Origin: Promethearchaeota archaeon
GTDB lineage: Archaea; Asgardarchaeota; Lokiarchaeia; Sigyniarchaeales; SOKP01
Direction: 5' to 3'
DNA length: 64,000 nt
NCBI GenBank assembly: GCA_019058295.1
Contig: JAHPZI010000019.1
Coordinates: forward strand, 31,403 to 95,402
In this document: one piece after another, positions 1-64,000 of the stretch
Layout of the letters: the number at the start of each line of letters is the position of its first letter
How positions within the stretch are numbered: the first letter of the stretch is position 1
The notes under the pieces: generated by a model
The model's database searches: none
Told to the model about the DNA's origin: nothing
The model's input: only the letters and a program-made list of their open reading frames with translations
Program-made: the position numbers and the translations under genes

Positions 1-1419
1 TAATTGAGCTGCTAAACGGAAAAGAGTGGCTTCATTACCAAAACGAGCTGCGAATTGAAGGCCTATTGGTAAATTATCAGCATTCCAATATAATGGAACG
101 GACATGGCTGGTTGACCTGTTACATTAAAGATACTAGTAAAAGCACTCATTTGACTCATTAATTGGAAAGATTTACCTACATTCTCTGCTGTAAAAGATC
201 CAATCTTTACTGGAGGAATGGACATTGTCGGAGTAAGTAGTAAATCATATCCACCTTTATGAAACCATTGTGCTATTTGCCGTGAAAAGAGTTGGCATTC
301 TTCTAATGCAAGTATATAATCAGAAGCAGTTCGTCTTACCGCATTTTTATAAAATAACCAAGTCAAAGGTTCCATTTGGTCTTCTGTAATCTTGGTCCCT
401 AATTCTTTTTCTATATATGTTAAACTCGAACCAGTAATGGAAATATACATAACACTAAAAGCCGTGAAAAGATTTGCATAACTTAATTCCTCTGGATTTA
501 CATCTACAACATTATGTCCTAAACTTTCACATAGTTGAGCAACATCTTTTACTGCTTTCTCGCAATCTGGATGAACTTTAGTATTAGAACTCCACCCCTT
601 AGGAACGGAAGTTAAATATCCAATTTTTAAACGCCCCACTTCATGATGAATTTCTTCTAAATAAGGGCGTTTTTTTGGTGGAGCATAATAAGGATCTCCT
701 ATGTCTGGTCCTGATGTTGCATCCAATAATGCTGCTGAATCTCTTACTGTGCGAGTAAGTGCGTGTTCTGAAACTATTCCGCTACCAATATCACCATAAC
801 GTGGGCCGAGAGGATTTCGAGCGCGAGTAGGTTTCAGACCAAAAACTCCACAACAAGAAGCGGGGATACGAATTGAGCCCCCTCCATCGTTTCCATGAGC
901 AATTGGGACGATTCCAGCGGCTACAGCTGCAGCTGAACCACCACTCGAGCCTCCTGGTGTTATATTTAGATCCCAAGGGTTTCTTGTAGGTCCAAATAAG
1001 ACAGGTTCTGTAGTGGGAAGAATACCAAATTCAGGAGTATTAGTTTTACCAACAACAATTAATCCAGCAGCTTTATGACGTTTCACTAGCTCTGTATCCC
1101 ATTTTGAAACATTTCCTTTGAGGAGTTTAGCGCCTGAATAGTAAGGTGTTCCTTCATATTCCGCACAAATATCTTTTAAAAGGAATGGTATACCACTAAA
1201 AAGAGCATCAATTTTTTTACCTGTACTAATTTCCTTATCCCAATTTTCTGCATTTTTACGTGCCTCATCATACATTTTATAAATCACAGTATTGATTTTA
1301 GGATTAACTCGCTCAATTCGCTCGATAGTCATCTCTACTAATTCGGATGGCTTAATTTCTCGTTCTCGGACCATTTCTCCTAAACGAATAGCGTCATATT
1401 CAATTAATTCAGCTTTCAA
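1..1419 (-). CDS. Amidase signature family protein (3' end runs off the window)
   Basis: Not in the ORF track because its stop lies outside the window. Manual translation from TTG at 1419 gives [17 protein letters not shown]..., [15 protein letters not shown] and [14 protein letters not shown] (Lys/Ser/Ser amidase triad motifs). Confidence 0.9.
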
Positions 1420-1695
1420 ATTTTTTCACTTCTTTATTTTTAATTTTTAGTTGGATTAAATTTTTAATTGAATATTTAGAAAATAAGATATTAATACATA
1501 TATAAGCTTCTAATGAGAATAGTTCTATAGGTTTCTAATCAGAATATTATGTTTTGATAAATATAATATTTTTGCTGTAATTATAGGAATAGTTGTAACA
1601 GAAGAAGCAGAAATATCAATAAAAATAGCTTTAAAAGCAATAAGTAAATAACTAATTTTATCTTAATAAAAATAAAAACAAAAAATAGTGATATT

Positions 1696-2265
1696 ATGGA
1701 AAAAAAAAAAATTAAGGCTACCTGCTACCTGTTTCCGATGCCTACTGTTATAGCAGGTGCGAATGTGAATGGTAAACCAAATTTTGTAACAATTGCATTT
1801 TGTGGTAGTCTTCAATATAAACCCCCAATGTTAGTAATTTCTTCTGGTAAAAACCATTATACAAATATAGGCATAAGAGAAAATAATACTTTCAGTGTAA
1901 ATATACCTTCTATAGAGATGGTTAAAGTTACTGATTATATAGGGACAATCTCTGGTAAACAAATAGACAAGTCAGTTTTATTTGATATTTTTTATGGAGA
2001 ATTAGAGAGCGCACCTATGATAAGCGAAGCACCAGTCAATTATGAGTGTAAGGTGGCAAAAATTATTAATCTTAATGGTACTAATGATATTATTATTGGA
2101 GAAATTGTACAAACCTACGTTAATGAAGATTGTACTACTAAAGGAAAACCAGATATTCAAAAAATACAACCAATTGTATTTTCTGGTTTTGATTCTAATT
2201 ATATGAAGGTTGGAGATGTTCTAGCTCAAGCATATAAAATTGGTCGAGACTATAAAAAAGAGTAA
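1696..2265 (+). CDS. Flavin reductase-like (flavoredoxin) FMN-binding protein
   Basis: P-x-P-T-V start, NTFSVNIPS, APMISEAPVNYECKV and IIIGEIV motifs. Confidence 0.85.
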   Translation: MEKKKIKATCYLFPMPTVIAGANVNGKPNFVTIAFCGSLQYKPPMLVISSGKNHYTNIGIRENNTFSVNIPSIEMVKVTDYIGTISGKQIDKSVLFDIFYGELESAPMISEAPVNYECKVAKIINLNGTNDIIIGEIVQTYVNEDCTTKGKPDIQKIQPIVFSGFDSNYMKVGDVLAQAYKIGRDYKKE

Positions 2266-2279
2266 TTCAATTAATTTTT

Positions 2280-2909
2280 TTATATATATTTTCTTACAAC
2301 TTCGCCTCTTGGGGTTTTTTCTTCAAATAAAATAGCTTGAAATGAATAAATTTTAGTACTTAGATCTTTCCAAGCATCTGTGGGAAGCCATGCTTTTTGA
2401 CAAGTATGGGAGAGAAAGGTTTCCACATCCCAGTTCCGATCATGATCCACCGGAACTTGAGGGAGTAATAATCCTCTTCGCGCCCCTAATTCTGCGATTA
2501 ATCCATCCCTTCCAATAACGATTTTTTCGAGATACTCTTTAGGATCGTTTACTTCAATTTGTTTAGGTGGAGTTAATATAGATATTTCGATTACGATATC
2601 GTCCATTTCTTCTAATCTAACTGAACGGAAACGAGGATCTTCTATAGCTGAACTAATTGAAACTCTATGAACCACCTCATATAAAGGATAAGTAGGTTCT
2701 ATATAACCTATGCACCCTCTCAAAGGATTGCCTCCTACATTGAATTTATTTAAAGTAACGAATGCTCCATAATTGTTTGCGAACTTTTGTTTAATTTCTT
2801 CGGGAACACCTATTCTTTTATTATTTTTTAGATAATGCTCGATGTTTTCCCTTGCAAAATTGATAAGCATCTTTCCCTCTTCTACACTAAATTTCTCCTC
2901 GTTTGACAT
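2280..2909 (-). CDS. AMMECR1 domain protein (TIGR00296 / AmmeMemoRadiSam protein A-like)
   Basis: GAFVTL...LRGCIG, DPRF, EISILT, GRDG and LLLPQV motifs. Confidence 0.92.
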   Translation of the reverse strand: MSNEEKFSVEEGKMLINFARENIEHYLKNNKRIGVPEEIKQKFANNYGAFVTLNKFNVGGNPLRGCIGYIEPTYPLYEVVHRVSISSAIEDPRFRSVRLEEMDDIVIEISILTPPKQIEVNDPKEYLEKIVIGRDGLIAELGARRGLLLPQVPVDHDRNWDVETFLSHTCQKAWLPTDAWKDLSTKIYSFQAILFEEKTPRGEVVRKYI

Positions 2910-2972
2910 AATATTAACCTAAAAATTTTCTTATATGTATAAATAAAATTAAGTTACTTGATATTTTATATT

Positions 2973-4364
2973 TTATAGGAATTTTATTATCGAGCCCATT
3001 GGTGTAGAATTTTCAATATTAATTTCTACTCCTCTTAAAAAGACTTTCCAAATTTGGATGTTTGTTTCAAAGTTTTCGAATGGTGAAAATTTTGCCTTTG
3101 TTTTAAAATTTTGAGAATTAATTTTATATTGTGGAATTTTATCAATAATCATTAAATCAGCAACATAGCCTACTTTTATAAATCCTTTATTTTTTAATTT
3201 AAATTGTTTTGCTGGTTGTTCTGACGCTGCCTTTACAAAATTTTCTAATGATAATTCATAATGGCATACTTTATTAAGTAATAAAAGTGGATAGGTTTCA
3301 AATCCTGGAAATCCTGAAGGTGCATCAGAATATTCTCCTGATTTTTCTTTTAGTGTATGTGGGGCGTGATCAGTTCCGATTAATTGTATTTTTCCATCTA
3401 ATAATTCATTTAATAAGAACTGTGAATGATTCTCATCTCTTAAAGGAGGCAAAACTTTACCATAATTATCATTACTTAGTATAACCTTATTTGACAAAAT
3501 TAGGTGATGAGGTGTAATTTCAAATGTTATTTTTAAATTTTTATAAGTATTTATTGCTTTTTTTATTAAAGAATAACTGTCTATACAACTTATATGACAG
3601 AAATGAATAATCGGATAATTTTTGGACTCTAAATCATTATCAGTAATAATTTTATAATAATTTTCAAGAATAAAATTCACATATTTCGCTTCCATTTGAC
3701 ACGGATAAAGCATATTATGTAATTCTAGCGCATTATAATTTTCTAATGTGTTTTCTTGAAGAATATCCTCTTTTTTATCCTCAGTTATCGCCCAATCGGG
3801 GTGAATAAAAATAGGAATTTGGTATTTTGATGAGATAAGAAGAATCTTTTGAATATTTAACCAGTCAGTCCAATCAACTTCATTCAAAGAACTAAGTGGG
3901 TATATTTTAAACCCAATTACACCTAAATCTATAATTTTAATAATTTCTTCAAAATTGATTCCTTTAGGGACTCCTGCAATAAATCCGACATCTACATGAA
4001 TATTTTTTTGAGCCTTATCCATCCATTTCTTAACTTGTTTGGCGGAAATTGCGGGAGGTTTTGTATTAGGCATATTAAAAACAGTTGTTATTCCGGAAAA
4101 CGCAGCTGCTTTCGTTCCTGTTAGAAATGTTTCTTTTTCGGATTGATCCATATCACGTAAATGAGAATGAATATCGATAATTCCCGGGATAATTAATTTA
4201 TTTTCGCAATTAATTTCTTTTCCATCATCATTATTTTGAGTGATAAAATTATAATCTTCTACAGAAGGATCAAAACAAATTGATTGAATAATTCCCTTGT
4301 TGATAAGAAGTGCGCCTTTACGTACTATGCCTTCTGAATAAATCTTAGCATTCTGTAAAATCAT
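2973..4364 (-). CDS. pyrC: Dihydroorotase (amidohydrolase superfamily)
   Basis: PGIIDIHSHLR, MPNTKP, carbamylated Lys in GFKIY, EITPHHL, PPLR and DHAPH motifs. Confidence 0.85.
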   Translation of the reverse strand: MILQNAKIYSEGIVRKGALLINKGIIQSICFDPSVEDYNFITQNNDDGKEINCENKLIIPGIIDIHSHLRDMDQSEKETFLTGTKAAAFSGITTVFNMPNTKPPAISAKQVKKWMDKAQKNIHVDVGFIAGVPKGINFEEIIKIIDLGVIGFKIYPLSSLNEVDWTDWLNIQKILLISSKYQIPIFIHPDWAITEDKKEDILQENTLENYNALELHNMLYPCQMEAKYVNFILENYYKIITDNDLESKNYPIIHFCHISCIDSYSLIKKAINTYKNLKITFEITPHHLILSNKVILSNDNYGKVLPPLRDENHSQFLLNELLDGKIQLIGTDHAPHTLKEKSGEYSDAPSGFPGFETYPLLLLNKVCHYELSLENFVKAASEQPAKQFKLKNKGFIKVGYVADLMIIDKIPQYKINSQNFKTKAKFSPFENFETNIQIWKVFLRGVEINIENSTPMGSIIKFL

Positions 4365-5025
4365 ATTTATCTTGTTTTTTCAATAAATCTACTCGAAAAT
4401 TAACATACAAAAATTTATCTTCTATACTATTAATTTTTGAAAGCGTTAAAAATTTTATATCTTTCAAATCTTTAAACAGTTGAAAAAAGTTGGAATCTTC
4501 AATTATTGTATTGTATGCGGGAATAATGTAGAAAAAGTCAGATATAGGATTTAAAGTTTCAAATTCATTAACTGTAAGATATGAGTTTACTTTTCCTACA
4601 TCGTCATCATTAATTATAAAAATGGGTTTGAAAGATGGAAAAGATTTAAAATACTTAATAAACGATTCGTTATTGGAAAATTTCCTTATATGAATACCGG
4701 GGGTTGATCTTCTCCAATCTTCAATATCTGAAGAATTAAATAGGTTTATTTTGTCTATGGCTTTTTTTAATAACAAAGCTTGCGAACGCTCGTCCGGACC
4801 TAAATATTTTAATCTATTCCCTTCAAATTTAATTAATACCCCTTCATTTTGAAAATATAATAACAAATTATTCTCTTTTCTGATTGCATAGGAAAGACAG
4901 AAAGTCTCACGAATACAAGAACAAATTATGTAAATTTCAAAAGGAGTTTTTCCTACATCAATATCCTTTTTATTATAGTTAGTGAGATTTTTAACTAATA
5001 ATAAGAAATTTACCAATCTAATCAA
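4345..5025 (-). CDS. TrmY-like (tRNA pseudouridine-54 N1-methyltransferase family) protein, apparently degenerate
   Basis: FCLSYAIRK, IKFEG..LKYLGPDERS and STPGI match TrmY, and it sits next to SRP54 as is usual. C-terminal SAM-knot motifs are not recognisable. Confidence 0.65.
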   Translation of the reverse strand: MIRLVNFLLLVKNLTNYNKKDIDVGKTPFEIYIICSCIRETFCLSYAIRKENNLLLYFQNEGVLIKFEGNRLKYLGPDERSQALLLKKAIDKINLFNSSDIEDWRRSTPGIHIRKFSNNESFIKYFKSFPSFKPIFIINDDDVGKVNSYLTVNEFETLNPISDFFYIIPAYNTIIEDSNFFQLFKDLKDIKFLTLSKINSIEDKFLYVNFRVDLLKKQDKYDFTEC

Positions 5026-5040
5026 GAAAAGTAAGAATAT

Positions 5041-6417
5041 CTAAAATTTAAAATTTTTACTTAATTTATCCATAAATGCTGCAGCACCTTTTCCCATTCC
5101 CGGCATTCCCGGCATTCCTTTTCCCTTTTTGCGAGCTTGTAAAAATCGTTTCATCATTTTCTTCATTTGGTTATATTGATCTAACATTTTATTAATTACA
5201 GCATATTCTGTACCCGAACCGATTGCAATTCGTCTTTTCCTTGTCTTTTTAATAATTTTTGGAGTTTCTTTCTCTTCCTGCGTCATAGAATCTAAAACTA
5301 CTCTCCATTTCTCAATATTTCTTTCTGCATCATCTTTTAGGGCGTCGGGAATGTTCCCTCCCCCCATCATTGCAAGAATTTCCCGCATTTTACCGACTTT
5401 TTTTATATTTTTAATCTGCATATAGAGATCTTCTAATGTGAATCTCCCTTTCATCATACGTTTGACCGCCTCAGGATCGGGCATAACTTCTGCTTCTTGA
5501 ACTCTTTGTACAAGGGCTTCGAGATTTGGAATACCTAAAAGGGTACCTACAAAACTAGTCGCTTCGAATTCTTCAAAGGCATCTATTTTTTCACCAATCC
5601 CAATAAATCGAATGGGAACATTGGTAGCAGCACAAGCAGATAAGGCACCTCCTCCTTTTGCTGTACCGTCTAATTTAGTAACTATAATGCTTCCAAGATT
5701 TGTTGCTTTGCCAAATTCTTCAGCTTGAGGGTAAGCTTGTTGCCCAAGTGTTCCGTCAATCACCAGTATAGTTTCGTTTGGCTTTAAAACACTTTCAATC
5801 TTCTGCATTTCTGTCATTAATTCTTTTTCCTCTTTGTGTCTTCCTGCTGTATCGACAATAATTATGTCATGTCCATCTGCCAATGCCCTTTTAGTTTCTT
5901 TAACGGCGATTTTTAAAGCATTCTTTTCGTTCGGATTCCCATAACATTTTACAGGAATTTGTTTAGTTAATTGAACAAGTTGTTCGTAAGCTCCAGGCCG
6001 ATAAGTGTCCGTCGTAATTGTAGCAACTTTATAGCCCTTGCTATTGTAAAATTTAGCCAATTTTCCAATCGTTGTGGTTTTACCTGAACCTTGGATTCCT
6101 ACAAGTAGAATAACATTTTTTTTCCCCGGTTTTATCCTTATGGGGGCTTGTTTTCCTCCTAAAACATGCACTAATTCATCGTGGATTAATGAAATAACGA
6201 AATCTTTTCTTTTTGCTTTCTGAAGTTTAGTATTCATTGCCTCTTTTTTAATATTTTCTGTCATTTCAAACACTAATTCGACTTTTACATCTGCACTTAG
6301 AAGTGCTCGTTGTAAATCTTGAATTAGAGCATTAATGGCATCTTTATCTACTCTGGGAAGACGACGTAATTTTCTAATAGCGTTATCCAAATTGCGACCG
6401 AGATTTTCTAAAACCAT
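5041..6417 (-). CDS. srp54: Signal recognition particle 54 kDa protein
   Basis: [14 protein letters not shown] and TKLDG..KGGG motifs, plus a Met-rich M domain. Confidence 0.97.
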
Positions 6418-6550
6418 AAGTCAAGTAATCTCTAATTTTATTACCTATTTGATTTAATATTCAAAACCTAATATTTTTTTTTAATAAAAATATTAATAAA
6501 TTAAAAAGAATGAAATGTCAAAAATAAAAATATTCATAAATTAATTAAGA

Positions 6551-6991
6551 TTGGTGTTTACAATTAGCATACGTCGAACTGAAATCCAGAAGCTTAAGAC
6601 TGGAAATTTTATCATGGTTGATGATGAACCTTGCGTTATAAAAAGTACTGAACGTTCGAAGAGCGGCAAACATGGCCATGCGAAGGTCCGGGTGTCTTGT
6701 ATTGGAATGTTTGATAATAACAAGAGATCTTTAACTTTTCCGAGTGGTCAAATGGTGGAGGTTCCAGAAATTATAAAAGGCAATGCCCAGATTAACTATA
6801 TTGAGGATACACTCATTAATGTCATGGATTTAGAAAGTTACGAGTCCGTGGATATAGATTGGCCCAGAGATGAAGATTTAATAAAAAAATTAAAAGAACT
6901 ACAAGCCGATCCTAGTAAAATGTCGTCCTCACAAGTAGATTATTGGCAATTAGCTGGAAAAATGCTTATCAATAGAGTGTTTACCACATAA
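6551..6991 (+). CDS. eif5a: Translation factor aIF5A (start uncertain: TTG 6551, GTG 6554 or ATT 6563)
   Basis: Hypusine loop SKSGKHGHAK, VEVPEI and VMDLESYE. Confidence 0.95.
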   Translation: MVFTISIRRTEIQKLKTGNFIMVDDEPCVIKSTERSKSGKHGHAKVRVSCIGMFDNNKRSLTFPSGQMVEVPEIIKGNAQINYIEDTLINVMDLESYESVDIDWPRDEDLIKKLKELQADPSKMSSSQVDYWQLAGKMLINRVFTT

Positions 6992-7090
6992 CTTCTTTCA
7001 CATAAATTAATTCAATCTTTCTTAATTAATTGTTTTCTTAAAATCAGCTTTAAAAACTTATTAATTCCAATTAAGAGATTTTGTGTTATT

Positions 7091-7999
7091 ATGGAGAAAA
7101 AAGCGATTGCAATAGCTTGCCGAATGGATTCGGAAAGAGCAATTAAGTTAGCTAAAAGGATTTTTGAATTTTTAATCAAGAAGGGTGAAGTTGTTTACCC
7201 AGAAACTAGAATAGCGCCAAAAATTCTTCCCCATAGTGGTAAAGATTTAAATGAAATGAATTCTAACGATATAAAGTTTTTAATTTCGATTGGTGGTGAT
7301 GGAACCCTTCTCAGAGTAGCAAATTGTTTACCACAAAATGATGCCCCTCCAATATTCGGCGTAAACATTGGATCTATAGGATTTTTAGACGAATCTAATG
7401 AAAGAATTGTATTTAACGATTTAAACCCTTTATTAAATGGAGAATTTATAATCGAAAAATGTTCTAAAATTACTCCCTACATAGTTAAAGATAATGAAGA
7501 AATTAAACTCAACAATGCGTTAAACGAGATACTAATTGTTTCCTCCAAACATTCAAAAGTCTTACAAGTGTCATTAAGAATTAATGGGATTTTCCTCAAT
7601 CGAAGCTATTTAGACGGAGTAATTATCTCGACTTCAACTGGGTCCACGGCTTATAACCTAAGTGCTGGGGGGTCAATAATTACACCAAACACAGAAATTA
7701 TGCAAATAACTCCCCTAAATAGTTTTGCTCGTTCTGGATTAAGACCTATGGTTCTTCCTATTGAATCAGAAATAGAGATTGAGCTTTTAAGACCTCGATT
7801 GAATGCTAAGATTGTGGTAGATGGTCAACAAGTAATAAAAGATATTCAGCCGAATACATTAATAAGAGTTCGGAAAGCAAATTCTGAAATTTATCTTATC
7901 CGTTTATCTAAAAATCTTTACGAGAATTATTTTAAAAGATTAAGAAAAAAAATTATTGGTACAGTAAGGGTTCCATTAGATGACTCTCCAGAAGAGTAA
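7091..7999 (+). CDS. nadK: NAD+ kinase
   Basis: GGDGT, NE and DG..ISTSTGSTAYNLSAGG motifs. Confidence 0.95.
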   Translation: MEKKAIAIACRMDSERAIKLAKRIFEFLIKKGEVVYPETRIAPKILPHSGKDLNEMNSNDIKFLISIGGDGTLLRVANCLPQNDAPPIFGVNIGSIGFLDESNERIVFNDLNPLLNGEFIIEKCSKITPYIVKDNEEIKLNNALNEILIVSSKHSKVLQVSLRINGIFLNRSYLDGVIISTSTGSTAYNLSAGGSIITPNTEIMQITPLNSFARSGLRPMVLPIESEIEIELLRPRLNAKIVVDGQQVIKDIQPNTLIRVRKANSEIYLIRLSKNLYENYFKRLRKKIIGTVRVPLDDSPEE

Positions 8000-8534
8000 T
8001 AAGAAGAATAATGAAATTTTAATTTTTGATACCAATATTTTCCTAATGGGTGTTGATTTCAATTTATTAGAGGGAATTATTTACACTACCGATAATATCA
8101 TTGAAGAGGTTAAAGTAGAAAGATATCTTAATAAAAATAGAAACATAATCAATAGAATTCAGGCAGCAATAGATAGTGGTAAGTTAAAAGTAAGAACACC
8201 CTTAAAAACATATGTTTCTAAGATTGATAAATCATCCAAAATAACTGGTGATTATAATGCTCTTTCTAATCCTGATAAAGAATTAATAGATTTAGCTTTA
8301 GAGTTAAAATTTACACGCAATAAGAACATACTTGTATATACTAATGATTATTCTATGCAAAATGTATGCTCTGAGATGCAGATTCCATTTTCACCATTAA
8401 TTAGAAAAGGAATTAAATCAAAAATACTCTGGGAAGTATACTGTCCTCATTGTGAGGATATTCACAATGTAGAAGAATTAAATAAACCTTGTGAAAAATG
8501 TGGATTAAAATTAAAGCGACGACCAAAAAAATAA
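7980..8534 (+). CDS. nob1: Nob1 PIN-domain rRNA maturation endonuclease with C-terminal Zn ribbon
   Basis: DTN, E, LS..D and TNDYSMQNV PIN residues, followed by CPHC...CEKCG. Confidence 0.92.
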   Translation: MTLQKSNKKNNEILIFDTNIFLMGVDFNLLEGIIYTTDNIIEEVKVERYLNKNRNIINRIQAAIDSGKLKVRTPLKTYVSKIDKSSKITGDYNALSNPDKELIDLALELKFTRNKNILVYTNDYSMQNVCSEMQIPFSPLIRKGIKSKILWEVYCPHCEDIHNVEELNKPCEKCGLKLKRRPKK

Positions 8535-8612
8535 AATAAGGATATAGTGGAAATTATATATAAGAATATCCAATTATAATTAGATAAAGACAAAGTGCGA
8601 AGAGAAATTATA

Positions 8613-9653
8613 ATGGGAATAAAAATAAATGAATTAGTGGGAGAAGTAAAGAGATCAATCACATTCGAGAACTTATTCTCAAAAAAAATTGCTATTGATG
8701 CGTTCAATACTATTTATCAATTCTTAGCAATCATTCGTCAGAGAGATGGAACGCCACTGAAAGATTACGAGGGTAACGTTACCTCGCATCTTTCAGGATT
8801 ATTTTATAGAACAATAAATTTCATAGAACATAATATTAAACCTATTTATGTTTTTGATGGAAAACCATCTGAATTAAAGTTAAAGACAATTTCAGAAAGA
8901 AGGAAGATAAAAGAAGAAGCTAAAGTCAAAATGGTTGAGGCGCAAGAAAAAGAGGATTTTAAAGAAGCGAAAAAATTTGCTCAAATGACATCCAAACTCG
9001 ATTCTGATATGATTGAAGAGAGCAAAAAATTAATTTCATTTATGGGCATTCCACTCGTTGAGGCTAGCTCAGAAGGGGAATCTCAATCTGCATATATGGT
9101 AGAAAATGGGGATGCTTGGGCTTGTGCTTCTCAGGATTATGATACTTTATTGTTTGGAGGAGAAAGATTAATAAGAAATTTTGCGGTGAGTCGAAGTAAA
9201 AAGGTTAAGGACACCGCAATCACACTAGATATTGAGTATGTTTCACTATCAAAATTCCTAGACAATTTTGGGATAACCAGAGAACAACTAATAGATATGG
9301 GAATCTTAATCGGAACTGATTTTTTTCCAGGTATAAAAGGAATTGGACAACATAAAGCATTGGAATTAATAAAAGAACATAAATCAATAGAAAATATTAT
9401 AAAAAATAAGATAAAAGAAATTGAACTAGATTTAGATGTGGTTAATCAAATAAAAGATATTTTTTTAAATCCTGATATTAAAAAAGAATACCCAAAATTA
9501 ATCTGGAACAAAATAGATTACGAAAAAATCGAAGAGCTGATGATTGAGCAACATAATTTTTCAGATTCTAGAATTAAAAACGCTTTAGAACGTTTAAGGA
9601 AAAATGATTCTTCTAAAACTCAAGTTTCGCTTGATAGATATTTTAAAAAATAA
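8613..9653 (+). CDS. fen: Flap endonuclease 1
   Basis: MG start at ATG 8613; IDAFN..YQFL, SHLSG, EGE, SQDYD and GTD motifs; C-terminal PIP box QVSLDRYF. Confidence 0.97.
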   Translation: MGIKINELVGEVKRSITFENLFSKKIAIDAFNTIYQFLAIIRQRDGTPLKDYEGNVTSHLSGLFYRTINFIEHNIKPIYVFDGKPSELKLKTISERRKIKEEAKVKMVEAQEKEDFKEAKKFAQMTSKLDSDMIEESKKLISFMGIPLVEASSEGESQSAYMVENGDAWACASQDYDTLLFGGERLIRNFAVSRSKKVKDTAITLDIEYVSLSKFLDNFGITREQLIDMGILIGTDFFPGIKGIGQHKALELIKEHKSIENIIKNKIKEIELDLDVVNQIKDIFLNPDIKKEYPKLIWNKIDYEKIEELMIEQHNFSDSRIKNALERLRKNDSSKTQVSLDRYFKK

Positions 9654-9746
9654 TAATTTCATTTATATTTCAAAAAGCAAAAATTTTTACAGAATTTAAT
9701 TATTTAATATACATATCATACAAATTCTAATAATAATTGAATAATT

Positions 9747-11975
9747 ATGACCGAAGGAGATAAAGCCGATGATACCGATGTTTCGTCCCCAAGATTTACA
9801 CTCAGAGTGCAAAAGGCCAAGAAACGTGATATTGGAAGGAATATTATTCGAATAGACCCTGAAACAATGGAAAAACTAGAGATTCAGACAGGGGATGTTA
9901 TTGCGTTAAATGGCAAAAAAGAAAGTGCCGGTATTGCGTGGCCTAGTTATCCTCAAGATAATGGTTTGGGAATTGTTCGAATCGATTCTAGATTAAGGAA
10001 AAATACCGGTACTAGTATTGATGATTCTATTGAGATTAGGAAAATAGATGCAAAAGTTGCACAAAATATCGTAATTGCTCCCGCCAGTGTTAAAATTAGA
10101 ACAAATCCTAGGTTTGAATCTTTTGTAAAAAGAAAATTAAATAATTATCCAGTTACGATTGATGATATTATTCTAATTTCAATAGGGATAAGTAGAGAAA
10201 TAACTTTTAAAGTTATTAGCTTGAGACCAAAGGGAATATGTGTTATAAAACCTGAGTCGTCTTTGCATATCAGCGAACATGTAACAGAAGACGAAGAAAG
10301 GGGTACTAATTATATCACGTATGAAGATGTTGGCGGTTTAGATAGAGAGATACAACGAGTGCGAGAAATGGTTGAATTGCCTTTACGTCATCCTTCTTTA
10401 TTTAAGCGCTTAGGTATAGATCCTCCAAAAGGGGTATTATTAAGAGGACCACCAGGTTGTGGAAAAACTTTATTAGCTAGAGCAGTTGCTAATGAAAGTG
10501 AAGCTCATTTTATATCTATAAATGGACCAGAGATTATGAGTAAATTTTATGGAGAATCTGAAAAAAAACTGCGAAAACTTTTTATCGAAGCGGAAGAAAA
10601 AAGTCCTTCAATAATTTTTATTGACGAAATTGATGCTATTGCTCCTAAAAGAGAGACTGTTACAGGAGAAGTTGAGCGAAGAGTAGTAGCACAATTATTA
10701 GCTTTAATGGATGGATTACATAGTAGAGGAAAAACTATTGTTATAGGTGCTACGAATAGACCTAACAGCTTAGATGAAGCTTTACGCCGTCCTGGACGGT
10801 TCGATCGTGAAATTGAAATAAAAGTTCCTAACGAAAAAGGTCGTCGAGAAATCTTTCAGATACACACTAGAAATATGCCGCTGGATAAAAGATTTTCAAT
10901 AAAAGATTACTCTCAAATAACCCATGGGTTTGTAGGGGCTGATATTTCAGCAGTATGCCGAGAGGCGGCTATGTCAGCTCTAAGAAGATATTTACCAAAA
11001 ATAGACTTAGAATCAGAATATATTGATCCCGAATTATTAGAGCAAATTCAAGTAACTAAAAACGATTTTAACCAAGCGTTAAAGGAAGTAATGCCTTCTG
11101 GAATAAGAGAAGTATTTGTAGAGGTACCGAATGTAACTTGGGAACAAATAGGTGGATTAGATGATTTGAAGCAATTATTAGTAGAAGCGGTAGATTGGCC
11201 CTTATCTCATCCAAAAATATTTAAGAGGATGGGTATTACTCCTCCAAAAGGAATTTTACTTTATGGACCTCCCGGATGCGGAAAAACTTTATTAGCAAGA
11301 GCGGTCGCGACGGAAAGCAAAGCAAATTTTATCTCTATTAAAGGGCCAGAATTATTGTCAAAATGGGTTGGAGAAAGTGAAAAAGCAATAAGAGAAGTTT
11401 TTAGAAAAGCTAAAATGGCAGCACCCTGCATTATCTTTTTTGATGAATTTGATTCTATTGCTCCCTCTCGAGGTCGACACACATCAGATTCAGGTGTGTC
11501 TGAAAAAGTTTTATCTCAATTTCTTACTGAATTAGACGGATTGGAAGTAAATAAAGATATTGTAGTTATAGCAGCATCAAATCGTCCCGATATATTAGAC
11601 CCTGCTCTGATTAGACCGGGAAGAATTGACCGAATTTTATTAGTTCCAGCCCCAAACGAGAAAGGAACGTTAGAAATCTTGAAAATTTATACTAAGGATA
11701 TGCCCTTAGCAAGCAATTTAAAACTTACTAATCTAAATCAAATGGTTAAAGGTTTTTCTGGTGCCGATATAGAAACTTTTTGTCGTGAAGCTGCTATGAT
11801 CGCTCTAAGGGAAAATATTCGAGCGCGAAAAATCTCTGAAGATCATTTTAGGGAGGCAAGAAAATTAGTTAATCCAAGCATTACTCAAGAGATAATTGAT
11901 TGGTACACAAATTTCGGAGAACGATTAAAAAGACGGCAATTAGATCAATCAAAAGAAGATAGATTATTTGTATAA
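9747..11975 (+). CDS. cdc48: Cdc48/p97/VAT AAA+ ATPase
   Basis: N domain plus two AAA modules (GPPGCGKT twice, IDEID/FDEFD, RPGRFDR/RPGRIDR). Confidence 0.97.
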   Translation: MTEGDKADDTDVSSPRFTLRVQKAKKRDIGRNIIRIDPETMEKLEIQTGDVIALNGKKESAGIAWPSYPQDNGLGIVRIDSRLRKNTGTSIDDSIEIRKIDAKVAQNIVIAPASVKIRTNPRFESFVKRKLNNYPVTIDDIILISIGISREITFKVISLRPKGICVIKPESSLHISEHVTEDEERGTNYITYEDVGGLDREIQRVREMVELPLRHPSLFKRLGIDPPKGVLLRGPPGCGKTLLARAVANESEAHFISINGPEIMSKFYGESEKKLRKLFIEAEEKSPSIIFIDEIDAIAPKRETVTGEVERRVVAQLLALMDGLHSRGKTIVIGATNRPNSLDEALRRPGRFDREIEIKVPNEKGRREIFQIHTRNMPLDKRFSIKDYSQITHGFVGADISAVCREAAMSALRRYLPKIDLESEYIDPELLEQIQVTKNDFNQALKEVMPSGIREVFVEVPNVTWEQIGGLDDLKQLLVEAVDWPLSHPKIFKRMGITPPKGILLYGPPGCGKTLLARAVATESKANFISIKGPELLSKWVGESEKAIREVFRKAKMAAPCIIFFDEFDSIAPSRGRHTSDSGVSEKVLSQFLTELDGLEVNKDIVVIAASNRPDILDPALIRPGRIDRILLVPAPNEKGTLEILKIYTKDMPLASNLKLTNLNQMVKGFSGADIETFCREAAMIALRENIRARKISEDHFREARKLVNPSITQEIIDWYTNFGERLKRRQLDQSKEDRLFV

Positions 11976-12090
11976 AATTAAAAAATTTAATTAAAAAGCT
12001 ATTATTTTTAAATTTATTACTTAAATCTATTCCTAAATTTCTTATATTTTCTAAATAGATCTAAAAATTAAACACCTATGGTGAAATTTT

Positions 12091-12363
12091 ATCGAATCAT
12101 ATCGTTGGAACCAAAAACCAATTTTGAATATAATTATTGAGTTGCTTCTAAAAAATAAAGGAGAGATGTTAGATAAAAGAATGGAAGAATTACTTAAAAA
12201 AGAATTCCCATTCATTAACACATTAGTCTTAGAAGAAATCTTCATGAAGCTGGAAACCATGAACATAATAAATGTTTTCCGAGTCTCAAAAACGAAAAAA
12301 ATGATTGTTCTCAATAAAAATAACGAAAAAATAAACGAGCCCTTGATGCGCGAACTGCTTTAA
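12091..12363 (+). CDS. Small winged-helix protein downstream of cdc48 (start possibly ATC 12091; ORF track uses TTG 12124)
   Basis: W..KP.LNIIIELL..KG...D...L...F.......LMKLE..II.V pattern resembles the small wHTH often encoded after archaeal cdc48. The frame is open back to 12085. Confidence 0.7.
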   Translation: MESYRWNQKPILNIIIELLLKNKGEMLDKRMEELLKKEFPFINTLVLEEIFMKLETMNIINVFRVSKTKKMIVLNKNNEKINEPLMRELL

Positions 12364-13890
12364 CTAATTGGCTTGTTTATTTTGCCAATTTAAACAGACT
12401 TGAGACAATGAAACATCCTCAATTTTCGATTTATATTCTCTTTCTCTTATATCAATAAAAATCGGATAATTAACAGCATTTCCCGTTAATAACATTTCCC
12501 CGACTCCTAAACTAGAGATCATATCAGCATATCCTTTAGAAATTGCTTCTGAACTGTCCATAAGATGTTTTAAATCGTAAGGATTTTTTATATTTAATAT
12601 CATTTTTGAATTTAATTGAGAAAGGGCAGTAGAGCTCAATCTTTTAGGTCTCTGACTTATGAGGCATAAGCATGCCATAAACTTTCTACCTTCTCGCGCG
12701 ATGGTTTCTATTATTGATTTTGATATAGCTCTTGAATGTGCAGCCTCAGGACAAAATTGATGAGCTTCTTCTATAATTAATAAGAATGGAGGTATTTTAT
12801 TGAGTCTTCTAAGATAAAATAATCTTTTGCATAAATAATCAACAATTATTTGTTTTTTTCTAATATTGGTTTCATTGGCTAAATTAAAAATGGATAATTC
12901 TCCTTGTTTTACAATGTTATTGATTATAGGATTCTCTTTAGGGCCGAATAAATTTAACCGATTTAATTCTGTTAACCATCCTATTAATGCTTGTTTTGTA
13001 TTTTTACCTACTTGTGTATCACTATCAATAATATCAATTAAATCATGTAAAGTGAACCCTCCTTTTTTCTTATTATCACTTTTTAGTTTTTGAATATAAT
13101 TAGAGAGTTCGCGAATTTGAACATTAGAAATTTGTTCTTGATATTTCTTAAATGACCAAGCGTTTAATTTTGGGACTCCAATCTGCATGTATGAAATATT
13201 TTGTATTTTAACTTTATCTTTTAATTCATTTATTTCATTCAGATATGTGTATTCTCCATGTACATCAATAAGAATTATTGCCGGTGTACCCATTTTTCCA
13301 TTTCGATTTAATAATTCCTCAATTATTACTGATATTAAATAACTTTTTCCACCTCCAGAAATAGAAAGAACTGCAAAGTGTTTATTAAATAGACGATTCA
13401 TATTGATTTTAGCTTCGAAATTTGAAGTTTTAAATTTTCCTATATTCAATCCCCTATCAATATCAAATCCAACGAAAATATTTAAGATATCTTCCTCTAC
13501 TCTATGTACTTCCGCTCCTGGACTTGCTGGAAAGGTCATTCTTTGAATCCTTTTAATCTTTTTCTGCTGCTCATTTTCGAATTCAATAATACCTAAACAT
13601 TTAACAATAGCAATCGCAAACTCAAAATCTTCACTGGGAAAAAGTCCTTTCAAAATATTTGGATTATTATTGCTATTATAGGCTTTTATTGTTAACGCAT
13701 CGGAAAAATATTCGTTCAGTAGTATAATTTTTTCAATTATGCCAACCAAAAAACCTTCAACTGAACGAGTGTAAACAAATAATCCTTTCTTTACAACCAT
13801 TCCATCTCTTCTTTTATTTATGACAAAAGGGAATTTGGAAACATCTGGTAATTGGAGATAATTAAAAACAATTCCAACTTTGAATGACAT
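12364..13890 (-). CDS. HerA/FtsK-family ATPase (HAS barrel + DUF87), stand-alone
   Basis: HFAVLSISGGGKS Walker A, DVHGEY, EEAHQF Walker B, REGRKF, SQRP and D in NPYDL. Confidence 0.9.
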   Translation of the reverse strand: MSFKVGIVFNYLQLPDVSKFPFVINKRRDGMVVKKGLFVYTRSVEGFLVGIIEKIILLNEYFSDALTIKAYNSNNNPNILKGLFPSEDFEFAIAIVKCLGIIEFENEQQKKIKRIQRMTFPASPGAEVHRVEEDILNIFVGFDIDRGLNIGKFKTSNFEAKINMNRLFNKHFAVLSISGGGKSYLISVIIEELLNRNGKMGTPAIILIDVHGEYTYLNEINELKDKVKIQNISYMQIGVPKLNAWSFKKYQEQISNVQIRELSNYIQKLKSDNKKKGGFTLHDLIDIIDSDTQVGKNTKQALIGWLTELNRLNLFGPKENPIINNIVKQGELSIFNLANETNIRKKQIIVDYLCKRLFYLRRLNKIPPFLLIIEEAHQFCPEAAHSRAISKSIIETIAREGRKFMACLCLISQRPKRLSSTALSQLNSKMILNIKNPYDLKHLMDSSEAISKGYADMISSLGVGEMLLTGNAVNYPIFIDIREREYKSKIEDVSLSQVCLNWQNKQAN

Positions 13891-14107
13891 TATTTTTTTA
13901 GGAAAGAAATTTAAGTTATTTTATGTACTTGACTTTAATTATAAAGACGATTGAATTTAAAGAAAATAAGAGTAGTAATTTTCTGACTTTTACTTGAAAT
14001 TAAAAAAGAGTAAAAAATTTATGATTCTAGTTTTCTTCTTCTTTTGGAGATTTTTCTAACGGGAAAAAAAAGGAAAAAATAAAATATTTCTTCTATTTTT
14101 GAATGGC

Positions 14108-14704
14108 TTATATTGTTTTGAATGAATCTTCTTCTTCTTCATCTTCAAGCGTATATATCAGTCTAATGATGAGAGCGTAGCCATTGAACCAAAAATAGAA
14201 GAATCCAACAACTAATCCAAAAACCATGAATATAAGAAGTGCTACAAATAACAGGATTTGCCCATCTGAAAAATCTTGTAAGAAAGTAAAAGAAACTTCG
14301 ATAAAGAGTTCATAAAAGAAGGCAACAACTATACCAATAATAATAGCAAATATACTTACCAACAATGAAATGGTAAAAATTTGTACACTACGGTTATTTT
14401 TATATTTAGAGTGTAATTTACGCTCCCGAAAAAGTGTTCTTAAAAAAAATGATCTCCCTTTTGTACTCATTCCAATACCAAACACTATTAAAATAAATAA
14501 CCCAGCAAATAATGCGCCAATTATTGCGATCTGAATTCCTAGATTTTGTTCTTGAAATAATTCCAACTTTCCTTCTGCCATAATTAGGTCTGCAATTGTA
14601 TAAACCACTCCACCAATGGTTATAATGCTTATAATAACTATACATATATAAAATATAGTTGCGATGAGTTTCTGAGTTTTTGAATATGTAACTGTCTCAT
14701 TCAT
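14108..14704 (-). CDS. 4-TM membrane protein of unknown function (paralog of next gene)
   Basis: Four hydrophobic segments; shares LG.QIAIIG and WFNGY.LIIRL.YTLE with 14749..15342. Confidence 0.8.
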   Translation of the reverse strand: MNETVTYSKTQKLIATIFYICIVIISIITIGGVVYTIADLIMAEGKLELFQEQNLGIQIAIIGALFAGLFILIVFGIGMSTKGRSFFLRTLFRERKLHSKYKNNRSVQIFTISLLVSIFAIIIGIVVAFFYELFIEVSFTFLQDFSDGQILLFVALLIFMVFGLVVGFFYFWFNGYALIIRLIYTLEDEEEEDSFKTI

Positions 14705-14748
14705 TTAATTTACCCTTTATAATATCATTTATATTTAATATTATTCCT

Positions 14749-15342
14749 TTAATCTTCTTCTTCAAGCGTATATAACAATCTAATGATAAGACCATAGCCG
14801 TTGAACCACATATAGAGGAGTGCAAGTGCTAATATAGTAATTATCAAATATAAGATACTGATTATCAAAGCTATTTGTCCTCCGCTTAGATTTTCAGTAA
14901 GACCTGCTATGGAAAATTCCTGACCACCGACAAGTGACCGAAATACCTCATAAATAATAGATATTACAATTCCTATTATTATAGCAAATAAACTTATCAT
15001 TAAAGCTCCAGCTGCAATTTTTACAGTTTTTCTATTCTTAAATTTATCCTCTAGCTCTATTGGTCTAAAAATTATATTTAATATTACGGTAGTACCTTTT
15101 TTAAACAAACCATAAAATAAAATCAATAGGAAAAAGAGTGCTGCTAAAATTCCCCCAATAATCGCTATTTGCAACCCAAGACTAAGCCTTAGGAAAAGCT
15201 CCGTTTTACCCTGTGCCATAATAATATCTAGTAAAGTCCATATTGTTGATCCTATAATCATAATAAATGCTATTACAAAGCTTACATAGAAAATTGTTCC
15301 TATTATTTTTTGTCTTCCCGTGTATTGTTTTATATCAGTCAT
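14749..15342 (-). CDS. 4-TM membrane protein of unknown function (paralog of previous gene)
   Basis: Same architecture and shared motifs; ATG at 15342 preferred over TTG 15351. Confidence 0.8.
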   Translation of the reverse strand: MTDIKQYTGRQKIIGTIFYVSFVIAFIMIIGSTIWTLLDIIMAQGKTELFLRLSLGLQIAIIGGILAALFFLLILFYGLFKKGTTVILNIIFRPIELEDKFKNRKTVKIAAGALMISLFAIIIGIVISIIYEVFRSLVGGQEFSIAGLTENLSGGQIALIISILYLIITILALALLYMWFNGYGLIIRLLYTLEEED

Positions 15343-15433
15343 AATTTTCAAACTAAAATATTATTTTATTATTGAAAAATTACCTTTTAAGATATTTAAA
15401 ATTGTTGTATAATTTTGAAAAAAAATGAAGCTA

Positions 15434-16969
15434 TTAATCAGAATCTATAATCTTGGTTAAATCATCAAAACTTTTATACAAATTATGGCTTTTTAATAAG
15501 TCATAAAAATCACACGAAAAATTATAAATCTTATTATAATAAGCGTGTCTATTTTCATTGGGAAGCCATTTTTTATCAACTTTACATAAACTTTCTGCTG
15601 CTTTTGATATATCAGGAAATAATCCTGCTCCAGAAGCCGCTAATATAGCAGCTCCCAAGGAAGTTGCTTCCTCAATTATATTTCTTACACAAGTAATTCC
15701 TAATACATCAGCGTAAATCTGATTCCAGATATCTGAACGAGCTCCTCCACCAGTAAGCAGCAATTCCCTAGGTTCAATTCCTAATTCTTTAAAAACTTCA
15801 ACATTTTTCTTTAATTCATATGCCACGCCTTCAAATACAGCCCTATAAAGATCCTTCCTTTCATGTCCTAACGATAACCCAAATAGAATTCCCTTAGCAT
15901 AAGGATTCCAGTGCGGGGCCCCAGCACCAACTAAATGTGGAATAAATAGAAGACCATTTGCTCCCATTGGAGATTTTTGGACTTCAATATCTATTAACTC
16001 ATAAGGATCTTGTCCTTCTTCAGCGTTCATAATTTCTGCATGTCCAATTTTATCTCTAAACCACCGAAGGCTTGCCCCTGAGGTAAATATACTGGCTTCT
16101 TGAACCCAAGCACCAGGAATAGCATGGCAACTACATAGAACCCTTTTTTTAGGATCTAAATTAGGTTCCTTTAAATAAGCAAGAATAAAACTACCTGTGC
16201 CTGTTGTACATTTAATTTCACCAGGAGAAACTACACCTACACCTAAAGCAGCTGATTGTTGATCTCCTGCGCCTGTTATGACCAAGGTTTTTTTATCAAA
16301 ATCAGTTTCATCAGAGATAATTTCACCAATATCAACACCACTTTCAAATGCTTCTGGCATTTTATCAATATCTAACTCTAATTCAGAGGCTATGAATTCA
16401 GAATATTTTAAGTTATTAATATCAAATAACATAGTCCTACTCGCATTTGAATGATCAGTGACGAATTTTCCTGTTAACTTATAAATAATATAATCAGCTA
16501 CAAGAAGAAATTTATGAGCTTTATTATAGATCTCGGGCTTTTTTTCCTTAAACCACATGATTTTTGAAATACTGAAATATGGATCAATAGTAAGACCTGT
16601 AGTTTCATAGATTTTCTCAATCCCAATCTTTTCCTTGATTTGATTACATTGTTCTGTGGTACGTCGGTCTTGCCAAACTAAGGCATTATGAAGCGGAATA
16701 CCCTCTTTATCAACCGGTACAATGGTCTCCCGTTGATTAGTTACTGAAACACTCACAATTTCGGTTTTATCGATTCCACTTTTCCGTATCGCAGCCTCAA
16801 TCGTTTTTTTAATCGAATTCCACCATGCATTGGCATCCTGCTCCACATAAGAAGGTGTAGGATAAAAACTCTCCCATTCTTGATAATCACTTGCTATTAT
16901 GGTTCCGGCAAGATCAAAAATATAAGTTCGACATCCAGTAGTTCCTAAATCTAAGCTCGCAACAAACAT
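15434..16969 (-). CDS. FGGY-family carbohydrate kinase (xylulokinase/glycerol kinase-like)
   Basis: DLGTT, TNQRET, WQDRRT, GDQQS, TGTGSF and GAPHW motifs. Substrate not determinable. Confidence 0.9.
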   Translation of the reverse strand: MFVASLDLGTTGCRTYIFDLAGTIIASDYQEWESFYPTPSYVEQDANAWWNSIKKTIEAAIRKSGIDKTEIVSVSVTNQRETIVPVDKEGIPLHNALVWQDRRTTEQCNQIKEKIGIEKIYETTGLTIDPYFSISKIMWFKEKKPEIYNKAHKFLLVADYIIYKLTGKFVTDHSNASRTMLFDINNLKYSEFIASELELDIDKMPEAFESGVDIGEIISDETDFDKKTLVITGAGDQQSAALGVGVVSPGEIKCTTGTGSFILAYLKEPNLDPKKRVLCSCHAIPGAWVQEASIFTSGASLRWFRDKIGHAEIMNAEEGQDPYELIDIEVQKSPMGANGLLFIPHLVGAGAPHWNPYAKGILFGLSLGHERKDLYRAVFEGVAYELKKNVEVFKELGIEPRELLLTGGGARSDIWNQIYADVLGITCVRNIIEEATSLGAAILAASGAGLFPDISKAAESLCKVDKKWLPNENRHAYYNKIYNFSCDFYDLLKSHNLYKSFDDLTKIIDSD

Positions 16970-17063
16970 AACACTAATCCTAATTATTTTTAAATTATAA
17001 AATTAATAAAAAGCTATTGTTTTTAAATCTCTTTTATTGTTAAATAACATTTGGGTAGAATTC

Positions 17064-18449
17064 CTACTTTTCAGATCTTACATTTTCTAGTTTTTTTGGA
17101 TGTAGCTCTTTAAGATCCCTTTTAATCTGTTGAACTCTCTCTTTGGTATATGGATAGAAATATAGACATATAAGCATCCCAATAAGTGCTAGAGCAGGGA
17201 AGAAGACCATTATTAATTTTATTCCAAAAATAACATCTGCGTCAGGATTAGGTGTATAAGTCCCCCAACCAGTTGTAGTGAAGACCATCGCCACGGTTAC
17301 AACAGCTAAGATCATTGCGAGTCTCATAAAAAAGGTTGTTATCCCAAAAAAAGTACCTTCACGTCTGACTCCTGTTTTGAGCTCGTCTTCATCAACCACA
17401 TCCGCTATGATTAGATAAATGAAATAAAGGATACCCCCAAATGTAAAACCAATAAAGATGAAATTGATCAAAGCGGCCTCATAACTCGAAATTAAAAGGA
17501 TTGGAATTGAAGCAAATAAGAAAGCTATCAATGAAACCGCAAAAGCTTTTCTACTTCCTAATTTTAAGTCTAATTTATACCAAAATGCTACACTTATGAT
17601 TCCAACTAGAAAAAGCAAAGCCATTAGCATCGAAATTCGAAAAGCATCTCTTACTCCCAGTATATGGTAAGCATAAAGTGGTATAATCACTCCAAAAGTC
17701 AAAAGGATATACTCGAATAGAAAGTACATTATAGTATAAAGAACAAAACCCCTATTCTTTAAAGTATATCTCATCCCTTCAATGAAACCAAAACTATGTT
17801 GATGATCTAGTCGAAATTCTTCCCTTTCTTTTACACCATAAATAAGAGAGAAAATAAAAGTTGCTCCGATAATTATTGAAGTTACAATACCATTAAGCAA
17901 ATATCCCTCTCTCTCTGAAATATCTCCAATAAAAAGTCCAGGGATTATAAAAGCCATTATCAATCCAACTGTACTGAGTATCTGCTTAATTGTATTTACT
18001 TCTGCTCTATCTTCTTCGGTACTATATAATTCTGGGAATAAAGCATCATAGGGAAGCGCAACCATCGAGTAAAAAGTATCATACAAGATGAGAATTAAAA
18101 GTAAATAAAGAAAAGTACTAAAGTCATCACCCGCAGGTGGTATCCAAACAATGATTTCAATAATGATTACGGGTATAAATCCTATCATAATATATGGTTT
18201 TCTGCGCCCCCATCGAGTGTGAGTACGATCCGAGAGATATCCTACTAAAGGATCATTAAATGCGTTCCAAAAGCTCCATATAAACACTGCTAAAAAAATA
18301 TATGAGATTGGAAGCCTTACTACTACAAAATAATAAGTAAAAATCCATGTACTAAATGCACTGTTGATGAACCAAACCGCAAAACTACCCAATCCAAAAC
18401 TCCATTTTTGAAGTTTTCCAAATTCCTGTATTTCTGTATGTTTTTCCAT
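17064..18449 (-). CDS. MFS glycoside-pentoside-hexuronide (MelB-like) symporter
   Basis: NAFNDPLVGYLSDRT.TRWGRRKPY and DVVDEDE..TG.RREG motifs; about 12 TM segments. Confidence 0.92.
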   Translation of the reverse strand: MEKHTEIQEFGKLQKWSFGLGSFAVWFINSAFSTWIFTYYFVVVRLPISYIFLAVFIWSFWNAFNDPLVGYLSDRTHTRWGRRKPYIMIGFIPVIIIEIIVWIPPAGDDFSTFLYLLLILILYDTFYSMVALPYDALFPELYSTEEDRAEVNTIKQILSTVGLIMAFIIPGLFIGDISEREGYLLNGIVTSIIIGATFIFSLIYGVKEREEFRLDHQHSFGFIEGMRYTLKNRGFVLYTIMYFLFEYILLTFGVIIPLYAYHILGVRDAFRISMLMALLFLVGIISVAFWYKLDLKLGSRKAFAVSLIAFLFASIPILLISSYEAALINFIFIGFTFGGILYFIYLIIADVVDEDELKTGVRREGTFFGITTFFMRLAMILAVVTVAMVFTTTGWGTYTPNPDADVIFGIKLIMVFFPALALIGMLICLYFYPYTKERVQQIKRDLKELHPKKLENVRSEK

Positions 18450-18461
18450 GATGATAATCTC

Positions 18462-21023
18462 CTATAAGATTAATTGTTTAATTGGATAAATATCTGCCAT
18501 AAGATAAGCGATAAATTGTTTATTTTTAAGTTTCTTAGATTTCGGGATTGAGAGTATAATACGTTTTTTACCCTCCCCAATTGTTTCTTTTTTTAATGCA
18601 GTTGTATAATTAATAGGAATTGGCAATCCTTTTGATTTCTCCACGATGAGAATGCTTATCGGTATTTCCCACTCATCAAATTTATTAGGGATATTAATTT
18701 CAGCTATAATTTGATTTTTTATAGGGTCTTTCTCAAATTTAACGATATGAACTTTCTCCTTTATGGATTCTTTTTCATTCTTAATTGGTTCTAATCTATA
18801 GGTTCCAACACCAGTTAATTTATTATTCTGGTTTAAAATGCCCCAAGACTGCCAGGTTCCTCTGAAAAGCTGTCTTAGAAGCGCTGGAAAGAAAGTTAAT
18901 CCAGCTTTAAAAAATTGTTTAAGCCCTCCTGATTTTAAATGACTTAATAACATCGATATGCTCACAGGGCTATTTTTCCCTAAATCTCTCATAAGATTGA
19001 ATAAATTTCCATGCCAATCCTTTTCTATTAATAAATTACTACCCCTTGCAACAGTACCATCTTTCCGTAAAAATCCAGAGATACGAAAAATATCCAGAGG
19101 AATTGTAAAGGATGTTATCTCAAATTCACAATTTCGGCAATCCATCTGAAAATAATCATCCTTAACTTTCCCTGAAAATGCATAAAGGCTTATTCGCTTT
19201 TGAGGGACACCCACTTCACCAAATTTCTGAACCGCAAACGCAGAAAATGTCTTATTTTCATAATCAGAGGTTACTACAGAGAAGGGTATTGTTAAGCTAG
19301 CAAGTCCAATTTGATCGAGACTTGGTACAATGCTCGGTTGCGGCACTGCCATATGAACAATCTTAAAAGTCTTATTTTCAGATGATAATATTGAAGCCAT
19401 CTGAGGTGGATTACGAGTTTTAAATCTTAATTTGCTACTAATAGATTTTGTCTGGGAAAGTGGATCTACAAATTTACCTTTAATATTAAGTATATATTCT
19501 GTGTTTGTCTCCAAGATTCTTTTTGATATTATGTTCATTGTAACTAAATCACTCTGGATTTCAATTCTGTGCTTAAAATTAGGTTGAGCTTCAATCTTTA
19601 TTGATTTTGATATTAAATTTACTGGAACAAGCCCCATCTTCTCATGTAAGATTAGTCTTAAAGTAATAATGTTGGTAGGATCAATATCTTGAACTCCATC
19701 TTTTAATGGTGTTTTTTGTAAGCTACCTCCAGGAGTAACATAATGCCAAAAAGTTCCCACTTCTTCAGTCTGTTTTTCAGTACTAACTTCAAAACCAGCA
19801 GCACCTTCTTTTTGGTATGTATCATAAGGAATATACACTACGTCTCCCGTAGAACATGCAACACATAGGCCATAATGACCTAAGGCAACAGAAGCATTAA
19901 TATTAGGATAATCTGTATTACTTGCCAATAATAATGTATCATAAATCCATCTAGGATTCCCATTTGGCTCAAGAGCATAAACTTTACCATCCCCACCTCC
20001 AAAATAAATGAGGTATGGGACTTTTGCTTCAGGATCAGGTCCAATTGATGCAGATGCTCGAATAGGATCTCCAATATAATATGTCCATTTTATTTTACCA
20101 GTTTTGCCATTTAACGCATAAAAAATACCATTTGTGGAACCAAAATATACAGTATTATCTAAAGCAATTGCGGCTGAAGCATACACATGACTGCCAGTTT
20201 TATATTCCCATATTTTCGCTCCATTTTGACAATTTAGGGCATAAATACTACCATTAAATGAGGTCTGATATAGTATCCCTGTTTCACTAATAGCTGGGGA
20301 ACCGACAAGTGCTCCATGTAAATCTTTCTTCCACTTTATTTTTCCTGAATTCATTTCGAGAGCATATAAAATATGATCAAATCCCGCTGAATAAACCGTT
20401 CCATCTTTCCAAAATGAAGGTGCACTCCATACCATGAAACCCGTGCGATACCCCCATATGATTTTTCCATCTGTAGTCATTTTATATAGAAAAAAATCGT
20501 CGTTTGCTACATATATTGCCCCATCCCCTGGTCCAAGGACGATATTTGCTTCAAACCAAAAGTTGGAGCTAAATGTAAATTGTTCTTTCCTTCTATTAAC
20601 TAAATTATCATAAGTCCATTTTTCTTTTCCTTCTGGCGTAAAAGCGTGAATCTTTGAGCACCCCGTAGCAATATAAACAGTATTATCTTTATCTATACAA
20701 CCAGCGCAATCGATTATTTCTCCCGCATCATATTTCCATAATTCACGCCCTTTATGAGGATCAAATGCATAAAAATAGTGATCTGCACTTCCTACATAAA
20801 TTCTCTCTTTCGCATCAATAATTGGAGTGGAAAAAATAGCATTTCCAGTATGAAAATGAATCACTTCTGAAGCTATATCAGACTTCCCCTTCCATTTTAA
20901 ATCAGCCAACCTTCCAGAATTTTTCATATCTCCTCTCATGGTTGGCCAAGGAGCATTAACCTGATAGGGATTTTTAAAACTACTATATTTGTATTCTCGA
21001 ATGTTTTTATTAATAAATGTCAT
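18462..21023 (-). CDS. PQQ-like beta-propeller repeat protein with Ig-like and unknown C-terminal domains
   Basis: WPTMRGD followed by repeated SP....VY.GS.D..YA...G...W blades. No N-terminal signal peptide seen. Confidence 0.8.
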   Translation of the reverse strand: MTFINKNIREYKYSSFKNPYQVNAPWPTMRGDMKNSGRLADLKWKGKSDIASEVIHFHTGNAIFSTPIIDAKERIYVGSADHYFYAFDPHKGRELWKYDAGEIIDCAGCIDKDNTVYIATGCSKIHAFTPEGKEKWTYDNLVNRRKEQFTFSSNFWFEANIVLGPGDGAIYVANDDFFLYKMTTDGKIIWGYRTGFMVWSAPSFWKDGTVYSAGFDHILYALEMNSGKIKWKKDLHGALVGSPAISETGILYQTSFNGSIYALNCQNGAKIWEYKTGSHVYASAAIALDNTVYFGSTNGIFYALNGKTGKIKWTYYIGDPIRASASIGPDPEAKVPYLIYFGGGDGKVYALEPNGNPRWIYDTLLLASNTDYPNINASVALGHYGLCVACSTGDVVYIPYDTYQKEGAAGFEVSTEKQTEEVGTFWHYVTPGGSLQKTPLKDGVQDIDPTNIITLRLILHEKMGLVPVNLISKSIKIEAQPNFKHRIEIQSDLVTMNIISKRILETNTEYILNIKGKFVDPLSQTKSISSKLRFKTRNPPQMASILSSENKTFKIVHMAVPQPSIVPSLDQIGLASLTIPFSVVTSDYENKTFSAFAVQKFGEVGVPQKRISLYAFSGKVKDDYFQMDCRNCEFEITSFTIPLDIFRISGFLRKDGTVARGSNLLIEKDWHGNLFNLMRDLGKNSPVSISMLLSHLKSGGLKQFFKAGLTFFPALLRQLFRGTWQSWGILNQNNKLTGVGTYRLEPIKNEKESIKEKVHIVKFEKDPIKNQIIAEINIPNKFDEWEIPISILIVEKSKGLPIPINYTTALKKETIGEGKKRIILSIPKSKKLKNKQFIAYLMADIYPIKQLIL

Positions 21024-21130
21024 TTAATGATCTTATTACTTTTATATTCTCATAGTTAAATTATTTTATTAAATTATTAAATTATTATCTTTGTAAATAT
21101 TTATTAGAATATTTTATTCGTACCATATTC

Positions 21131-22036
21131 ATGCTTCCATTTATAGAACAAGTTTCAGACGAATTAAAAGAGTTTCTCTTCATCAGAGGAAAGGAAGAAT
21201 CCGCTTATTATACATGCAACGCTCTTCTAATTAATGATATTCTTATAGATACAGGAGTCTCTACTACATATTTAAATAAACTTTTAGAAAATTATCAGAT
21301 TAAAAGAGTAATTCTTACTCATTGGCACGAAGATCACATATCAGGAAGCAATTTATTACAAAACTGTAGCTTTATGTGCCATAGCAATGATAAATCCCCT
21401 ATTGAAGATAATAAAGTAATGTATAAACTATATGGCTATTCTCATCAGAATCCGCCAAACGAATTGATAAGATACTTAGAAAAGTATAATCTGAAAAATA
21501 TTGTAATATCTCAAACTATCACAGACGGAGATATTATAACTGTTAATGATAACTATAATCTACGAGTGATTCACACACCAGGTCATACTTCTGGACATTG
21601 CTGTTTTTACGAAAAAGATTCAAAGTTTGCCTTTTTAAGTGATATAAACATGCCGGGAGTTGGTCCATGGTACGGAGGCATTGACAGTAGTCTTTTAGAT
21701 TATGAAGAATCATTAAAAAAAATAAAAAACCTCGATATAAGAATTGCGGTTTTTAGTCATTATGGATTGATTACAGATGCAAATGAAATAAGCGATATTT
21801 TAATTGATGCTCTAACAATTATTCAAGGAAGAGATGAGGTTTTATTAAGCCTTTTATCTGAAAAGAAAGCCTTTACAGCTAAAGAATTATCTAATAAACA
21901 ACTTATGGTAAAAAACATTGAAGTGTATGAAGAAGCCCTACCTTTATCTGAGGAAATAATGATTGAAAAGCATTTTGAGAAATTTCTTAAACAACAATTA
22001 ATTGAACGCAAAGATGATGGTTATATTTTAAGTTAA
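21131..22036 (+). CDS. Metallo-beta-lactamase fold hydrolase with C-terminal wHTH
   Basis: IDTG, THWHEDH, HTPGHTSGH, SD and SHYG motifs. Confidence 0.9.
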   Translation: MLPFIEQVSDELKEFLFIRGKEESAYYTCNALLINDILIDTGVSTTYLNKLLENYQIKRVILTHWHEDHISGSNLLQNCSFMCHSNDKSPIEDNKVMYKLYGYSHQNPPNELIRYLEKYNLKNIVISQTITDGDIITVNDNYNLRVIHTPGHTSGHCCFYEKDSKFAFLSDINMPGVGPWYGGIDSSLLDYEESLKKIKNLDIRIAVFSHYGLITDANEISDILIDALTIIQGRDEVLLSLLSEKKAFTAKELSNKQLMVKNIEVYEEALPLSEEIMIEKHFEKFLKQQLIERKDDGYILS

Positions 22037-22070
22037 AAATTTTTAAATTAAATAAACGGTATCCATAAAT

Positions 22071-23531
22071 ATGAAGCTCAATCGTATAGAAGTCTTGAGT
22101 GAAGATGAAATTCAAACTATCCACGATGCCACTATGGATTTAATGTCATCAACAGGAGTTAGAATTGAATCTGAGAAAGCAAGAGCTCTTTTAAAGGAAA
22201 ATGGAGCTGAGATTGAGGAATCTTCACACTTTGTTAAATTTTCAGAATCACTTATAGATGAATTTATTAAAAAAGCGCCAGAATGCTTCTCAGTTTATGG
22301 TCCAGATGGAAATTTCAAGATTGACATCAGCACCAACTCAACTGTCTTTGCAACCGTAGGATCTCCAACTAAAATATATAATGAAAAGGATCCCGATCAT
22401 TCGCGAGATGCGCTAATGGACGATACAATTAAACATTTTAAATTGGTTGATCAGCTACGATATATTAATAGCTCTCATCTTGATGTTTGGCCAACTGATG
22501 TGCCTTATATTTCTCTTCATTGCCATGTTCTCAGAGAATGGGCTAGAAATAGTAGAAAACCTTTTGGGAATGGATGTAGAGGGGAATTAATGTGTCAAGA
22601 TATGATGAATTTAATTTCTATTATTGTTGGAAGCGATAAAGAGCTAATTGAGAAACCAAGAATTATTGCATTCTTTAATCCAATTAGTCCCCTTCTCTTA
22701 CCTGAGATTTTATTAGACGGACTTTTTGTTTTTGCCAAATATTTACAACCTGTAATAGTTGCTCCAGCAGCCATAGGAGGACTTACAGCACCCATTACGA
22801 TTGGAGGATTATTGACACAAACTAATGCTGAGGTACTTGCAACTATCGTTTTGGCTGAAATGATCAATCCCGGAGTTCCAGTTTTTTATGGGGCTGTAAA
22901 TAGTCCAATGGATCCCCTTACAGGAATTCCCGCATGGGGGGCTATTGAAATGGGGCTAATGACTACAGGTGCTGCACAGCTAGCGCGATTTTATAATATT
23001 CCTTCGAGAGCTTCTGGTAGTATGACTAATTCAATTCAATTTGATTTACAGTGTGGTGCTGAAAGAATGGCATCCCTATTAAATACCACTTATGCCGGAA
23101 TAAATTATATAACCTGTGCGGGACTCTATGAGTATGGGCTTACGGAAAGTCTCGAATTATTAGTTATTGATGATGAATTGGCAGGAATCGTAAGTAGAGC
23201 TCAGGAAGGAGTCAATATCAATGAAAACACTATTGCTCTCAATGAAATAAAATCTGTTGTTGATGAAGGTATTGGATTTATGCGAATAAAACATACTTCA
23301 AAAAATATAAGAAAAGAATTATTTGTTCCAGAATTAGCCAAAAGACTTTCCAGAAGTACATGGCTTAAAGAAGGAAAACCAGACCTTATTTCAAGATCGC
23401 GAATAAAAATTCAAGCACTTTTAGAGAAACATGAAGGCCCATATACAGCACCTAATATTGAAGAGCAATTAGAATCCTATCTCAAAGAAGTAGAAACCCG
23501 TAATATTGATGAATATAAGATCTCTCATTAA
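22071..23531 (+). CDS. mttB: MttB-superfamily (pyrrolysine-free) methylamine/quaternary amine:corrinoid methyltransferase
   Basis: LS.DEI..IH, NPISPL, TAPIT..G.L...NAE.L, PG.P..YG and LVIDDE motifs; no in-frame TAG. Confidence 0.9.
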   Translation: MKLNRIEVLSEDEIQTIHDATMDLMSSTGVRIESEKARALLKENGAEIEESSHFVKFSESLIDEFIKKAPECFSVYGPDGNFKIDISTNSTVFATVGSPTKIYNEKDPDHSRDALMDDTIKHFKLVDQLRYINSSHLDVWPTDVPYISLHCHVLREWARNSRKPFGNGCRGELMCQDMMNLISIIVGSDKELIEKPRIIAFFNPISPLLLPEILLDGLFVFAKYLQPVIVAPAAIGGLTAPITIGGLLTQTNAEVLATIVLAEMINPGVPVFYGAVNSPMDPLTGIPAWGAIEMGLMTTGAAQLARFYNIPSRASGSMTNSIQFDLQCGAERMASLLNTTYAGINYITCAGLYEYGLTESLELLVIDDELAGIVSRAQEGVNINENTIALNEIKSVVDEGIGFMRIKHTSKNIRKELFVPELAKRLSRSTWLKEGKPDLISRSRIKIQALLEKHEGPYTAPNIEEQLESYLKEVETRNIDEYKISH

Positions 23532-23554
23532 TAAAATACTAAGGTTAAATTATT

Positions 23555-24208
23555 ATGTCTCATGAAGAATTTTTTGAAGAAATTAGTAAAGCAATTATAG
23601 ATCTAGAAGAAGAAAAAGCCATGGAGCTTGCCAAAAAAGCTATTGATAATAAGATGAATGTTCTCGAAGTTATCGAGAAAGGATTTGGAATTGCCATACG
23701 TCGACTGGGTGAATTATGGGATGCAGGAGAGTATTTCTTACCCGAATTAATGATGGGGGGGCTAATTGTTAAAAAGTCTATAGATCTACTATTACCTCAT
23801 CTTGATAAAGAAAAAGATAAGTTTCAATTAGGAAAAGCAGTAGTAGCTACAATTGAAGGGGATGTTCATTCGATCGGAAAAACAATTGTAGCAACAATGT
23901 TAAGCGCCTTTGGTTTTCAAGTCTATGATTTAGGAGAGGACGTCCCTCCAGATAAGATAATTGAAGAAGCATTGGAAAAAGAAGTGGATATCATTGGAGT
24001 ATCTTCGTTATTAACAACCACAATGATGGGGCAGAAAAAGCTTATTGAACTTTTAAAGGAGAGAGGAATTCGAGATAAATTCAAAGTTATTCTTGGAGGC
24101 GCTCCCATTACAAAGAATTGGGCTGATGAATGTGGTGCAGATGGCTATGCTCCAACTGCTATGGAAGCAGTTGATTTAGCAAAATCATTGATCGGAAAAG
24201 GTGAATAA
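23555..24208 (+). CDS. Cognate corrinoid protein (MttC/MtbC-like)
   Basis: B12 cap YFLPEL, GDVHSIGK (DxHxxG), S.L.TTT, GGAP and GADGY. Confidence 0.93.
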   Translation: MSHEEFFEEISKAIIDLEEEKAMELAKKAIDNKMNVLEVIEKGFGIAIRRLGELWDAGEYFLPELMMGGLIVKKSIDLLLPHLDKEKDKFQLGKAVVATIEGDVHSIGKTIVATMLSAFGFQVYDLGEDVPPDKIIEEALEKEVDIIGVSSLLTTTMMGQKKLIELLKERGIRDKFKVILGGAPITKNWADECGADGYAPTAMEAVDLAKSLIGKGE

Positions 24209-24211
24209 TTG

Positions 24212-25666
24212 ATGGAAAATGAGTGTAAACCCTCTTATAGATTAATCTCTGATGATCAAATTCAGAGAATTCATAAAGCGACGCTAGAAATATTAGAAAA
24301 CATTGGAGTAAAGATATCCAATGATGAAGGACTAGAACTTTTTAGAGTTTATGGATGTAAAATTGAAAATGAAAATATAGTAAAAATACCTGCTTCATTA
24401 GTCGAGGATTCCATTGAGAAAGTACCCAAGAGTATTGATATCTTTAGTAGGAATGGAGATCTAGCTATGACTCTTGAGAATCGGAATAGTTACTATGGAT
24501 TGGGGACGGACCTTGTCTACACATATGATTTAGAAACAGGAAAAACACGAGAGTCGGTTTTACAAGATGTTATAAATGCAACAATTATAGCAGATTATTG
24601 TGAAAACATAGACTTCTTAGCTTCTTACGCTTTACCACATGATGTTCCCACTAATACCATGTATATTGAATGCTTTAAAGCTGAGGTCGAAAATTCTCCC
24701 AAGCCGATCTTCTTTACAGCTGCAGGTAAAGAAGATTTATCCTATATTATCAAGATGGCGGAGACAGTTGTAGGAGATGAAGAGCAATTAAAGGAAAAAC
24801 CTTTCCTTATTCATTATTCTGAACCTTTGGCACCATTAACTCATTCATATGGGGCTATAAATAAATTACTTCTCTGTGCAGAAAAACAAATTCCGATATG
24901 TTATATTCCAACTGTACTATTAGGAGCAAGTGGACCTGTTACATTAGTAGGTGGGATTACACAAGCAAACGCAGAAGCACTCAGTGGTATTGTATTACAT
25001 CAGTTGAAATCTAAAGGTGCTCCAATCATATCAGGTTGGGGTGTTGTTCCACTGGATATGAAAGCCACAACTTATTGTTATGGTTCACCCGAATTGCGTT
25101 TGACAAATACAGCTTTTGCTGATATCTACCATTATTACAAGATACCAATTTGGTCGATTGTAGGAACTGATGCTCATGTTCTTGACCAGCAAGCAGCTAT
25201 GGAACATGCATTTGGGACTTTATTAGCTGCCTTGGACGGTGCCAATTTAATTCATGATATTGGTTACTTAGGTCAAGGCTTATTAGGAAATCCAGCAGCA
25301 ATAGTTATGTGTGACGAAATCATCAGTTATGTTAAAAGAATTATGAGAGGGTTTGAAATTAATGAAGAAACACTTGGTTTAGACATAATTAAAAAAGTAG
25401 GTCCGGGAGGAAACTTTTTGGCAGAACCACACACATTAAAACACTTTAGAAAAGAATTATGGATGCCAAAATATGCAAATCGTGAAAATCCTGATTCATG
25501 GAAAGATAAAGGGAGTATAATATATGAAGAAAAAGTTATCAAAAAAGCAAAAGAGATCCTACAACAACATAAACCATTACCTTTATCAAAAGATATTATT
25601 AATAAATTGCGTGATTTAGCACAAGAGGCTGAAAATAAGCTATTGAATTTTAAATTTTCTGCTTGA
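24212..25666 (+). CDS. mttB: Second MttB-superfamily (pyrrolysine-free) methyltransferase
   Basis: EPLAPL, SGPVTL.G...ANAEALSG, YGSPE, DQQAAME, GANLIHD.G and VGPGGNFL motifs; no in-frame TAG. Confidence 0.9.
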   Translation: MENECKPSYRLISDDQIQRIHKATLEILENIGVKISNDEGLELFRVYGCKIENENIVKIPASLVEDSIEKVPKSIDIFSRNGDLAMTLENRNSYYGLGTDLVYTYDLETGKTRESVLQDVINATIIADYCENIDFLASYALPHDVPTNTMYIECFKAEVENSPKPIFFTAAGKEDLSYIIKMAETVVGDEEQLKEKPFLIHYSEPLAPLTHSYGAINKLLLCAEKQIPICYIPTVLLGASGPVTLVGGITQANAEALSGIVLHQLKSKGAPIISGWGVVPLDMKATTYCYGSPELRLTNTAFADIYHYYKIPIWSIVGTDAHVLDQQAAMEHAFGTLLAALDGANLIHDIGYLGQGLLGNPAAIVMCDEIISYVKRIMRGFEINEETLGLDIIKKVGPGGNFLAEPHTLKHFRKELWMPKYANRENPDSWKDKGSIIYEEKVIKKAKEILQQHKPLPLSKDIINKLRDLAQEAENKLLNFKFSA

Positions 25667-25670
25667 AATA

Positions 25671-26120
25671 TTAAATTATATCTCTGAAAAAATCTGTTAT
25701 TCTAATTAACTTATTCTCCTTTAAGTCCATAATTAAACGAACTATTACTCCCTTAACCAATAAAGTATCTTTTGATTTTGTGTTTTTGTAACAATCCATC
25801 GCAAGTGTCATAGATGTATTTCCAACATTAATCACGCGTGTATGAATTAAAATATTATCCCCAAATGTAGCAGAATTAATATATTCTACTTCTATTTTTC
25901 TTACAGGAAATACGATTCCCTGTTTATAGAGAGCTCCACAATCTTTTCCCATCTTTGAGGTAAAACTTATAAATCCATCGTCAAAATAGTTTAGATATTT
26001 ATTTGCATGGACAATGCTCATTAAATCAGTATCATCAACTCGAACCGATAACTCGTGAAAATCTTCGATACCCATTAATTTTTCAATTATTAATTTTTCA
26101 TTCTCTTCCTTGGATGTCAT
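25671..26120 (-). CDS. Acyl-CoA thioesterase, hotdog fold (YbgC/4HBT family)
   Basis: VRVDDTDLMSIVHANKYL.YFD motif; ATG 26120 preferred. Confidence 0.85.
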   Translation of the reverse strand: MTSKEENEKLIIEKLMGIEDFHELSVRVDDTDLMSIVHANKYLNYFDDGFISFTSKMGKDCGALYKQGIVFPVRKIEVEYINSATFGDNILIHTRVINVGNTSMTLAMDCYKNTKSKDTLLVKGVIVRLIMDLKENKLIRITDFFRDII

Positions 26121-26142
26121 GATATCTTCATAAATTATATAA

Positions 26143-26865
26143 TTAACATTCCTTTTTTTTGAAACCACATTTAGGACAGATTAATTTCCTAAGACCCACT
26201 TTATATCCATTTAAATCCATCATATAAGTATTACACACTGGACAGCGTGGTTGATAACTGGGGTACCATTCTCCCTTGATATTGGGCATATTTTCTAATT
26301 TATTCATAAATTTAAATTTTCCCATATTTTCTTTATAATACTGGATTGTTTGCTGCTCTTGAGCTAAGGATTTTCCCTTATGAATTAGAATCATTAAAAA
26401 TTTAATTTTTGAAGGTTTATTTAAGAGAGAAAAAATACGGTGAATAACTTCTTCCTTATATTCAGAAAATAATTTTCCCAGTTCTGGGGGTGCTAGTGCA
26501 ACTAAAATTGATTGAAAATTATCCTTTTTCTTCATATTTTGAAATAAAAATTGATACATACGGGATTGCTCGTCTAATGACCAAATAAAGTTAAAACTTG
26601 AAATATCGTAATCTTCATTATTTGGTCCAACAATCCTTCTAATAGATGGAGTAATTGTATAGTGAAAGTTATCATTAATTTTTGATTTTAAATCGTCGAA
26701 AAAATCTTTTTCTATTACCGGGAAACTTTTAAGAATACTTTTTAATGATAATAATCTAACTTGAGACAACTCGTTTGTTTTAAGGCCATCCCAAGGGGTA
26801 TATGTATATAGTGTAAAAAATTGACTCATTAATGTGATTAATGTTTTTAATAAAAATAAATCCAT
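26143..26865 (-). CDS. Hypothetical protein with C-terminal zinc ribbon
   Basis: 240-aa ORF ending in CPVC-x16-CPKCG. Confidence 0.7.
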   Translation of the reverse strand: MDLFLLKTLITLMSQFFTLYTYTPWDGLKTNELSQVRLLSLKSILKSFPVIEKDFFDDLKSKINDNFHYTITPSIRRIVGPNNEDYDISSFNFIWSLDEQSRMYQFLFQNMKKKDNFQSILVALAPPELGKLFSEYKEEVIHRIFSLLNKPSKIKFLMILIHKGKSLAQEQQTIQYYKENMGKFKFMNKLENMPNIKGEWYPSYQPRCPVCNTYMMDLNGYKVGLRKLICPKCGFKKKEC

Positions 26866-26937
26866 TGTATATCTTCGAAAATAAAGCTAATTTTAAAGAA
26901 TAAATAATTTATTATTGGATTCTATTTTTAATACATC

Positions 26938-27564
26938 ATGGTTACATCAAATACAAAGCAAGCATTAGCAATTCTTAGAGATTTTTCTAATTTTCAATGG
27001 TATATTATTGCAATTTTCCTAATTGTCTTCTATATTTATGCTACAGAATATAAAAAGCAGAATTGGGATGGAATCGCTGCTGGGTTAACTTATTTGATGT
27101 TAAATACATTTGCTGAAATTATTAATTCTATATTCTTTGTCGTAACACAGCATGCTCCTCTCTGGGCGGCACCTGGTGGAACAGCATATTTGTTCCTCAT
27201 CGGGCTAAATATTGAGTTACTATTTATGTTTTGTCTAATTGGACTTGCGACATCGAAGTTTCTTCCCGAGGATAAAGAGAAAAAATATTTCGGTGTAAAT
27301 AATCGAATCCTTATGGCGGGAATCTTTGCAGTAGTAAGTTTGATTTTTGAAATTTGTCTAAATTTTATTGGAGCTTTAACATGGGACTATTGGTGGTGGA
27401 GTGCGAGTTGTCCATTAGTCATCTTTGGTTATTTTAGCTTTTTTCTAATAGCATTCTGGGTATATGATATTGAAGATATAAATAAAAAAAGGAAAGTTGT
27501 ATTGTTCCTTGCTATGATTACTCTAATACCTTTATTTCTACTTATTGGATTAGGAATTATCTAA
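26938..27564 (+). CDS. Integral membrane protein of unknown function (6-7 TM)
   Basis: Multiple hydrophobic helices with intramembrane Glu/Asn and a Trp-rich WDYWWW segment. Confidence 0.8.
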   Translation: MVTSNTKQALAILRDFSNFQWYIIAIFLIVFYIYATEYKKQNWDGIAAGLTYLMLNTFAEIINSIFFVVTQHAPLWAAPGGTAYLFLIGLNIELLFMFCLIGLATSKFLPEDKEKKYFGVNNRILMAGIFAVVSLIFEICLNFIGALTWDYWWWSASCPLVIFGYFSFFLIAFWVYDIEDINKKRKVVLFLAMITLIPLFLLIGLGII

Positions 27565-27580
27565 AGTATGGTTTTTTCTC

Positions 27581-28075
27581 ATGTTTGATAATAGTGTAAG
27601 TGACGATACTAAAAAATTTTCAATGGACAATATTAATTTAAGGTATCAAACAATAGTTTCTGCTCCTATAGAGGAAGTATGGGAATGGATTACATCCTTA
27701 GAGGGAATACAAAAAGAAATGAAGCCCTATTTCAAAATGACTGCTCCTAAAGGTATTAAAAATATTAATGATATCAAAATTGAGTTAGGGAAACCTTTAT
27801 TTCGTAGTCATATTTATTTATTTTGTTTTCTACCAATTGGCCATGATGACATGACACTGATTAAATATACAGAAGGTAAAGGCTTTATAGAACAATCCCC
27901 TATGAGTTCAATGGAACTATGGCGACATGAGAGAGGCTTAGAAAAAGTTGAGCTAGGCACAATGATTACCGATCAATTAACATTCAAACCTCGACATGCT
28001 CCAAAGCTTATGAATAAGTTCTTACAGCGTGTATTTCGTCATCGTCATAAAGTTCTTAAACAAAGATTTGGTTAA
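27581..28075 (+). CDS. SRPBCC/START-like domain protein
   Basis: SAPIEEVWEW, F.E......WRHER, TD.L.F.P and F.HRH motifs. Confidence 0.8.
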   Translation: MFDNSVSDDTKKFSMDNINLRYQTIVSAPIEEVWEWITSLEGIQKEMKPYFKMTAPKGIKNINDIKIELGKPLFRSHIYLFCFLPIGHDDMTLIKYTEGKGFIEQSPMSSMELWRHERGLEKVELGTMITDQLTFKPRHAPKLMNKFLQRVFRHRHKVLKQRFG

Positions 28076-28242
28076 AAAGATGCATTGGACAGCTATGCTG
28101 AAGAAGAGAAACATTTTGGATAAATATATAATTTATCTTTAAGTTTTTTTGTAAGGTGCGTTAGACTTAAATATTTTTTTAATATAGTTCTATTATAATT
28201 AAAATTAAAAATAAAATTAATAGAAAGAAAAGAGGAGAAAAA

Positions 28243-28542
28243 TTGGCAAAATTTATTCAGGACCCTAATATAAGCCTTGATCGCAATTTTAGGAAGGATT
28301 ATGTTCTGGTACAAGGAATTGCTCCTATAAAATTTAAGGAAGATGAATTAGGATCCAAATGGGAATTTAGAGTTGACATTATGGATGATAACGTGCTCAT
28401 AGCATCAGTAACGAAAGTTTTTAAACCTAAGAAACTAGAAGTGAACGAAAAATTTAAAGAGAAAGTAGATGGAGCAAAATTTAAGAAAAGATTTATGGAC
28501 ATGAATCTTGAGTACAAGTATTTTATTAATCATCTTGATTAG
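28243..28542 (+). CDS. Hypothetical protein (possibly truncated or frameshifted)
   Basis: TTG start preceded by GAGGAG; no family recognised. Confidence 0.5.
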   Translation: MAKFIQDPNISLDRNFRKDYVLVQGIAPIKFKEDELGSKWEFRVDIMDDNVLIASVTKVFKPKKLEVNEKFKEKVDGAKFKKRFMDMNLEYKYFINHLD

Positions 28543-28660
28543 CGGGGCGGCAAATATAAAGGCAAATATAGAAGATCCTGAGTTCTGGGAAAGATAAGCT
28601 ATAATTCGGGAAAGATTTAGGAATAAAATACTAAAAGAGAGAAAATATGGAATCAAAAAA

Positions 28661-29989
28661 ATGAATACCCGTAAGGAATTTAAAATGGACCTCACATTTG
28701 AAAGATCGTTCCTTCCAACGAGGTCTTCCAACATTAAGCTTATCGCTTATGTAAAAGGAGAAATAAATGAAGATTTATTTCGAGACGCAGTTAGTAAACT
28801 GGCAACTAAACACCCATATCTCAGATCCAAGGTTGTTATAAGAGGGGATGGTTCAGCATATCTTACTACTGAAGGAGGAAAAGAACCAAAAGTTATTATA
28901 ATCCAAGATAATGAGGATGTACTCGATGCGATTTATCAAGAAGATACACAACCTTCAAACTGGGAAACAGATCCCACAAGTCGGTTTATACTTATAAAAG
29001 ATGCAAATGGTTCTGATGTAATTGTTGCATATGTTCAGCATATAATCGCAGATGGACGCTCTGTTGTTTTTGTTATGAAACACCTTTTAGAAATAATTGC
29101 CGATCCTACAAAAAAAATCGAGGAATTAACCCCAATTTCATTAGTAGAAAACGCTCCTGCAGATGTTATAATTCCAGATGTAAAGAAATCTTATGCGGAA
29201 AACATCAATAAAGCCTGGGCTAAAGAAAAAATAACATTTAGTGTTGAAGACTTTATTAGGGTAGCAAAACGGAAATATGAATCCGGACCTGATGTATTTG
29301 TTGATCATGCTTTAACTCAAGATGAAACAACTGCGTTACGAGATAAATCAAGAGAACAAGAAGTTTCCTTAAATGCAGCCCTATTAGCAGCTATTCTTCT
29401 CGCAAAAAATTTAGAGGAAACGGAACCATCACCCAACAAATTAGGTCTTGCTGTTGATGTGAGGAAATTTTTAACCAAAGATGCTGGTGAGGCTTGCAAT
29501 TTACTAGCTTCTGGTACAATGGTAGATCCAGAATACAAAGAAGGTATGGAATTTTGGAACCTTGCAAAAGATATCCACGCAAAGACTCTAACAGCTTTAG
29601 GTTCAAACCAAAATCTCTTTGCGACACGAATGATGACTAAATATATGGACCCTACTTTCAATGATGCCATGTATATGTTCCAGCAAGGTGGTTGGGAAGG
29701 GACACCTATGATAAAGAAGATGGGTGGTCAAAGAGCTCCTGTTGGAGCAGTTCTTACAAATTTAGGGGGATTGCAATTACCACCAGAATATAAGAGTAAG
29801 AATCCAATTAATTTGACTGATGCTATTTTCTACCCTCCAATAGGTATTGAAACAGTAATTGAACTGGGAGTCAGTAGTTTATTAGGAAAACTTCATATAG
29901 TTACTTTATCCCCACAAAATGCTGCCAATAGGGATTTAAAAGAAAGAGTAATTCCAAAAATCATAGAGATTTTGCGAAAAAATCTGTAA
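28661..29989 (+). CDS. Condensation-domain / alcohol acyltransferase-like CoA-dependent acyltransferase (PapA5/ATF-like)
   Basis: KHPYLR, catalytic HxxxDG (QHIIADGRS), VD.R..L and TNLG motifs. Confidence 0.85.
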   Translation: MNTRKEFKMDLTFERSFLPTRSSNIKLIAYVKGEINEDLFRDAVSKLATKHPYLRSKVVIRGDGSAYLTTEGGKEPKVIIIQDNEDVLDAIYQEDTQPSNWETDPTSRFILIKDANGSDVIVAYVQHIIADGRSVVFVMKHLLEIIADPTKKIEELTPISLVENAPADVIIPDVKKSYAENINKAWAKEKITFSVEDFIRVAKRKYESGPDVFVDHALTQDETTALRDKSREQEVSLNAALLAAILLAKNLEETEPSPNKLGLAVDVRKFLTKDAGEACNLLASGTMVDPEYKEGMEFWNLAKDIHAKTLTALGSNQNLFATRMMTKYMDPTFNDAMYMFQQGGWEGTPMIKKMGGQRAPVGAVLTNLGGLQLPPEYKSKNPINLTDAIFYPPIGIETVIELGVSSLLGKLHIVTLSPQNAANRDLKERVIPKIIEILRKNL

Positions 29990-30005
29990 ATTCATTTATT
30001 TCTTT

Positions 30006-30530
30006 TTAGTTTTGGTTCTTTATTATGAATCTTAAAATACATTCATTATCGCCATCGGGAAATCTTTTTACAGCAATTTCCTCCCCCTCAATACCCAAAG
30101 CGTCTAACCACCCAAGGTGTCGCTGCATACAGGCACAAATATATTCATTTTCCTTTTTAGATTTTTTAACTTCTTCCCAAATGAAGCACTTTTTAACAAC
30201 ACCGTCCCCTTCTTTATCAGAATGAACCACGAACTTAAATTTCATGATTTTCGGGATGATGACATCCATAAAGGTATTTATTATTTTAAAAAGTTCAGGG
30301 ATTGTTTTTATTGTTCCTTTTTTAACGCCTAGAGCGTTCATGATATGTTTTGCTTCGATTTTTCCCATAGAAAAAATAACTTTTTGGTTTAATCCATTAG
30401 CTCTCTCAATCCCTAATTCTCGTTTCGACTTCAAGAACCATTGTCCATCGTGTTGAGCCCAGCACATCTGCAGGATGAACTTTTGGGTTGCTAAATTTAT
30501 GTCATACTTATCTTTTATTATTTGCGTCAT
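30006..30530 (-). CDS. DUF6125 / V4R-like ligand-binding protein
   Basis: W..HDGQWF, a conserved Cys set, and a C-terminal GDNECILRF. Confidence 0.7.
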   Translation of the reverse strand: MTQIIKDKYDINLATQKFILQMCWAQHDGQWFLKSKRELGIERANGLNQKVIFSMGKIEAKHIMNALGVKKGTIKTIPELFKIINTFMDVIIPKIMKFKFVVHSDKEGDGVVKKCFIWEEVKKSKKENEYICACMQRHLGWLDALGIEGEEIAVKRFPDGDNECILRFIIKNQN

Positions 30531-30606
30531 TAAATTTCACTTAATTTTTAATCTGTGTTGTTACAAAAAACAATAACTAACCTCCAATGAGGATTTATGA
30601 ATATAT

Positions 30607-30891
30607 TCAAAAACTCATTGTATCATAGGGAATATCATTTTTTTCTAACCATTCCTTAAACTCAACATCTGATTTAAACTGTTGTTTAATCAAATTTAAT
30701 AAAATGATGGAGACATCTTCAGCTTTAATAGTTAACCAATATTCATTATCAAAATCTCCATATAGATCTTTAAGATATTCGCCGCAGTCATAACCGCTTA
30801 AAACTAGGTCCCCCTTCTCATTTATTTCTGCGGTTAAAGTATGGTGTTCATCTTTTCCCCTTCTATAATCATAAATAGTTATCTTTTTCAT
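30607..30891 (-). CDS. Hypothetical protein
   Basis: Compact ORF (GDL.L.G.D.G....G..D.EY); ATG 30891. Confidence 0.7.
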   Translation of the reverse strand: MKKITIYDYRRGKDEHHTLTAEINEKGDLVLSGYDCGEYLKDLYGDFDNEYWLTIKAEDVSIILLNLIKQQFKSDVEFKEWLEKNDIPYDTMSF

Positions 30892-30968
30892 AGCAAAAAT
30901 TTTCAATTATTAAAGTTTCTCTAAAGATTTTATGTTAATAAAAAATAAAAAAAAAAAAGATATTAATA

Positions 30969-31538
30969 TTAAGGTTTTTTTAACCAATATCTAAGATATA
31001 TTAAAACAATCACTACCATTGGAATGCCCACTATTATCACCAACCACCCTAGCGTTAGGAGATATGCGTATACCCAGTAGCTGTAAGGTTTATTGCCAAA
31101 AGGAGTAAAATAATTTCCATCAATTGCTATATAAATGCAATAGGCGATAAACATAAATATTCCACAGCCACTACCTCCTATTGCTTTTTTCTTTTTTGAA
31201 TTCTCGTCTTTGAACTTAGTTCGTTCATTAGTAGGTAATTTTTGCCACCAGAGATACCCTCCTAAGCCAAAAATTAATGCCGCGGGTATTCCAACAAATA
31301 ATAGTTCCCATAAAATCAGGATAATGATGAAACTTACTACCCAATTCAAACTCCATTCATCAAAAGTCGCTGTTCCGTAATTTCCAATGGGAGACGTTTG
31401 AATATGCCAAATTAGGACGATCACTGCAATTATACAAAGAATTACAATTGCTATTACAAAAAAGAATAGAGCTTTCCAATGTTTTTTAATCATATCTTTC
31501 CAAAATTGTTCATCAGTCATTTTCTGCTCGTTTTCCAT
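30969..31538 (-). CDS. 4-TM membrane protein of unknown function
   Basis: Hydrophobic segments with normal start and stop context. Confidence 0.75.
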   Translation of the reverse strand: MENEQKMTDEQFWKDMIKKHWKALFFFVIAIVILCIIAVIVLIWHIQTSPIGNYGTATFDEWSLNWVVSFIIILILWELLFVGIPAALIFGLGGYLWWQKLPTNERTKFKDENSKKKKAIGGSGCGIFMFIAYCIYIAIDGNYFTPFGNKPYSYWVYAYLLTLGWLVIIVGIPMVVIVLIYLRYWLKKP

Positions 31539-31673
31539 ATTAATCTTTTATTACTTTCTTATTTTTTTGGTATTTTTTTTTACTTTTATCCTTATTATTT
31601 ATATTTTAAAAATAGTTTGACAGAAATTATACCATCGAATTACGATGCTTTTAAGGGAGAATACTAAGATTTA

Positions 31674-32429
31674 TTATATCAGATCTTTTAATGCAAGAAT
31701 CAAAACCATCGTAAAAATACCAGCAACTATTAAAATCAATTGTCTGATACTATATTTTGCCCCCAATTTCCGATGTAGTTCAGGAGTTAAATCAGATAAT
31801 GCTATATACAAAAAACTTGCTGCCGAAATTGCTAGTACATAAGGGATGACAAGAGATATCTCATCTAAAATAAAATAACTTATAATCGCAGCAGGAATCG
31901 TAGTTGATCCTGATAAACTATTGTAAATAAAGGCTTTTTTCTTTGAATAGTTTTTATCAATTAAGATTCCAAGATCTCCTACTTCTTGTGGAATTTCGTG
32001 TACAATTACAGAAAGACTAACGGCGATTCCAATTGTAAAATCAATTAGAAATGCAGCGGCTATCACAATCCCATCAACAAGATTGTGAAACGCATCTCCA
32101 AAAATAATGATTGGTCCCGCTGCAGATTCTGTGACTTCACATTCAACTTGATGGCAATGACGCCAGATTATTAGTTTTTCTAAGATGAAAAAAAACATTA
32201 ATCCAATTAGGATCATCGGTAAAACTAAATTAAGGTTATATCCTGACCGTATAATCGCTGTGGGGATCATTCCTAAAAATGCTGCTGCTAATAACGTCCC
32301 TGTCGCATATGCTACTAAACATGGAATAAGTTTTTCCTGATGAGCTTTTCCTAACTGAATAAAACCCATTGCTATGATTATTGCTCCAATACTGCCTAAA
32401 ATGCTAAAAAATATTATCCAGAAGAGAAT
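31674..32429 (-). CDS. ZIP family metal (Zn/Fe) transporter; N-terminus extends upstream of ATG 32369
   Basis: GDAFHNLVDG, HEIPQEVGD and SDLTPELH motifs. In-frame TM1 (ILFWIIFFSILGSIG) lies upstream of the first ATG; start provisionally ATT 32429. Confidence 0.9.
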   Translation of the reverse strand: MLFWIIFFSILGSIGAIIIAMGFIQLGKAHQEKLIPCLVAYATGTLLAAAFLGMIPTAIIRSGYNLNLVLPMILIGLMFFFILEKLIIWRHCHQVECEVTESAAGPIIIFGDAFHNLVDGIVIAAAFLIDFTIGIAVSLSVIVHEIPQEVGDLGILIDKNYSKKKAFIYNSLSGSTTIPAAIISYFILDEISLVIPYVLAISAASFLYIALSDLTPELHRKLGAKYSIRQLILIVAGIFTMVLILALKDLI

Positions 32430-32475
32430 ATTGAACCAACTCTTGGATTTTTATTAGATAGATTAATTTTATAAC

Positions 32476-32562
32476 AACTAATTTATATTAAAATATATTA
32501 ACTATAAAACATATATCAACTATAAAATATAAATTAACTAGTATAAAGAAGAGAAGTAACTA
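32476..32562. promoter_or_regulatory. Array of AACTA direct repeats between divergent ZIP and HxlR genes (candidate operator)
   Basis: AACTA at 32476, 32500, 32518, 32536 and 32558; the 10-mer AACTATAAAA is exact at 32500 and 32518. Confidence 0.45.
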
Positions 32563-32584
32563 TACAATTGGAAAGCTGATATAA

Positions 32585-32923
32585 ATGAATGAAGTCAATT
32601 GTGATTGTGGGATGAATGATTGTTTTCCTGGATGTGGGTGCGAGATATTAACCTTTTTAGGAAAGAAATGGAGCGTGTATATAATAATGCATTTAATGGA
32701 AATTCAACAGCTCCGATTTAATAAGTTCCTCAATCACATGCCAAAATTAGGACCAAAAAGTCTCTCTGCCAGATTAAAAGAAGCCGAAAATCTAGAATTA
32801 ATAAATAGATCTGTTGAAACTAATAGTCCTGTAAAAGTATTGTATTCTTTAACTAAAAAAGGTATAGAACTTGGAAATTTATTAAAAAAAATGAAACATT
32901 TAGTCCATTCTTGGACAAATTAA
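32585..32923 (+). CDS. HxlR-family winged-helix transcriptional regulator with Cys-rich N-terminus
   Basis: LGKKW, RFN, LS.RLKE and P.KV.YSLT.KG motifs; N-terminal CDCGMNDCFPGCGC. Confidence 0.9.
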   Translation: MNEVNCDCGMNDCFPGCGCEILTFLGKKWSVYIIMHLMEIQQLRFNKFLNHMPKLGPKSLSARLKEAENLELINRSVETNSPVKVLYSLTKKGIELGNLLKKMKHLVHSWTN

Positions 32924-33000
32924 TCATTCCTAATAATAAATTTAAGGAGGAATGAGAATTAGTTTAAAAAAATAAAATAAATAAGATTAGAAAAATCAAA

Positions 33001-34177
33001 TTACTTTTTTGATAAATATCGAATTTTAACCATTAAATCCCGGAGTTCCATTTTATCATTATCAGCAGTTATATATTTCTTTTTAACACCTTCATCAAGT
33101 GCGAACGTTGTAATTTGATTTCCTTGGAGGGAAACCATTTTACCGAAGTCACCATTCAACACGAGTTTCATGGCAGCTAATCCAAATCGTAATCCTAGGA
33201 TTCGGTCAAATGAGTTTGGGTGTCCTGCTCTCATTGTATGTCCTAAAACAACGCTTCGTACTTCAAAATCCACACTATTCTCTTGAAATTCCTCTTTTAA
33301 ATCATCTCTTAGCTTTAATTCATCGACAAGGACTTGAGACATATTTAAAGCAGGTAATACAGGATTTCCAAACGTATCTTTTGGTAATTTATCAATTGTC
33401 TCTTGTGTAATTGTCTTAAAGTCTCGTTTAAGCGAATCTTGATCCGGATAAGCACCTTCAGAGCACGCAATAATATGATATTTATATCCTGCTTTAACTC
33501 TCTTTTTAAGAACTTCGATAACATCTCTTTCTAAACTGAACGGGGTTTCTGGGATCAAAATGATATCTGCACCACTCGAAATTCCACTATACATCGTAAG
33601 AAATCCAGCATCACGTCCCATAACTTCTACAATAAAAACTCTTTGATGTGATCGTGCGGTGGTTGTTAAATTATCCATTGCATCCGATGCTAATTGAACT
33701 GCGCTCCAAAATCCAAAAGTGTAATGGGTTCCTGCTAGATCATTATCAATCGTTTTTGGGCAGCCAACGACCTTCGCATTTGCATGTTTATACATCAAAT
33801 CTGCCACTCCTAATGTATCATCACCCCCTATGCATATTAGAGCATCGATTCCTAACTCATCAAACTTAGCAGCCAATTCTTTTGCTCTTTTTTCTTTTGA
33901 TTCAACACCTTTAAAAGGATTAGTTCTGCTTGTATAGAGAATAGTACCACCTATGGTATGAAGGTCATCATGGTCAGCAATGTTAAGTGGTATTGTCAGA
34001 TTTTCTAAAAATCCTTTCCATCCTTTAAGAATTCCAACACATTCAACACCGGCATCAAATGCTTTAAGCATGATACCATATAATACAGAATTTAAACCGG
34101 GGCAGTATACGGCAGTCAAGGAAAATCTTGAGCATGGCTCCGCCGCCCGTCAAAATACCAACTTTTTTAATTGTCAT
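33001..34177 (-). CDS. pfp: PPi-dependent 6-phosphofructokinase (PfkA family), two exons: join(34177..34138, 34106..33001), 381 aa
   Basis: Exon 1 MTIKKVGILTGGG plus spliced D plus CPGLN restores TGGGDCPGLN. GGDDT and PKTIDND are the PPi-type signature; MGR is also present. Confidence 0.9.
34107..34137 (-). other. Putative 31-nt bulge-helix-bulge mRNA intron in pfp
   Basis: Removing CCAUGCUCAAGAUUUUCCUUGACUGCCGUAU restores the frame and the conserved Asp. Boundaries fall in 3-nt bulges AG|C and AU|A flanking the 4-bp helix GCGG/CCGU. Confidence 0.8.
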
Positions 34178-34268
34178 TTAAATTTCACTTTTTAACAATT
34201 ATTCAATATAGATTGATTAACCATTTTCGATTAAAAATATTTTGAAAAAGTCTTATTTTATTGTTTAT

Positions 34269-34835
34269 CTATTTTAAATTTTCAATTTTTTCAAAAGTAT
34301 ATTTTGAACTATCTTCGGGGATTATATAACTCCCTCCGCTAAGATCAGCAATTTTTAAAGTAAATTCAAGTTGTCCTTTCATGGCTTTTTGTAAATCTTT
34401 TAAAGTATCTTTTATTTCGCTTTTTTCTGGATTACCATCTTCAAGATTATTTAGATAGATTGAAATAGCTCGCTCAAATCTGAGTAATATTCCTTCTACA
34501 TTAGTATAATAAAATTCAGCACTCGGTCCAGGTTCTACTTTTAAATCCAATTCAGATATTTCTAAATTTCCTGTCGGAGAACGATATATTTTAGATTTTA
34601 GATCGTTTTCTTCAGTGATTTTTAAAGTTATAATACCAGCATCCATTCTAGTAGTTAAAGGTATAATATCATTATTTTCAAAATCACATCTATTACATTT
34701 AAATTTTAAAAATAGCATTTTATCCTTATCTGGAAGGTCGTATATAATCTGATTAATTAAAATGTCGCCATCTTTACATGCTGGACATTTAAAATTCGTA
34801 ACTTTTTCCTCTGTATTTTTCTTCTTTTCTTGCAT
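34269..34835 (-). CDS. zpr1: ZPR1-like zinc finger protein
   Basis: CPAC...C..C, DL...I.RS, L.VEPGP, TNVEGIL.R and D.SG.SYI motifs. Confidence 0.9.
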   Translation of the reverse strand: MQEKKKNTEEKVTNFKCPACKDGDILINQIIYDLPDKDKMLFLKFKCNRCDFENNDIIPLTTRMDAGIITLKITEENDLKSKIYRSPTGNLEISELDLKVEPGPSAEFYYTNVEGILLRFERAISIYLNNLEDGNPEKSEIKDTLKDLQKAMKGQLEFTLKIADLSGGSYIIPEDSSKYTFEKIENLK

Positions 34836-35248
34836 TGTGAAAAATTAAAGTCTTAGTTATGTAAACAAAGGATAATATGTTATTATTTTTTTTTTATAAT
34901 CAAAAAAATTTATTCTTTTATAGTCAATTTAATATCTATAAGGTTTTTAAAGTATTAATTTAATAACTTTATCCGAAAATTTTTAATAGTATCCGCTTTT
35001 TAAAATAGATAATACTGCATTAATACTTTTCTAAAGGAATAATATAAAGTTGGGAAATTATGCGAGATACGGAAAAAAAAAATTATTTATTAATTCCAAA
35101 CTCTATATTATCGTTATTTATTGTACTATTAGTAGTATTAGTAATCTTAATTTTATAACGCAAACAATAAAAACTTTCTTCTCTGCGTTTTTGTTGGTTG
35201 CTTAGACATTAATTATATAATTATCAAGAAGAAAAAAGTTGGAAAAAA

Positions 35249-35824
35249 TTGACGGAAGGCACTATAATTGAAATAACATTTCATGGCCGTGGAGGTCAGA
35301 CTGCAATTACTGCAAGTCAATTACTTGCTGAAATGGCTTATGAAAAGGGATTTAAAGATACAATCGCAATCCCCATTATTGGCGCTGAGCGAAGAGGGGC
35401 CCCGATCCAAGCATTTACTAAAATTTCGAAGGATAAACCAATTAGAACTTACGATAGTGTTAAAGAACCCGATTATATGTTTATATTTGACACGTCTTTA
35501 TTGGATATTCCTAGAATAAGGGACTCTATTAAGGAAGGGGTTACGCTTATCGCAGATAGCGTAGATTCTATTGATAAGAGCAAATTGCCTAAAGATGTAA
35601 AAGTCTACATAGTAGATGCTACCGGGATTTGTATTAATAGAAGTTTTATGCATTCTAGTGGTCCAATTTTAAATATCCCGATGTTAGGAGCATTTGGAAA
35701 GGTTTCAGGATATTATGATTTAGAAGTAATGGAAAAAGTACTAAAAAAGAATTTTGGAGAAAGTAAATTAGAAAAAAATATGAATGTTGCACAGGATGCA
35801 TACGAAACGGTAAAGGAGGTATGA
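35249..35824 (+). CDS. porG: 2-oxoacid:ferredoxin oxidoreductase gamma subunit (POR/VOR type)
   Basis: HGRGGQ, GAERRGAP and N.PMLGA motifs. Confidence 0.93.
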   Translation: MTEGTIIEITFHGRGGQTAITASQLLAEMAYEKGFKDTIAIPIIGAERRGAPIQAFTKISKDKPIRTYDSVKEPDYMFIFDTSLLDIPRIRDSIKEGVTLIADSVDSIDKSKLPKDVKVYIVDATGICINRSFMHSSGPILNIPMLGAFGKVSGYYDLEVMEKVLKKNFGESKLEKNMNVAQDAYETVKEV

Positions 35825-35828
35825 AATA

Positions 35829-36176
35829 ATGTCTGATACAGAGAAATGGAAAAAAATAAATAAATCGAAGGAAGAACGTCCAAAAGTTCAAGAGTATAAG
35901 AATTGGAAAGAGTTATCTCCAATCCCTATATCCTTACCAATTGATGGTTCTATAGGAAACACAGGTGATTGGAGAACTTTTAGACCTGTAATCAATCAAG
36001 AAGGATGTAATAAATGTGGAATTTGTTGGATGTATTGTCCCGAAGGAACGATAAGGAAACGTGAAGATGGTTCCTTTGAAGTTGATTTAATTTATTGTAA
36101 AGGTTGTGGGATCTGCGCAAAAGAATGTCCTACTAATAATATTGAAATGGTAAGGGAGAGTGATATTAAAAAATGA
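35829..36176 (+). CDS. porD: 2-oxoacid:ferredoxin oxidoreductase delta subunit (2x[4Fe-4S])
   Basis: TGDWR..RP, CNKCGICWMYCPE and YCKGCGICAKECP. Confidence 0.95.
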   Translation: MSDTEKWKKINKSKEERPKVQEYKNWKELSPIPISLPIDGSIGNTGDWRTFRPVINQEGCNKCGICWMYCPEGTIRKREDGSFEVDLIYCKGCGICAKECPTNNIEMVRESDIKK

Positions 36177-37432
36177 CTAAAGTTGAATTAACTGATTTTG
36201 TACAGAATAAGGAAACACAGATTATTAAAGGAAATGTTGCGGCTGCAAATGCAGCAAAATCTGCAAGGGTACAAGTTATTTCTGCTTACCCGATTACGCC
36301 TCAAACAACAGTAGTAGAAAAGTTGTCTGAATTTGTTGATGGAGGATACATGCCAGGAACACAATTTATTAAAATGGAAAGTGAGCATTCTGTTATGGCG
36401 GCTACAGTTGGCGCTAGTATGGCAGGAACTCGGACTTTCACAGCCACATGTGGACAGGGACTTTTTTATATGTATGAAATGATTCATTGGGCAGCAGGAG
36501 TTAGGTTGCCAATAGTAACAGCAATTGTTTCGAGAGGAACAGCACCACCTTGGAATATCTGGGCAGATTTTTCAGATGTTATTAGTTGTCGAGATACTGG
36601 ATGGATGAGTTCTTTCTGTGCCACTCATCAAGAAATTTATGATGAGATCCTGATGTCCTACAAAGTATGTGAAGATTATGATGTCCTCTTACCCAAATTT
36701 GTAGCTTATGGAGGTTTCATATTATCTCATACATCTAAACCAGTTATAATTGAAGACCAAGATAAGGTTGATGGTTATTTACCTGCTCTTCCGGATGAGA
36801 AAGGTTGGCCTCACATCTGGATAGATCCTGAAAGACCTCTTATGCATGGAAATCTCATAATGCCTTCTGGTTTTTATTCTGAATTTCGGATGAAATTGCA
36901 TATTGCTCTATTGGAATCTAAAGAGAAAATTAAAAATGCTGCAAAGGAATTTGAAAAAGTGTTCGGGAGAAGCTATGGAAATGGGTTAATTCAAGAATAT
37001 AATATGGATAATGCTGAAGTAGCAATGCTGGCCTATGGAGATTTAGCTCTACAAATGGAAGAGGCTGTAGACCAAGTTAGAGAAGAAGGATATAAAGTTG
37101 GAATGGTTAAATTGAGGCATTTTAGACCCTTTCCAACAGAAGAAATTATAAAGCTCGGTAAAAAGGTAAAAGTGCTCGGAGTGATTGATCGAGGTATAGC
37201 ATTTGGTTCTCAGACAGGAGGTCCAGTTTCTTGTGAAGTTAAAACTGCATTACATGAAACTGAGGGGACAGCAAAAGTGTTCCCCATGATGAATGGAATT
37301 GGAGGAAGAGAAGTATCACTTGAACAACAAAAGAATCAATTAAAGCTTTTGGTTAAATTTAACGAAACTGGAGAACTCCCAAAGGACATGATTTATGGAA
37401 CTTATTGGGATGGTTTATTGGAGGTGGAATAA
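36173..37432 (+). CDS. porA: 2-oxoacid:ferredoxin oxidoreductase alpha subunit
   Basis: AYPITPQT, ESEHS and FRPFP motifs. Confidence 0.95.
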   Translation: MTKVELTDFVQNKETQIIKGNVAAANAAKSARVQVISAYPITPQTTVVEKLSEFVDGGYMPGTQFIKMESEHSVMAATVGASMAGTRTFTATCGQGLFYMYEMIHWAAGVRLPIVTAIVSRGTAPPWNIWADFSDVISCRDTGWMSSFCATHQEIYDEILMSYKVCEDYDVLLPKFVAYGGFILSHTSKPVIIEDQDKVDGYLPALPDEKGWPHIWIDPERPLMHGNLIMPSGFYSEFRMKLHIALLESKEKIKNAAKEFEKVFGRSYGNGLIQEYNMDNAEVAMLAYGDLALQMEEAVDQVREEGYKVGMVKLRHFRPFPTEEIIKLGKKVKVLGVIDRGIAFGSQTGGPVSCEVKTALHETEGTAKVFPMMNGIGGREVSLEQQKNQLKLLVKFNETGELPKDMIYGTYWDGLLEVE

Positions 37433-37434
37433 AA

Positions 37435-38373
37435 ATGGTGTCATTGAAAAATGTAATTGATGAAGAGATAGCTTGTCAAGAATGGTTTTTACCAGGAAAT
37501 TCTTGTTGCGCAGGATGTGGGCTTGAAATTGCACTTCGATGGGCGATGAAAGCTTTAGGACCGAAAACTGCTATGATAACCCCTGCAAGTTGCTTAAATG
37601 TAGTAATAGGATTATGGCCAAAAACAGCGCCTAATTTTTCTCAGTTTAATATGGCATTTGCAGCAGGAGCAGCAGCAGCTACGGGAGTTTCTGCTGCTTT
37701 TAAAGCAAAAAATTATAAGTTTCCGGGACAAGGATGGGATGAAATGGTTTCTATTTGTTTTGCAGGAGATGGAGGCACTACAGATATTGGGATTCAAGGA
37801 TTAAGTGGAGCTGCCGAAAGAAATTCAAATATCATATATGTGTGTTATGATAATGAAGCTTATATGAATACGGGAATTCAAAGATCTTCTTCAACGCCCC
37901 ATGGTGCACTAACAACTACAACTCCATTTGGTAAAGAAAGATATAAAAAGAATGTACCTGCTATAATGGCAGCCCATGAAATTCCCTATGTGGCAACTTG
38001 CTCTATAAGTGAGCCTTTAGATATATATGAAAAGTTCAAAAAGGCAAAATCGATTGAAGGATGTAAATATATACAAATCTTTGCCCCTTGTCCACCTGGA
38101 TGGGGATATTTAGCAGAGGAAAGCATTGAAATAGCGAGATTAGCAGTGAAAACAGGATTTTGGATTTTATATGAGATTGAAAATGGAGTATTAACGCTTT
38201 CAAAAAAGAGCAAATCTTTAGTAGATCCTAGCAAGAGAGTCCCAATCATTGAATATGTTTCAAAACAAAAGCGATTTGCAGGAATTTCCGAAAAAACCTT
38301 AATAGAGATACAAGAGCGCGTAGACCATGATTGGGAAAAAATTGTAGATCAATTAGAATGTCAATCTAGATAA
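37435..38373 (+). CDS. porB: 2-oxoacid:ferredoxin oxidoreductase beta subunit (TPP-binding)
   Basis: CAGCG, GDGG..DIG, DNEAYMNTGIQRS and PCPPGW motifs; ATG 37435 follows GGAGGTG. Confidence 0.95.
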   Translation: MVSLKNVIDEEIACQEWFLPGNSCCAGCGLEIALRWAMKALGPKTAMITPASCLNVVIGLWPKTAPNFSQFNMAFAAGAAAATGVSAAFKAKNYKFPGQGWDEMVSICFAGDGGTTDIGIQGLSGAAERNSNIIYVCYDNEAYMNTGIQRSSSTPHGALTTTTPFGKERYKKNVPAIMAAHEIPYVATCSISEPLDIYEKFKKAKSIEGCKYIQIFAPCPPGWGYLAEESIEIARLAVKTGFWILYEIENGVLTLSKKSKSLVDPSKRVPIIEYVSKQKRFAGISEKTLIEIQERVDHDWEKIVDQLECQSR

Positions 38374-38414
38374 TTTAAAATTTTTTTATTTTTAATGTAC
38401 CTTAATTTAAATAT

Positions 38415-39077
38415 ATGGGATTTTTAGTAAAGGTTTCAGGTAAGAGATTAGAGGATATTCAGATATTTCTTGAAGAAGCTGCTGATATTATTATATCTGG
38501 AGGTCTTCTAGGATTCCCAACAAATAGTGTTTATGGTCTTGGTGGAGATCCTTTAAATTTAGATTTAATTGAAAGGTTAAATAATATAAAATTTCGGGAT
38601 CGGAATAAAGGATTTTTATTATTAATTTCTGATATTGAAGAAGCGCATAAAATCGCTGAATTCAACGAAACTGCTAAAATCTTAGCTGAAAAATTTTGGC
38701 CAGGGCAATTAACATTAATCTTGAACAGAAAAGAGCCAAATATTATACCAATAGAAGTATCTGCAAATCGAAATACAATAGGACTACGTGTACCAGAGAA
38801 TGAAATTCTCTTAAAAATTTTACAAATTTTAAAATCTAAGGGACACTTTGGAGGAATTATTGGAACTTCAGCAAATTACTCAGGAGAGCCCCCCTCTATA
38901 AGTGGTGAAGAAATAGCTAAAAAGTTTTTAATGTCTATTGACTTTATAATTGATGGAGGTAAGTCTGAATCTAAGGTTCCTAGTACAATAGTGGATTGTA
39001 CAACTGAAAAATTAAAATTTTTAAGAATTGGAAAATTATCAGAAGAGGAAATAAAAAATAAATTATCAAATGATTAA
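38415..39077 (+). CDS. tsaC: Threonylcarbamoyl-AMP synthase (TsaC-type, no Sua5 C-terminal domain)
   Basis: FPT..VYGL, K.R, FWPGQLT, GLRVP, TSAN.SG and PSTIVD motifs. Confidence 0.92.
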   Translation: MGFLVKVSGKRLEDIQIFLEEAADIIISGGLLGFPTNSVYGLGGDPLNLDLIERLNNIKFRDRNKGFLLLISDIEEAHKIAEFNETAKILAEKFWPGQLTLILNRKEPNIIPIEVSANRNTIGLRVPENEILLKILQILKSKGHFGGIIGTSANYSGEPPSISGEEIAKKFLMSIDFIIDGGKSESKVPSTIVDCTTEKLKFLRIGKLSEEEIKNKLSND

Positions 39078-39101
39078 AATCAGATATAAAGTTGAATTTA
39101 A

Positions 39102-39632
39102 GTGAAAAATTTTAATCTATTGGTGTCCTCTTCGAGATATAACGAAACAAATGCTAAGGCAGAGTTATGGTTTATATTATTGATTTGCGGAGACAAATAT
39201 CCTATAATTTCAGATTTAGAATTTTCTGGATTAATCACAGCTTTAACAAGTCTAAATGCGAAAGAGGTAATTCAAAAAATAAAAAATATTTTGAATAATG
39301 ATCCAAACTTTTTTCAATATATTTTAAAAATAATTCCGATTGACTTTGTATGTCAGTCACAACCCTCTATTATAAAACAGATCGTTCAACAAAATTACAA
39401 AAGTTTTATTGATAAAAACGATACCTTCAGAATAACTTTAAAAAGAAGAAATCACGAATCTATTAATAGAAATAACTTAATTAATATTATCGCAGAAAAA
39501 ATTAATAATAAAGTTGACCTTGAGAATCCAAATAAAATAATAAGAATAGAAATTTTAGGAAATAGTTGCGGAATTACTTTTCTAAAACCTAGCGATATCT
39601 TAAAATTTAAATGTAAAACGTCTTTGGATTAG
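39102..39632 (+). CDS. THUMP domain protein (Tan1-like)
   Basis: FRITLKRR and KVDLENP.K.I.IEI motifs. Confidence 0.88.
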   Translation: MKNFNLLVSSSRYNETNAKAELWFILLICGDKYPIISDLEFSGLITALTSLNAKEVIQKIKNILNNDPNFFQYILKIIPIDFVCQSQPSIIKQIVQQNYKSFIDKNDTFRITLKRRNHESINRNNLINIIAEKINNKVDLENPNKIIRIEILGNSCGITFLKPSDILKFKCKTSLD

Positions 39633-39643
39633 AATAAGCAATC

Positions 39644-40261
39644 ATGGAAAAATTAAATAATTTTTTCGATAACCTTTTTGGGGTGGTGCCGGGGGGAGTA
39701 TTTGGATTAATTTCTATCTCTATAGGACTTTCTATTGATATTATTGGTCTTGTCATCTCAGGGTATAGCATGTATACCCATTCAGTAAGCTCGTTAAGTA
39801 TTGTTGGCTATCCAGTGGGATTGTTATTTAATATTGGATTGTTCTTTTCAGGTATATCTGCTGCTATATTTGATATCTATTTAGGCAAAATAATTAGTCG
39901 CGAAATTGTTAATGAAAAAGCAATAAAATTAACAGTCGCAATCTCGGTTGTTTCTAGCTTTTCTTTGTCACTTGTTGGTCTTTTTCCTTTAAGCCAAGAG
40001 AATTATACGATATTGGTTTTACATTTAGTTTTTGCCTTTACAGCATTTATAGGCGGATTAATATTTATTTTCCTTTACAGTTTGTTTATGTTAAAAGATC
40101 CTAAATTTTTGAAAATATTAGCTTATAGTGGATTTGTAGTGTGTGGATTTTTTGCATTCTTCTTATTTACACAATTTCCAATAGCAGAATGGCTGGCTGT
40201 TTTTGCAATTATATTATGGACACTAATCAATGCATCATACATGATCTATAAAAAAATTTGA
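39644..40261 (+). CDS. DUF998-like membrane protein
   Basis: YS....VS.L, FN.GL, GLFP, H..FA..AF and EW motifs. Confidence 0.75.
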   Translation: MEKLNNFFDNLFGVVPGGVFGLISISIGLSIDIIGLVISGYSMYTHSVSSLSIVGYPVGLLFNIGLFFSGISAAIFDIYLGKIISREIVNEKAIKLTVAISVVSSFSLSLVGLFPLSQENYTILVLHLVFAFTAFIGGLIFIFLYSLFMLKDPKFLKILAYSGFVVCGFFAFFLFTQFPIAEWLAVFAIILWTLINASYMIYKKI

Positions 40262-40302
40262 AAGACATGTAGAATTAAAATATTAAATAAAAATTCCTTG
40301 AA

Positions 40303-40947
40303 TTAATCTGCTTTAATTTTTTCTAAGCTTAAGAAGGCCATTTTTTCACAAATTAAATCGTATATCGCTAAAAATAAGTTATTAAGGTTATTAGCTATTA
40401 GATCGGTATTAAATTCCTCTACTCCGTAAGAATTTAACACAGAATTAATTTGATTATCTGAAATTTCGAAATATGACTTGATTTGATTAAATTTTTTAAG
40501 GTTCTGGTGATTTATAGTTAGTTCGATCTCGTTTGCTCCCAATGATTCTAAAACTTCCTCATTAATTTTATTTAAATTGTTCTCGTTTGAAATAATGACA
40601 TAACTAATTATCTTATCTGACTTTAAATTAATTCCAAATGCTTCAAGTGCGTTTTTAATTTGCCTATTAGTTGCTAAATACAATAATAATTCAATATTTT
40701 TTCTTTTTGAAATATTAGTTTTATCAGTAAAGGCCTTTTGTGTGTAATAGCATGCTGTAAAAATATGATCCTGGTTTAAAATATACTTATCGGAAAAAAA
40801 TTGTATAGTAGAATTTTTATGATTATTTTGAATTTTTTCAGTTAGGTTAAGTATAGAATCTAATGTGATATCGAAGATCCCTATTTGATTAATTCCTACT
40901 AAGTATTTTAAGTTCAAATCACTGATATAGAAATTTTTAACAATCAT
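40303..40947 (-). CDS. cgi121: KEOPS complex subunit Cgi121
   Basis: HI..A......AF....NIS....IELLLYL...RQI..AL..FG pattern. Confidence 0.88.
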   Translation of the reverse strand: MIVKNFYISDLNLKYLVGINQIGIFDITLDSILNLTEKIQNNHKNSTIQFFSDKYILNQDHIFTACYYTQKAFTDKTNISKRKNIELLLYLATNRQIKNALEAFGINLKSDKIISYVIISNENNLNKINEEVLESLGANEIELTINHQNLKKFNQIKSYFEISDNQINSVLNSYGVEEFNTDLIANNLNNLFLAIYDLICEKMAFLSLEKIKAD

Positions 40948-40966
40948 AATATCTCAATTTTAAAAT

Positions 40967-41734
40967 CTAAACTGGTAAGGTAAAATGCAACCATTCTGGC
41001 ATTACTCCAAATTGAATTCGAACGAATATTACAAATATTAGAAGTAAAAATAAATAAATCGTAAATACCCAATCTTTTCTTGAATATTTTATAGTGTAAT
41101 AATATGAGCGATCTTCAGTACTTCCAAACGCTCTTGATTCTAGAGCTTCGGCCACATTAAAAGCCCTCTTTATTGAACAAATTATTAGTGGAACCAATAA
41201 AGGGAAAAGATTTTTTATTTGATTGATTAGACCTTTTTGTTGCATTTCATAACCTCTACTTTGTTGAGCATCTATAATATTTTGCGCTTCTATTGCAATG
41301 GTAGGGACAAATCTAAAAGCTAAAGAGAAAGAAAAAGCGTATGGATATGGTACTTTCATAGATATTAAAGAAAGTGCTAAATCATTAGGATGGGTCGTTA
41401 AAAAAAATATTGAAAAAGCTGTAATCATAATACATATTCTAAGTATCATTGCTATAGCGTAAGACAATGATAAAAAGTAAGTATTTAGAACAATGATTAA
41501 AAGTATCATAAATGAGAGCCCACGAATGCTTTTAATCCACTCTTTTACCATTCTGCCTAGAAAAATTAAAGGAATCAAACTTAAAAATATTAAAAACAAT
41601 GGTACGATGTCTACAAATAGCAAACCACTAATAGAATACACAATAGCACACAATAATTTTACTCTAGGATCGAAATTATGGACTAATGTATTTTTTTTTT
41701 GAAATTTGAACGCTTGGAGAAATTCTAAGGACAT
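40967..41734 (-). CDS. ecfT: ECF transporter transmembrane component T
   Basis: DPRVK, RFVP, AQQSRG and ALESRAF motifs. Confidence 0.93.
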   Translation of the reverse strand: MSLEFLQAFKFQKKNTLVHNFDPRVKLLCAIVYSISGLLFVDIVPLFLIFLSLIPLIFLGRMVKEWIKSIRGLSFMILLIIVLNTYFLSLSYAIAMILRICIMITAFSIFFLTTHPNDLALSLISMKVPYPYAFSFSLAFRFVPTIAIEAQNIIDAQQSRGYEMQQKGLINQIKNLFPLLVPLIICSIKRAFNVAEALESRAFGSTEDRSYYYTIKYSRKDWVFTIYLFLLLIFVIFVRIQFGVMPEWLHFTLPV

Positions 41735-41749
41735 TTTGCTATTTTCACC

Positions 41750-42604
41750 CTAGACTTTTGTGGATTTGTTTTTTAAATAATTTGTAAGAAAATGGGTCAT
41801 TTCACTTTTAGAATTTATGTCTTCTGGGCATTGAACTCCCATTTCGTTTAACGCTATATTAAGCTGTCTTATCTGCGGCAAAATTAGAGAGGATGTCTCC
41901 ACTAAGAATTCGTTGGTTAATACTTTGTCTGTTTGTCCATCTGCAATGATGCTCCCATTTACCATTAATATTGTCCGAGGGATATATTCTATTGCGAATT
42001 CTATATTATGGGTGACTATTATAATAGTTTTTCCTCTATCTTTTTCTTTATTAATTAAATTAACAAAGAAGTCGATTTCGTTAGCGTCTTGGCCTAAAGT
42101 AGGTTCATCAAACACTAGTATCTCCGGATCCCTACAAAATATTGATGCTAGTGCTAATTTTTTTGTTTCTCCACCTGATAGATTTAGAGGTGATCTCTCC
42201 TTATATTTATTTAAATTAAATCTGTTTAATACATCATTAGTTCTATTTTGGATTTCTTCTTTACTTAGATTAAGACTTTTTAAGGAAAATTTTATTTCTT
42301 CTTCAACAGTATTAGAGAATACTTGATGGTATGGATTTTGAAAAATTATTCCTACTTTTTTAGATGTTGTACCTATATTTTTAGACTTAATATTTTCGCC
42401 ATCGATATAAACATTGCCTTTTAATGGCCTAATAAGACCATTTAACGTCCTAATTAGTGTAGTTTTACCAGCTCCATTCATTCCCATAATTCCAACTAAT
42501 TCTCCTTTGTAAATATTCAGGTTAATTTGTTTTAAAGCCATAGTTCTATTTGGGTAAGTGTAATCCACATCTTTTATTAAAATTATAGGTAATTCTTCAG
42601 ACAT
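41750..42604 (-). CDS. ecfA: ECF transporter ATPase A'
   Basis: GMNGAGKTT, FQNP, LSGGE, DEPT and TH motifs. Confidence 0.93.
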   Translation of the reverse strand: MSEELPIILIKDVDYTYPNRTMALKQINLNIYKGELVGIMGMNGAGKTTLIRTLNGLIRPLKGNVYIDGENIKSKNIGTTSKKVGIIFQNPYHQVFSNTVEEEIKFSLKSLNLSKEEIQNRTNDVLNRFNLNKYKERSPLNLSGGETKKLALASIFCRDPEILVFDEPTLGQDANEIDFFVNLINKEKDRGKTIIIVTHNIEFAIEYIPRTILMVNGSIIADGQTDKVLTNEFLVETSSLILPQIRQLNIALNEMGVQCPEDINSKSEMTHFLTNYLKNKSTKV

Positions 42605-42622
42605 TTAGACCATCGTTCATTT

Positions 42623-43462
42623 TTAATTCATATTTTTAAGATATTTTATTGTTTCGAGAATTGAAGTCGGAATCTTATCATTATAGAGTTTTTCTTTTTT
42701 CAATTGGTTGAATATTGAATATATCACAGGTTTATTTATAATTAGATTTTGAAAGGTATCTTTATTGATTATATTATCTTTAGTATCATGCTCAAGGATT
42801 TTGCCTTCCGAAATTAAGATAATTTCATCAGCTACAGGTAGAACTAAATCCATGCGATGTTCACTAATTATTATCGTAGTTCCTTTCTCAGTTTGAATTT
42901 TTTTTAATAAATTAATTATTTTTTTAGCCATCATAGGATCTAGCAATGAAGAGGGCTCATCCAATATAAGAACCTTGGGGGCTAATACTAAGATTGATGC
43001 AATGGCCACTCGTTGTTGTTCTCCACCGCTTAATTCAAAAGGAGCTCTATCTAATAGATGTTCAATTTCAGTTAATTGGATAACTTCTTTAATTTTTTTA
43101 TTCATTTCTTCACGAGGCATTCCTAGATTCTCCATGCCAAAGGCAATTTCGTGTTCTACATTCATTGAAATTAATTGGTTCTCAGGATTTTGAAACACAA
43201 TCCCTATTTCCGTAGATAAATCAGGAATGGGTGTTTCAACTGTATCTTTTCCATTTACTTCTACACTTCCTTTATAAAATCCAGCATAAAATTGTGGAAT
43301 TAATCCATTCATACTCCTAATTAAAGTGGTTTTACCTGAACCAGTAGCTCCTGCTAGTAGAATGAACTTATTCTTTTCAATCTTTAAATTAAGATTATTT
43401 AACTGGTAAGTCTCGTTTTTCTTGTACCGAAATGAAAAATTATTATATTTTATTAAACTCAT
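42623..43462 (-). CDS. ecfA: ECF transporter ATPase A
   Basis: GATGSGKTT, FQNPENQ, LSGGEQQR, DEPS and EHR motifs. Confidence 0.93.
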   Translation of the reverse strand: MSLIKYNNFSFRYKKNETYQLNNLNLKIEKNKFILLAGATGSGKTTLIRSMNGLIPQFYAGFYKGSVEVNGKDTVETPIPDLSTEIGIVFQNPENQLISMNVEHEIAFGMENLGMPREEMNKKIKEVIQLTEIEHLLDRAPFELSGGEQQRVAIASILVLAPKVLILDEPSSLLDPMMAKKIINLLKKIQTEKGTTIIISEHRMDLVLPVADEIILISEGKILEHDTKDNIINKDTFQNLIINKPVIYSIFNQLKKEKLYNDKIPTSILETIKYLKNMN

Positions 43463-43500
43463 AGAGAATTGACGTTTTCTTGATGTGAATATAAATTATA

Positions 43501-44499
43501 TTACTTACTTAAAGATTGCTTTACTTTTTCAATTAGTATAGCTAATAATTCTTCTAATCCTTCATTACCTTGTATTGCGGCTGCGCCATCATGACCACCT
43601 CCAGATATTTCATCATCAGACAATTCCTCTAAAATTTTACCTAAATGTAAGCCAGTTTTCAAACAAACATATTTTTTTGCTCTCGTACTGATTCTATACC
43701 CCGATTTTTTCTCTGAATATGCAACACCTACATCAAAACCTATTTTAATTAATGAAGAAGCTACGCTTGCTTCAAAACTTCCAACATTAGTTATTCCAAT
43801 TAGCCAATTCCCTTCCTGAATTAACTGAACTCTTTGTAATGCTTTTATTTTTGCTATTTTTTCAGGAATGGTTTTATCATTCTTTAATGTTGATTGTATT
43901 TCTTGATAATCTAGTTGATTACTTAATAATTTTGAAATTCGCAATATTGTATCATTATTTCCATGCTTAAAAAACCCAGAATCAGTTAAAATTGCGGCAA
44001 TGAGAAGATATTTGTAGGGTAACGTTAATTCTACATTATAATATTCACACAATTCGTATATAATTTCCGCAGTTGAACTATATTTATCGTCTATAATGTT
44101 CAAAGATATATTCCTTTTATCATTCTTTTTCAATTTTAAGTGATGGTCAATAAAGATAATTGGAATTACCGAATTATTAATATCTGGAATTGCCACTTGA
44201 TCTAAATTATTAGTATCTAAAATTAAAAATATGTCAATCTTTAAAGTCTTAAACTCAATTTCTAAGGGGATTGTAATATTAGGAAATTTTTCTGTAAATT
44301 TTTGAATAAACCCTTTTGTAGATTTTGAGATTTCTGGTAAAAATAAATGAACATCGGCGGAACTAATAAATCGATTGAGAAAAAATTTTAAAACCAAGCA
44401 GGATGCTAATCCATCAATGTCTACTAGCTCGTGAGTTGTTAATAAAATTTTTTTACCTTTCAAAAAAAGTTTTAAATCTTCAAATTTGGAATTTAACAT
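43501..44499 (-). CDS. DHH/DHHA1 family phosphoesterase
   Basis: H...D.DG, LDT, DHH, TDSG and GGGH..AA motifs; ATG 44499 preferred. Confidence 0.9.
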   Translation of the reverse strand: MLNSKFEDLKLFLKGKKILLTTHELVDIDGLASCLVLKFFLNRFISSADVHLFLPEISKSTKGFIQKFTEKFPNITIPLEIEFKTLKIDIFLILDTNNLDQVAIPDINNSVIPIIFIDHHLKLKKNDKRNISLNIIDDKYSSTAEIIYELCEYYNVELTLPYKYLLIAAILTDSGFFKHGNNDTILRISKLLSNQLDYQEIQSTLKNDKTIPEKIAKIKALQRVQLIQEGNWLIGITNVGSFEASVASSLIKIGFDVGVAYSEKKSGYRISTRAKKYVCLKTGLHLGKILEELSDDEISGGGHDGAAAIQGNEGLEELLAILIEKVKQSLSK

Positions 44500-44503
44500 A
44501 TAC

Positions 44504-44866
44504 TTAAGCGGCCTTATTTTGCAAATCTGACTGAATAGATTTACGGAGCGATTCAATTTGCCCTTTAGTCCTCTGGACTTTAGACTCTATAGTTTTGAGC
44601 CTCATTTCCAGGGTTGTCTTTAGCGACTTTTTTTCTTCAAGAAGCCTATTTTTTTCACTTTTTACTAAAATCCCACCTATTGATTTGTAAACGACCTCGT
44701 CAGGATTGATCTTTTCGAGTTCTTCGATAGCTACTTCTGCCTCTCTAGTAGCACTCTCGAGCTGTATTTTTTGATTTGTTAGAAATTCCATTGTCGTCGA
44801 TAGATTTTGTAAATTCATGACTTTTTTTTTTAATTCTTCATCAAGGTCATCAAGATTTATGCTCAT
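44504..44866 (-). CDS. pfdB: Prefoldin beta subunit
   Basis: Coiled coil with VYKSIGGILVK hairpin; expected superoperon position. Confidence 0.95.
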   Translation of the reverse strand: MSINLDDLDEELKKKVMNLQNLSTTMEFLTNQKIQLESATREAEVAIEELEKINPDEVVYKSIGGILVKSEKNRLLEEKKSLKTTLEMRLKTIESKVQRTKGQIESLRKSIQSDLQNKAA

Positions 44867-44923
44867 AATTTTTCAATATTTATATTTTTTATAATAAATT
44901 TAACACGATAAGTTATATATTCT

Positions 44924-45187
44924 TTACTCGCAAAGCCCCAAAGAATTTTCTACGATCCTAGAAAAACCTATAATATCGCTTATTGAGGCTCGAAATGCAG
45001 TGATATCACTGCTTTCTATATGAAATATTAATAGATTCTCTTCTTTTTCCATCTTTATTTTAGATCGTTTAGTGTTTAATTTATCTAATTCGGGCAAAAA
45101 TGAGTTATAAGAAATGTCTCGAGTTTTAGAATCTATAAATTTTAGTTCAACAGTTGCTTTTATGGTAAATGGGTTGTTTTGATTCAT
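44924..45187 (-). CDS. pcc1: KEOPS complex subunit Pcc1
   Basis: S..PE, RS and I.S.D.TAFRAS motifs; position after rpl37ae. Confidence 0.9.
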   Translation of the reverse strand: MNQNNPFTIKATVELKFIDSKTRDISYNSFLPELDKLNTKRSKIKMEKEENLLIFHIESSDITAFRASISDIIGFSRIVENSLGLCE

Positions 45188-45474
45188 TATTCTTCAATAA
45201 CTTCTAATTCTCTTTGCTTTCTCTTTGCAATCCTGAATGACTCTACTCCTCGAGGAGTTTCTATGTAATATGCACCTCCGGTAAATTTGGCGTCGCATTT
45301 CTTACAATGCCAGATACCCGTAGAAATTCTATGGACAGAACCTTTTGTTTGACATCGAGGGCATTTAATTTTTTGTTTCATTTTTTCCATGATTTGGCGA
45401 TATCTCTTCCTGACCACCGAACCATAACGGGCTTGAAATTTTCCACTAATCCCGACTTTTTTAGTTTTCCCCAT
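45187..45474 (-). CDS. rpl37ae: 50S ribosomal protein L37ae (eL43)
   Basis: TKKVG..GKF.ARYG, CPRC and GIWHCKKC..FTGGAY. Confidence 0.97.
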   Translation of the reverse strand: MGKTKKVGISGKFQARYGSVVRKRYRQIMEKMKQKIKCPRCQTKGSVHRISTGIWHCKKCDAKFTGGAYYIETPRGVESFRIAKRKQRELEVIEE

Positions 45475-45586
45475 TTATGCATCAAGTTTAAATTAAGACT
45501 GTTAATAATCTATTAAAAACACAATAAAATAAAAATTTTAAGGAAAATATTAGAAATATTAAAATCTAAATAAAAATAAAAAAAAA

Positions 45587-46420
45587 TTATTCATTATTAG
45601 CTTTGTATTGCCAAAGATTTAAGTCCTTTCTTAATTTTTTACCTATTTCTAGTGATTTATTACATAACATTTTGATTTCATCAAAAGAGAACGTTGCTAT
45701 TCCACTTTTTTGTATACTAGTTATTTTTTCTTCAGTAGAGGATATGGATATCCGACCATCACAAACTAATTCTTCTGGCAAATCTGGATCAAGAAAAATG
45801 ATATCATCAATTTTTCCATAAGTAATTACCAAAGGTAATTCATTAACTATATCTTTTCCAGTAAAATATCCACCTGTCCATTCAACATCTTCGCCATTCC
45901 ATTTCCCTTCAGGAAGTTGGGCTGAAATTAACGTAGTTAAAGCGCTTACGCCTCCACAATCGATTAAATTTCCTTCATAATTTATTACATACATATCAAC
46001 AAATAAAATGTAAACTGCTTTTTCTGCTTCTATGCACAATTTTTTTGTTTGAACACAATCCGCATGTCGAATTCCCCGATCTACCACACGAGCTAATTCA
46101 ATTGATTGTTCATCTGGAGGCCCTCTCTCAAATAAAGGAGATGCCAAGGGTATTAACTCTGCCATAATTGTACAAACACCTTCATCAGGTAAATCAGGAA
46201 AAGGCGTCCCTATATCGTATTTTAATCCAGTTATAATTCTAGTTTCACCTAATGAGACATCAGCTGACCCTTCTGCTGATGCAACAAAATTGGGCGTTAT
46301 TTTGAATTCACGATAATCCCATAGCCCTCGACCATCAAATCGTTCTTCCTTTTTTAAATTATTCTTTATATATTTGCGTTCAATTGTAGATATTACCCGT
46401 TTTACATCCATCATCTTCAA
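45587..46420 (-). CDS. rrp42: Exosome complex component Rrp42
   Basis: R.DGR, AEGSA, PFPD.P and GPPDE.SIELARVVDRGIR motifs. Confidence 0.96.
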   Translation of the reverse strand: MKMMDVKRVISTIERKYIKNNLKKEERFDGRGLWDYREFKITPNFVASAEGSADVSLGETRIITGLKYDIGTPFPDLPDEGVCTIMAELIPLASPLFERGPPDEQSIELARVVDRGIRHADCVQTKKLCIEAEKAVYILFVDMYVINYEGNLIDCGGVSALTTLISAQLPEGKWNGEDVEWTGGYFTGKDIVNELPLVITYGKIDDIIFLDPDLPEELVCDGRISISSTEEKITSIQKSGIATFSFDEIKMLCNKSLEIGKKLRKDLNLWQYKANNE

Positions 46421-47187
46421 TCTTCCCCTCCTTTTTCATTTTCAATATTTTTCTGAATTGAAATATATTTATCCTTCAAAGTATTTACTTGAATCTCATA
46501 TATTTTCTCTGCGGCTTCTTTAGCATCTTTTAATACTGTATCTAATTCTGCTAAATCCATGTCTCCATCAAATTGTAATAATGAAATCTCGTCATTAAAC
46601 CATGTAATTGCAATGGGAAGATCTGCTTCTCCTGCTTTATCTTCTATTCCCGAGAGATCAACAACTAATTCACCATCAATTTTTCCAACAGCAAGGGCAG
46701 TTACCAAACTTTTCATTGGAATACCAGCATCAGCTAATGCCAAGGAAGCAACGGTCGTACTAGCGCATCTTGTTCCTCCGTCAGCGTCTATTACTTCGAT
46801 AAAAATTTCAAACGCAGTTCCCGGATAGAGTTCGAGAAATAAAACAGGTTCCAAACAATCTGCAATAATCATTGAAATCTCCTTTTCTCGGCGACCAGGA
46901 GCAGGTCTTTTTCTATCAAAAACAGAATAAGTTGCCATTCTGTAGAAAACACGCAAGACCCCTCTATCAGGTTTTGATAAATGATGAGGGTGCACTTCTC
47001 TTGGGCCAAAAACAGCGGCAAATATTTTATTATTGCCCCATTCGATATATGCACTACCATCCGCATTCTTTAAAATATCAACTTCCATTTTAATAGGTCT
47101 TAACTCTTTTTTATCCCTACCATCAAGCCGCTTGCCATTTTCTTGAAATAGCTTCTCGGGATATTCATCTTTAATCAATAACACCAT
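46417..47187 (-). CDS. rrp41: Exosome complex exonuclease Rrp41
   Basis: RLDGR, ADGSAY, GPRE.HP, RRE.EIS and DGGTR motifs. Confidence 0.97.
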   Translation of the reverse strand: MVLLIKDEYPEKLFQENGKRLDGRDKKELRPIKMEVDILKNADGSAYIEWGNNKIFAAVFGPREVHPHHLSKPDRGVLRVFYRMATYSVFDRKRPAPGRREKEISMIIADCLEPVLFLELYPGTAFEIFIEVIDADGGTRCASTTVASLALADAGIPMKSLVTALAVGKIDGELVVDLSGIEDKAGEADLPIAITWFNDEISLLQFDGDMDLAELDTVLKDAKEAAEKIYEIQVNTLKDKYISIQKNIENEKGGED

Positions 47188-47189
47188 AA

Positions 47190-47963
47190 TTATTCAATAC
47201 CTCTATTTTTTTTTTCATTTTCTATAAATAATTGCATTCTATCAGTCAATCCCGTTGTATGTGCTTCCCTCTCAATTTTATATATTGCTTCAATAAGAAG
47301 ACGCTCATATGCGATATTATCACCTTTTATCCAAATACGCCCATTTTGAGTTACGAAAATATTACATTTAGTCAAGTTCTTTAACATCTTAATCATGCTC
47401 CCATTTCTCCCGATTAATCTTGGTATTTTAGGAGGATCTATTGAAATCACAATACCACCATTTTTTTTTCCAAGATATTTTCCAATTGTAGTTAATTCGG
47501 GCTTGTTCAGGCGATCTGCTGAAAGAACTTTTACAATTAAAATATCTCCAATATCAAATCTTTCAGTGCTCAATTCTTCTCGTTCATAATTCCGTTTTCC
47601 AATTCGCGACTTCATTCTTTTAACCGTATTTCTTGGCTTAAGTTGAGCAAAATCTTTTGAGTTTATATCACATTTGTATTTTACAGGATTTTTATCGACT
47701 ACGATTGCAATAATTTTATCTCCTGGTTGAGGAGTATAAATCCCTCTTAGCGGGATAACATTAATATAATTTTTATTAATGTTTTTTAAACCTATATGCA
47801 AAGAAATAATTTTTGTTTTGTCTTTATTGAAAATTGTGCCTCTTCCGGGTATAAAATCTTGGACATCTTCGGTTAAAACTTCACCAGGTACAACAAGTTC
47901 ACGAGATGTTTCTTCATCCTCAAATTCGTCATTTTCCTGGGTTACTTGTTCTTCCTCTTCCAT
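47190..47963 (-). CDS. rrp4: Exosome RNA-binding cap protein Rrp4
   Basis: VVPGE, an S1 domain, and a KH domain (IPRLIGRNGSMI, QNGRIW). Confidence 0.96.
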   Translation of the reverse strand: MEEEEQVTQENDEFEDEETSRELVVPGEVLTEDVQDFIPGRGTIFNKDKTKIISLHIGLKNINKNYINVIPLRGIYTPQPGDKIIAIVVDKNPVKYKCDINSKDFAQLKPRNTVKRMKSRIGKRNYEREELSTERFDIGDILIVKVLSADRLNKPELTTIGKYLGKKNGGIVISIDPPKIPRLIGRNGSMIKMLKNLTKCNIFVTQNGRIWIKGDNIAYERLLIEAIYKIEREAHTTGLTDRMQLFIENEKKNRGIE

Positions 47964-48050
47964 TTATATCACCTCTTATTCTCTATATTAAATCCACTCT
48001 AATTTAATCTAAAAAAAATAATGTAATAGAAGAAAATTAAAAATTTCTGT

Positions 48051-48842
48051 TTAAGATTTTAATAGTTTAGTTTGAACTCTTCCATGAGTTAAATTATTCA
48101 ACTTATCAATTAATTCCATTTGTAAACCGGCCGGTAAACTAACGACTGAAACCCAAGAACCATCAGACTGCCATTCTTCTTTTTTAATTTGCGCTAGTTG
48201 AGCAACAATGCCATAACCTTTAGCTGTAAAAGAAGAAGGTATTTTAATTGCTAATTCAACTTGTTCCATCCGAATTGGGATAATTGCCTGAATCTTTTTA
48301 ATTATATCGTCTACTTGTTCTTCAGCGCTTTTCATAACATCGATATTTGCTTTTGCCTCTTCAATGGCTTTTTCAATCCTTTGATAAGGATGTGGTTTTT
48401 TATTTTGAGGATTTATTGCGTTTTTGCTTATAATAGTTATTATTTGCTTTAGTTTCTTTTGTCTTTCTTCTTCTCTTTGGGATTTAGTCCATTGAATTTC
48501 TCCGTCTAATAAAATGTGTCCACTAATTCTTTTTCCGTCCGTAGTTTCAAATATCGCTTCCATATCGCCATCTGTGGCTTTTTTTCCTCGTCTTAAATCC
48601 TCAAATACGATAAAACTTTCGAAAATTAATTCTAAATTAATTTGTGGATAATTTAATACTTCATCTACAGTTAGACGAGATTTATTATCACCCGATTTTA
48701 GTCTTTTGTTGATCTCCTCACGAATAACTTTTTTAGCTTTCCATGCTTGTTCCGGATCTATTAACATCTCGAAAGTTCTGCCCCCTTTTTCTAAGCGACC
48801 AATGATATAATTCCCTAGATCTATTCTTGCTCGATCGATCAT
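48051..48842 (-). CDS. sdo1: Ribosome maturation factor SBDS/Sdo1
   Basis: FE.LIDP, F.TTD, G.IQ.T..QR, NPQ..KPHP..RI and W..DGSW motifs. Confidence 0.95.
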   Translation of the reverse strand: MIDRARIDLGNYIIGRLEKGGRTFEMLIDPEQAWKAKKVIREEINKRLKSGDNKSRLTVDEVLNYPQINLELIFESFIVFEDLRRGKKATDGDMEAIFETTDGKRISGHILLDGEIQWTKSQREEERQKKLKQIITIISKNAINPQNKKPHPYQRIEKAIEEAKANIDVMKSAEEQVDDIIKKIQAIIPIRMEQVELAIKIPSSFTAKGYGIVAQLAQIKKEEWQSDGSWVSVVSLPAGLQMELIDKLNNLTHGRVQTKLLKS

Positions 48843-48898
48843 TATATAATTTCACAAATTTTTAAATTGGTTATACCCGCTCAATCCCATGTTTTTAA

Positions 48899-48917
48899 TT
48901 TCAATACGGTATTGAAA
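48899..48917. repeat. Perfect 9-1-9 inverted repeat TTTCAATAC-G-GTATTGAAA between psmA and sdo1
   Basis: Read directly from the sequence; function unknown. Confidence 0.6.
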
Positions 48918-48978
48918 GATAAATAAAATAAGGTAATAACCTTGATTTAAATATTTATAATTTCTTTTGTAATTTCTT

Positions 48979-49695
48979 CTATAATTTATCTAATAATTCT
49001 TGTTTCTCATCTATACTTAACAATCTAAATTTTACATCCTCTTTCAAAATAAAGGCTACATCACAATTATCCTTATTTAAGTTATCGCCCATTAACTCCT
49101 TTAATGTTCTTAGGGGCAATAATTTTAATTCCTCATCACTTATATCATCTTTATAATTTTCTTCAAGATAGGTTCTTGCTTCAGTAGCTCCAGAACCAAT
49201 TGCGAAGGCTTTGTACCCCCACATGGCTCCAGAAGGATCTGTTAAATATAATGACGTTGAGCCATTATTATCAATTCCAGCAATAAGAAAAGATACCCCG
49301 AACGGTCTTACACCCGCGTTTTGCGTAAACGCTTGTAAATATTCGCAAATATTTAAGGTACTATCTTTTACAGAGATTTTTTCATCATATGATAGTATAT
49401 TTATTTGAGCTTGAATACGGGCTCTGTCAATCAACACACGGGCGTCAGCAGTCAGTCCTGCTATGGTCACTCCAATATGGTCGTCAACTTTAAATATTTT
49501 TTCTGAACCTAAACTAACAACAAGTCCAGAACTTTTTTTCTCAACCGCAAACACAACAGAATTTTTATTTATACAACAAATTGCGGTTGTTCCTCTTCTA
49601 ACCGCTTCAATTGCATACTCGACCTGGAATAGCCGCCCTTCTGGCGAAAACTGGGTTATCGCCATGTCGTATCCTCTTCCTGCTTGCTGGAACAT
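48979..49695 (-). CDS. psmA: Proteasome alpha subunit
   Basis: YD..IT.FSPEGRLFQVEYA, GVRPFGVS and TDPSG motifs. Confidence 0.97.
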   Translation of the reverse strand: MFQQAGRGYDMAITQFSPEGRLFQVEYAIEAVRRGTTAICCINKNSVVFAVEKKSSGLVVSLGSEKIFKVDDHIGVTIAGLTADARVLIDRARIQAQINILSYDEKISVKDSTLNICEYLQAFTQNAGVRPFGVSFLIAGIDNNGSTSLYLTDPSGAMWGYKAFAIGSGATEARTYLEENYKDDISDEELKLLPLRTLKELMGDNLNKDNCDVAFILKEDVKFRLLSIDEKQELLDKL

Positions 49696-49877
49696 TTATA
49701 AAATCCCTCAAAATTTTTAAATTTTAATGTATTTACATTATTTTTTTTAATTACTGATTTAAACATTATTAATTAAAGGTATAATAAATATTTTTTTCAT
49801 ATATTATAAAACCGCTACAGATCTAGGAAAAATATATTCCTAATCATTAATCTAAATATTTTATATTGAGTAAATAA

Positions 49878-50261
49878 TTAGTAAGACCATGCAAGCTTAT
49901 TTACAAAAATAGACCATTCCAATAAAATAATATCCGTCTCTTGCGATGTATGTAAGAGTAAATATGAATCTCCTTCCTTAGTAATTGAACCTGCAATGTT
50001 TCCTTTTCCGCCTGATATATTTTTCGCAGCAAGTTGGATATCATCATTTTTTAGAATCGCATATCTAAAGTTTTGATATGTTAGAGAAGGTTCTTTCTCT
50101 TTCCAAGCTTTAAGTATTGCTTTTGCTTCTTTAGTGGTCAATGGGTTAATTGTGGAAGATTTGAACATAACTTCTCCCTCCGAATTAATAAGAAATACTT
50201 CTTCAACCCCATTGTGTTGATTTAATTCTTCAACTATGTGATTAAATTGGTGTTCTTCCAT
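49878..50261 (-). CDS. Asgard profilin-like protein
   Basis: 127 aa with pattern I...GE.........W...EPS......Y.I.......L.A.N..GGKG.I.G, as recalled for Asgard profilins. Confidence 0.75.
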   Translation of the reverse strand: MEEHQFNHIVEELNQHNGVEEVFLINSEGEVMFKSSTINPLTTKEAKAILKAWKEKEPSLTYQNFRYAILKNDDIQLAAKNISGGKGNIAGSITKEGDSYLLLHTSQETDIILLEWSIFVNKLAWSY

Positions 50262-50393
50262 ATTCTATCACTAATTAATAATTATTATGAAATTTCTTTT
50301 GTAAAAAGATAATAGATTTTTGTAATTTAAACTTTTTAGAAAACACTTATTTTAAAAAAAATTTTTTACTTTAAATATATTATACTGTTTAAT

Positions 50394-51179
50394 ATGGGAA
50401 AGAAATTAGTTCTATATGATAAAATTTATAATATATCTTCAGAAAGAAAGAGGAAAGATTTTATTATACGATATTCAAAATATTTGAGGGAATATACAAA
50501 AGGGTTTTCGAATACAAAAATAAAAATAAATAAATTGCGTGATTACGATAAAAGGTTCGAAATTTTTATTAATGGACCTGAGGAAATTTTTGTTTTTAAT
50601 TTATTGAAGAAGGAAATAGGGTGCATAAAAGAATTTAAAGAGATTCAAGTAGGAAAAGTATATAAAGGAACTATGATTGATGTTGGAAAGGTTGGATTCG
50701 GCATTTTCGTTGATTGTGCAATTATGAATCCTAAAGTTGATGTTTTAATAAGTTTACACTCACTTAGGAATCAATTATGTAGGGATAAGGAAAAATCGTT
50801 AAAAGAGATTATAAATGCCTACGAATTTGTTGAACATTTTCCGGTATATGTTAAAATTATAGAAATAGACTCAATAAAGAATAAAATACAAGGAGAATTA
50901 GACGAGAAAACGTTAAAATTGTTTAAAAAAATCTTAGATGAAGATATTGAGGGTCTTTTTATGAGCGGGGAGACAAAAGGACAATTTAAAAAAGCTCTTA
51001 TAAGAAATGGAAATTTAAGAGATATAATTTCATTGAAGAGATATGGCTATTTGGAACATATTGTACTTTTAAAGGAAGGCTCTAATGCTTCAGGGATAAT
51101 ACCTAAAATTGGGAAAGATTTAAGAAATTGTAAATTAAGTGCAATACGACCAACTAAAATAAAAGCATTATTTGAATAA
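50394..51179 (+). CDS. DUF2110-family archaeal protein (S1-like domain)
   Basis: GPEE.F..NLL..EIG, G...DVGKVGFGIFVD and G..A.GII..IG motifs. Confidence 0.75.
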   Translation: MGKKLVLYDKIYNISSERKRKDFIIRYSKYLREYTKGFSNTKIKINKLRDYDKRFEIFINGPEEIFVFNLLKKEIGCIKEFKEIQVGKVYKGTMIDVGKVGFGIFVDCAIMNPKVDVLISLHSLRNQLCRDKEKSLKEIINAYEFVEHFPVYVKIIEIDSIKNKIQGELDEKTLKLFKKILDEDIEGLFMSGETKGQFKKALIRNGNLRDIISLKRYGYLEHIVLLKEGSNASGIIPKIGKDLRNCKLSAIRPTKIKALFE

Positions 51180-51195
51180 TTTTAATAAAAAATAA

Positions 51196-51334
51196 TGGTG
51201 AGCCAGGGGAGGATTGAATTCGGGCTATTTGGGATAATATCCCTTATAAGTCTCCCGACCTTCGCGGTGTAAGCGCGACGTCTGTTTCTTGTTTTCAAAA
51301 TGAAAACAAGCCATAACCACTAGACCACTGGCTC
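51196..51334 (-). tRNA. tRNA-Val(UAC) with two non-canonical introns (about 51282..51311 in the D arm, 51219..51251 at 53/54); CCA encoded
   Basis: Spliced: GAGCCAG UG GUCU AGUGGUUA UGAC G UCGCG CU UAC AC CGCGA AGGUC GGGAG UUCAAUC CUCCC CUGGCUC ACCA. Both introns form hairpins with BHB-like ends. Confidence 0.92.
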
Positions 51335-51339
51335 TTGGA

Positions 51340-51474
51340 CGCAGACGGTGGGAATTTTGAAATCTTATGCTTTACAAGATCCTTTCGAACCCACGAGTCC
51401 ATTGGACACCGGATTAGCAATCCGGCGCTTTAGGCACGCTTAAACTACGTTCTACCAAGCTAAGCGACGTCTGC
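51340..51474 (-). tRNA. tRNA-Ser(GCU) with two non-canonical introns (about 51430..51451 in the D loop, 51354..51383 at 59/60)
   Basis: Spliced: GCAGACG UC GCUU AGCUUGGUA GAGC G CCGGA UU GCU AA UCCGG, long variable arm GUCC-AAU-GGAC, GUGGG UUCGAAU CCCAC CGUCUGC G. The D-loop junction is ambiguous by 1-2 nt. Confidence 0.9.
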
Positions 51475-51575
51475 ATTTTTTTGTATAGCATGAATGGCTA
51501 TAATGTGAATATAAAAATTTAAAATTTTAATATTTTTTCATCTGGCTATTAAAAAAAAATAGAAGAAAGAAAACA

Positions 51576-52058
51576 TTATTCTGAGATTATCTCAAATACC
51601 ATCTTTTCGATAATTGGCTTTTTGGTGTAGCGTTTATCGTAATACCACCCTACAAGATGTGCTTTCTGTTCTTTCTCTGGTATAGGTGGAATTACAATGA
51701 TCATTACACCATTACTTAAGTATTTCAATATTCTTTTATCGATTGCGTGTAATTTTTCGTTCCCAGATGGATGTGAGTGCCATTGCCAAACTATATCAAC
51801 TCCTAATTCTTGCTTAAACTTCCGCATATTGTAAATTTTGGACTTTTTATATCGCATCCAAGATCTAGGTTTTATATGTACTTTAGTTTTTCGTAAATCA
51901 GAATTCATTATAAATCTATTAACAATTCCAAAGTTTTCTTTACGTTCCGCAAATAACCATCCATGTATAATATAAGGAATTTCTTCCTTTGCTTTTTCAG
52001 TAATTTCTTTAAATATTCTTTCGGGGATTAAATATCTGAAATCTTTTGCGCTACTCAT
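51576..52058 (-). CDS. JAB/MPN (JAMM-like) domain protein, divergent
   Basis: WQWHSHP...D motif; MPN-like length and layout. Confidence 0.75.
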   Translation of the reverse strand: MSSAKDFRYLIPERIFKEITEKAKEEIPYIIHGWLFAERKENFGIVNRFIMNSDLRKTKVHIKPRSWMRYKKSKIYNMRKFKQELGVDIVWQWHSHPSGNEKLHAIDKRILKYLSNGVMIIVIPPIPEKEQKAHLVGWYYDKRYTKKPIIEKMVFEIISE

Positions 52059-52290
52059 AATCTTTATTCCTCGTTGTAAATTAATTAATGATAAAATTTA
52101 TATTTTCTGTAAGTTTATTTAAAACCTTTAGCAATAGAATCCTAAGTTTAAAAAAGAATAATAATATTATGGCTTATCTCTTATTAATAACGATATTTAT
52201 TAATAGATCGTAAAAATAATAAATAAAATTATATTCTTTATTATCGTTAGCACTTTAGAAAAAATTTTAAATTATCTCTCATTAGAATAA

Positions 52291-52373
52291 GCAGATGTAG
52301 CCTAGTTGGTAAGACGCCGGCCTTGAGAGCCGGTGCGCGTGAGCGCTCGGGGGTTCGAGTCCCTCCATCTGCG
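52291..52373 (+). tRNA. tRNA-Ser(UGA), intronless
   Basis: GCAGAUG/CAUCUGC acceptor stem, CCGGC CU UGA GA GCCGG, variable arm GCGC-GUGA-GCGC, GGGGG UUCGAGU CCCUC, G73. Confidence 0.95.
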
Positions 52374-52419
52374 CTTCATATAATTGTAATATTTGCTAAC
52401 ATTAACGAATCTTAATAAT

Positions 52420-52493
52420 GGGCTATTGGCGCAGTCAGGTAGCGCAGCAGGCTCTTAACCTGTAGGTCGGGGGTTCAATTCCCTCATAGCCCG
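52420..52493 (+). tRNA. tRNA-Lys(CUU), intronless
   Basis: GGGCUAU/AUAGCCC, GCGC D stem, GCAGG CU CUU AA CCUGU, GGGGG UUCAAUU CCCUC. Confidence 0.96.
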
Positions 52494-52652
52494 TTAATAT
52501 TAATACTTTTGACTTCTTTTATTTATACTTTTATTCAAGGAAAAAAAATCCAATAAAGAAAATAAATAATTTATATCATTAATTAAAATATTTCAATATC
52601 AATTATTAATAAAAACTAATAAAAATAATCGATTTAAGAAGGAATGATTTAA

Positions 52653-52844
52653 ATGACATTAAAATTCAAATATTTTATATCTTTACTGGGGTTTCTGATT
52701 CCCACATTAATTATAACACCAATAGTTTGGATGTTCGAAGCCCCAGGCGTTCTGACGATAATAGGATTCACCACTTTAATAATTGGTGTCATTCTATCAT
52801 ATTATATGGGAATAAGAGGGGTACTTAAGGACTCTTCGGATTAA
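52653..52844 (+). CDS. Small 2-TM membrane protein
   Basis: 63-aa ORF with two hydrophobic helices, upstream AGGA and a downstream T tract. Confidence 0.7.
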   Translation: MTLKFKYFISLLGFLIPTLIITPIVWMFEAPGVLTIIGFTTLIIGVILSYYMGIRGVLKDSSD

Positions 52845-52845
52845 A

Positions 52846-52863
52846 TTTTTTTTTTTTTTTTTT
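52846..52863 (+). terminator. Oligo-T (18 T) archaeal intrinsic terminator candidate
   Basis: T run immediately after the stop codon at 52844. Confidence 0.55.
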
Positions 52864-53161
52864 GTACATAATTTCGTTACTTTAGAACATACAAATATAA
52901 AAAAAAATAACTTAAAATGAAAATAAGTAATAAAATTAGTAATAAAAATCTTATATCTTTGATCAAATAATCATATATTTAAATTTAGGTTTCTAATAAC
53001 AAGAAATAAGATATTAAGGAACTTTTACAACAAATATATTTAAATATGAAAATTTGATCTTTAATTTTATTGCACACAAAAAGAATTTAACCAAATATTC
53101 TTTTTCAGCATAAAATTTTTGGGTTAAGGTGGAAAAAAACCTCATTAGTGGGGATTAAAGA

Positions 53162-54043
53162 ATGGTATTAGATGTAGAAAACATTACGAATATATGTCCA
53201 GAGTGTGGCGGGATGATTCAACTTTTTGAAGAGAGAGGTGAGACCGTTTGTAGGCAATGTGGTTTAATTATTTTTGAGCGGGGTCTTGATCTTTCTCATA
53301 GTGGAATTAGGGCATACACTAAACAAGAAAAAGACAAAAAAGAGCGTACAGGTTGTCCAATTTCAATTTTAATGCCTGATATTGGGTTAAGTACTATAAT
53401 TGAAAGGAAAAAAATTAAAAATCCTGATTTGAGACGGGCAGCAAAATGGAACACGCATATGTCATGGGAGAAGAGAAATATGCTTATTGCTATTACCGAA
53501 TTAAAAAGGATTGGCAGTAATTTATATTTTCCAGAACATGTTAAAAAAGCAATAGTTCGGCTTTATAAAGAAGTATTTAAGAGGAAATTATTAAGGGGTA
53601 GATCTATAAACGGTATGATTGCTGCTTGTTCTTATTTTGTATGTAAAGAAGAAAAAATTCCAATTACTCTTCAAGAAATCTTAGACGAGACCTCGATAAA
53701 CTCTAATATTATAAAAAAATGTTATAATACATTAGTTAGGGAGTTAAATTTAAAATCTCCTCATATTGATCCGATTTCGCTAATACCTAGATATTGCGCA
53801 GATTTAAACTTGTCTATAGAGGAGGAAAAGGAATCTATTAAAGTTTTACAAAATTTTATTCGAAAAAATTCAACTTGTGGCAAGGATCCAAAAGGTTTAT
53901 GCGCAGGGGCGATATATCTCGTAACAAAGCTTAAGAATAGAAAACTTAGCCAAAAAGAAATATCGCTTGTAATAGGTGTAACCGAAGTAACATTGCGCTC
54001 ACGATATAAAGAAATTTTGAAAAACTTAAAATTTAATTTTTAA
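53162..54043 (+). CDS. tfb: Transcription initiation factor B (TFB) paralog
   Basis: CPECG...C..CG Zn ribbon, LRGRS, GKDP.GL.A and VTEVTLRSRYKE motifs. Confidence 0.95.
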   Translation: MVLDVENITNICPECGGMIQLFEERGETVCRQCGLIIFERGLDLSHSGIRAYTKQEKDKKERTGCPISILMPDIGLSTIIERKKIKNPDLRRAAKWNTHMSWEKRNMLIAITELKRIGSNLYFPEHVKKAIVRLYKEVFKRKLLRGRSINGMIAACSYFVCKEEKIPITLQEILDETSINSNIIKKCYNTLVRELNLKSPHIDPISLIPRYCADLNLSIEEEKESIKVLQNFIRKNSTCGKDPKGLCAGAIYLVTKLKNRKLSQKEISLVIGVTEVTLRSRYKEILKNLKFNF

Positions 54044-54156
54044 TTTGAGAATTTCTGAATATCGTTTTTAATTTTTTATTTTAACAATTTTCCTATTTTT
54101 TTAATCACAAATATAAAAGAAAAAATAAAGTAGTTTGAAGATATTATTTAGGAAAC

Positions 54157-55467
54157 TTAAATTTTCTCTACAACAGTGGCAATACCAACACCAAATCCGC
54201 CACACATCATTTGAAGTCCGTAGCGTTTGTTGTAGTTGTTAAGAAAATGAATCATTTCGGTGAAGTAAATAACTCCTGATGCTCCAATTGGATGACCAAT
54301 AGCGATAGCTCCTCCGGTTGGATTTGTTCTTGGATCATCAAGATCATATCCAAGATCTTTGCAAAATGCCAGACATGGAGAGGCAAAAGCTTCGTTCGGT
54401 TCTATACAATCAAGATCGTCAATCGTTAAATCGGCACGTTTTAAGGCTTTTCTACTTGCGGGTATTGGAGCTGTTAACATGATTTTTGGTTCATCTCCCG
54501 CAACGGCTGTCGATAATACTCGTGCCATAGGTTTCAATCCAAGAGAATTTGCTTTTTCTTCAGACATTAATAATGTAGCAGCAGCTCCATCAACTATCTG
54601 TGATGAATTCCCGGCTGTAACTTTTCCACCCCTTCTTTCTTTACGAAATACGGGTTTAAGTGATTGCAATATTTGCCAATATTTTTCCGGTTCATCTAAA
54701 TATCCTGGCCTAACTGTTTGATCTTTAGTTACAGTGACCGTTTCTTGTTTTTGTTTACCAGTCTCCTCATCTATTATTTTATTCATATTTTCATCAGTAT
54801 GCTTTTTTATATAAGTGACTGGAACCACTCTCTTATAATATTCATCTTCTTTTCGCATTGCTTTTGTAGCTTTCACATGTGACCAAGCACCAAATCTGTC
54901 TAGTTGTTCACGAGTAAGTCCATACTTATCATTTATCAACTCTGCAGATACTCCTTGTGGTACAAAATTTTTCATTACACGCTGCATGGCAGGAGAAAAT
55001 ATAGCTGGATAATTTTTAACTTGAGCACAAATTTCAAGAGTAATTCCCATATGGTAATGAGTCATTGACTCTACTCCTGCTGCAATCATTATATCTCCAT
55101 CGCCAACTTTTATTGCATTTGCGCACGTGTTTATTGCCTGAAGTCCTGCATTACAATACCTATCCACTGTTGCTCCCGCAATTACATCTGGCAATTCAGC
55201 TAATAAAACTGCCAACCGACCAATATTCCCCCCCTGTTCTCCTATTTGAGATAGACATCCTATGTGACAATCTTCAATTTCTTTTGGATCGAAATCCGGA
55301 CATTTATCTTTAGTCCTTTCCATTAGTTTTTGTAGTACTGTTATTATTAAATCTTGTGCGGAACATTCTCGGAAAGCACCACCAAGTTTTCCCATCTGAC
55401 TTCTGCCTGATTTTCCAACTGGAGTTCTAATAGCATCAATAACGACGCATTCTTTTAATTCTCTCAT
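54157..55467 (-). CDS. Thiolase (acetyl-CoA C-acyltransferase)
   Basis: RTP.GK, DRYCNAG (catalytic Cys), NEAFA, GHPIGASG and MCGGFG motifs. Confidence 0.95.
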   Translation of the reverse strand: MRELKECVVIDAIRTPVGKSGRSQMGKLGGAFRECSAQDLIITVLQKLMERTKDKCPDFDPKEIEDCHIGCLSQIGEQGGNIGRLAVLLAELPDVIAGATVDRYCNAGLQAINTCANAIKVGDGDIMIAAGVESMTHYHMGITLEICAQVKNYPAIFSPAMQRVMKNFVPQGVSAELINDKYGLTREQLDRFGAWSHVKATKAMRKEDEYYKRVVPVTYIKKHTDENMNKIIDEETGKQKQETVTVTKDQTVRPGYLDEPEKYWQILQSLKPVFRKERRGGKVTAGNSSQIVDGAAATLLMSEEKANSLGLKPMARVLSTAVAGDEPKIMLTAPIPASRKALKRADLTIDDLDCIEPNEAFASPCLAFCKDLGYDLDDPRTNPTGGAIAIGHPIGASGVIYFTEMIHFLNNYNKRYGLQMMCGGFGVGIATVVEKI

Positions 55468-55646
55468 TTAATTCAACTATTTGTTTTTGAAAATGTTACT
55501 TTTTTTTTAAAAAATTAACTATTTGTTATTATTTTTTAGAATTTTTAAATATAGATGTAATGAATGAAAACTAATCATGAAAATATAATTGTCTAACCTT
55601 TAAATGACATAAAAGTATAAATAAAAATAGTTGAGATATAACCTGA

Positions 55647-56369
55647 TTAATTTTGATGTCCAGTTCTTCTGGCAGCAATTTGACCAACTTTCCTTCCTGG
55701 TGGACGATTTCTTGATGTGGTTGTAGGTTTATGGGGTGATTGTTTTGCTCCTCCACCATAGGGGTGTGAACAAGCATTCATTGCAACTCCTCTCACGACT
55801 GGCCATTTTTTAGCCTTTGATTTTTTGTAATGAAATTTATTACCCGCCTTAACGAAAGGTTTATCGGTTCTCCCTCCACCCGCTACAACACCTATTGTAC
55901 AGAGGCAATTTTCATTGAACCATTTTCTTTTTTTAGATCGAAATAATATTTCTACTTTGTTATCTGCTCTATTTCTGATAAGAGCTCCTACTCCAGAGGC
56001 TCGAGCAAACTTACCGCCGTCTTGAGGTGTGGCTTCAATATTAAAAACAAGAGTCCCTAAGGGAATTTCCTTCAGTGGTAAAATATTTCCAACTTCGATT
56101 GGTTGTCCGCCTTTAGCTTGTATATATTCATCTCCTATAAAAATTCCTTCGGGAGGAAGCCATAATCCTTTTTCATCATCTTCGTATTTAATTTTCGCAA
56201 CTGGCGCACCTCTTCCAGGAGAGTGAATTAATTCTATTACTTTAAATTTAATTTGTTCTTCTCCCTCTTTGAAAGGGCGATATTTTACAGCTCCTATGTG
56301 TCTATGGCTTGGTGATTGCCAGGCTAAAGTTCCTCTACCTTTTCGTTGGGCCAGAATTCGCTTTCCCAT
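55647..56369 (-). CDS. rpl2: 50S ribosomal protein L2 (uL2)
   Basis: MGKRI.AQRKGRG, H.PGRGAP, VRGVAMN..HP.GGG and PPGRKVG.IAARRTG motifs. Confidence 0.97.
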   Translation of the reverse strand: MGKRILAQRKGRGTLAWQSPSHRHIGAVKYRPFKEGEEQIKFKVIELIHSPGRGAPVAKIKYEDDEKGLWLPPEGIFIGDEYIQAKGGQPIEVGNILPLKEIPLGTLVFNIEATPQDGGKFARASGVGALIRNRADNKVEILFRSKKRKWFNENCLCTIGVVAGGGRTDKPFVKAGNKFHYKKSKAKKWPVVRGVAMNACSHPYGGGAKQSPHKPTTTSRNRPPGRKVGQIAARRTGHQN

Positions 56370-56479
56370 ATGAGTCACTTAATTTTTAATATATCAATTA
56401 GATTTATTTAATAATTAAAAGCTTAAATTTTTTATTATTTAAGTTGGATTTTCTAAAATTTTGAAAAAGCTTGTAATAA

Positions 56480-57838
56480 TTAGAGTTTTTTGTCTTTTAG
56501 CAATTGATCAATATTATAATTGAACGCAATCGGTATTTCTCTATCTATAAATTCGCCTGCGATATTTTCCAATAGCAATTTCTTAATCTGGCTCGGCTCG
56601 CTTGTTTGTCCTAAAACCCAGCCGAGTTTTATATATCCCGTTTCAGGCAATAAATTACGTCCAGGAATGACGCCCATATTAATTAATTCTCGACCAGTTG
56701 AATACACATTCATACCCGTAAAGCCATGGAGCGTTTGTACGGTCATTAATATAGTTATTCCCTCTTGAATTGCCCTTTCAATGGAATTGTATATTTCAGT
56801 ACTAACATGACCCAATCCCGTCCCTGCGATTGCAATACCTTTATAGCCTTTATCAACATAAAATTCAATTATTTCGTTATTCATTCCAGGATATGAATAA
56901 ATAAGAGCTATTTTTTTCTCGAAATTAGTTTGTGCTTTAGTTTCCAACTTATTTCTTTTTCTATAATCTTTTTTAAACATTTTTATTTTTCTTTCTCGAA
57001 TAATACCTAATGGAATGTCGTCTATGGTTCTAAATGTGTTTCTAACAGAAGAATGCATTTTTCTAACCAACGTTCCCCTATGAATCAATCCATAATCATG
57101 CGCAGAGGACCCTAACATGCATACTACAACTTCAGCAATATCTGACGTTGCGACAGTAGTGGCGTTTATTAAATTCAAGGCTGCATCCGAAGAGGGTCTA
57201 TCAGAACTTCTCTGACTTCCTACCAAAACGACGGGTATTGATAAATCTCTTAACATAAATGATAACGCAGCCGCAGTGAATCCCATAGTATCCGTTCCAT
57301 GCCCTATCACAACACCTTCTTTACCAGAATTAGCTGCTTTTTCGACTTTTTGAGCTAATTGTTGCCAATATTCTGGTCTCATGTTTTCTGAAAGAATTTC
57401 AAATACAATTTCAGTTTCAAGATTACAGATATCAGCCAATTCGGGAACGGCACTAAATAATTCTCCGGGAGTAAAAGAAGGAATCACAGCTCCAGTTGTA
57501 TAATCTAATCGAGACGCTACGGTGCCTCCAGTTCCAAAAAGAATAATATTAGGTAAGTTCTTGCTTGTAGGAAACTTTTTTTCTGGAATTTTATAATGAG
57601 CTTCCTTTTTCCCTATTTTTTTTATTTCTTTAATATCAGAAGCATTAATCCCAATGTTATAATTATTTTCCAATTTTATTTCTATATAATCAGGAGCAGA
57701 ATATTCGGTTCTCGGTAAAACTATTCCCTCATAATCTCCTTCACTAGTTTTTATTTGAATTATATCCCAAATCTCAATTTTATTCTTTTCTAAAAGTTCC
57801 TTTCCTTTACCTTTATAACCTTTTAAATTTTCTGTCAT
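56480..57838 (-). CDS. gatD: Glu-tRNA(Gln) amidotransferase subunit D
   Basis: IKL.N.YNIG, TGGT.ASR.DY.TG, HGTDT and GSQRSSDRPSSD motifs. Confidence 0.97.
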   Translation of the reverse strand: MTENLKGYKGKGKELLEKNKIEIWDIIQIKTSEGDYEGIVLPRTEYSAPDYIEIKLENNYNIGINASDIKEIKKIGKKEAHYKIPEKKFPTSKNLPNIILFGTGGTVASRLDYTTGAVIPSFTPGELFSAVPELADICNLETEIVFEILSENMRPEYWQQLAQKVEKAANSGKEGVVIGHGTDTMGFTAAALSFMLRDLSIPVVLVGSQRSSDRPSSDAALNLINATTVATSDIAEVVVCMLGSSAHDYGLIHRGTLVRKMHSSVRNTFRTIDDIPLGIIRERKIKMFKKDYRKRNKLETKAQTNFEKKIALIYSYPGMNNEIIEFYVDKGYKGIAIAGTGLGHVSTEIYNSIERAIQEGITILMTVQTLHGFTGMNVYSTGRELINMGVIPGRNLLPETGYIKLGWVLGQTSEPSQIKKLLLENIAGEFIDREIPIAFNYNIDQLLKDKKL

Positions 57839-59758
57839 TTACTTCAGCTCCTTTAATTTTATTTGTAGTGCATTTTTTAATTCTTTAGACACGAGGGCAC
57901 CATCTATTTTTCCTCTGACTTTTTTCATAACTTCTCCCATTAAAGGGCCCATTGCTCTCATATCTTTTTCTTTTATTAAATCTAAGTTATTTTCAACAAT
58001 TTCATTTACAATATTTTTAAGATCTTCAACAGAAATGCTTTCAATTTTTAGATCCTCTTTTATTTGTTCTATTGAAAGTTCTGGAGAGTCTGCCTTTAAG
58101 CTCATCATCTCTTCAATGGCTTCTTTTCCAATTTCTTTCTTTTTCAATAGCGTAAAAATATCTTTATAATCAGTTTCAGTAATATTTTCAATATTTTTTC
58201 CATCTCTTCTAAGGGCAGTACTAGTTTCTAATAAGGTAGTAATTATTAAAGTTGGATTTTCTGGATAAATTTTAATTAAATCGTTAAAGATAGTTAAATT
58301 TCCCGTAAAAATCAGGTCTTTAATAAACCTTTCTTCAATTTTGAATTTCTTGGAATAATTTTTTATCACATCCCATGGATATTCTGGAAGATCACCCTTA
58401 ATAACTTTAATTTCTTCATTATAATTTATTATTGCTTGAGAATCCGTATCCGGATATAATCGAGCGCCCCCATGCAATTCTCTTAAAAATTCAGTATTAC
58501 CATTATCTAAAGCCCTTCTGGTTTCGGGAGGTACTCCTTTAAATGCATATTTTACACGATTAATGATTACATTAAATGCCTTATCTAATTCTTTTTTATT
58601 TCCTATAACTAGTACAAAACAATCACCTTGTTTTGTTTTTAAGTTATCTTTAAGCGTTTTAATATCCGCGTCAGAAAATTTATAATTTTTTAGATCTTCG
58701 TCGGAATGAATTAAACCCTTTAAACCAGAAATAGATTTAACTTTGCTTGCAATTTCAGTACCAAACCTATAATCTTCCATTAATTCTTTACCTAATAATC
58801 CATCAAAACCTGTAAAATTTATCCCATATAGCTTTTTCTTAGATTTTATCCCTTTTGCAATAAAGCTGCATTTAGTCTTTGCCATTACTTTTGATAAATC
58901 AATTGGTTTTTCAGGAAGAACTTCCTCTTTTAAATTTCTCTTTTGTAATTCCTCTTTAATTTCAACTAAATTAAGTTGTCTTGAAACCTCATGGTTAATA
59001 AGAATTGGAATCCAATCCAATTTTTGTACTCCTTTTATTTCAATTCTCGTACCGGCCTTAATGCTCACATTTACATCTTGTCTAATAGCCCCAAGAACTT
59101 TTTTAACTTTTGTAGACCATACCAATAAGCCTAATCTTTCCGCACATTCTCTGCATTCCATAGGATCGGTAATATCAGGCTTAGTTGTAATCTCAACTAG
59201 GGGAATTCCTAATCGATCTAACCTAAAGAAATTTGTTTTTTCTTCAGTTATTATCTTTCTTGCGGCATCTTCTTCTAAACATAAGATATCTATTCCGATT
59301 TTTTTACCGTTTTCTAATTCAAGATATCCGTCTTTGGCTAAAATCATCGTTCTCTGAAAACCACATGGAACGCTTCCATCGAGATAATTCTTTCTACATA
59401 CATGCATTTCTTCAATAATATTTGAATTAAGAAGTAATGCTATTTCTATAGCAATCTTTCTTGCCTCGTCATTACATTCAAATGGAGGTGTTTCGTCCAG
59501 TTCGTATGTGCAAATAACATCGTTATAACCCTCATATACTATAGTCATTTCTTTTTCATATTCTGTGAGCATTGCTTCGTCATATGTTCCCATTTCCCCC
59601 AAAACAGGTCTCATAAATCGTTTTAGTGTAAAATCCGGCTCTCTTGTTCCCTGAAGTTTATTAGGACATCTACAAAAGAGTTTTGTTTTAGAATCTAGTT
59701 GTTGGTGTATTTCAAGCCCACACAATAAGCCTAATTTTTCGTAATCAAACTCTTCCAT
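57839..59758 (-). CDS. gatE: Glu-tRNA(Gln) amidotransferase subunit E
   Basis: GLEIHQQL, LEEDAAR, LDRLGIPLVEI, VPPETR and RLYPDTD motifs. Confidence 0.97.
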   Translation of the reverse strand: MEEFDYEKLGLLCGLEIHQQLDSKTKLFCRCPNKLQGTREPDFTLKRFMRPVLGEMGTYDEAMLTEYEKEMTIVYEGYNDVICTYELDETPPFECNDEARKIAIEIALLLNSNIIEEMHVCRKNYLDGSVPCGFQRTMILAKDGYLELENGKKIGIDILCLEEDAARKIITEEKTNFFRLDRLGIPLVEITTKPDITDPMECRECAERLGLLVWSTKVKKVLGAIRQDVNVSIKAGTRIEIKGVQKLDWIPILINHEVSRQLNLVEIKEELQKRNLKEEVLPEKPIDLSKVMAKTKCSFIAKGIKSKKKLYGINFTGFDGLLGKELMEDYRFGTEIASKVKSISGLKGLIHSDEDLKNYKFSDADIKTLKDNLKTKQGDCFVLVIGNKKELDKAFNVIINRVKYAFKGVPPETRRALDNGNTEFLRELHGGARLYPDTDSQAIINYNEEIKVIKGDLPEYPWDVIKNYSKKFKIEERFIKDLIFTGNLTIFNDLIKIYPENPTLIITTLLETSTALRRDGKNIENITETDYKDIFTLLKKKEIGKEAIEEMMSLKADSPELSIEQIKEDLKIESISVEDLKNIVNEIVENNLDLIKEKDMRAMGPLMGEVMKKVRGKIDGALVSKELKNALQIKLKELK

Positions 59759-59795
59759 ATTTAATCATATTTTCATTTAAATTTATTATTTATTT

Positions 59796-61421
59796 TTACA
59801 ATAATTTAGATACATAGGGTCCGTCTGATTCATATCCTTGCTCGTAAAACCAGTCTCTTGCTCCAAGACCTGAAATGACAGCTAATTTTTTTGCATCAAA
59901 ATAATCTGCTGAGATTGTTTCAGCATTTTTCATTAATAATTTTCCAAAACCTCTATGCTGAATTTGAGTTAAATAACTTGGTTTCGCATCTTTTGGCACC
60001 ATTTCTCCAACAACTTTTATTTCTCTCACAATTAACGTTTTCCCGTTATTTAATTCTGGTCTATGAGCAAGTTGAGATGGTTTTCTTAAACGCAAAAAAC
60101 CTATAAGATAATGCTCTTTTTTATTTTCATAGGAGAGGAATATTTCTTGACCTTGAGATGCTTCATAATCTAAACGATATAACTCTATATTATCAAATGT
60201 ACTCTCATCAATGATTTTTTTTCTTGTACTAATACCAAACTCTCGACATCTAATGCAATTACACTTATTTTCAAGTTGTTTTAATCTTTCCTGCACGAGT
60301 TGTCGTAAATTGCTATTTTTGCAGCCAGTTTCTATTAACGGGGCGGGAATATCACGCATAATTCTCTGGATTCGCACATACGGCGGGAGATTATGTTTTA
60401 CAGTTGCTAAAAGATTAACTAATTCCTCTGTTGAGTAGGGAATGTATTTTCCTTCTTTCCACCAGTTATAGAGTTCTGTTCCATTTATTACTAAACATGG
60501 ATAAATTTTTAGCATATCAGGACGATAATTAGTATCTGAATAGAGACCCTCAAAGGTTTCAATGTCTTTAGAATAATTTGACCCCGGTAAATTAGGCATG
60601 ATATGTGCGTTAATTTTTAATCCTGCGTCCTTCGCGATTCGAATTGCTTCAATTGTATCTTTAGTGGTGTGCCCTCTCTTTATTAAGGTATAAATTTCGT
60701 CATAAATGGTTTGAATTCCTATTTCTACTCTTGTTGTTCCATAAGATAACATTAGGTCAACATCTTTTTCTTTGCAATAATCTGGTCTCGTTTCGATGGT
60801 TATGCCAATAACTCTTCTTTTAGATGTTTCAGCAAACTCTTTTGCTTCTTCTAGACTATTCACATGTTTCTCAACGATACCTTCCAAGGCACCTTTAATA
60901 AAATTTTTTTGATAGGTGGGATCTGTAGATAAAAACGTTCCTCCCATAACAATGAGTTCAATCTTATCAACCTTATGGCCAATTGCTTCTAAATCTCTTA
61001 TTCTACTTTGAACTTGCTTAAAAGGATCATAATTATTATGGATTGAGCGCATTGCTGCAGGTTCTCTGCCAGTGTACGATTGGGCGACCTTTTCCCCTGG
61101 TTGAGAGTCTTGTCCTGGACAATAAATACATGTTCCTGGGCAAGGAAGGGGTTTGGTCATAATAGCTATGACAGAAACACCAGATAAGGTTCTAGTTGAT
61201 CTTCTCTTTAAAATTTGAGTTATACTTTTTTTTTCTTTTTCAGTTGCGTAATCAAAAATAGTAGCATTCTTTATGACTTTATTATACTGATATTTTTTTC
61301 CAATTCTCCCTTTTAGATTTGTTATTTTATCTCGGGAGATTTTAGGATTATTAATTAAAAATTCTATTATTTCTCTTGAAATCTTTCTTACTTTTTCAGA
61401 ATCAGTTGATTCTTTGAGCAT
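59796..61421 (-). CDS. elp3: tRNA uridine(34) carboxymethyltransferase Elp3 (radical SAM + KAT)
   Basis: CPGTCIYCP, QSYTG.EP, ETRPD, KIYP and QHRGFGK motifs. Confidence 0.96.
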   Translation of the reverse strand: MLKESTDSEKVRKISREIIEFLINNPKISRDKITNLKGRIGKKYQYNKVIKNATIFDYATEKEKKSITQILKRRSTRTLSGVSVIAIMTKPLPCPGTCIYCPGQDSQPGEKVAQSYTGREPAAMRSIHNNYDPFKQVQSRIRDLEAIGHKVDKIELIVMGGTFLSTDPTYQKNFIKGALEGIVEKHVNSLEEAKEFAETSKRRVIGITIETRPDYCKEKDVDLMLSYGTTRVEIGIQTIYDEIYTLIKRGHTTKDTIEAIRIAKDAGLKINAHIMPNLPGSNYSKDIETFEGLYSDTNYRPDMLKIYPCLVINGTELYNWWKEGKYIPYSTEELVNLLATVKHNLPPYVRIQRIMRDIPAPLIETGCKNSNLRQLVQERLKQLENKCNCIRCREFGISTRKKIIDESTFDNIELYRLDYEASQGQEIFLSYENKKEHYLIGFLRLRKPSQLAHRPELNNGKTLIVREIKVVGEMVPKDAKPSYLTQIQHRGFGKLLMKNAETISADYFDAKKLAVISGLGARDWFYEQGYESDGPYVSKLL

Positions 61422-61463
61422 ATAATTATGATAATTATTAAATGGGAAAAAAAATTTTGGGTT

Positions 61464-62324
61464 TTAATAATTAAGAGGTATTTTTTTCCCTGAAAAGTCT
61501 CTTTTATTTTTACCAAAATCCTTAATCTTTCTTAATTCATTCGAGCTAAATACAGGGCCATCCTTACAAACCAATAATCCTAATGGATCTAGAACACATA
61601 ATCCACATAGACCACAGCCACATCTCATAATTCGTTCAAGGCTAGCTTGTAATTCAATATTATACTTTTCACAGATTTGAAATACATTGTACATCATTAT
61701 CTCAGGACCGCATGTATACACAATAGTGTTAGAAAGTTGTTCTTGGGAATAGTCCTTTATTATATTTTTAAAAATATCCGAAGCGAACCCCTCCAGTCCA
61801 TAACTTCCATCATCAGTACAAAATGATACATTGGAATCTTTATCTATGAACTTATGGAACTCATCAACAAATATCAGTTCACTTTCATTCTTCGCACCTT
61901 CAATAAGAGTGAAATTAATGTTTTCTTTATATAATTCTGAAGCAAAAAATTTAAGAGGAGCCAATCCAATTCCTCCTCCTATTAGAAAAATATTCTTTAA
62001 TTTCTCTTTTGGAATTTTAAAATAATTACCTAAGGGCCCCCTTACACCGATATATGCACCAACCTTCAATTCATGTAATGTATTTGTACACTCGCCAACA
62101 TTTTTTACACTGATACTCCAATTTCCTTTCTCATCATATCCAGAAATTGACATGGGTATTTCATCTATTCCAGGAACCCATATCATAACGAATTGCCCGG
62201 ATTTTGGAAGTTTCTTATTTTGCATTAAGTCTGAATCTTTTACATTAAAAATAATCGTTTTAATGCCATCACATTCATTAATAATTTTCTTAATTTTTAC
62301 TGTTTGGATACTATTTTCAGTCAA
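61464..62324 (-). CDS. pyrK: Dihydroorotate dehydrogenase electron transfer subunit
   Basis: GQFVM, RGPLG, GGG.G, CGPE.M and CGCGLCGLC...CKDGPVF motifs. Confidence 0.95.
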   Translation of the reverse strand: MTENSIQTVKIKKIINECDGIKTIIFNVKDSDLMQNKKLPKSGQFVMIWVPGIDEIPMSISGYDEKGNWSISVKNVGECTNTLHELKVGAYIGVRGPLGNYFKIPKEKLKNIFLIGGGIGLAPLKFFASELYKENINFTLIEGAKNESELIFVDEFHKFIDKDSNVSFCTDDGSYGLEGFASDIFKNIIKDYSQEQLSNTIVYTCGPEIMMYNVFQICEKYNIELQASLERIMRCGCGLCGLCVLDPLGLLVCKDGPVFSSNELRKIKDFGKNKRDFSGKKIPLNY

Positions 62325-63261
62325 AATCGGGCACCTCTTGTGTTTTGAATTCGTGTGCTAATCCCTTTAGCTCTTTAATTGATTTATAACCATTTTCTTT
62401 TAAAAAATTCGTTAAACCCTCATTAATTTCTGTTATAATTTTAGGACCTTGGTATAGAGCCGTACCAATTTGAACTGCGGAAGCTCCAGCAAGAATAAAT
62501 TCAATTACATCTTTCCAATCAAAAACTCCCCCACACCCGATTATTGGTATTTTTAATATTTTATAAAGATCATACACTTTTTTAACTGCAATTGGATGTA
62601 TTGCCTTTCCAGAAAGACCTCCACTTCCATGAGATAAAATAGGCCTTTTTGTATTGATATCAATTTTTAAAGCTGCTACTGTATTTATTGCTACTACTGC
62701 GTCCGCACCTGCTTTTTCTGCTGAAAGAGCGATTTCTCCTATATCTGTAACATTTGGATTTAGTTTAACTAAAATAGGTGAGCTTATTTTTTTTTTAATA
62801 TCAGAAACCAACGAATATGTTAAATCTTTGTCAATACCTATTGATGCCACTTCTGCATGAGGACAAGAAATATTTAGTTCAATAGCATCGGCTCCTGCTT
62901 GTTCTGCTTTTTTTGCAATACTTATATAAGAATCATTAGTATCTCCAAACACACTTACAATCAAGGGAATATTTAATTCTTTTATTTTTTTAATTTCAGA
63001 AATAAAATTATCAATTCCAGGATTTCCAAGACCAACGGCATTCATGAAGGTGCCAGGATAAATTTCTATAATTGAAGGATTTTTATATCCCTTTCTAGGC
63101 TCTGGACCGATTGATTTAGTTGTAACAGCACCAGCACCAGCATCAATTACTCTCTTCATTGAAGAATACGAAACACCCAAAATACCGGAAGCTAAAATGA
63201 GTGGAGATTTTAATTTTAAACCGGAAATTTCTGTTTCTAATATCTTTAACTGATTACTCAT
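62317..63261 (-). CDS. pyrD: Dihydroorotate dehydrogenase (family 1B), catalytic subunit
   Basis: ASG, TKS, ELNISCPH, KL.PN, INT, GGLSG and VQIGT motifs. Confidence 0.96.
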   Translation of the reverse strand: MSNQLKILETEISGLKLKSPLILASGILGVSYSSMKRVIDAGAGAVTTKSIGPEPRKGYKNPSIIEIYPGTFMNAVGLGNPGIDNFISEIKKIKELNIPLIVSVFGDTNDSYISIAKKAEQAGADAIELNISCPHAEVASIGIDKDLTYSLVSDIKKKISSPILVKLNPNVTDIGEIALSAEKAGADAVVAINTVAALKIDINTKRPILSHGSGGLSGKAIHPIAVKKVYDLYKILKIPIIGCGGVFDWKDVIEFILAGASAVQIGTALYQGPKIITEINEGLTNFLKENGYKSIKELKGLAHEFKTQEVPDFD

Positions 63262-63428
63262 TGCTATTAATATGTAATATTTTTTCTGGTTTAAAACTAT
63301 ATGAGAAATTATTTAAAGCTACTTATTATTACTCTTACTGGATATATCATTTTTTTTTTTTCATAAGGAGCCAGAAAAAAATTAATCCCATAAGTAAAGA
63401 AAAGAAACTTTCATAAAAAAATAGCCTC

Positions 63429-64000
63429 TCAAAGGTTAAAAAGAGATCCGATATCAAAAAACGAATTTCTTGAAAAAAACTTGAGTCCATTCTTAACGGT
63501 GAAACCTAAATCTAATTTCTTTGACGGATTCAGCATTGTTAAAACAAATGACATTGGTTTTTTAATACTAGACACAAAATATTCAAAATTGGATTTCGGC
63601 TTAAAATAAATATTTTTTATTTCATCTGGGACCACATACTTGACATCTCTAAACAAAGGATTAGTTTTCTTGTTGCCAATCATTAAATCATGAAATGCTT
63701 CGATTCTTGTTCTAAGTCCCTCAAAGCCAGAACTTCCATCAAGACTAAAATGTATGTGGGGCATGTAAAATTTGTCCATGTTTTTTTCAGCTTCTAACAT
63801 TCCCATGAGGGATATTTCAGGCATGCACGTAAATGGGAATATATGAACAAAACCATCAAAACCTTTTTCTTGAGCCTCAAGATAACTTCCCAAGTTCCAT
63901 ACTGCTTCTCCACCAATATCCATTGGAATATATTTTTTTGAGACTTGTTCAAGCCGTCTTCTTCGTTTGCTGGCGTTAAGTTTGTACATGACCCAATCAA
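63429..64000 (-). CDS. C-terminal part of a 2-hydroxyacyl-CoA dehydratase/CoA-activase-associated protein (5' end outside window)
   Basis: GGEA, DG..H..PFTCMPE and GLRTRIEAF.D motifs; frame open to the window edge. Confidence 0.75.
   Translation of the reverse strand, partial: DWVMYKLNASKRRRRLEQVSKKYIPMDIGGEAVWNLGSYLEAQEKGFDGFVHIFPFTCMPEISLMGMLEAEKNMDKFYMPHIHFSLDGSSGFEGLRTRIEAFHDLMIGNKKTNPLFRDVKYVVPDEIKNIYFKPKSNFEYFVSSIKKPMSFVLTMLNPSKKLDLGFTVKNGLKFFSRNSFFDIGSLFNL

What the first reader, a model, noticed from the sequence alone, without database searches (positions are those of the whole stretch)
34090..34177. Bulge-helix-bulge intron inside a glycolytic protein-coding gene (PPi-PFK): candidate mRNA splicing system in an Asgard archaeon
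Seen: the ORF track starts PFK at a spurious TTG (MTAVYCPGLN). The real N-terminus, MTIKKVGILTGGG (ATG 34177), is in another frame. Deleting exactly 31 nt (34107..34137) joins GGA G|AC TGC CCC GGT to give the conserved TGGGDCPGLN. The pre-mRNA folds as a BHB: outer helix GGGC-G/C-(U)-GCCC, central 4 bp GCGG/CCGU, 3-nt bulges AG|C and AU|A cut after their second nucleotide, and inner pairs CA/UG plus UCAAG/CUUGA. The structure-predicted cuts coincide with the protein-predicted junctions. Unspliced, the frame gives a 37-aa dead peptide. The rest of the gene is intact. Established: BHB is the substrate of archaeal tRNA splicing endonuclease (EndA), and the well-known archaeal mRNA intron is in crenarchaeal cbf5. 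Inference: this organism splices a central-metabolism mRNA with EndA/RtcB, possibly as a regulatory switch on glycolysis/gluconeogenesis, reminiscent of non-spliceosomal HAC1/XBP1 splicing.
Basis: partly seen in the sequence, partly recalled or inferred. Interest (0 to 1): 0.95.

Follow-up and report, generated by a model that had tools for sequence, protein, structure and literature searches.

The report
tRNA-type mini-intron in Asgard phosphofructokinase gene
The only phosphofructokinase gene of this Asgard (Promethearchaeota) archaeon is interrupted by a 31-base insert shaped like the introns that archaea cut out of tRNAs, so its mRNA almost certainly has to be cut and re-joined before the enzyme can be made, which papers I could search report for only one other archaeal protein gene (cbf5).

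Summary
The PFK gene (minus strand, 33001-34177) carries a 31-nt insert at 34107-34137. Removing exactly these bases, and no neighbouring 31-nt window, restores the family motif TGGGDCPGLN and a 381-aa protein colinear with intronless orthologues.

The insert and its flanking exon bases form a bulge-helix-bulge (BHB). The cuts predicted by the structure coincide with the junction required by the protein; 35 of 200,000 shuffled inserts do this.

- **Relatives:** 27 of 109 related PFK loci from Promethearchaeota MAGs carry an insert at this codon. The central 4-bp helix pairs in all 21 distinct versions, and there are compensatory changes.
- **Selection:** carriers evolve under purifying selection as strong as intronless alleles (dN/dS 0.065 against 0.073).
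- **Second site:** a 30-nt BHB insert sits at the GGD|D motif in relatives.
- **Enzymes:** the genome encodes two EndA paralogues. RtcB was not found in this 79%-complete assembly but is in 33 of 37 relatives.
- **Missing evidence:** no RNA read across the junction was available, so splicing is inferred, not shown.
- **Regulatory switch:** this idea has no support.

This scan had already noted the same kind of insert in other genes of this genome (actin, uL11, argG and others), but not this one.

The parts
34138..34177 (-). Exon 1 of the PFK gene: ATG (34177-34175) plus 13 codons and the first base of the Asp codon (MTIKKVGILTGGG + G).
   Evidence: The peptide K[KR][VI]GILTGGGD is kept in all 27 carriers, and 10 of 14 variable sites are third codon positions. 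Intronless orthologues align from residue 1 without a gap at the junction.
34107..34137 (-). 31-nt BHB mini-intron. It consists of one base of the 5' bulge, an imperfect hairpin (CA/UG, G-C, UCAAG/CUUGA, 6-nt loop), the 3' strand of the central helix (CCGU), and two bases of the 3' bulge.
   Evidence: It contains the TTG that ORF finders take as the start. A covariance model of it finds no second copy in the genome.
33001..34106 (-). Exon 2: the last two bases of the Asp codon, then CPGLN... to the stop (TAA 33003-33001). PFK domain with GGDD and PKTIDND motifs.
   Evidence: Pfam PF00365 E 1.9e-83. Closest solved chain is PDB 44xa, E 8.9e-137. dN/dS 0.10 against the nearest carrier. It is the only PF00365 match in the assembly.
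34100..34148 (-). The whole BHB motif. Outer helix: 34144-34148 with 34100-34105 (one bulged U). Central 4-bp helix: 34140-34143 with 34109-34112. 5' bulge: 34137-34139. 3' bulge: 34106-34108. The cuts fall after the second base of each bulge.
   Evidence: On 21 distinct orthologous sequences, 92.8% of cells are paired against 30-52% for slid partners. The central helix is paired in 84 of 84 cells, and 6 pairs show changes on both sides.

Best explanation
The 31 nt at 34107-34137 are an archaeal bulge-helix-bulge (tRNA-type) intron in the pre-mRNA of the genome's single PFK-family gene.

**Proposed mechanism.**
1. The transcript folds so that exon bases (GGGCG, GCGG; C-U-GCCC) and intron bases (CCGU) build the outer and central helices. 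This presents two 3-nt bulges 4 bp apart.
2. The heteromeric splicing endonuclease cuts after the second base of each bulge. It is made of a catalytic EndA alpha encoded on contig 1 and a His-less beta-like paralogue on contig 26.
3. An RtcB-type ligase joins the 2',3'-cyclic phosphate and 5'-OH ends.
4. This creates the Asp codon G|AC and the reading frame for a 381-aa, probably PPi-dependent, phosphofructokinase.

Without excision only a 37-aa peptide, or an N-terminally truncated protein lacking the GGGDCPGLN phosphate-donor loop, could be made.

**Shown:** the insert is in the DNA; the junction is exact; the BHB is conserved and covaries; both exons are under coding constraint in carriers; intronless alleles exist; EndA genes are present.

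**Inferred:** cleavage by EndA, ligation by RtcB, and that splicing occurs in vivo.

The intron is one of at least two in this gene family and one of several in this genome. It is gained or lost very often, so it is most likely a tolerated element rather than a regulator.
For: - **Unique junction:** only one of 15 adjacent 31-nt deletions restores GGGDCPGLN, and it equals the cuts the BHB rule predicts. 35 of 200,000 shuffled inserts do the same.
- **Same-codon inserts in relatives:** 27 of 109 PFK loci from Promethearchaeota MAGs of many projects carry a 31-32-nt insert at this codon. The others read GGnGGnGAy TGy CCn without it.
- **Structure counts:** 93.7% paired in 11 sequences and 92.8% in 21, against 30-52% for slid controls. 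The central helix pairs in 100% of cells. One C-G to U-A double change links a synonymous exon base to an intron base (L102). Five inner pairs show compensatory changes. The genus-g4, L090 and L102 versions have a different hairpin sequence in the same architecture.
- **Selection:** median dN/dS is 0.065 among carriers against 0.073 among intronless alleles; G000 against G007 is 0.10 at dS 0.21. No carrier has any other frame break. Exon 1 varies mainly at third positions.
- **Second site:** a 30-nt, stop-containing BHB insert sits at GGD|D in 19 loci. It has a 10-bp stem, 3-nt bulges and a covarying central helix, and all four combinations of the two sites occur.
- **Enzymes:** two PF01974/PF02778 proteins are present, 28% identical, one with the catalytic His and one with Asp at that place. 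This matches the (alpha-beta)2 EndA with broad specificity reported for Asgard archaea (PMC5829648). RtcB is in 33 of 37 relatives, including the nearest one.
- **Other genes:** argG of this genome has a 30-nt BHB insert with a TGA at SGGL|DTS. RtcB of three relatives has a 29-nt one at GVGY|DINCG.
- **DNA reality:** contigs of two further samples hold the insert.
Against: - No RNA evidence: the only RNA run that holds the gene (X20) has two 151-nt contigs in exon 2 and none over the insert.
- RtcB was not found in this assembly, which is 79% complete.
- The outer helix needs one bulged U, and the minimum-free-energy fold of the window's own sequence is a near-BHB alternative. The BHB scores -13.4 against an MFE of -16.9 kcal/mol on 54 nt; z is -1.23 on 66 nt.
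- Cleavage by this organism's EndA has never been tested.
Confidence: 0.85

Rival explanations
1. The insert is not removed. The protein starts downstream, at the TTG inside the insert or at Met26 as gene callers assume, and the hairpin is only a structured 5' leader, perhaps regulatory.
For: Gene callers produce exactly such products: a 372-aa ORF from TTG, and 356-aa database entries P0001 and P0002 from Met26 for 94-95% identical relatives. No spliced RNA has been seen.
Against: - Exon 1 is kept as coding sequence in a frame that joins exon 2 only after excision. K[KR][VI]GILTGGGD is invariant in pattern, and 10 of 14 variable sites are third positions.
- A truncated protein lacks profile positions 1-10 of PF00365 and the GGGD loop.
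- The exon bases that pair in the BHB (G|AC UGC CC) are fixed in carriers, whereas intronless alleles mostly use GAT TGy.
- The second insert, at GGD|D, lies 95 codons into the gene and carries stops. It cannot be bypassed by a downstream start.
Confidence: 0.05
2. The gene is a pseudogene, inactivated by a small insertion (a MITE-like or replication-slippage product).
For: It is a frame-breaking 31-nt insert in a conserved motif. The insert is scattered among relatives.
Against: - dN/dS among carriers is 0.065, no higher than for intronless alleles.
- All 27 carriers keep full-length open exons.
- The insert always lies at the same phase of the same codon and keeps a BHB.
- It is the only PFK-family gene in the assembly.
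- A covariance model finds no other copy of the insert in the genome, so it is not a multicopy mobile element.
Confidence: 0.03
3. The insert is skipped at translation (programmed bypassing as in phage T4 gene 60, or frameshifting) rather than removed from the RNA.
For: The last full codon before the insert is GGA, the take-off codon of gene 60 (own knowledge), and a hairpin follows.
Against: - There is no matching GGA landing codon before exon 2.
- No stop codon follows the take-off codon.
- The Asp codon is itself split G|AC, so hopping between codons cannot create it.
- The 30-nt site-2, argG and RtcB inserts share the BHB geometry, not take-off/landing pairs.
Confidence: 0.02
4. The insert is excised from the RNA, but by machinery other than EndA/RtcB (another endonuclease-ligase pair, or self-cleavage).
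For: RtcB was not found in this assembly. EndA action is untested.
Against: - The cuts fall exactly where the EndA rule places them: two 3-nt bulges, 4 bp apart, cut after the second base.
- 31 nt is too small for group I or II introns.
- RtcB is present in 33 of 37 relatives, and the assembly is only 79% complete.
Confidence: 0.05

Closest known systems
cbf5 pre-mRNA intron of Crenarchaeota (Aeropyrum, Sulfolobales, Desulfurococcales): Watanabe 2002; Yoshinari 2006; Yokobori 2009 (PMC2738675)
   Same: A short BHB intron inside an archaeal protein-coding sequence. It is linked to a hetero-oligomeric EndA, and some lineages have lost it.
   Different: - A different phylum (Promethearchaeota/Asgard) and a different gene (a central-metabolism enzyme).
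- Two alternative intron sites in one gene.
- Far faster turnover: at least 9 well-supported gains or losses of site 1 among 93 alleles, against about two losses for cbf5.
- Splicing of cbf5 was shown by experiment; here it is inferred.
BHB introns of archaeal pre-tRNAs and pre-rRNAs, including the heavily interrupted tRNA genes of Asgard archaea (bioRxiv 10.64898/2026.10.13.758758; PMC5829648)
   Same: The same motif (3-nt bulge, 4-bp helix, 3-nt bulge), the same size range (tRNA introns of 13-54 nt predicted in this genome), and the same presumed enzymes.
   Different: The host RNA is an mRNA. The helices are built from codons, so exon pairing constrains synonymous sites. That preprint does not mention mRNA.
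HAC1/XBP1 unconventional mRNA splicing in eukaryotes (IRE1 cleavage, RtcB or Trl1 ligation)
   Same: Spliceosome-independent removal of a short, frame-changing intron from an mRNA, with the tRNA ligase as joiner.
   Different: - The cuts here lie in 3-nt bulges of a BHB, not in the loops of twin hairpins.
- The presumed nuclease is EndA, not IRE1.
- There is no evidence for regulated splicing.
Programmed translational bypassing (phage T4 gene 60)
   Same: A short non-coding gap inside an ORF, after a GGA codon, with a hairpin.
   Different: There is no landing codon and no stop after take-off. The junction splits a codon. This is rejected as the mechanism.

Membership tests
Archaeal BHB (EndA-type) intron | Two 3-nt bulges on opposite strands, separated by a 4-bp helix | tested here: met
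   GCGG/CCGU lies between bulges AGC and AUA. The central helix is paired in 84 of 84 cells of 21 distinct orthologous sequences.
Archaeal BHB (EndA-type) intron | Flanking helices outside and inside the bulges (hBHBh') | tested here: met
   The outer helix has 5 pairs with one bulged U, 93% paired across sequences. The inner hairpin is 89% paired, with 5 pairs changed on both sides. The form is slightly relaxed. In several relatives the minimum-free-energy fold has a 4-nt 3' bulge instead.
Archaeal BHB (EndA-type) intron | Cuts after the second base of each bulge give a functional mature RNA | tested here: met
   The predicted cuts equal the only deletion that restores GGGDCPGLN and the frame. 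The product is colinear with intronless orthologues.
Archaeal BHB (EndA-type) intron | The organism encodes the splicing endonuclease | tested here: met
   There are two PF01974 + PF02778 proteins (E 5.9e-31 and 5.9e-19), one with and one without the catalytic His. The broad-specificity L1 loop was not examined.
Archaeal BHB (EndA-type) intron | The organism encodes the RtcB ligase | tested here: inconclusive
   PF01139 was not found in this 79%-complete assembly. It was found in 33 of 37 relatives, 8 of 9 in the genus.
Archaeal BHB (EndA-type) intron | Excision observed in RNA (spliced junction, free or circular intron) | not testable with these tools
   The one RNA run that holds the gene has no contig over the insert.
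Phosphofructokinase family (PF00365), PPi-dependent type | PFK domain; Asp at E. coli position 104 and Lys at 124 for PPi dependence (PMC3608648) | tested here: met
   PF00365 E 1.9e-83. The motifs GGDD and PKTIDND are in the translation. Placing them at positions 104 and 124 is by motif, from my own knowledge. NCBIfam's best model over its cut-off is named ATP-dependent. Activity is untested.
HAC1/XBP1-type unconventional intron | Splice sites in the loops of two short hairpins cut by IRE1 | tested here: not met
   The splice sites lie in 3-nt bulges flanking a 4-bp helix. IRE1 was not searched for.
Gene-60-type translational bypass | Matching take-off and landing codons, with a stop after take-off | tested here: not met
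   No GGA precedes exon 2, GCC follows the GGA, and the junction splits the Asp codon.

The most novel reading that the evidence does not exclude
This intron is one visible piece of a genome-wide, still active mRNA-splicing layer in Promethearchaeota. Dozens of 29-32-nt BHB mini-introns sit in protein-coding genes, often at Gly-rich motifs and, in the three sites I looked at in this genome and gene family, at AG|AC. They are gained and lost on the time scale of species. They are removed by the tRNA-splicing enzymes, and the ligase's own mRNA is a substrate in some species. Expression of central metabolism, and of the splicing machinery itself, would then depend on EndA/RtcB activity and could be tuned by it.
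Probability: 0.6. Interest if true: 0.9.

Novelty: new member of a known kind. Interest (0 to 1): 0.8.

Why it matters
**State of the literature.** In the papers I could search, splicing of an archaeal coding sequence by the tRNA machinery is documented for one gene, cbf5, in Crenarchaeota. A 2025 paper on archaeal endonucleases still cites only that case.

**What this adds.** The same mechanism appears here in the closest prokaryotic relatives of eukaryotes. It interrupts a glycolytic or gluconeogenic enzyme at its catalytic motif, with a second site in the same gene and further examples in argG and in RtcB itself. That would mean interrupted protein genes and obligatory mRNA splicing were already routine in the archaeal lineage related to the eukaryotic ancestor.

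**An experimental handle.** Presence/absence polymorphism among close relatives gives a way to study intron gain and loss.

**A practical consequence.** Gene callers truncate or split such genes. Public databases hold 356-aa PFKs that lack the active-site loop. Metabolic reconstructions and completeness estimates of Asgard MAGs are therefore biased.

Tried and rejected
- **Genome-wide scan for other introns.** I wrote a scan of the whole assembly for BHB geometry plus ORF rescue. The first version timed out. The second gave about 12,000 hits, no more than controls with the 3' partner shifted by 2 nt, at every stringency tried. Adjacent same-strand genes mimic 'rescue', so the scan says nothing about how many introns exist.
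- **Covariance model.** Model R1 of the site-1 intron found only the PFK copy in the genome (58 bits). The next hit (18 bits, E 1.4) is an AT-rich intergenic hairpin. The intron is therefore not a multicopy sequence family.
- **RNA evidence.** Run X20 (a wetland metatranscriptome) holds two 151-nt contigs of exon 2 at 97-98% identity and nothing over the insert. There was no joint at 34106/34138 in any run laid.
- **Folding energy.** As a test it is not significant (z = -1.23).
- **Literature.** Searches for Asgard, Lokiarchaeota or Promethearchaeota mRNA introns, and for an Asgard PFK paper, found nothing relevant.
- **Full-length database proteins.** I considered P0003 and P0004 (88% identity, 382 aa) as possible products of spliced RNA. 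I rejected this because the same protein also comes from a JGI record, so an intronless DNA allele explains them.

Full report
**What is in the sequence.** On the minus strand an ATG at 34177 opens MTIKKVGILTGGG. The frame then runs into 31 extra bases (34107-34137) and ends after 37 codons. The long ORF that ORF finders report (33001-34119, 372 aa) starts at a TTG inside those 31 bases and begins ...CPGLN. I removed every 31-nt window around the site in turn. Only 34107-34137 gives TGGGDCPGLN and a 381-aa protein. Exon 2 is a phosphofructokinase: PF00365 E 1.9e-83, starting at profile position 11, so the first ten positions are what exon 1 supplies. The closest solved chain is PDB 44xa, E 8.9e-137. 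It is the only PF00365 match in the 3.2-Mb, 79%-complete assembly. The motifs GGDD and PKTIDND correspond to the Asp104 + Lys124 signature that PMC3608648 associates with PPi dependence. NCBIfam's best model over its cut-off is named ATP-dependent, so the phosphate donor remains an inference.

**The RNA structure.** The flanks and the insert form GGGCG-GCGG-[AG|C]-CA...UG-CCGU-[AU|A]-C(U)GCCC. That is an outer helix, a 4-bp central helix between two 3-nt bulges, and an inner hairpin. Cutting after the second base of each bulge is the rule for archaeal splicing endonuclease (established knowledge; PMC5829648, PMC2738675). It gives exactly the junction that the protein demands. With the exons held fixed, 35 of 200,000 shuffles of the insert reproduce a BHB at those positions. 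Energy alone is not persuasive. The MFE of the 66-nt region (-18.9 kcal/mol, z -1.23) is a close alternative, and the BHB is 3.5 kcal/mol above the MFE on a 54-nt piece. In several relatives the MFE itself has the 3-nt 5' bulge, the hairpin and a 3-4-nt 3' bulge.

**Relatives.** A protein search of 60 related genomes found the gene in 58. A scan of GTDB species genomes added 80 loci, almost all titled Promethearchaeota or Promethearchaeia MAGs. This confirms the Asgard/Loki-type origin. I resolved 109 loci:
- 27 carry a 31- or 32-nt insert at the same phase of the same codon.
- 19 carry a second, 30-nt insert with in-frame stops at the GGD|D motif about 95 codons downstream.
- 12 carry both.
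- All others read straight through.

In the genomes with kinship codes, carriers of site 1 are confined to the window's family (genera g1, g2, g4, g6, g11). None was seen in the 20 loci of sister families that I read, including two closed genomes. The window's gene has site 1 only.

**Covariation.** On 11 sequences the named structure pairs in 93.7% of cells, against 30-52% when the 3' partners are slid. On 21 distinct sequences it pairs in 92.8%. The central helix pairs in all 84 cells. In L102 its C-G becomes U-A through a synonymous GGC-to-GGT change in the exon and a G-to-A change in the intron. Five pairs of the hairpin show changes on both sides. Genus g4, L090 and L102 carry a quite different hairpin sequence (a 9-bp stem in L090) in the same architecture. 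Carriers always have G|AC TGY CC in exon 2, which pairs with exon 1, whereas intronless alleles mostly use GAT. The site-2 insert has the same geometry. Its outer helix is UAUCG/CGAUA, its central strand GUGG faces CUGA or CUAA (a U-G to U-A change), its bulges are AG|U and AG|A, and it has a perfect 10-bp stem.

**Function of the gene.**
- Pairwise dN/dS among site-1 carriers has a median of 0.065 (maximum 0.164). Intronless alleles give 0.073. The window's gene against its nearest carrier (96% identical protein) gives 0.10 at dS 0.21.
- No carrier has another frame break.
- Exon 1 is also constrained as coding sequence. Among 21 distinct carrier exon-1 sequences, 10 of 14 variable sites in codons 4-14 are third positions, and the peptide pattern K[KR][VI]GILTGGGD is kept.

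This excludes a pseudogene. It also argues against a protein that starts downstream of the insert. Site 2 lies deep inside the gene and carries stops, so a downstream start cannot avoid it at all.

**Turnover.** On a maximum-likelihood tree of 93 distinct proteins, site 1 needs 17 changes of state (shuffled labels: 20.6), of which well-supported branches force at least 9. Site 2 needs 14, at least 7 forced. The inserts are clearly homologous across distant alleles. The pattern therefore means many precise losses, spread by recombination, or both. Precise loss is what recombination with a cDNA of spliced mRNA would produce; that step is inference. A conserved regulatory role is hard to reconcile with this pattern.

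**Machinery.** The assembly encodes two 201-aa proteins with the N- and C-terminal domains of tRNA-intron endonuclease. They are 28% identical. One has His in the catalytic position and the other has Asp. This fits the (alpha-beta)2 enzyme with broad substrate range described for Asgard and TACK archaea (PMC5829648). RtcB was not found in this assembly but is in 33 of 37 relatives and 8 of 9 genomes of the genus. ARAGORN predicts about ten intron-bearing tRNA genes.

**The same thing elsewhere.** Earlier notes of this scan report such inserts in other genes of this genome. I checked one myself. argG (contig 2) has a 30-nt insert with a TGA at SGGL|DTS, a central helix GAUU/GAUC, bulges AG|A and AA|A, and a 9-bp stem. 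While looking for RtcB, I found that its gene in three relatives is split by a 29-nt insert at GVGY|DINCG. That insert has a central helix UUGG/CCAA, 3-nt bulges and a 9-bp stem. A covariance model of the PFK intron finds no other copy in the genome. The inserts therefore share architecture, not sequence.

**Reality of the DNA, and RNA evidence.** Contigs of the probable source run cover the region without difference. A 422-nt contig from another sample spans the insert with 15 substitutions and no indel there. A contig from a different study reaches 25 nt into it. A wetland metatranscriptome holds two 151-nt contigs of exon 2 (97-98% identical) but nothing over the insert. Expression of a close relative's gene is therefore likely, but splicing is unobserved.

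**Comparison with what is known.** The closest case is the cbf5 intron of Crenarchaeota (PMC2738675). Papers up to 2025-2026 still cite only that example. A 2026 preprint on Asgard tRNA introns does not mention mRNA. Mechanistically this PFK intron is a member of that kind. What is new:
- the lineage;
- the gene;
- two sites in one gene;
- the minimal 30-32-nt size;
- the rapid turnover.

It resembles HAC1/XBP1 splicing only in using a tRNA ligase and changing the frame. The substrate shape differs, and no regulation is shown.

**Verdict.** Confidence that this is a spliced BHB intron is 0.85. The missing piece is a read, cDNA or peptide across the junction.

Noticed in passing
Relatives: L008, L015, L018, L022 and 15 further loci, about 95 codons into the PFK gene (not in the window): A second, 30-nt BHB insert with one to three in-frame stops sits at the GGD|D motif of the same gene. 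It occurs with or without the site-1 intron. Both sites have the exon context GGnGGAG|AC.
   Followed up: yes
L147 (G002:C3:15930-16080) and L148 (G021:C222:4170-4320); also G006: The RtcB ligase gene of three relatives is itself split by a 29-nt BHB insert at GVGY|DINCG (central helix UUGG/CCAA, 9-bp stem). There, the mRNA of the ligase would need the ligase.
   Followed up: partly
The exon context is again AG|AC.
   Followed up: partly
L010, L017, L022 (ATA) and L003, L004 (ACG), at the position of the PFK start codon: Several orthologues have ATA or ACG where others have ATG, behind the same GGTGA-like motif. This may be a non-canonical start or a start a few codons downstream.
   Followed up: no
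G000, one contig, positions 30303-33335 (ARAGORN output; contig name not printed): 27 intron-less tRNA genes for nearly all amino acids are packed into 3 kb, unlike the scattered, often intron-bearing tRNA genes elsewhere. This may be a viral or mobile tRNA array, or contamination.
   Followed up: no
P0001, P0002 (public protein collection): The closest database proteins (95% and 94% identical) are 356 aa and start at Met26. Gene callers truncate the intron-bearing alleles and lose the GGGDCPGLN loop.
   Followed up: partly
L001/L002 against L003, L004, L006, L007, L012 (same genus g1): The window's PFK allele and that of G007 lack a 10-aa insert (AKT.EEKE..) that other genomes of the genus have, and they branch apart from them on the gene tree. 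This suggests allele exchange between genera.
   Followed up: no
L106 (CP070831.1, upstream of the PFK match): The stretch that would hold exon 1 and the intron site reads as a run of N in the held copy, so this closed genome could not be scored.
   Followed up: no
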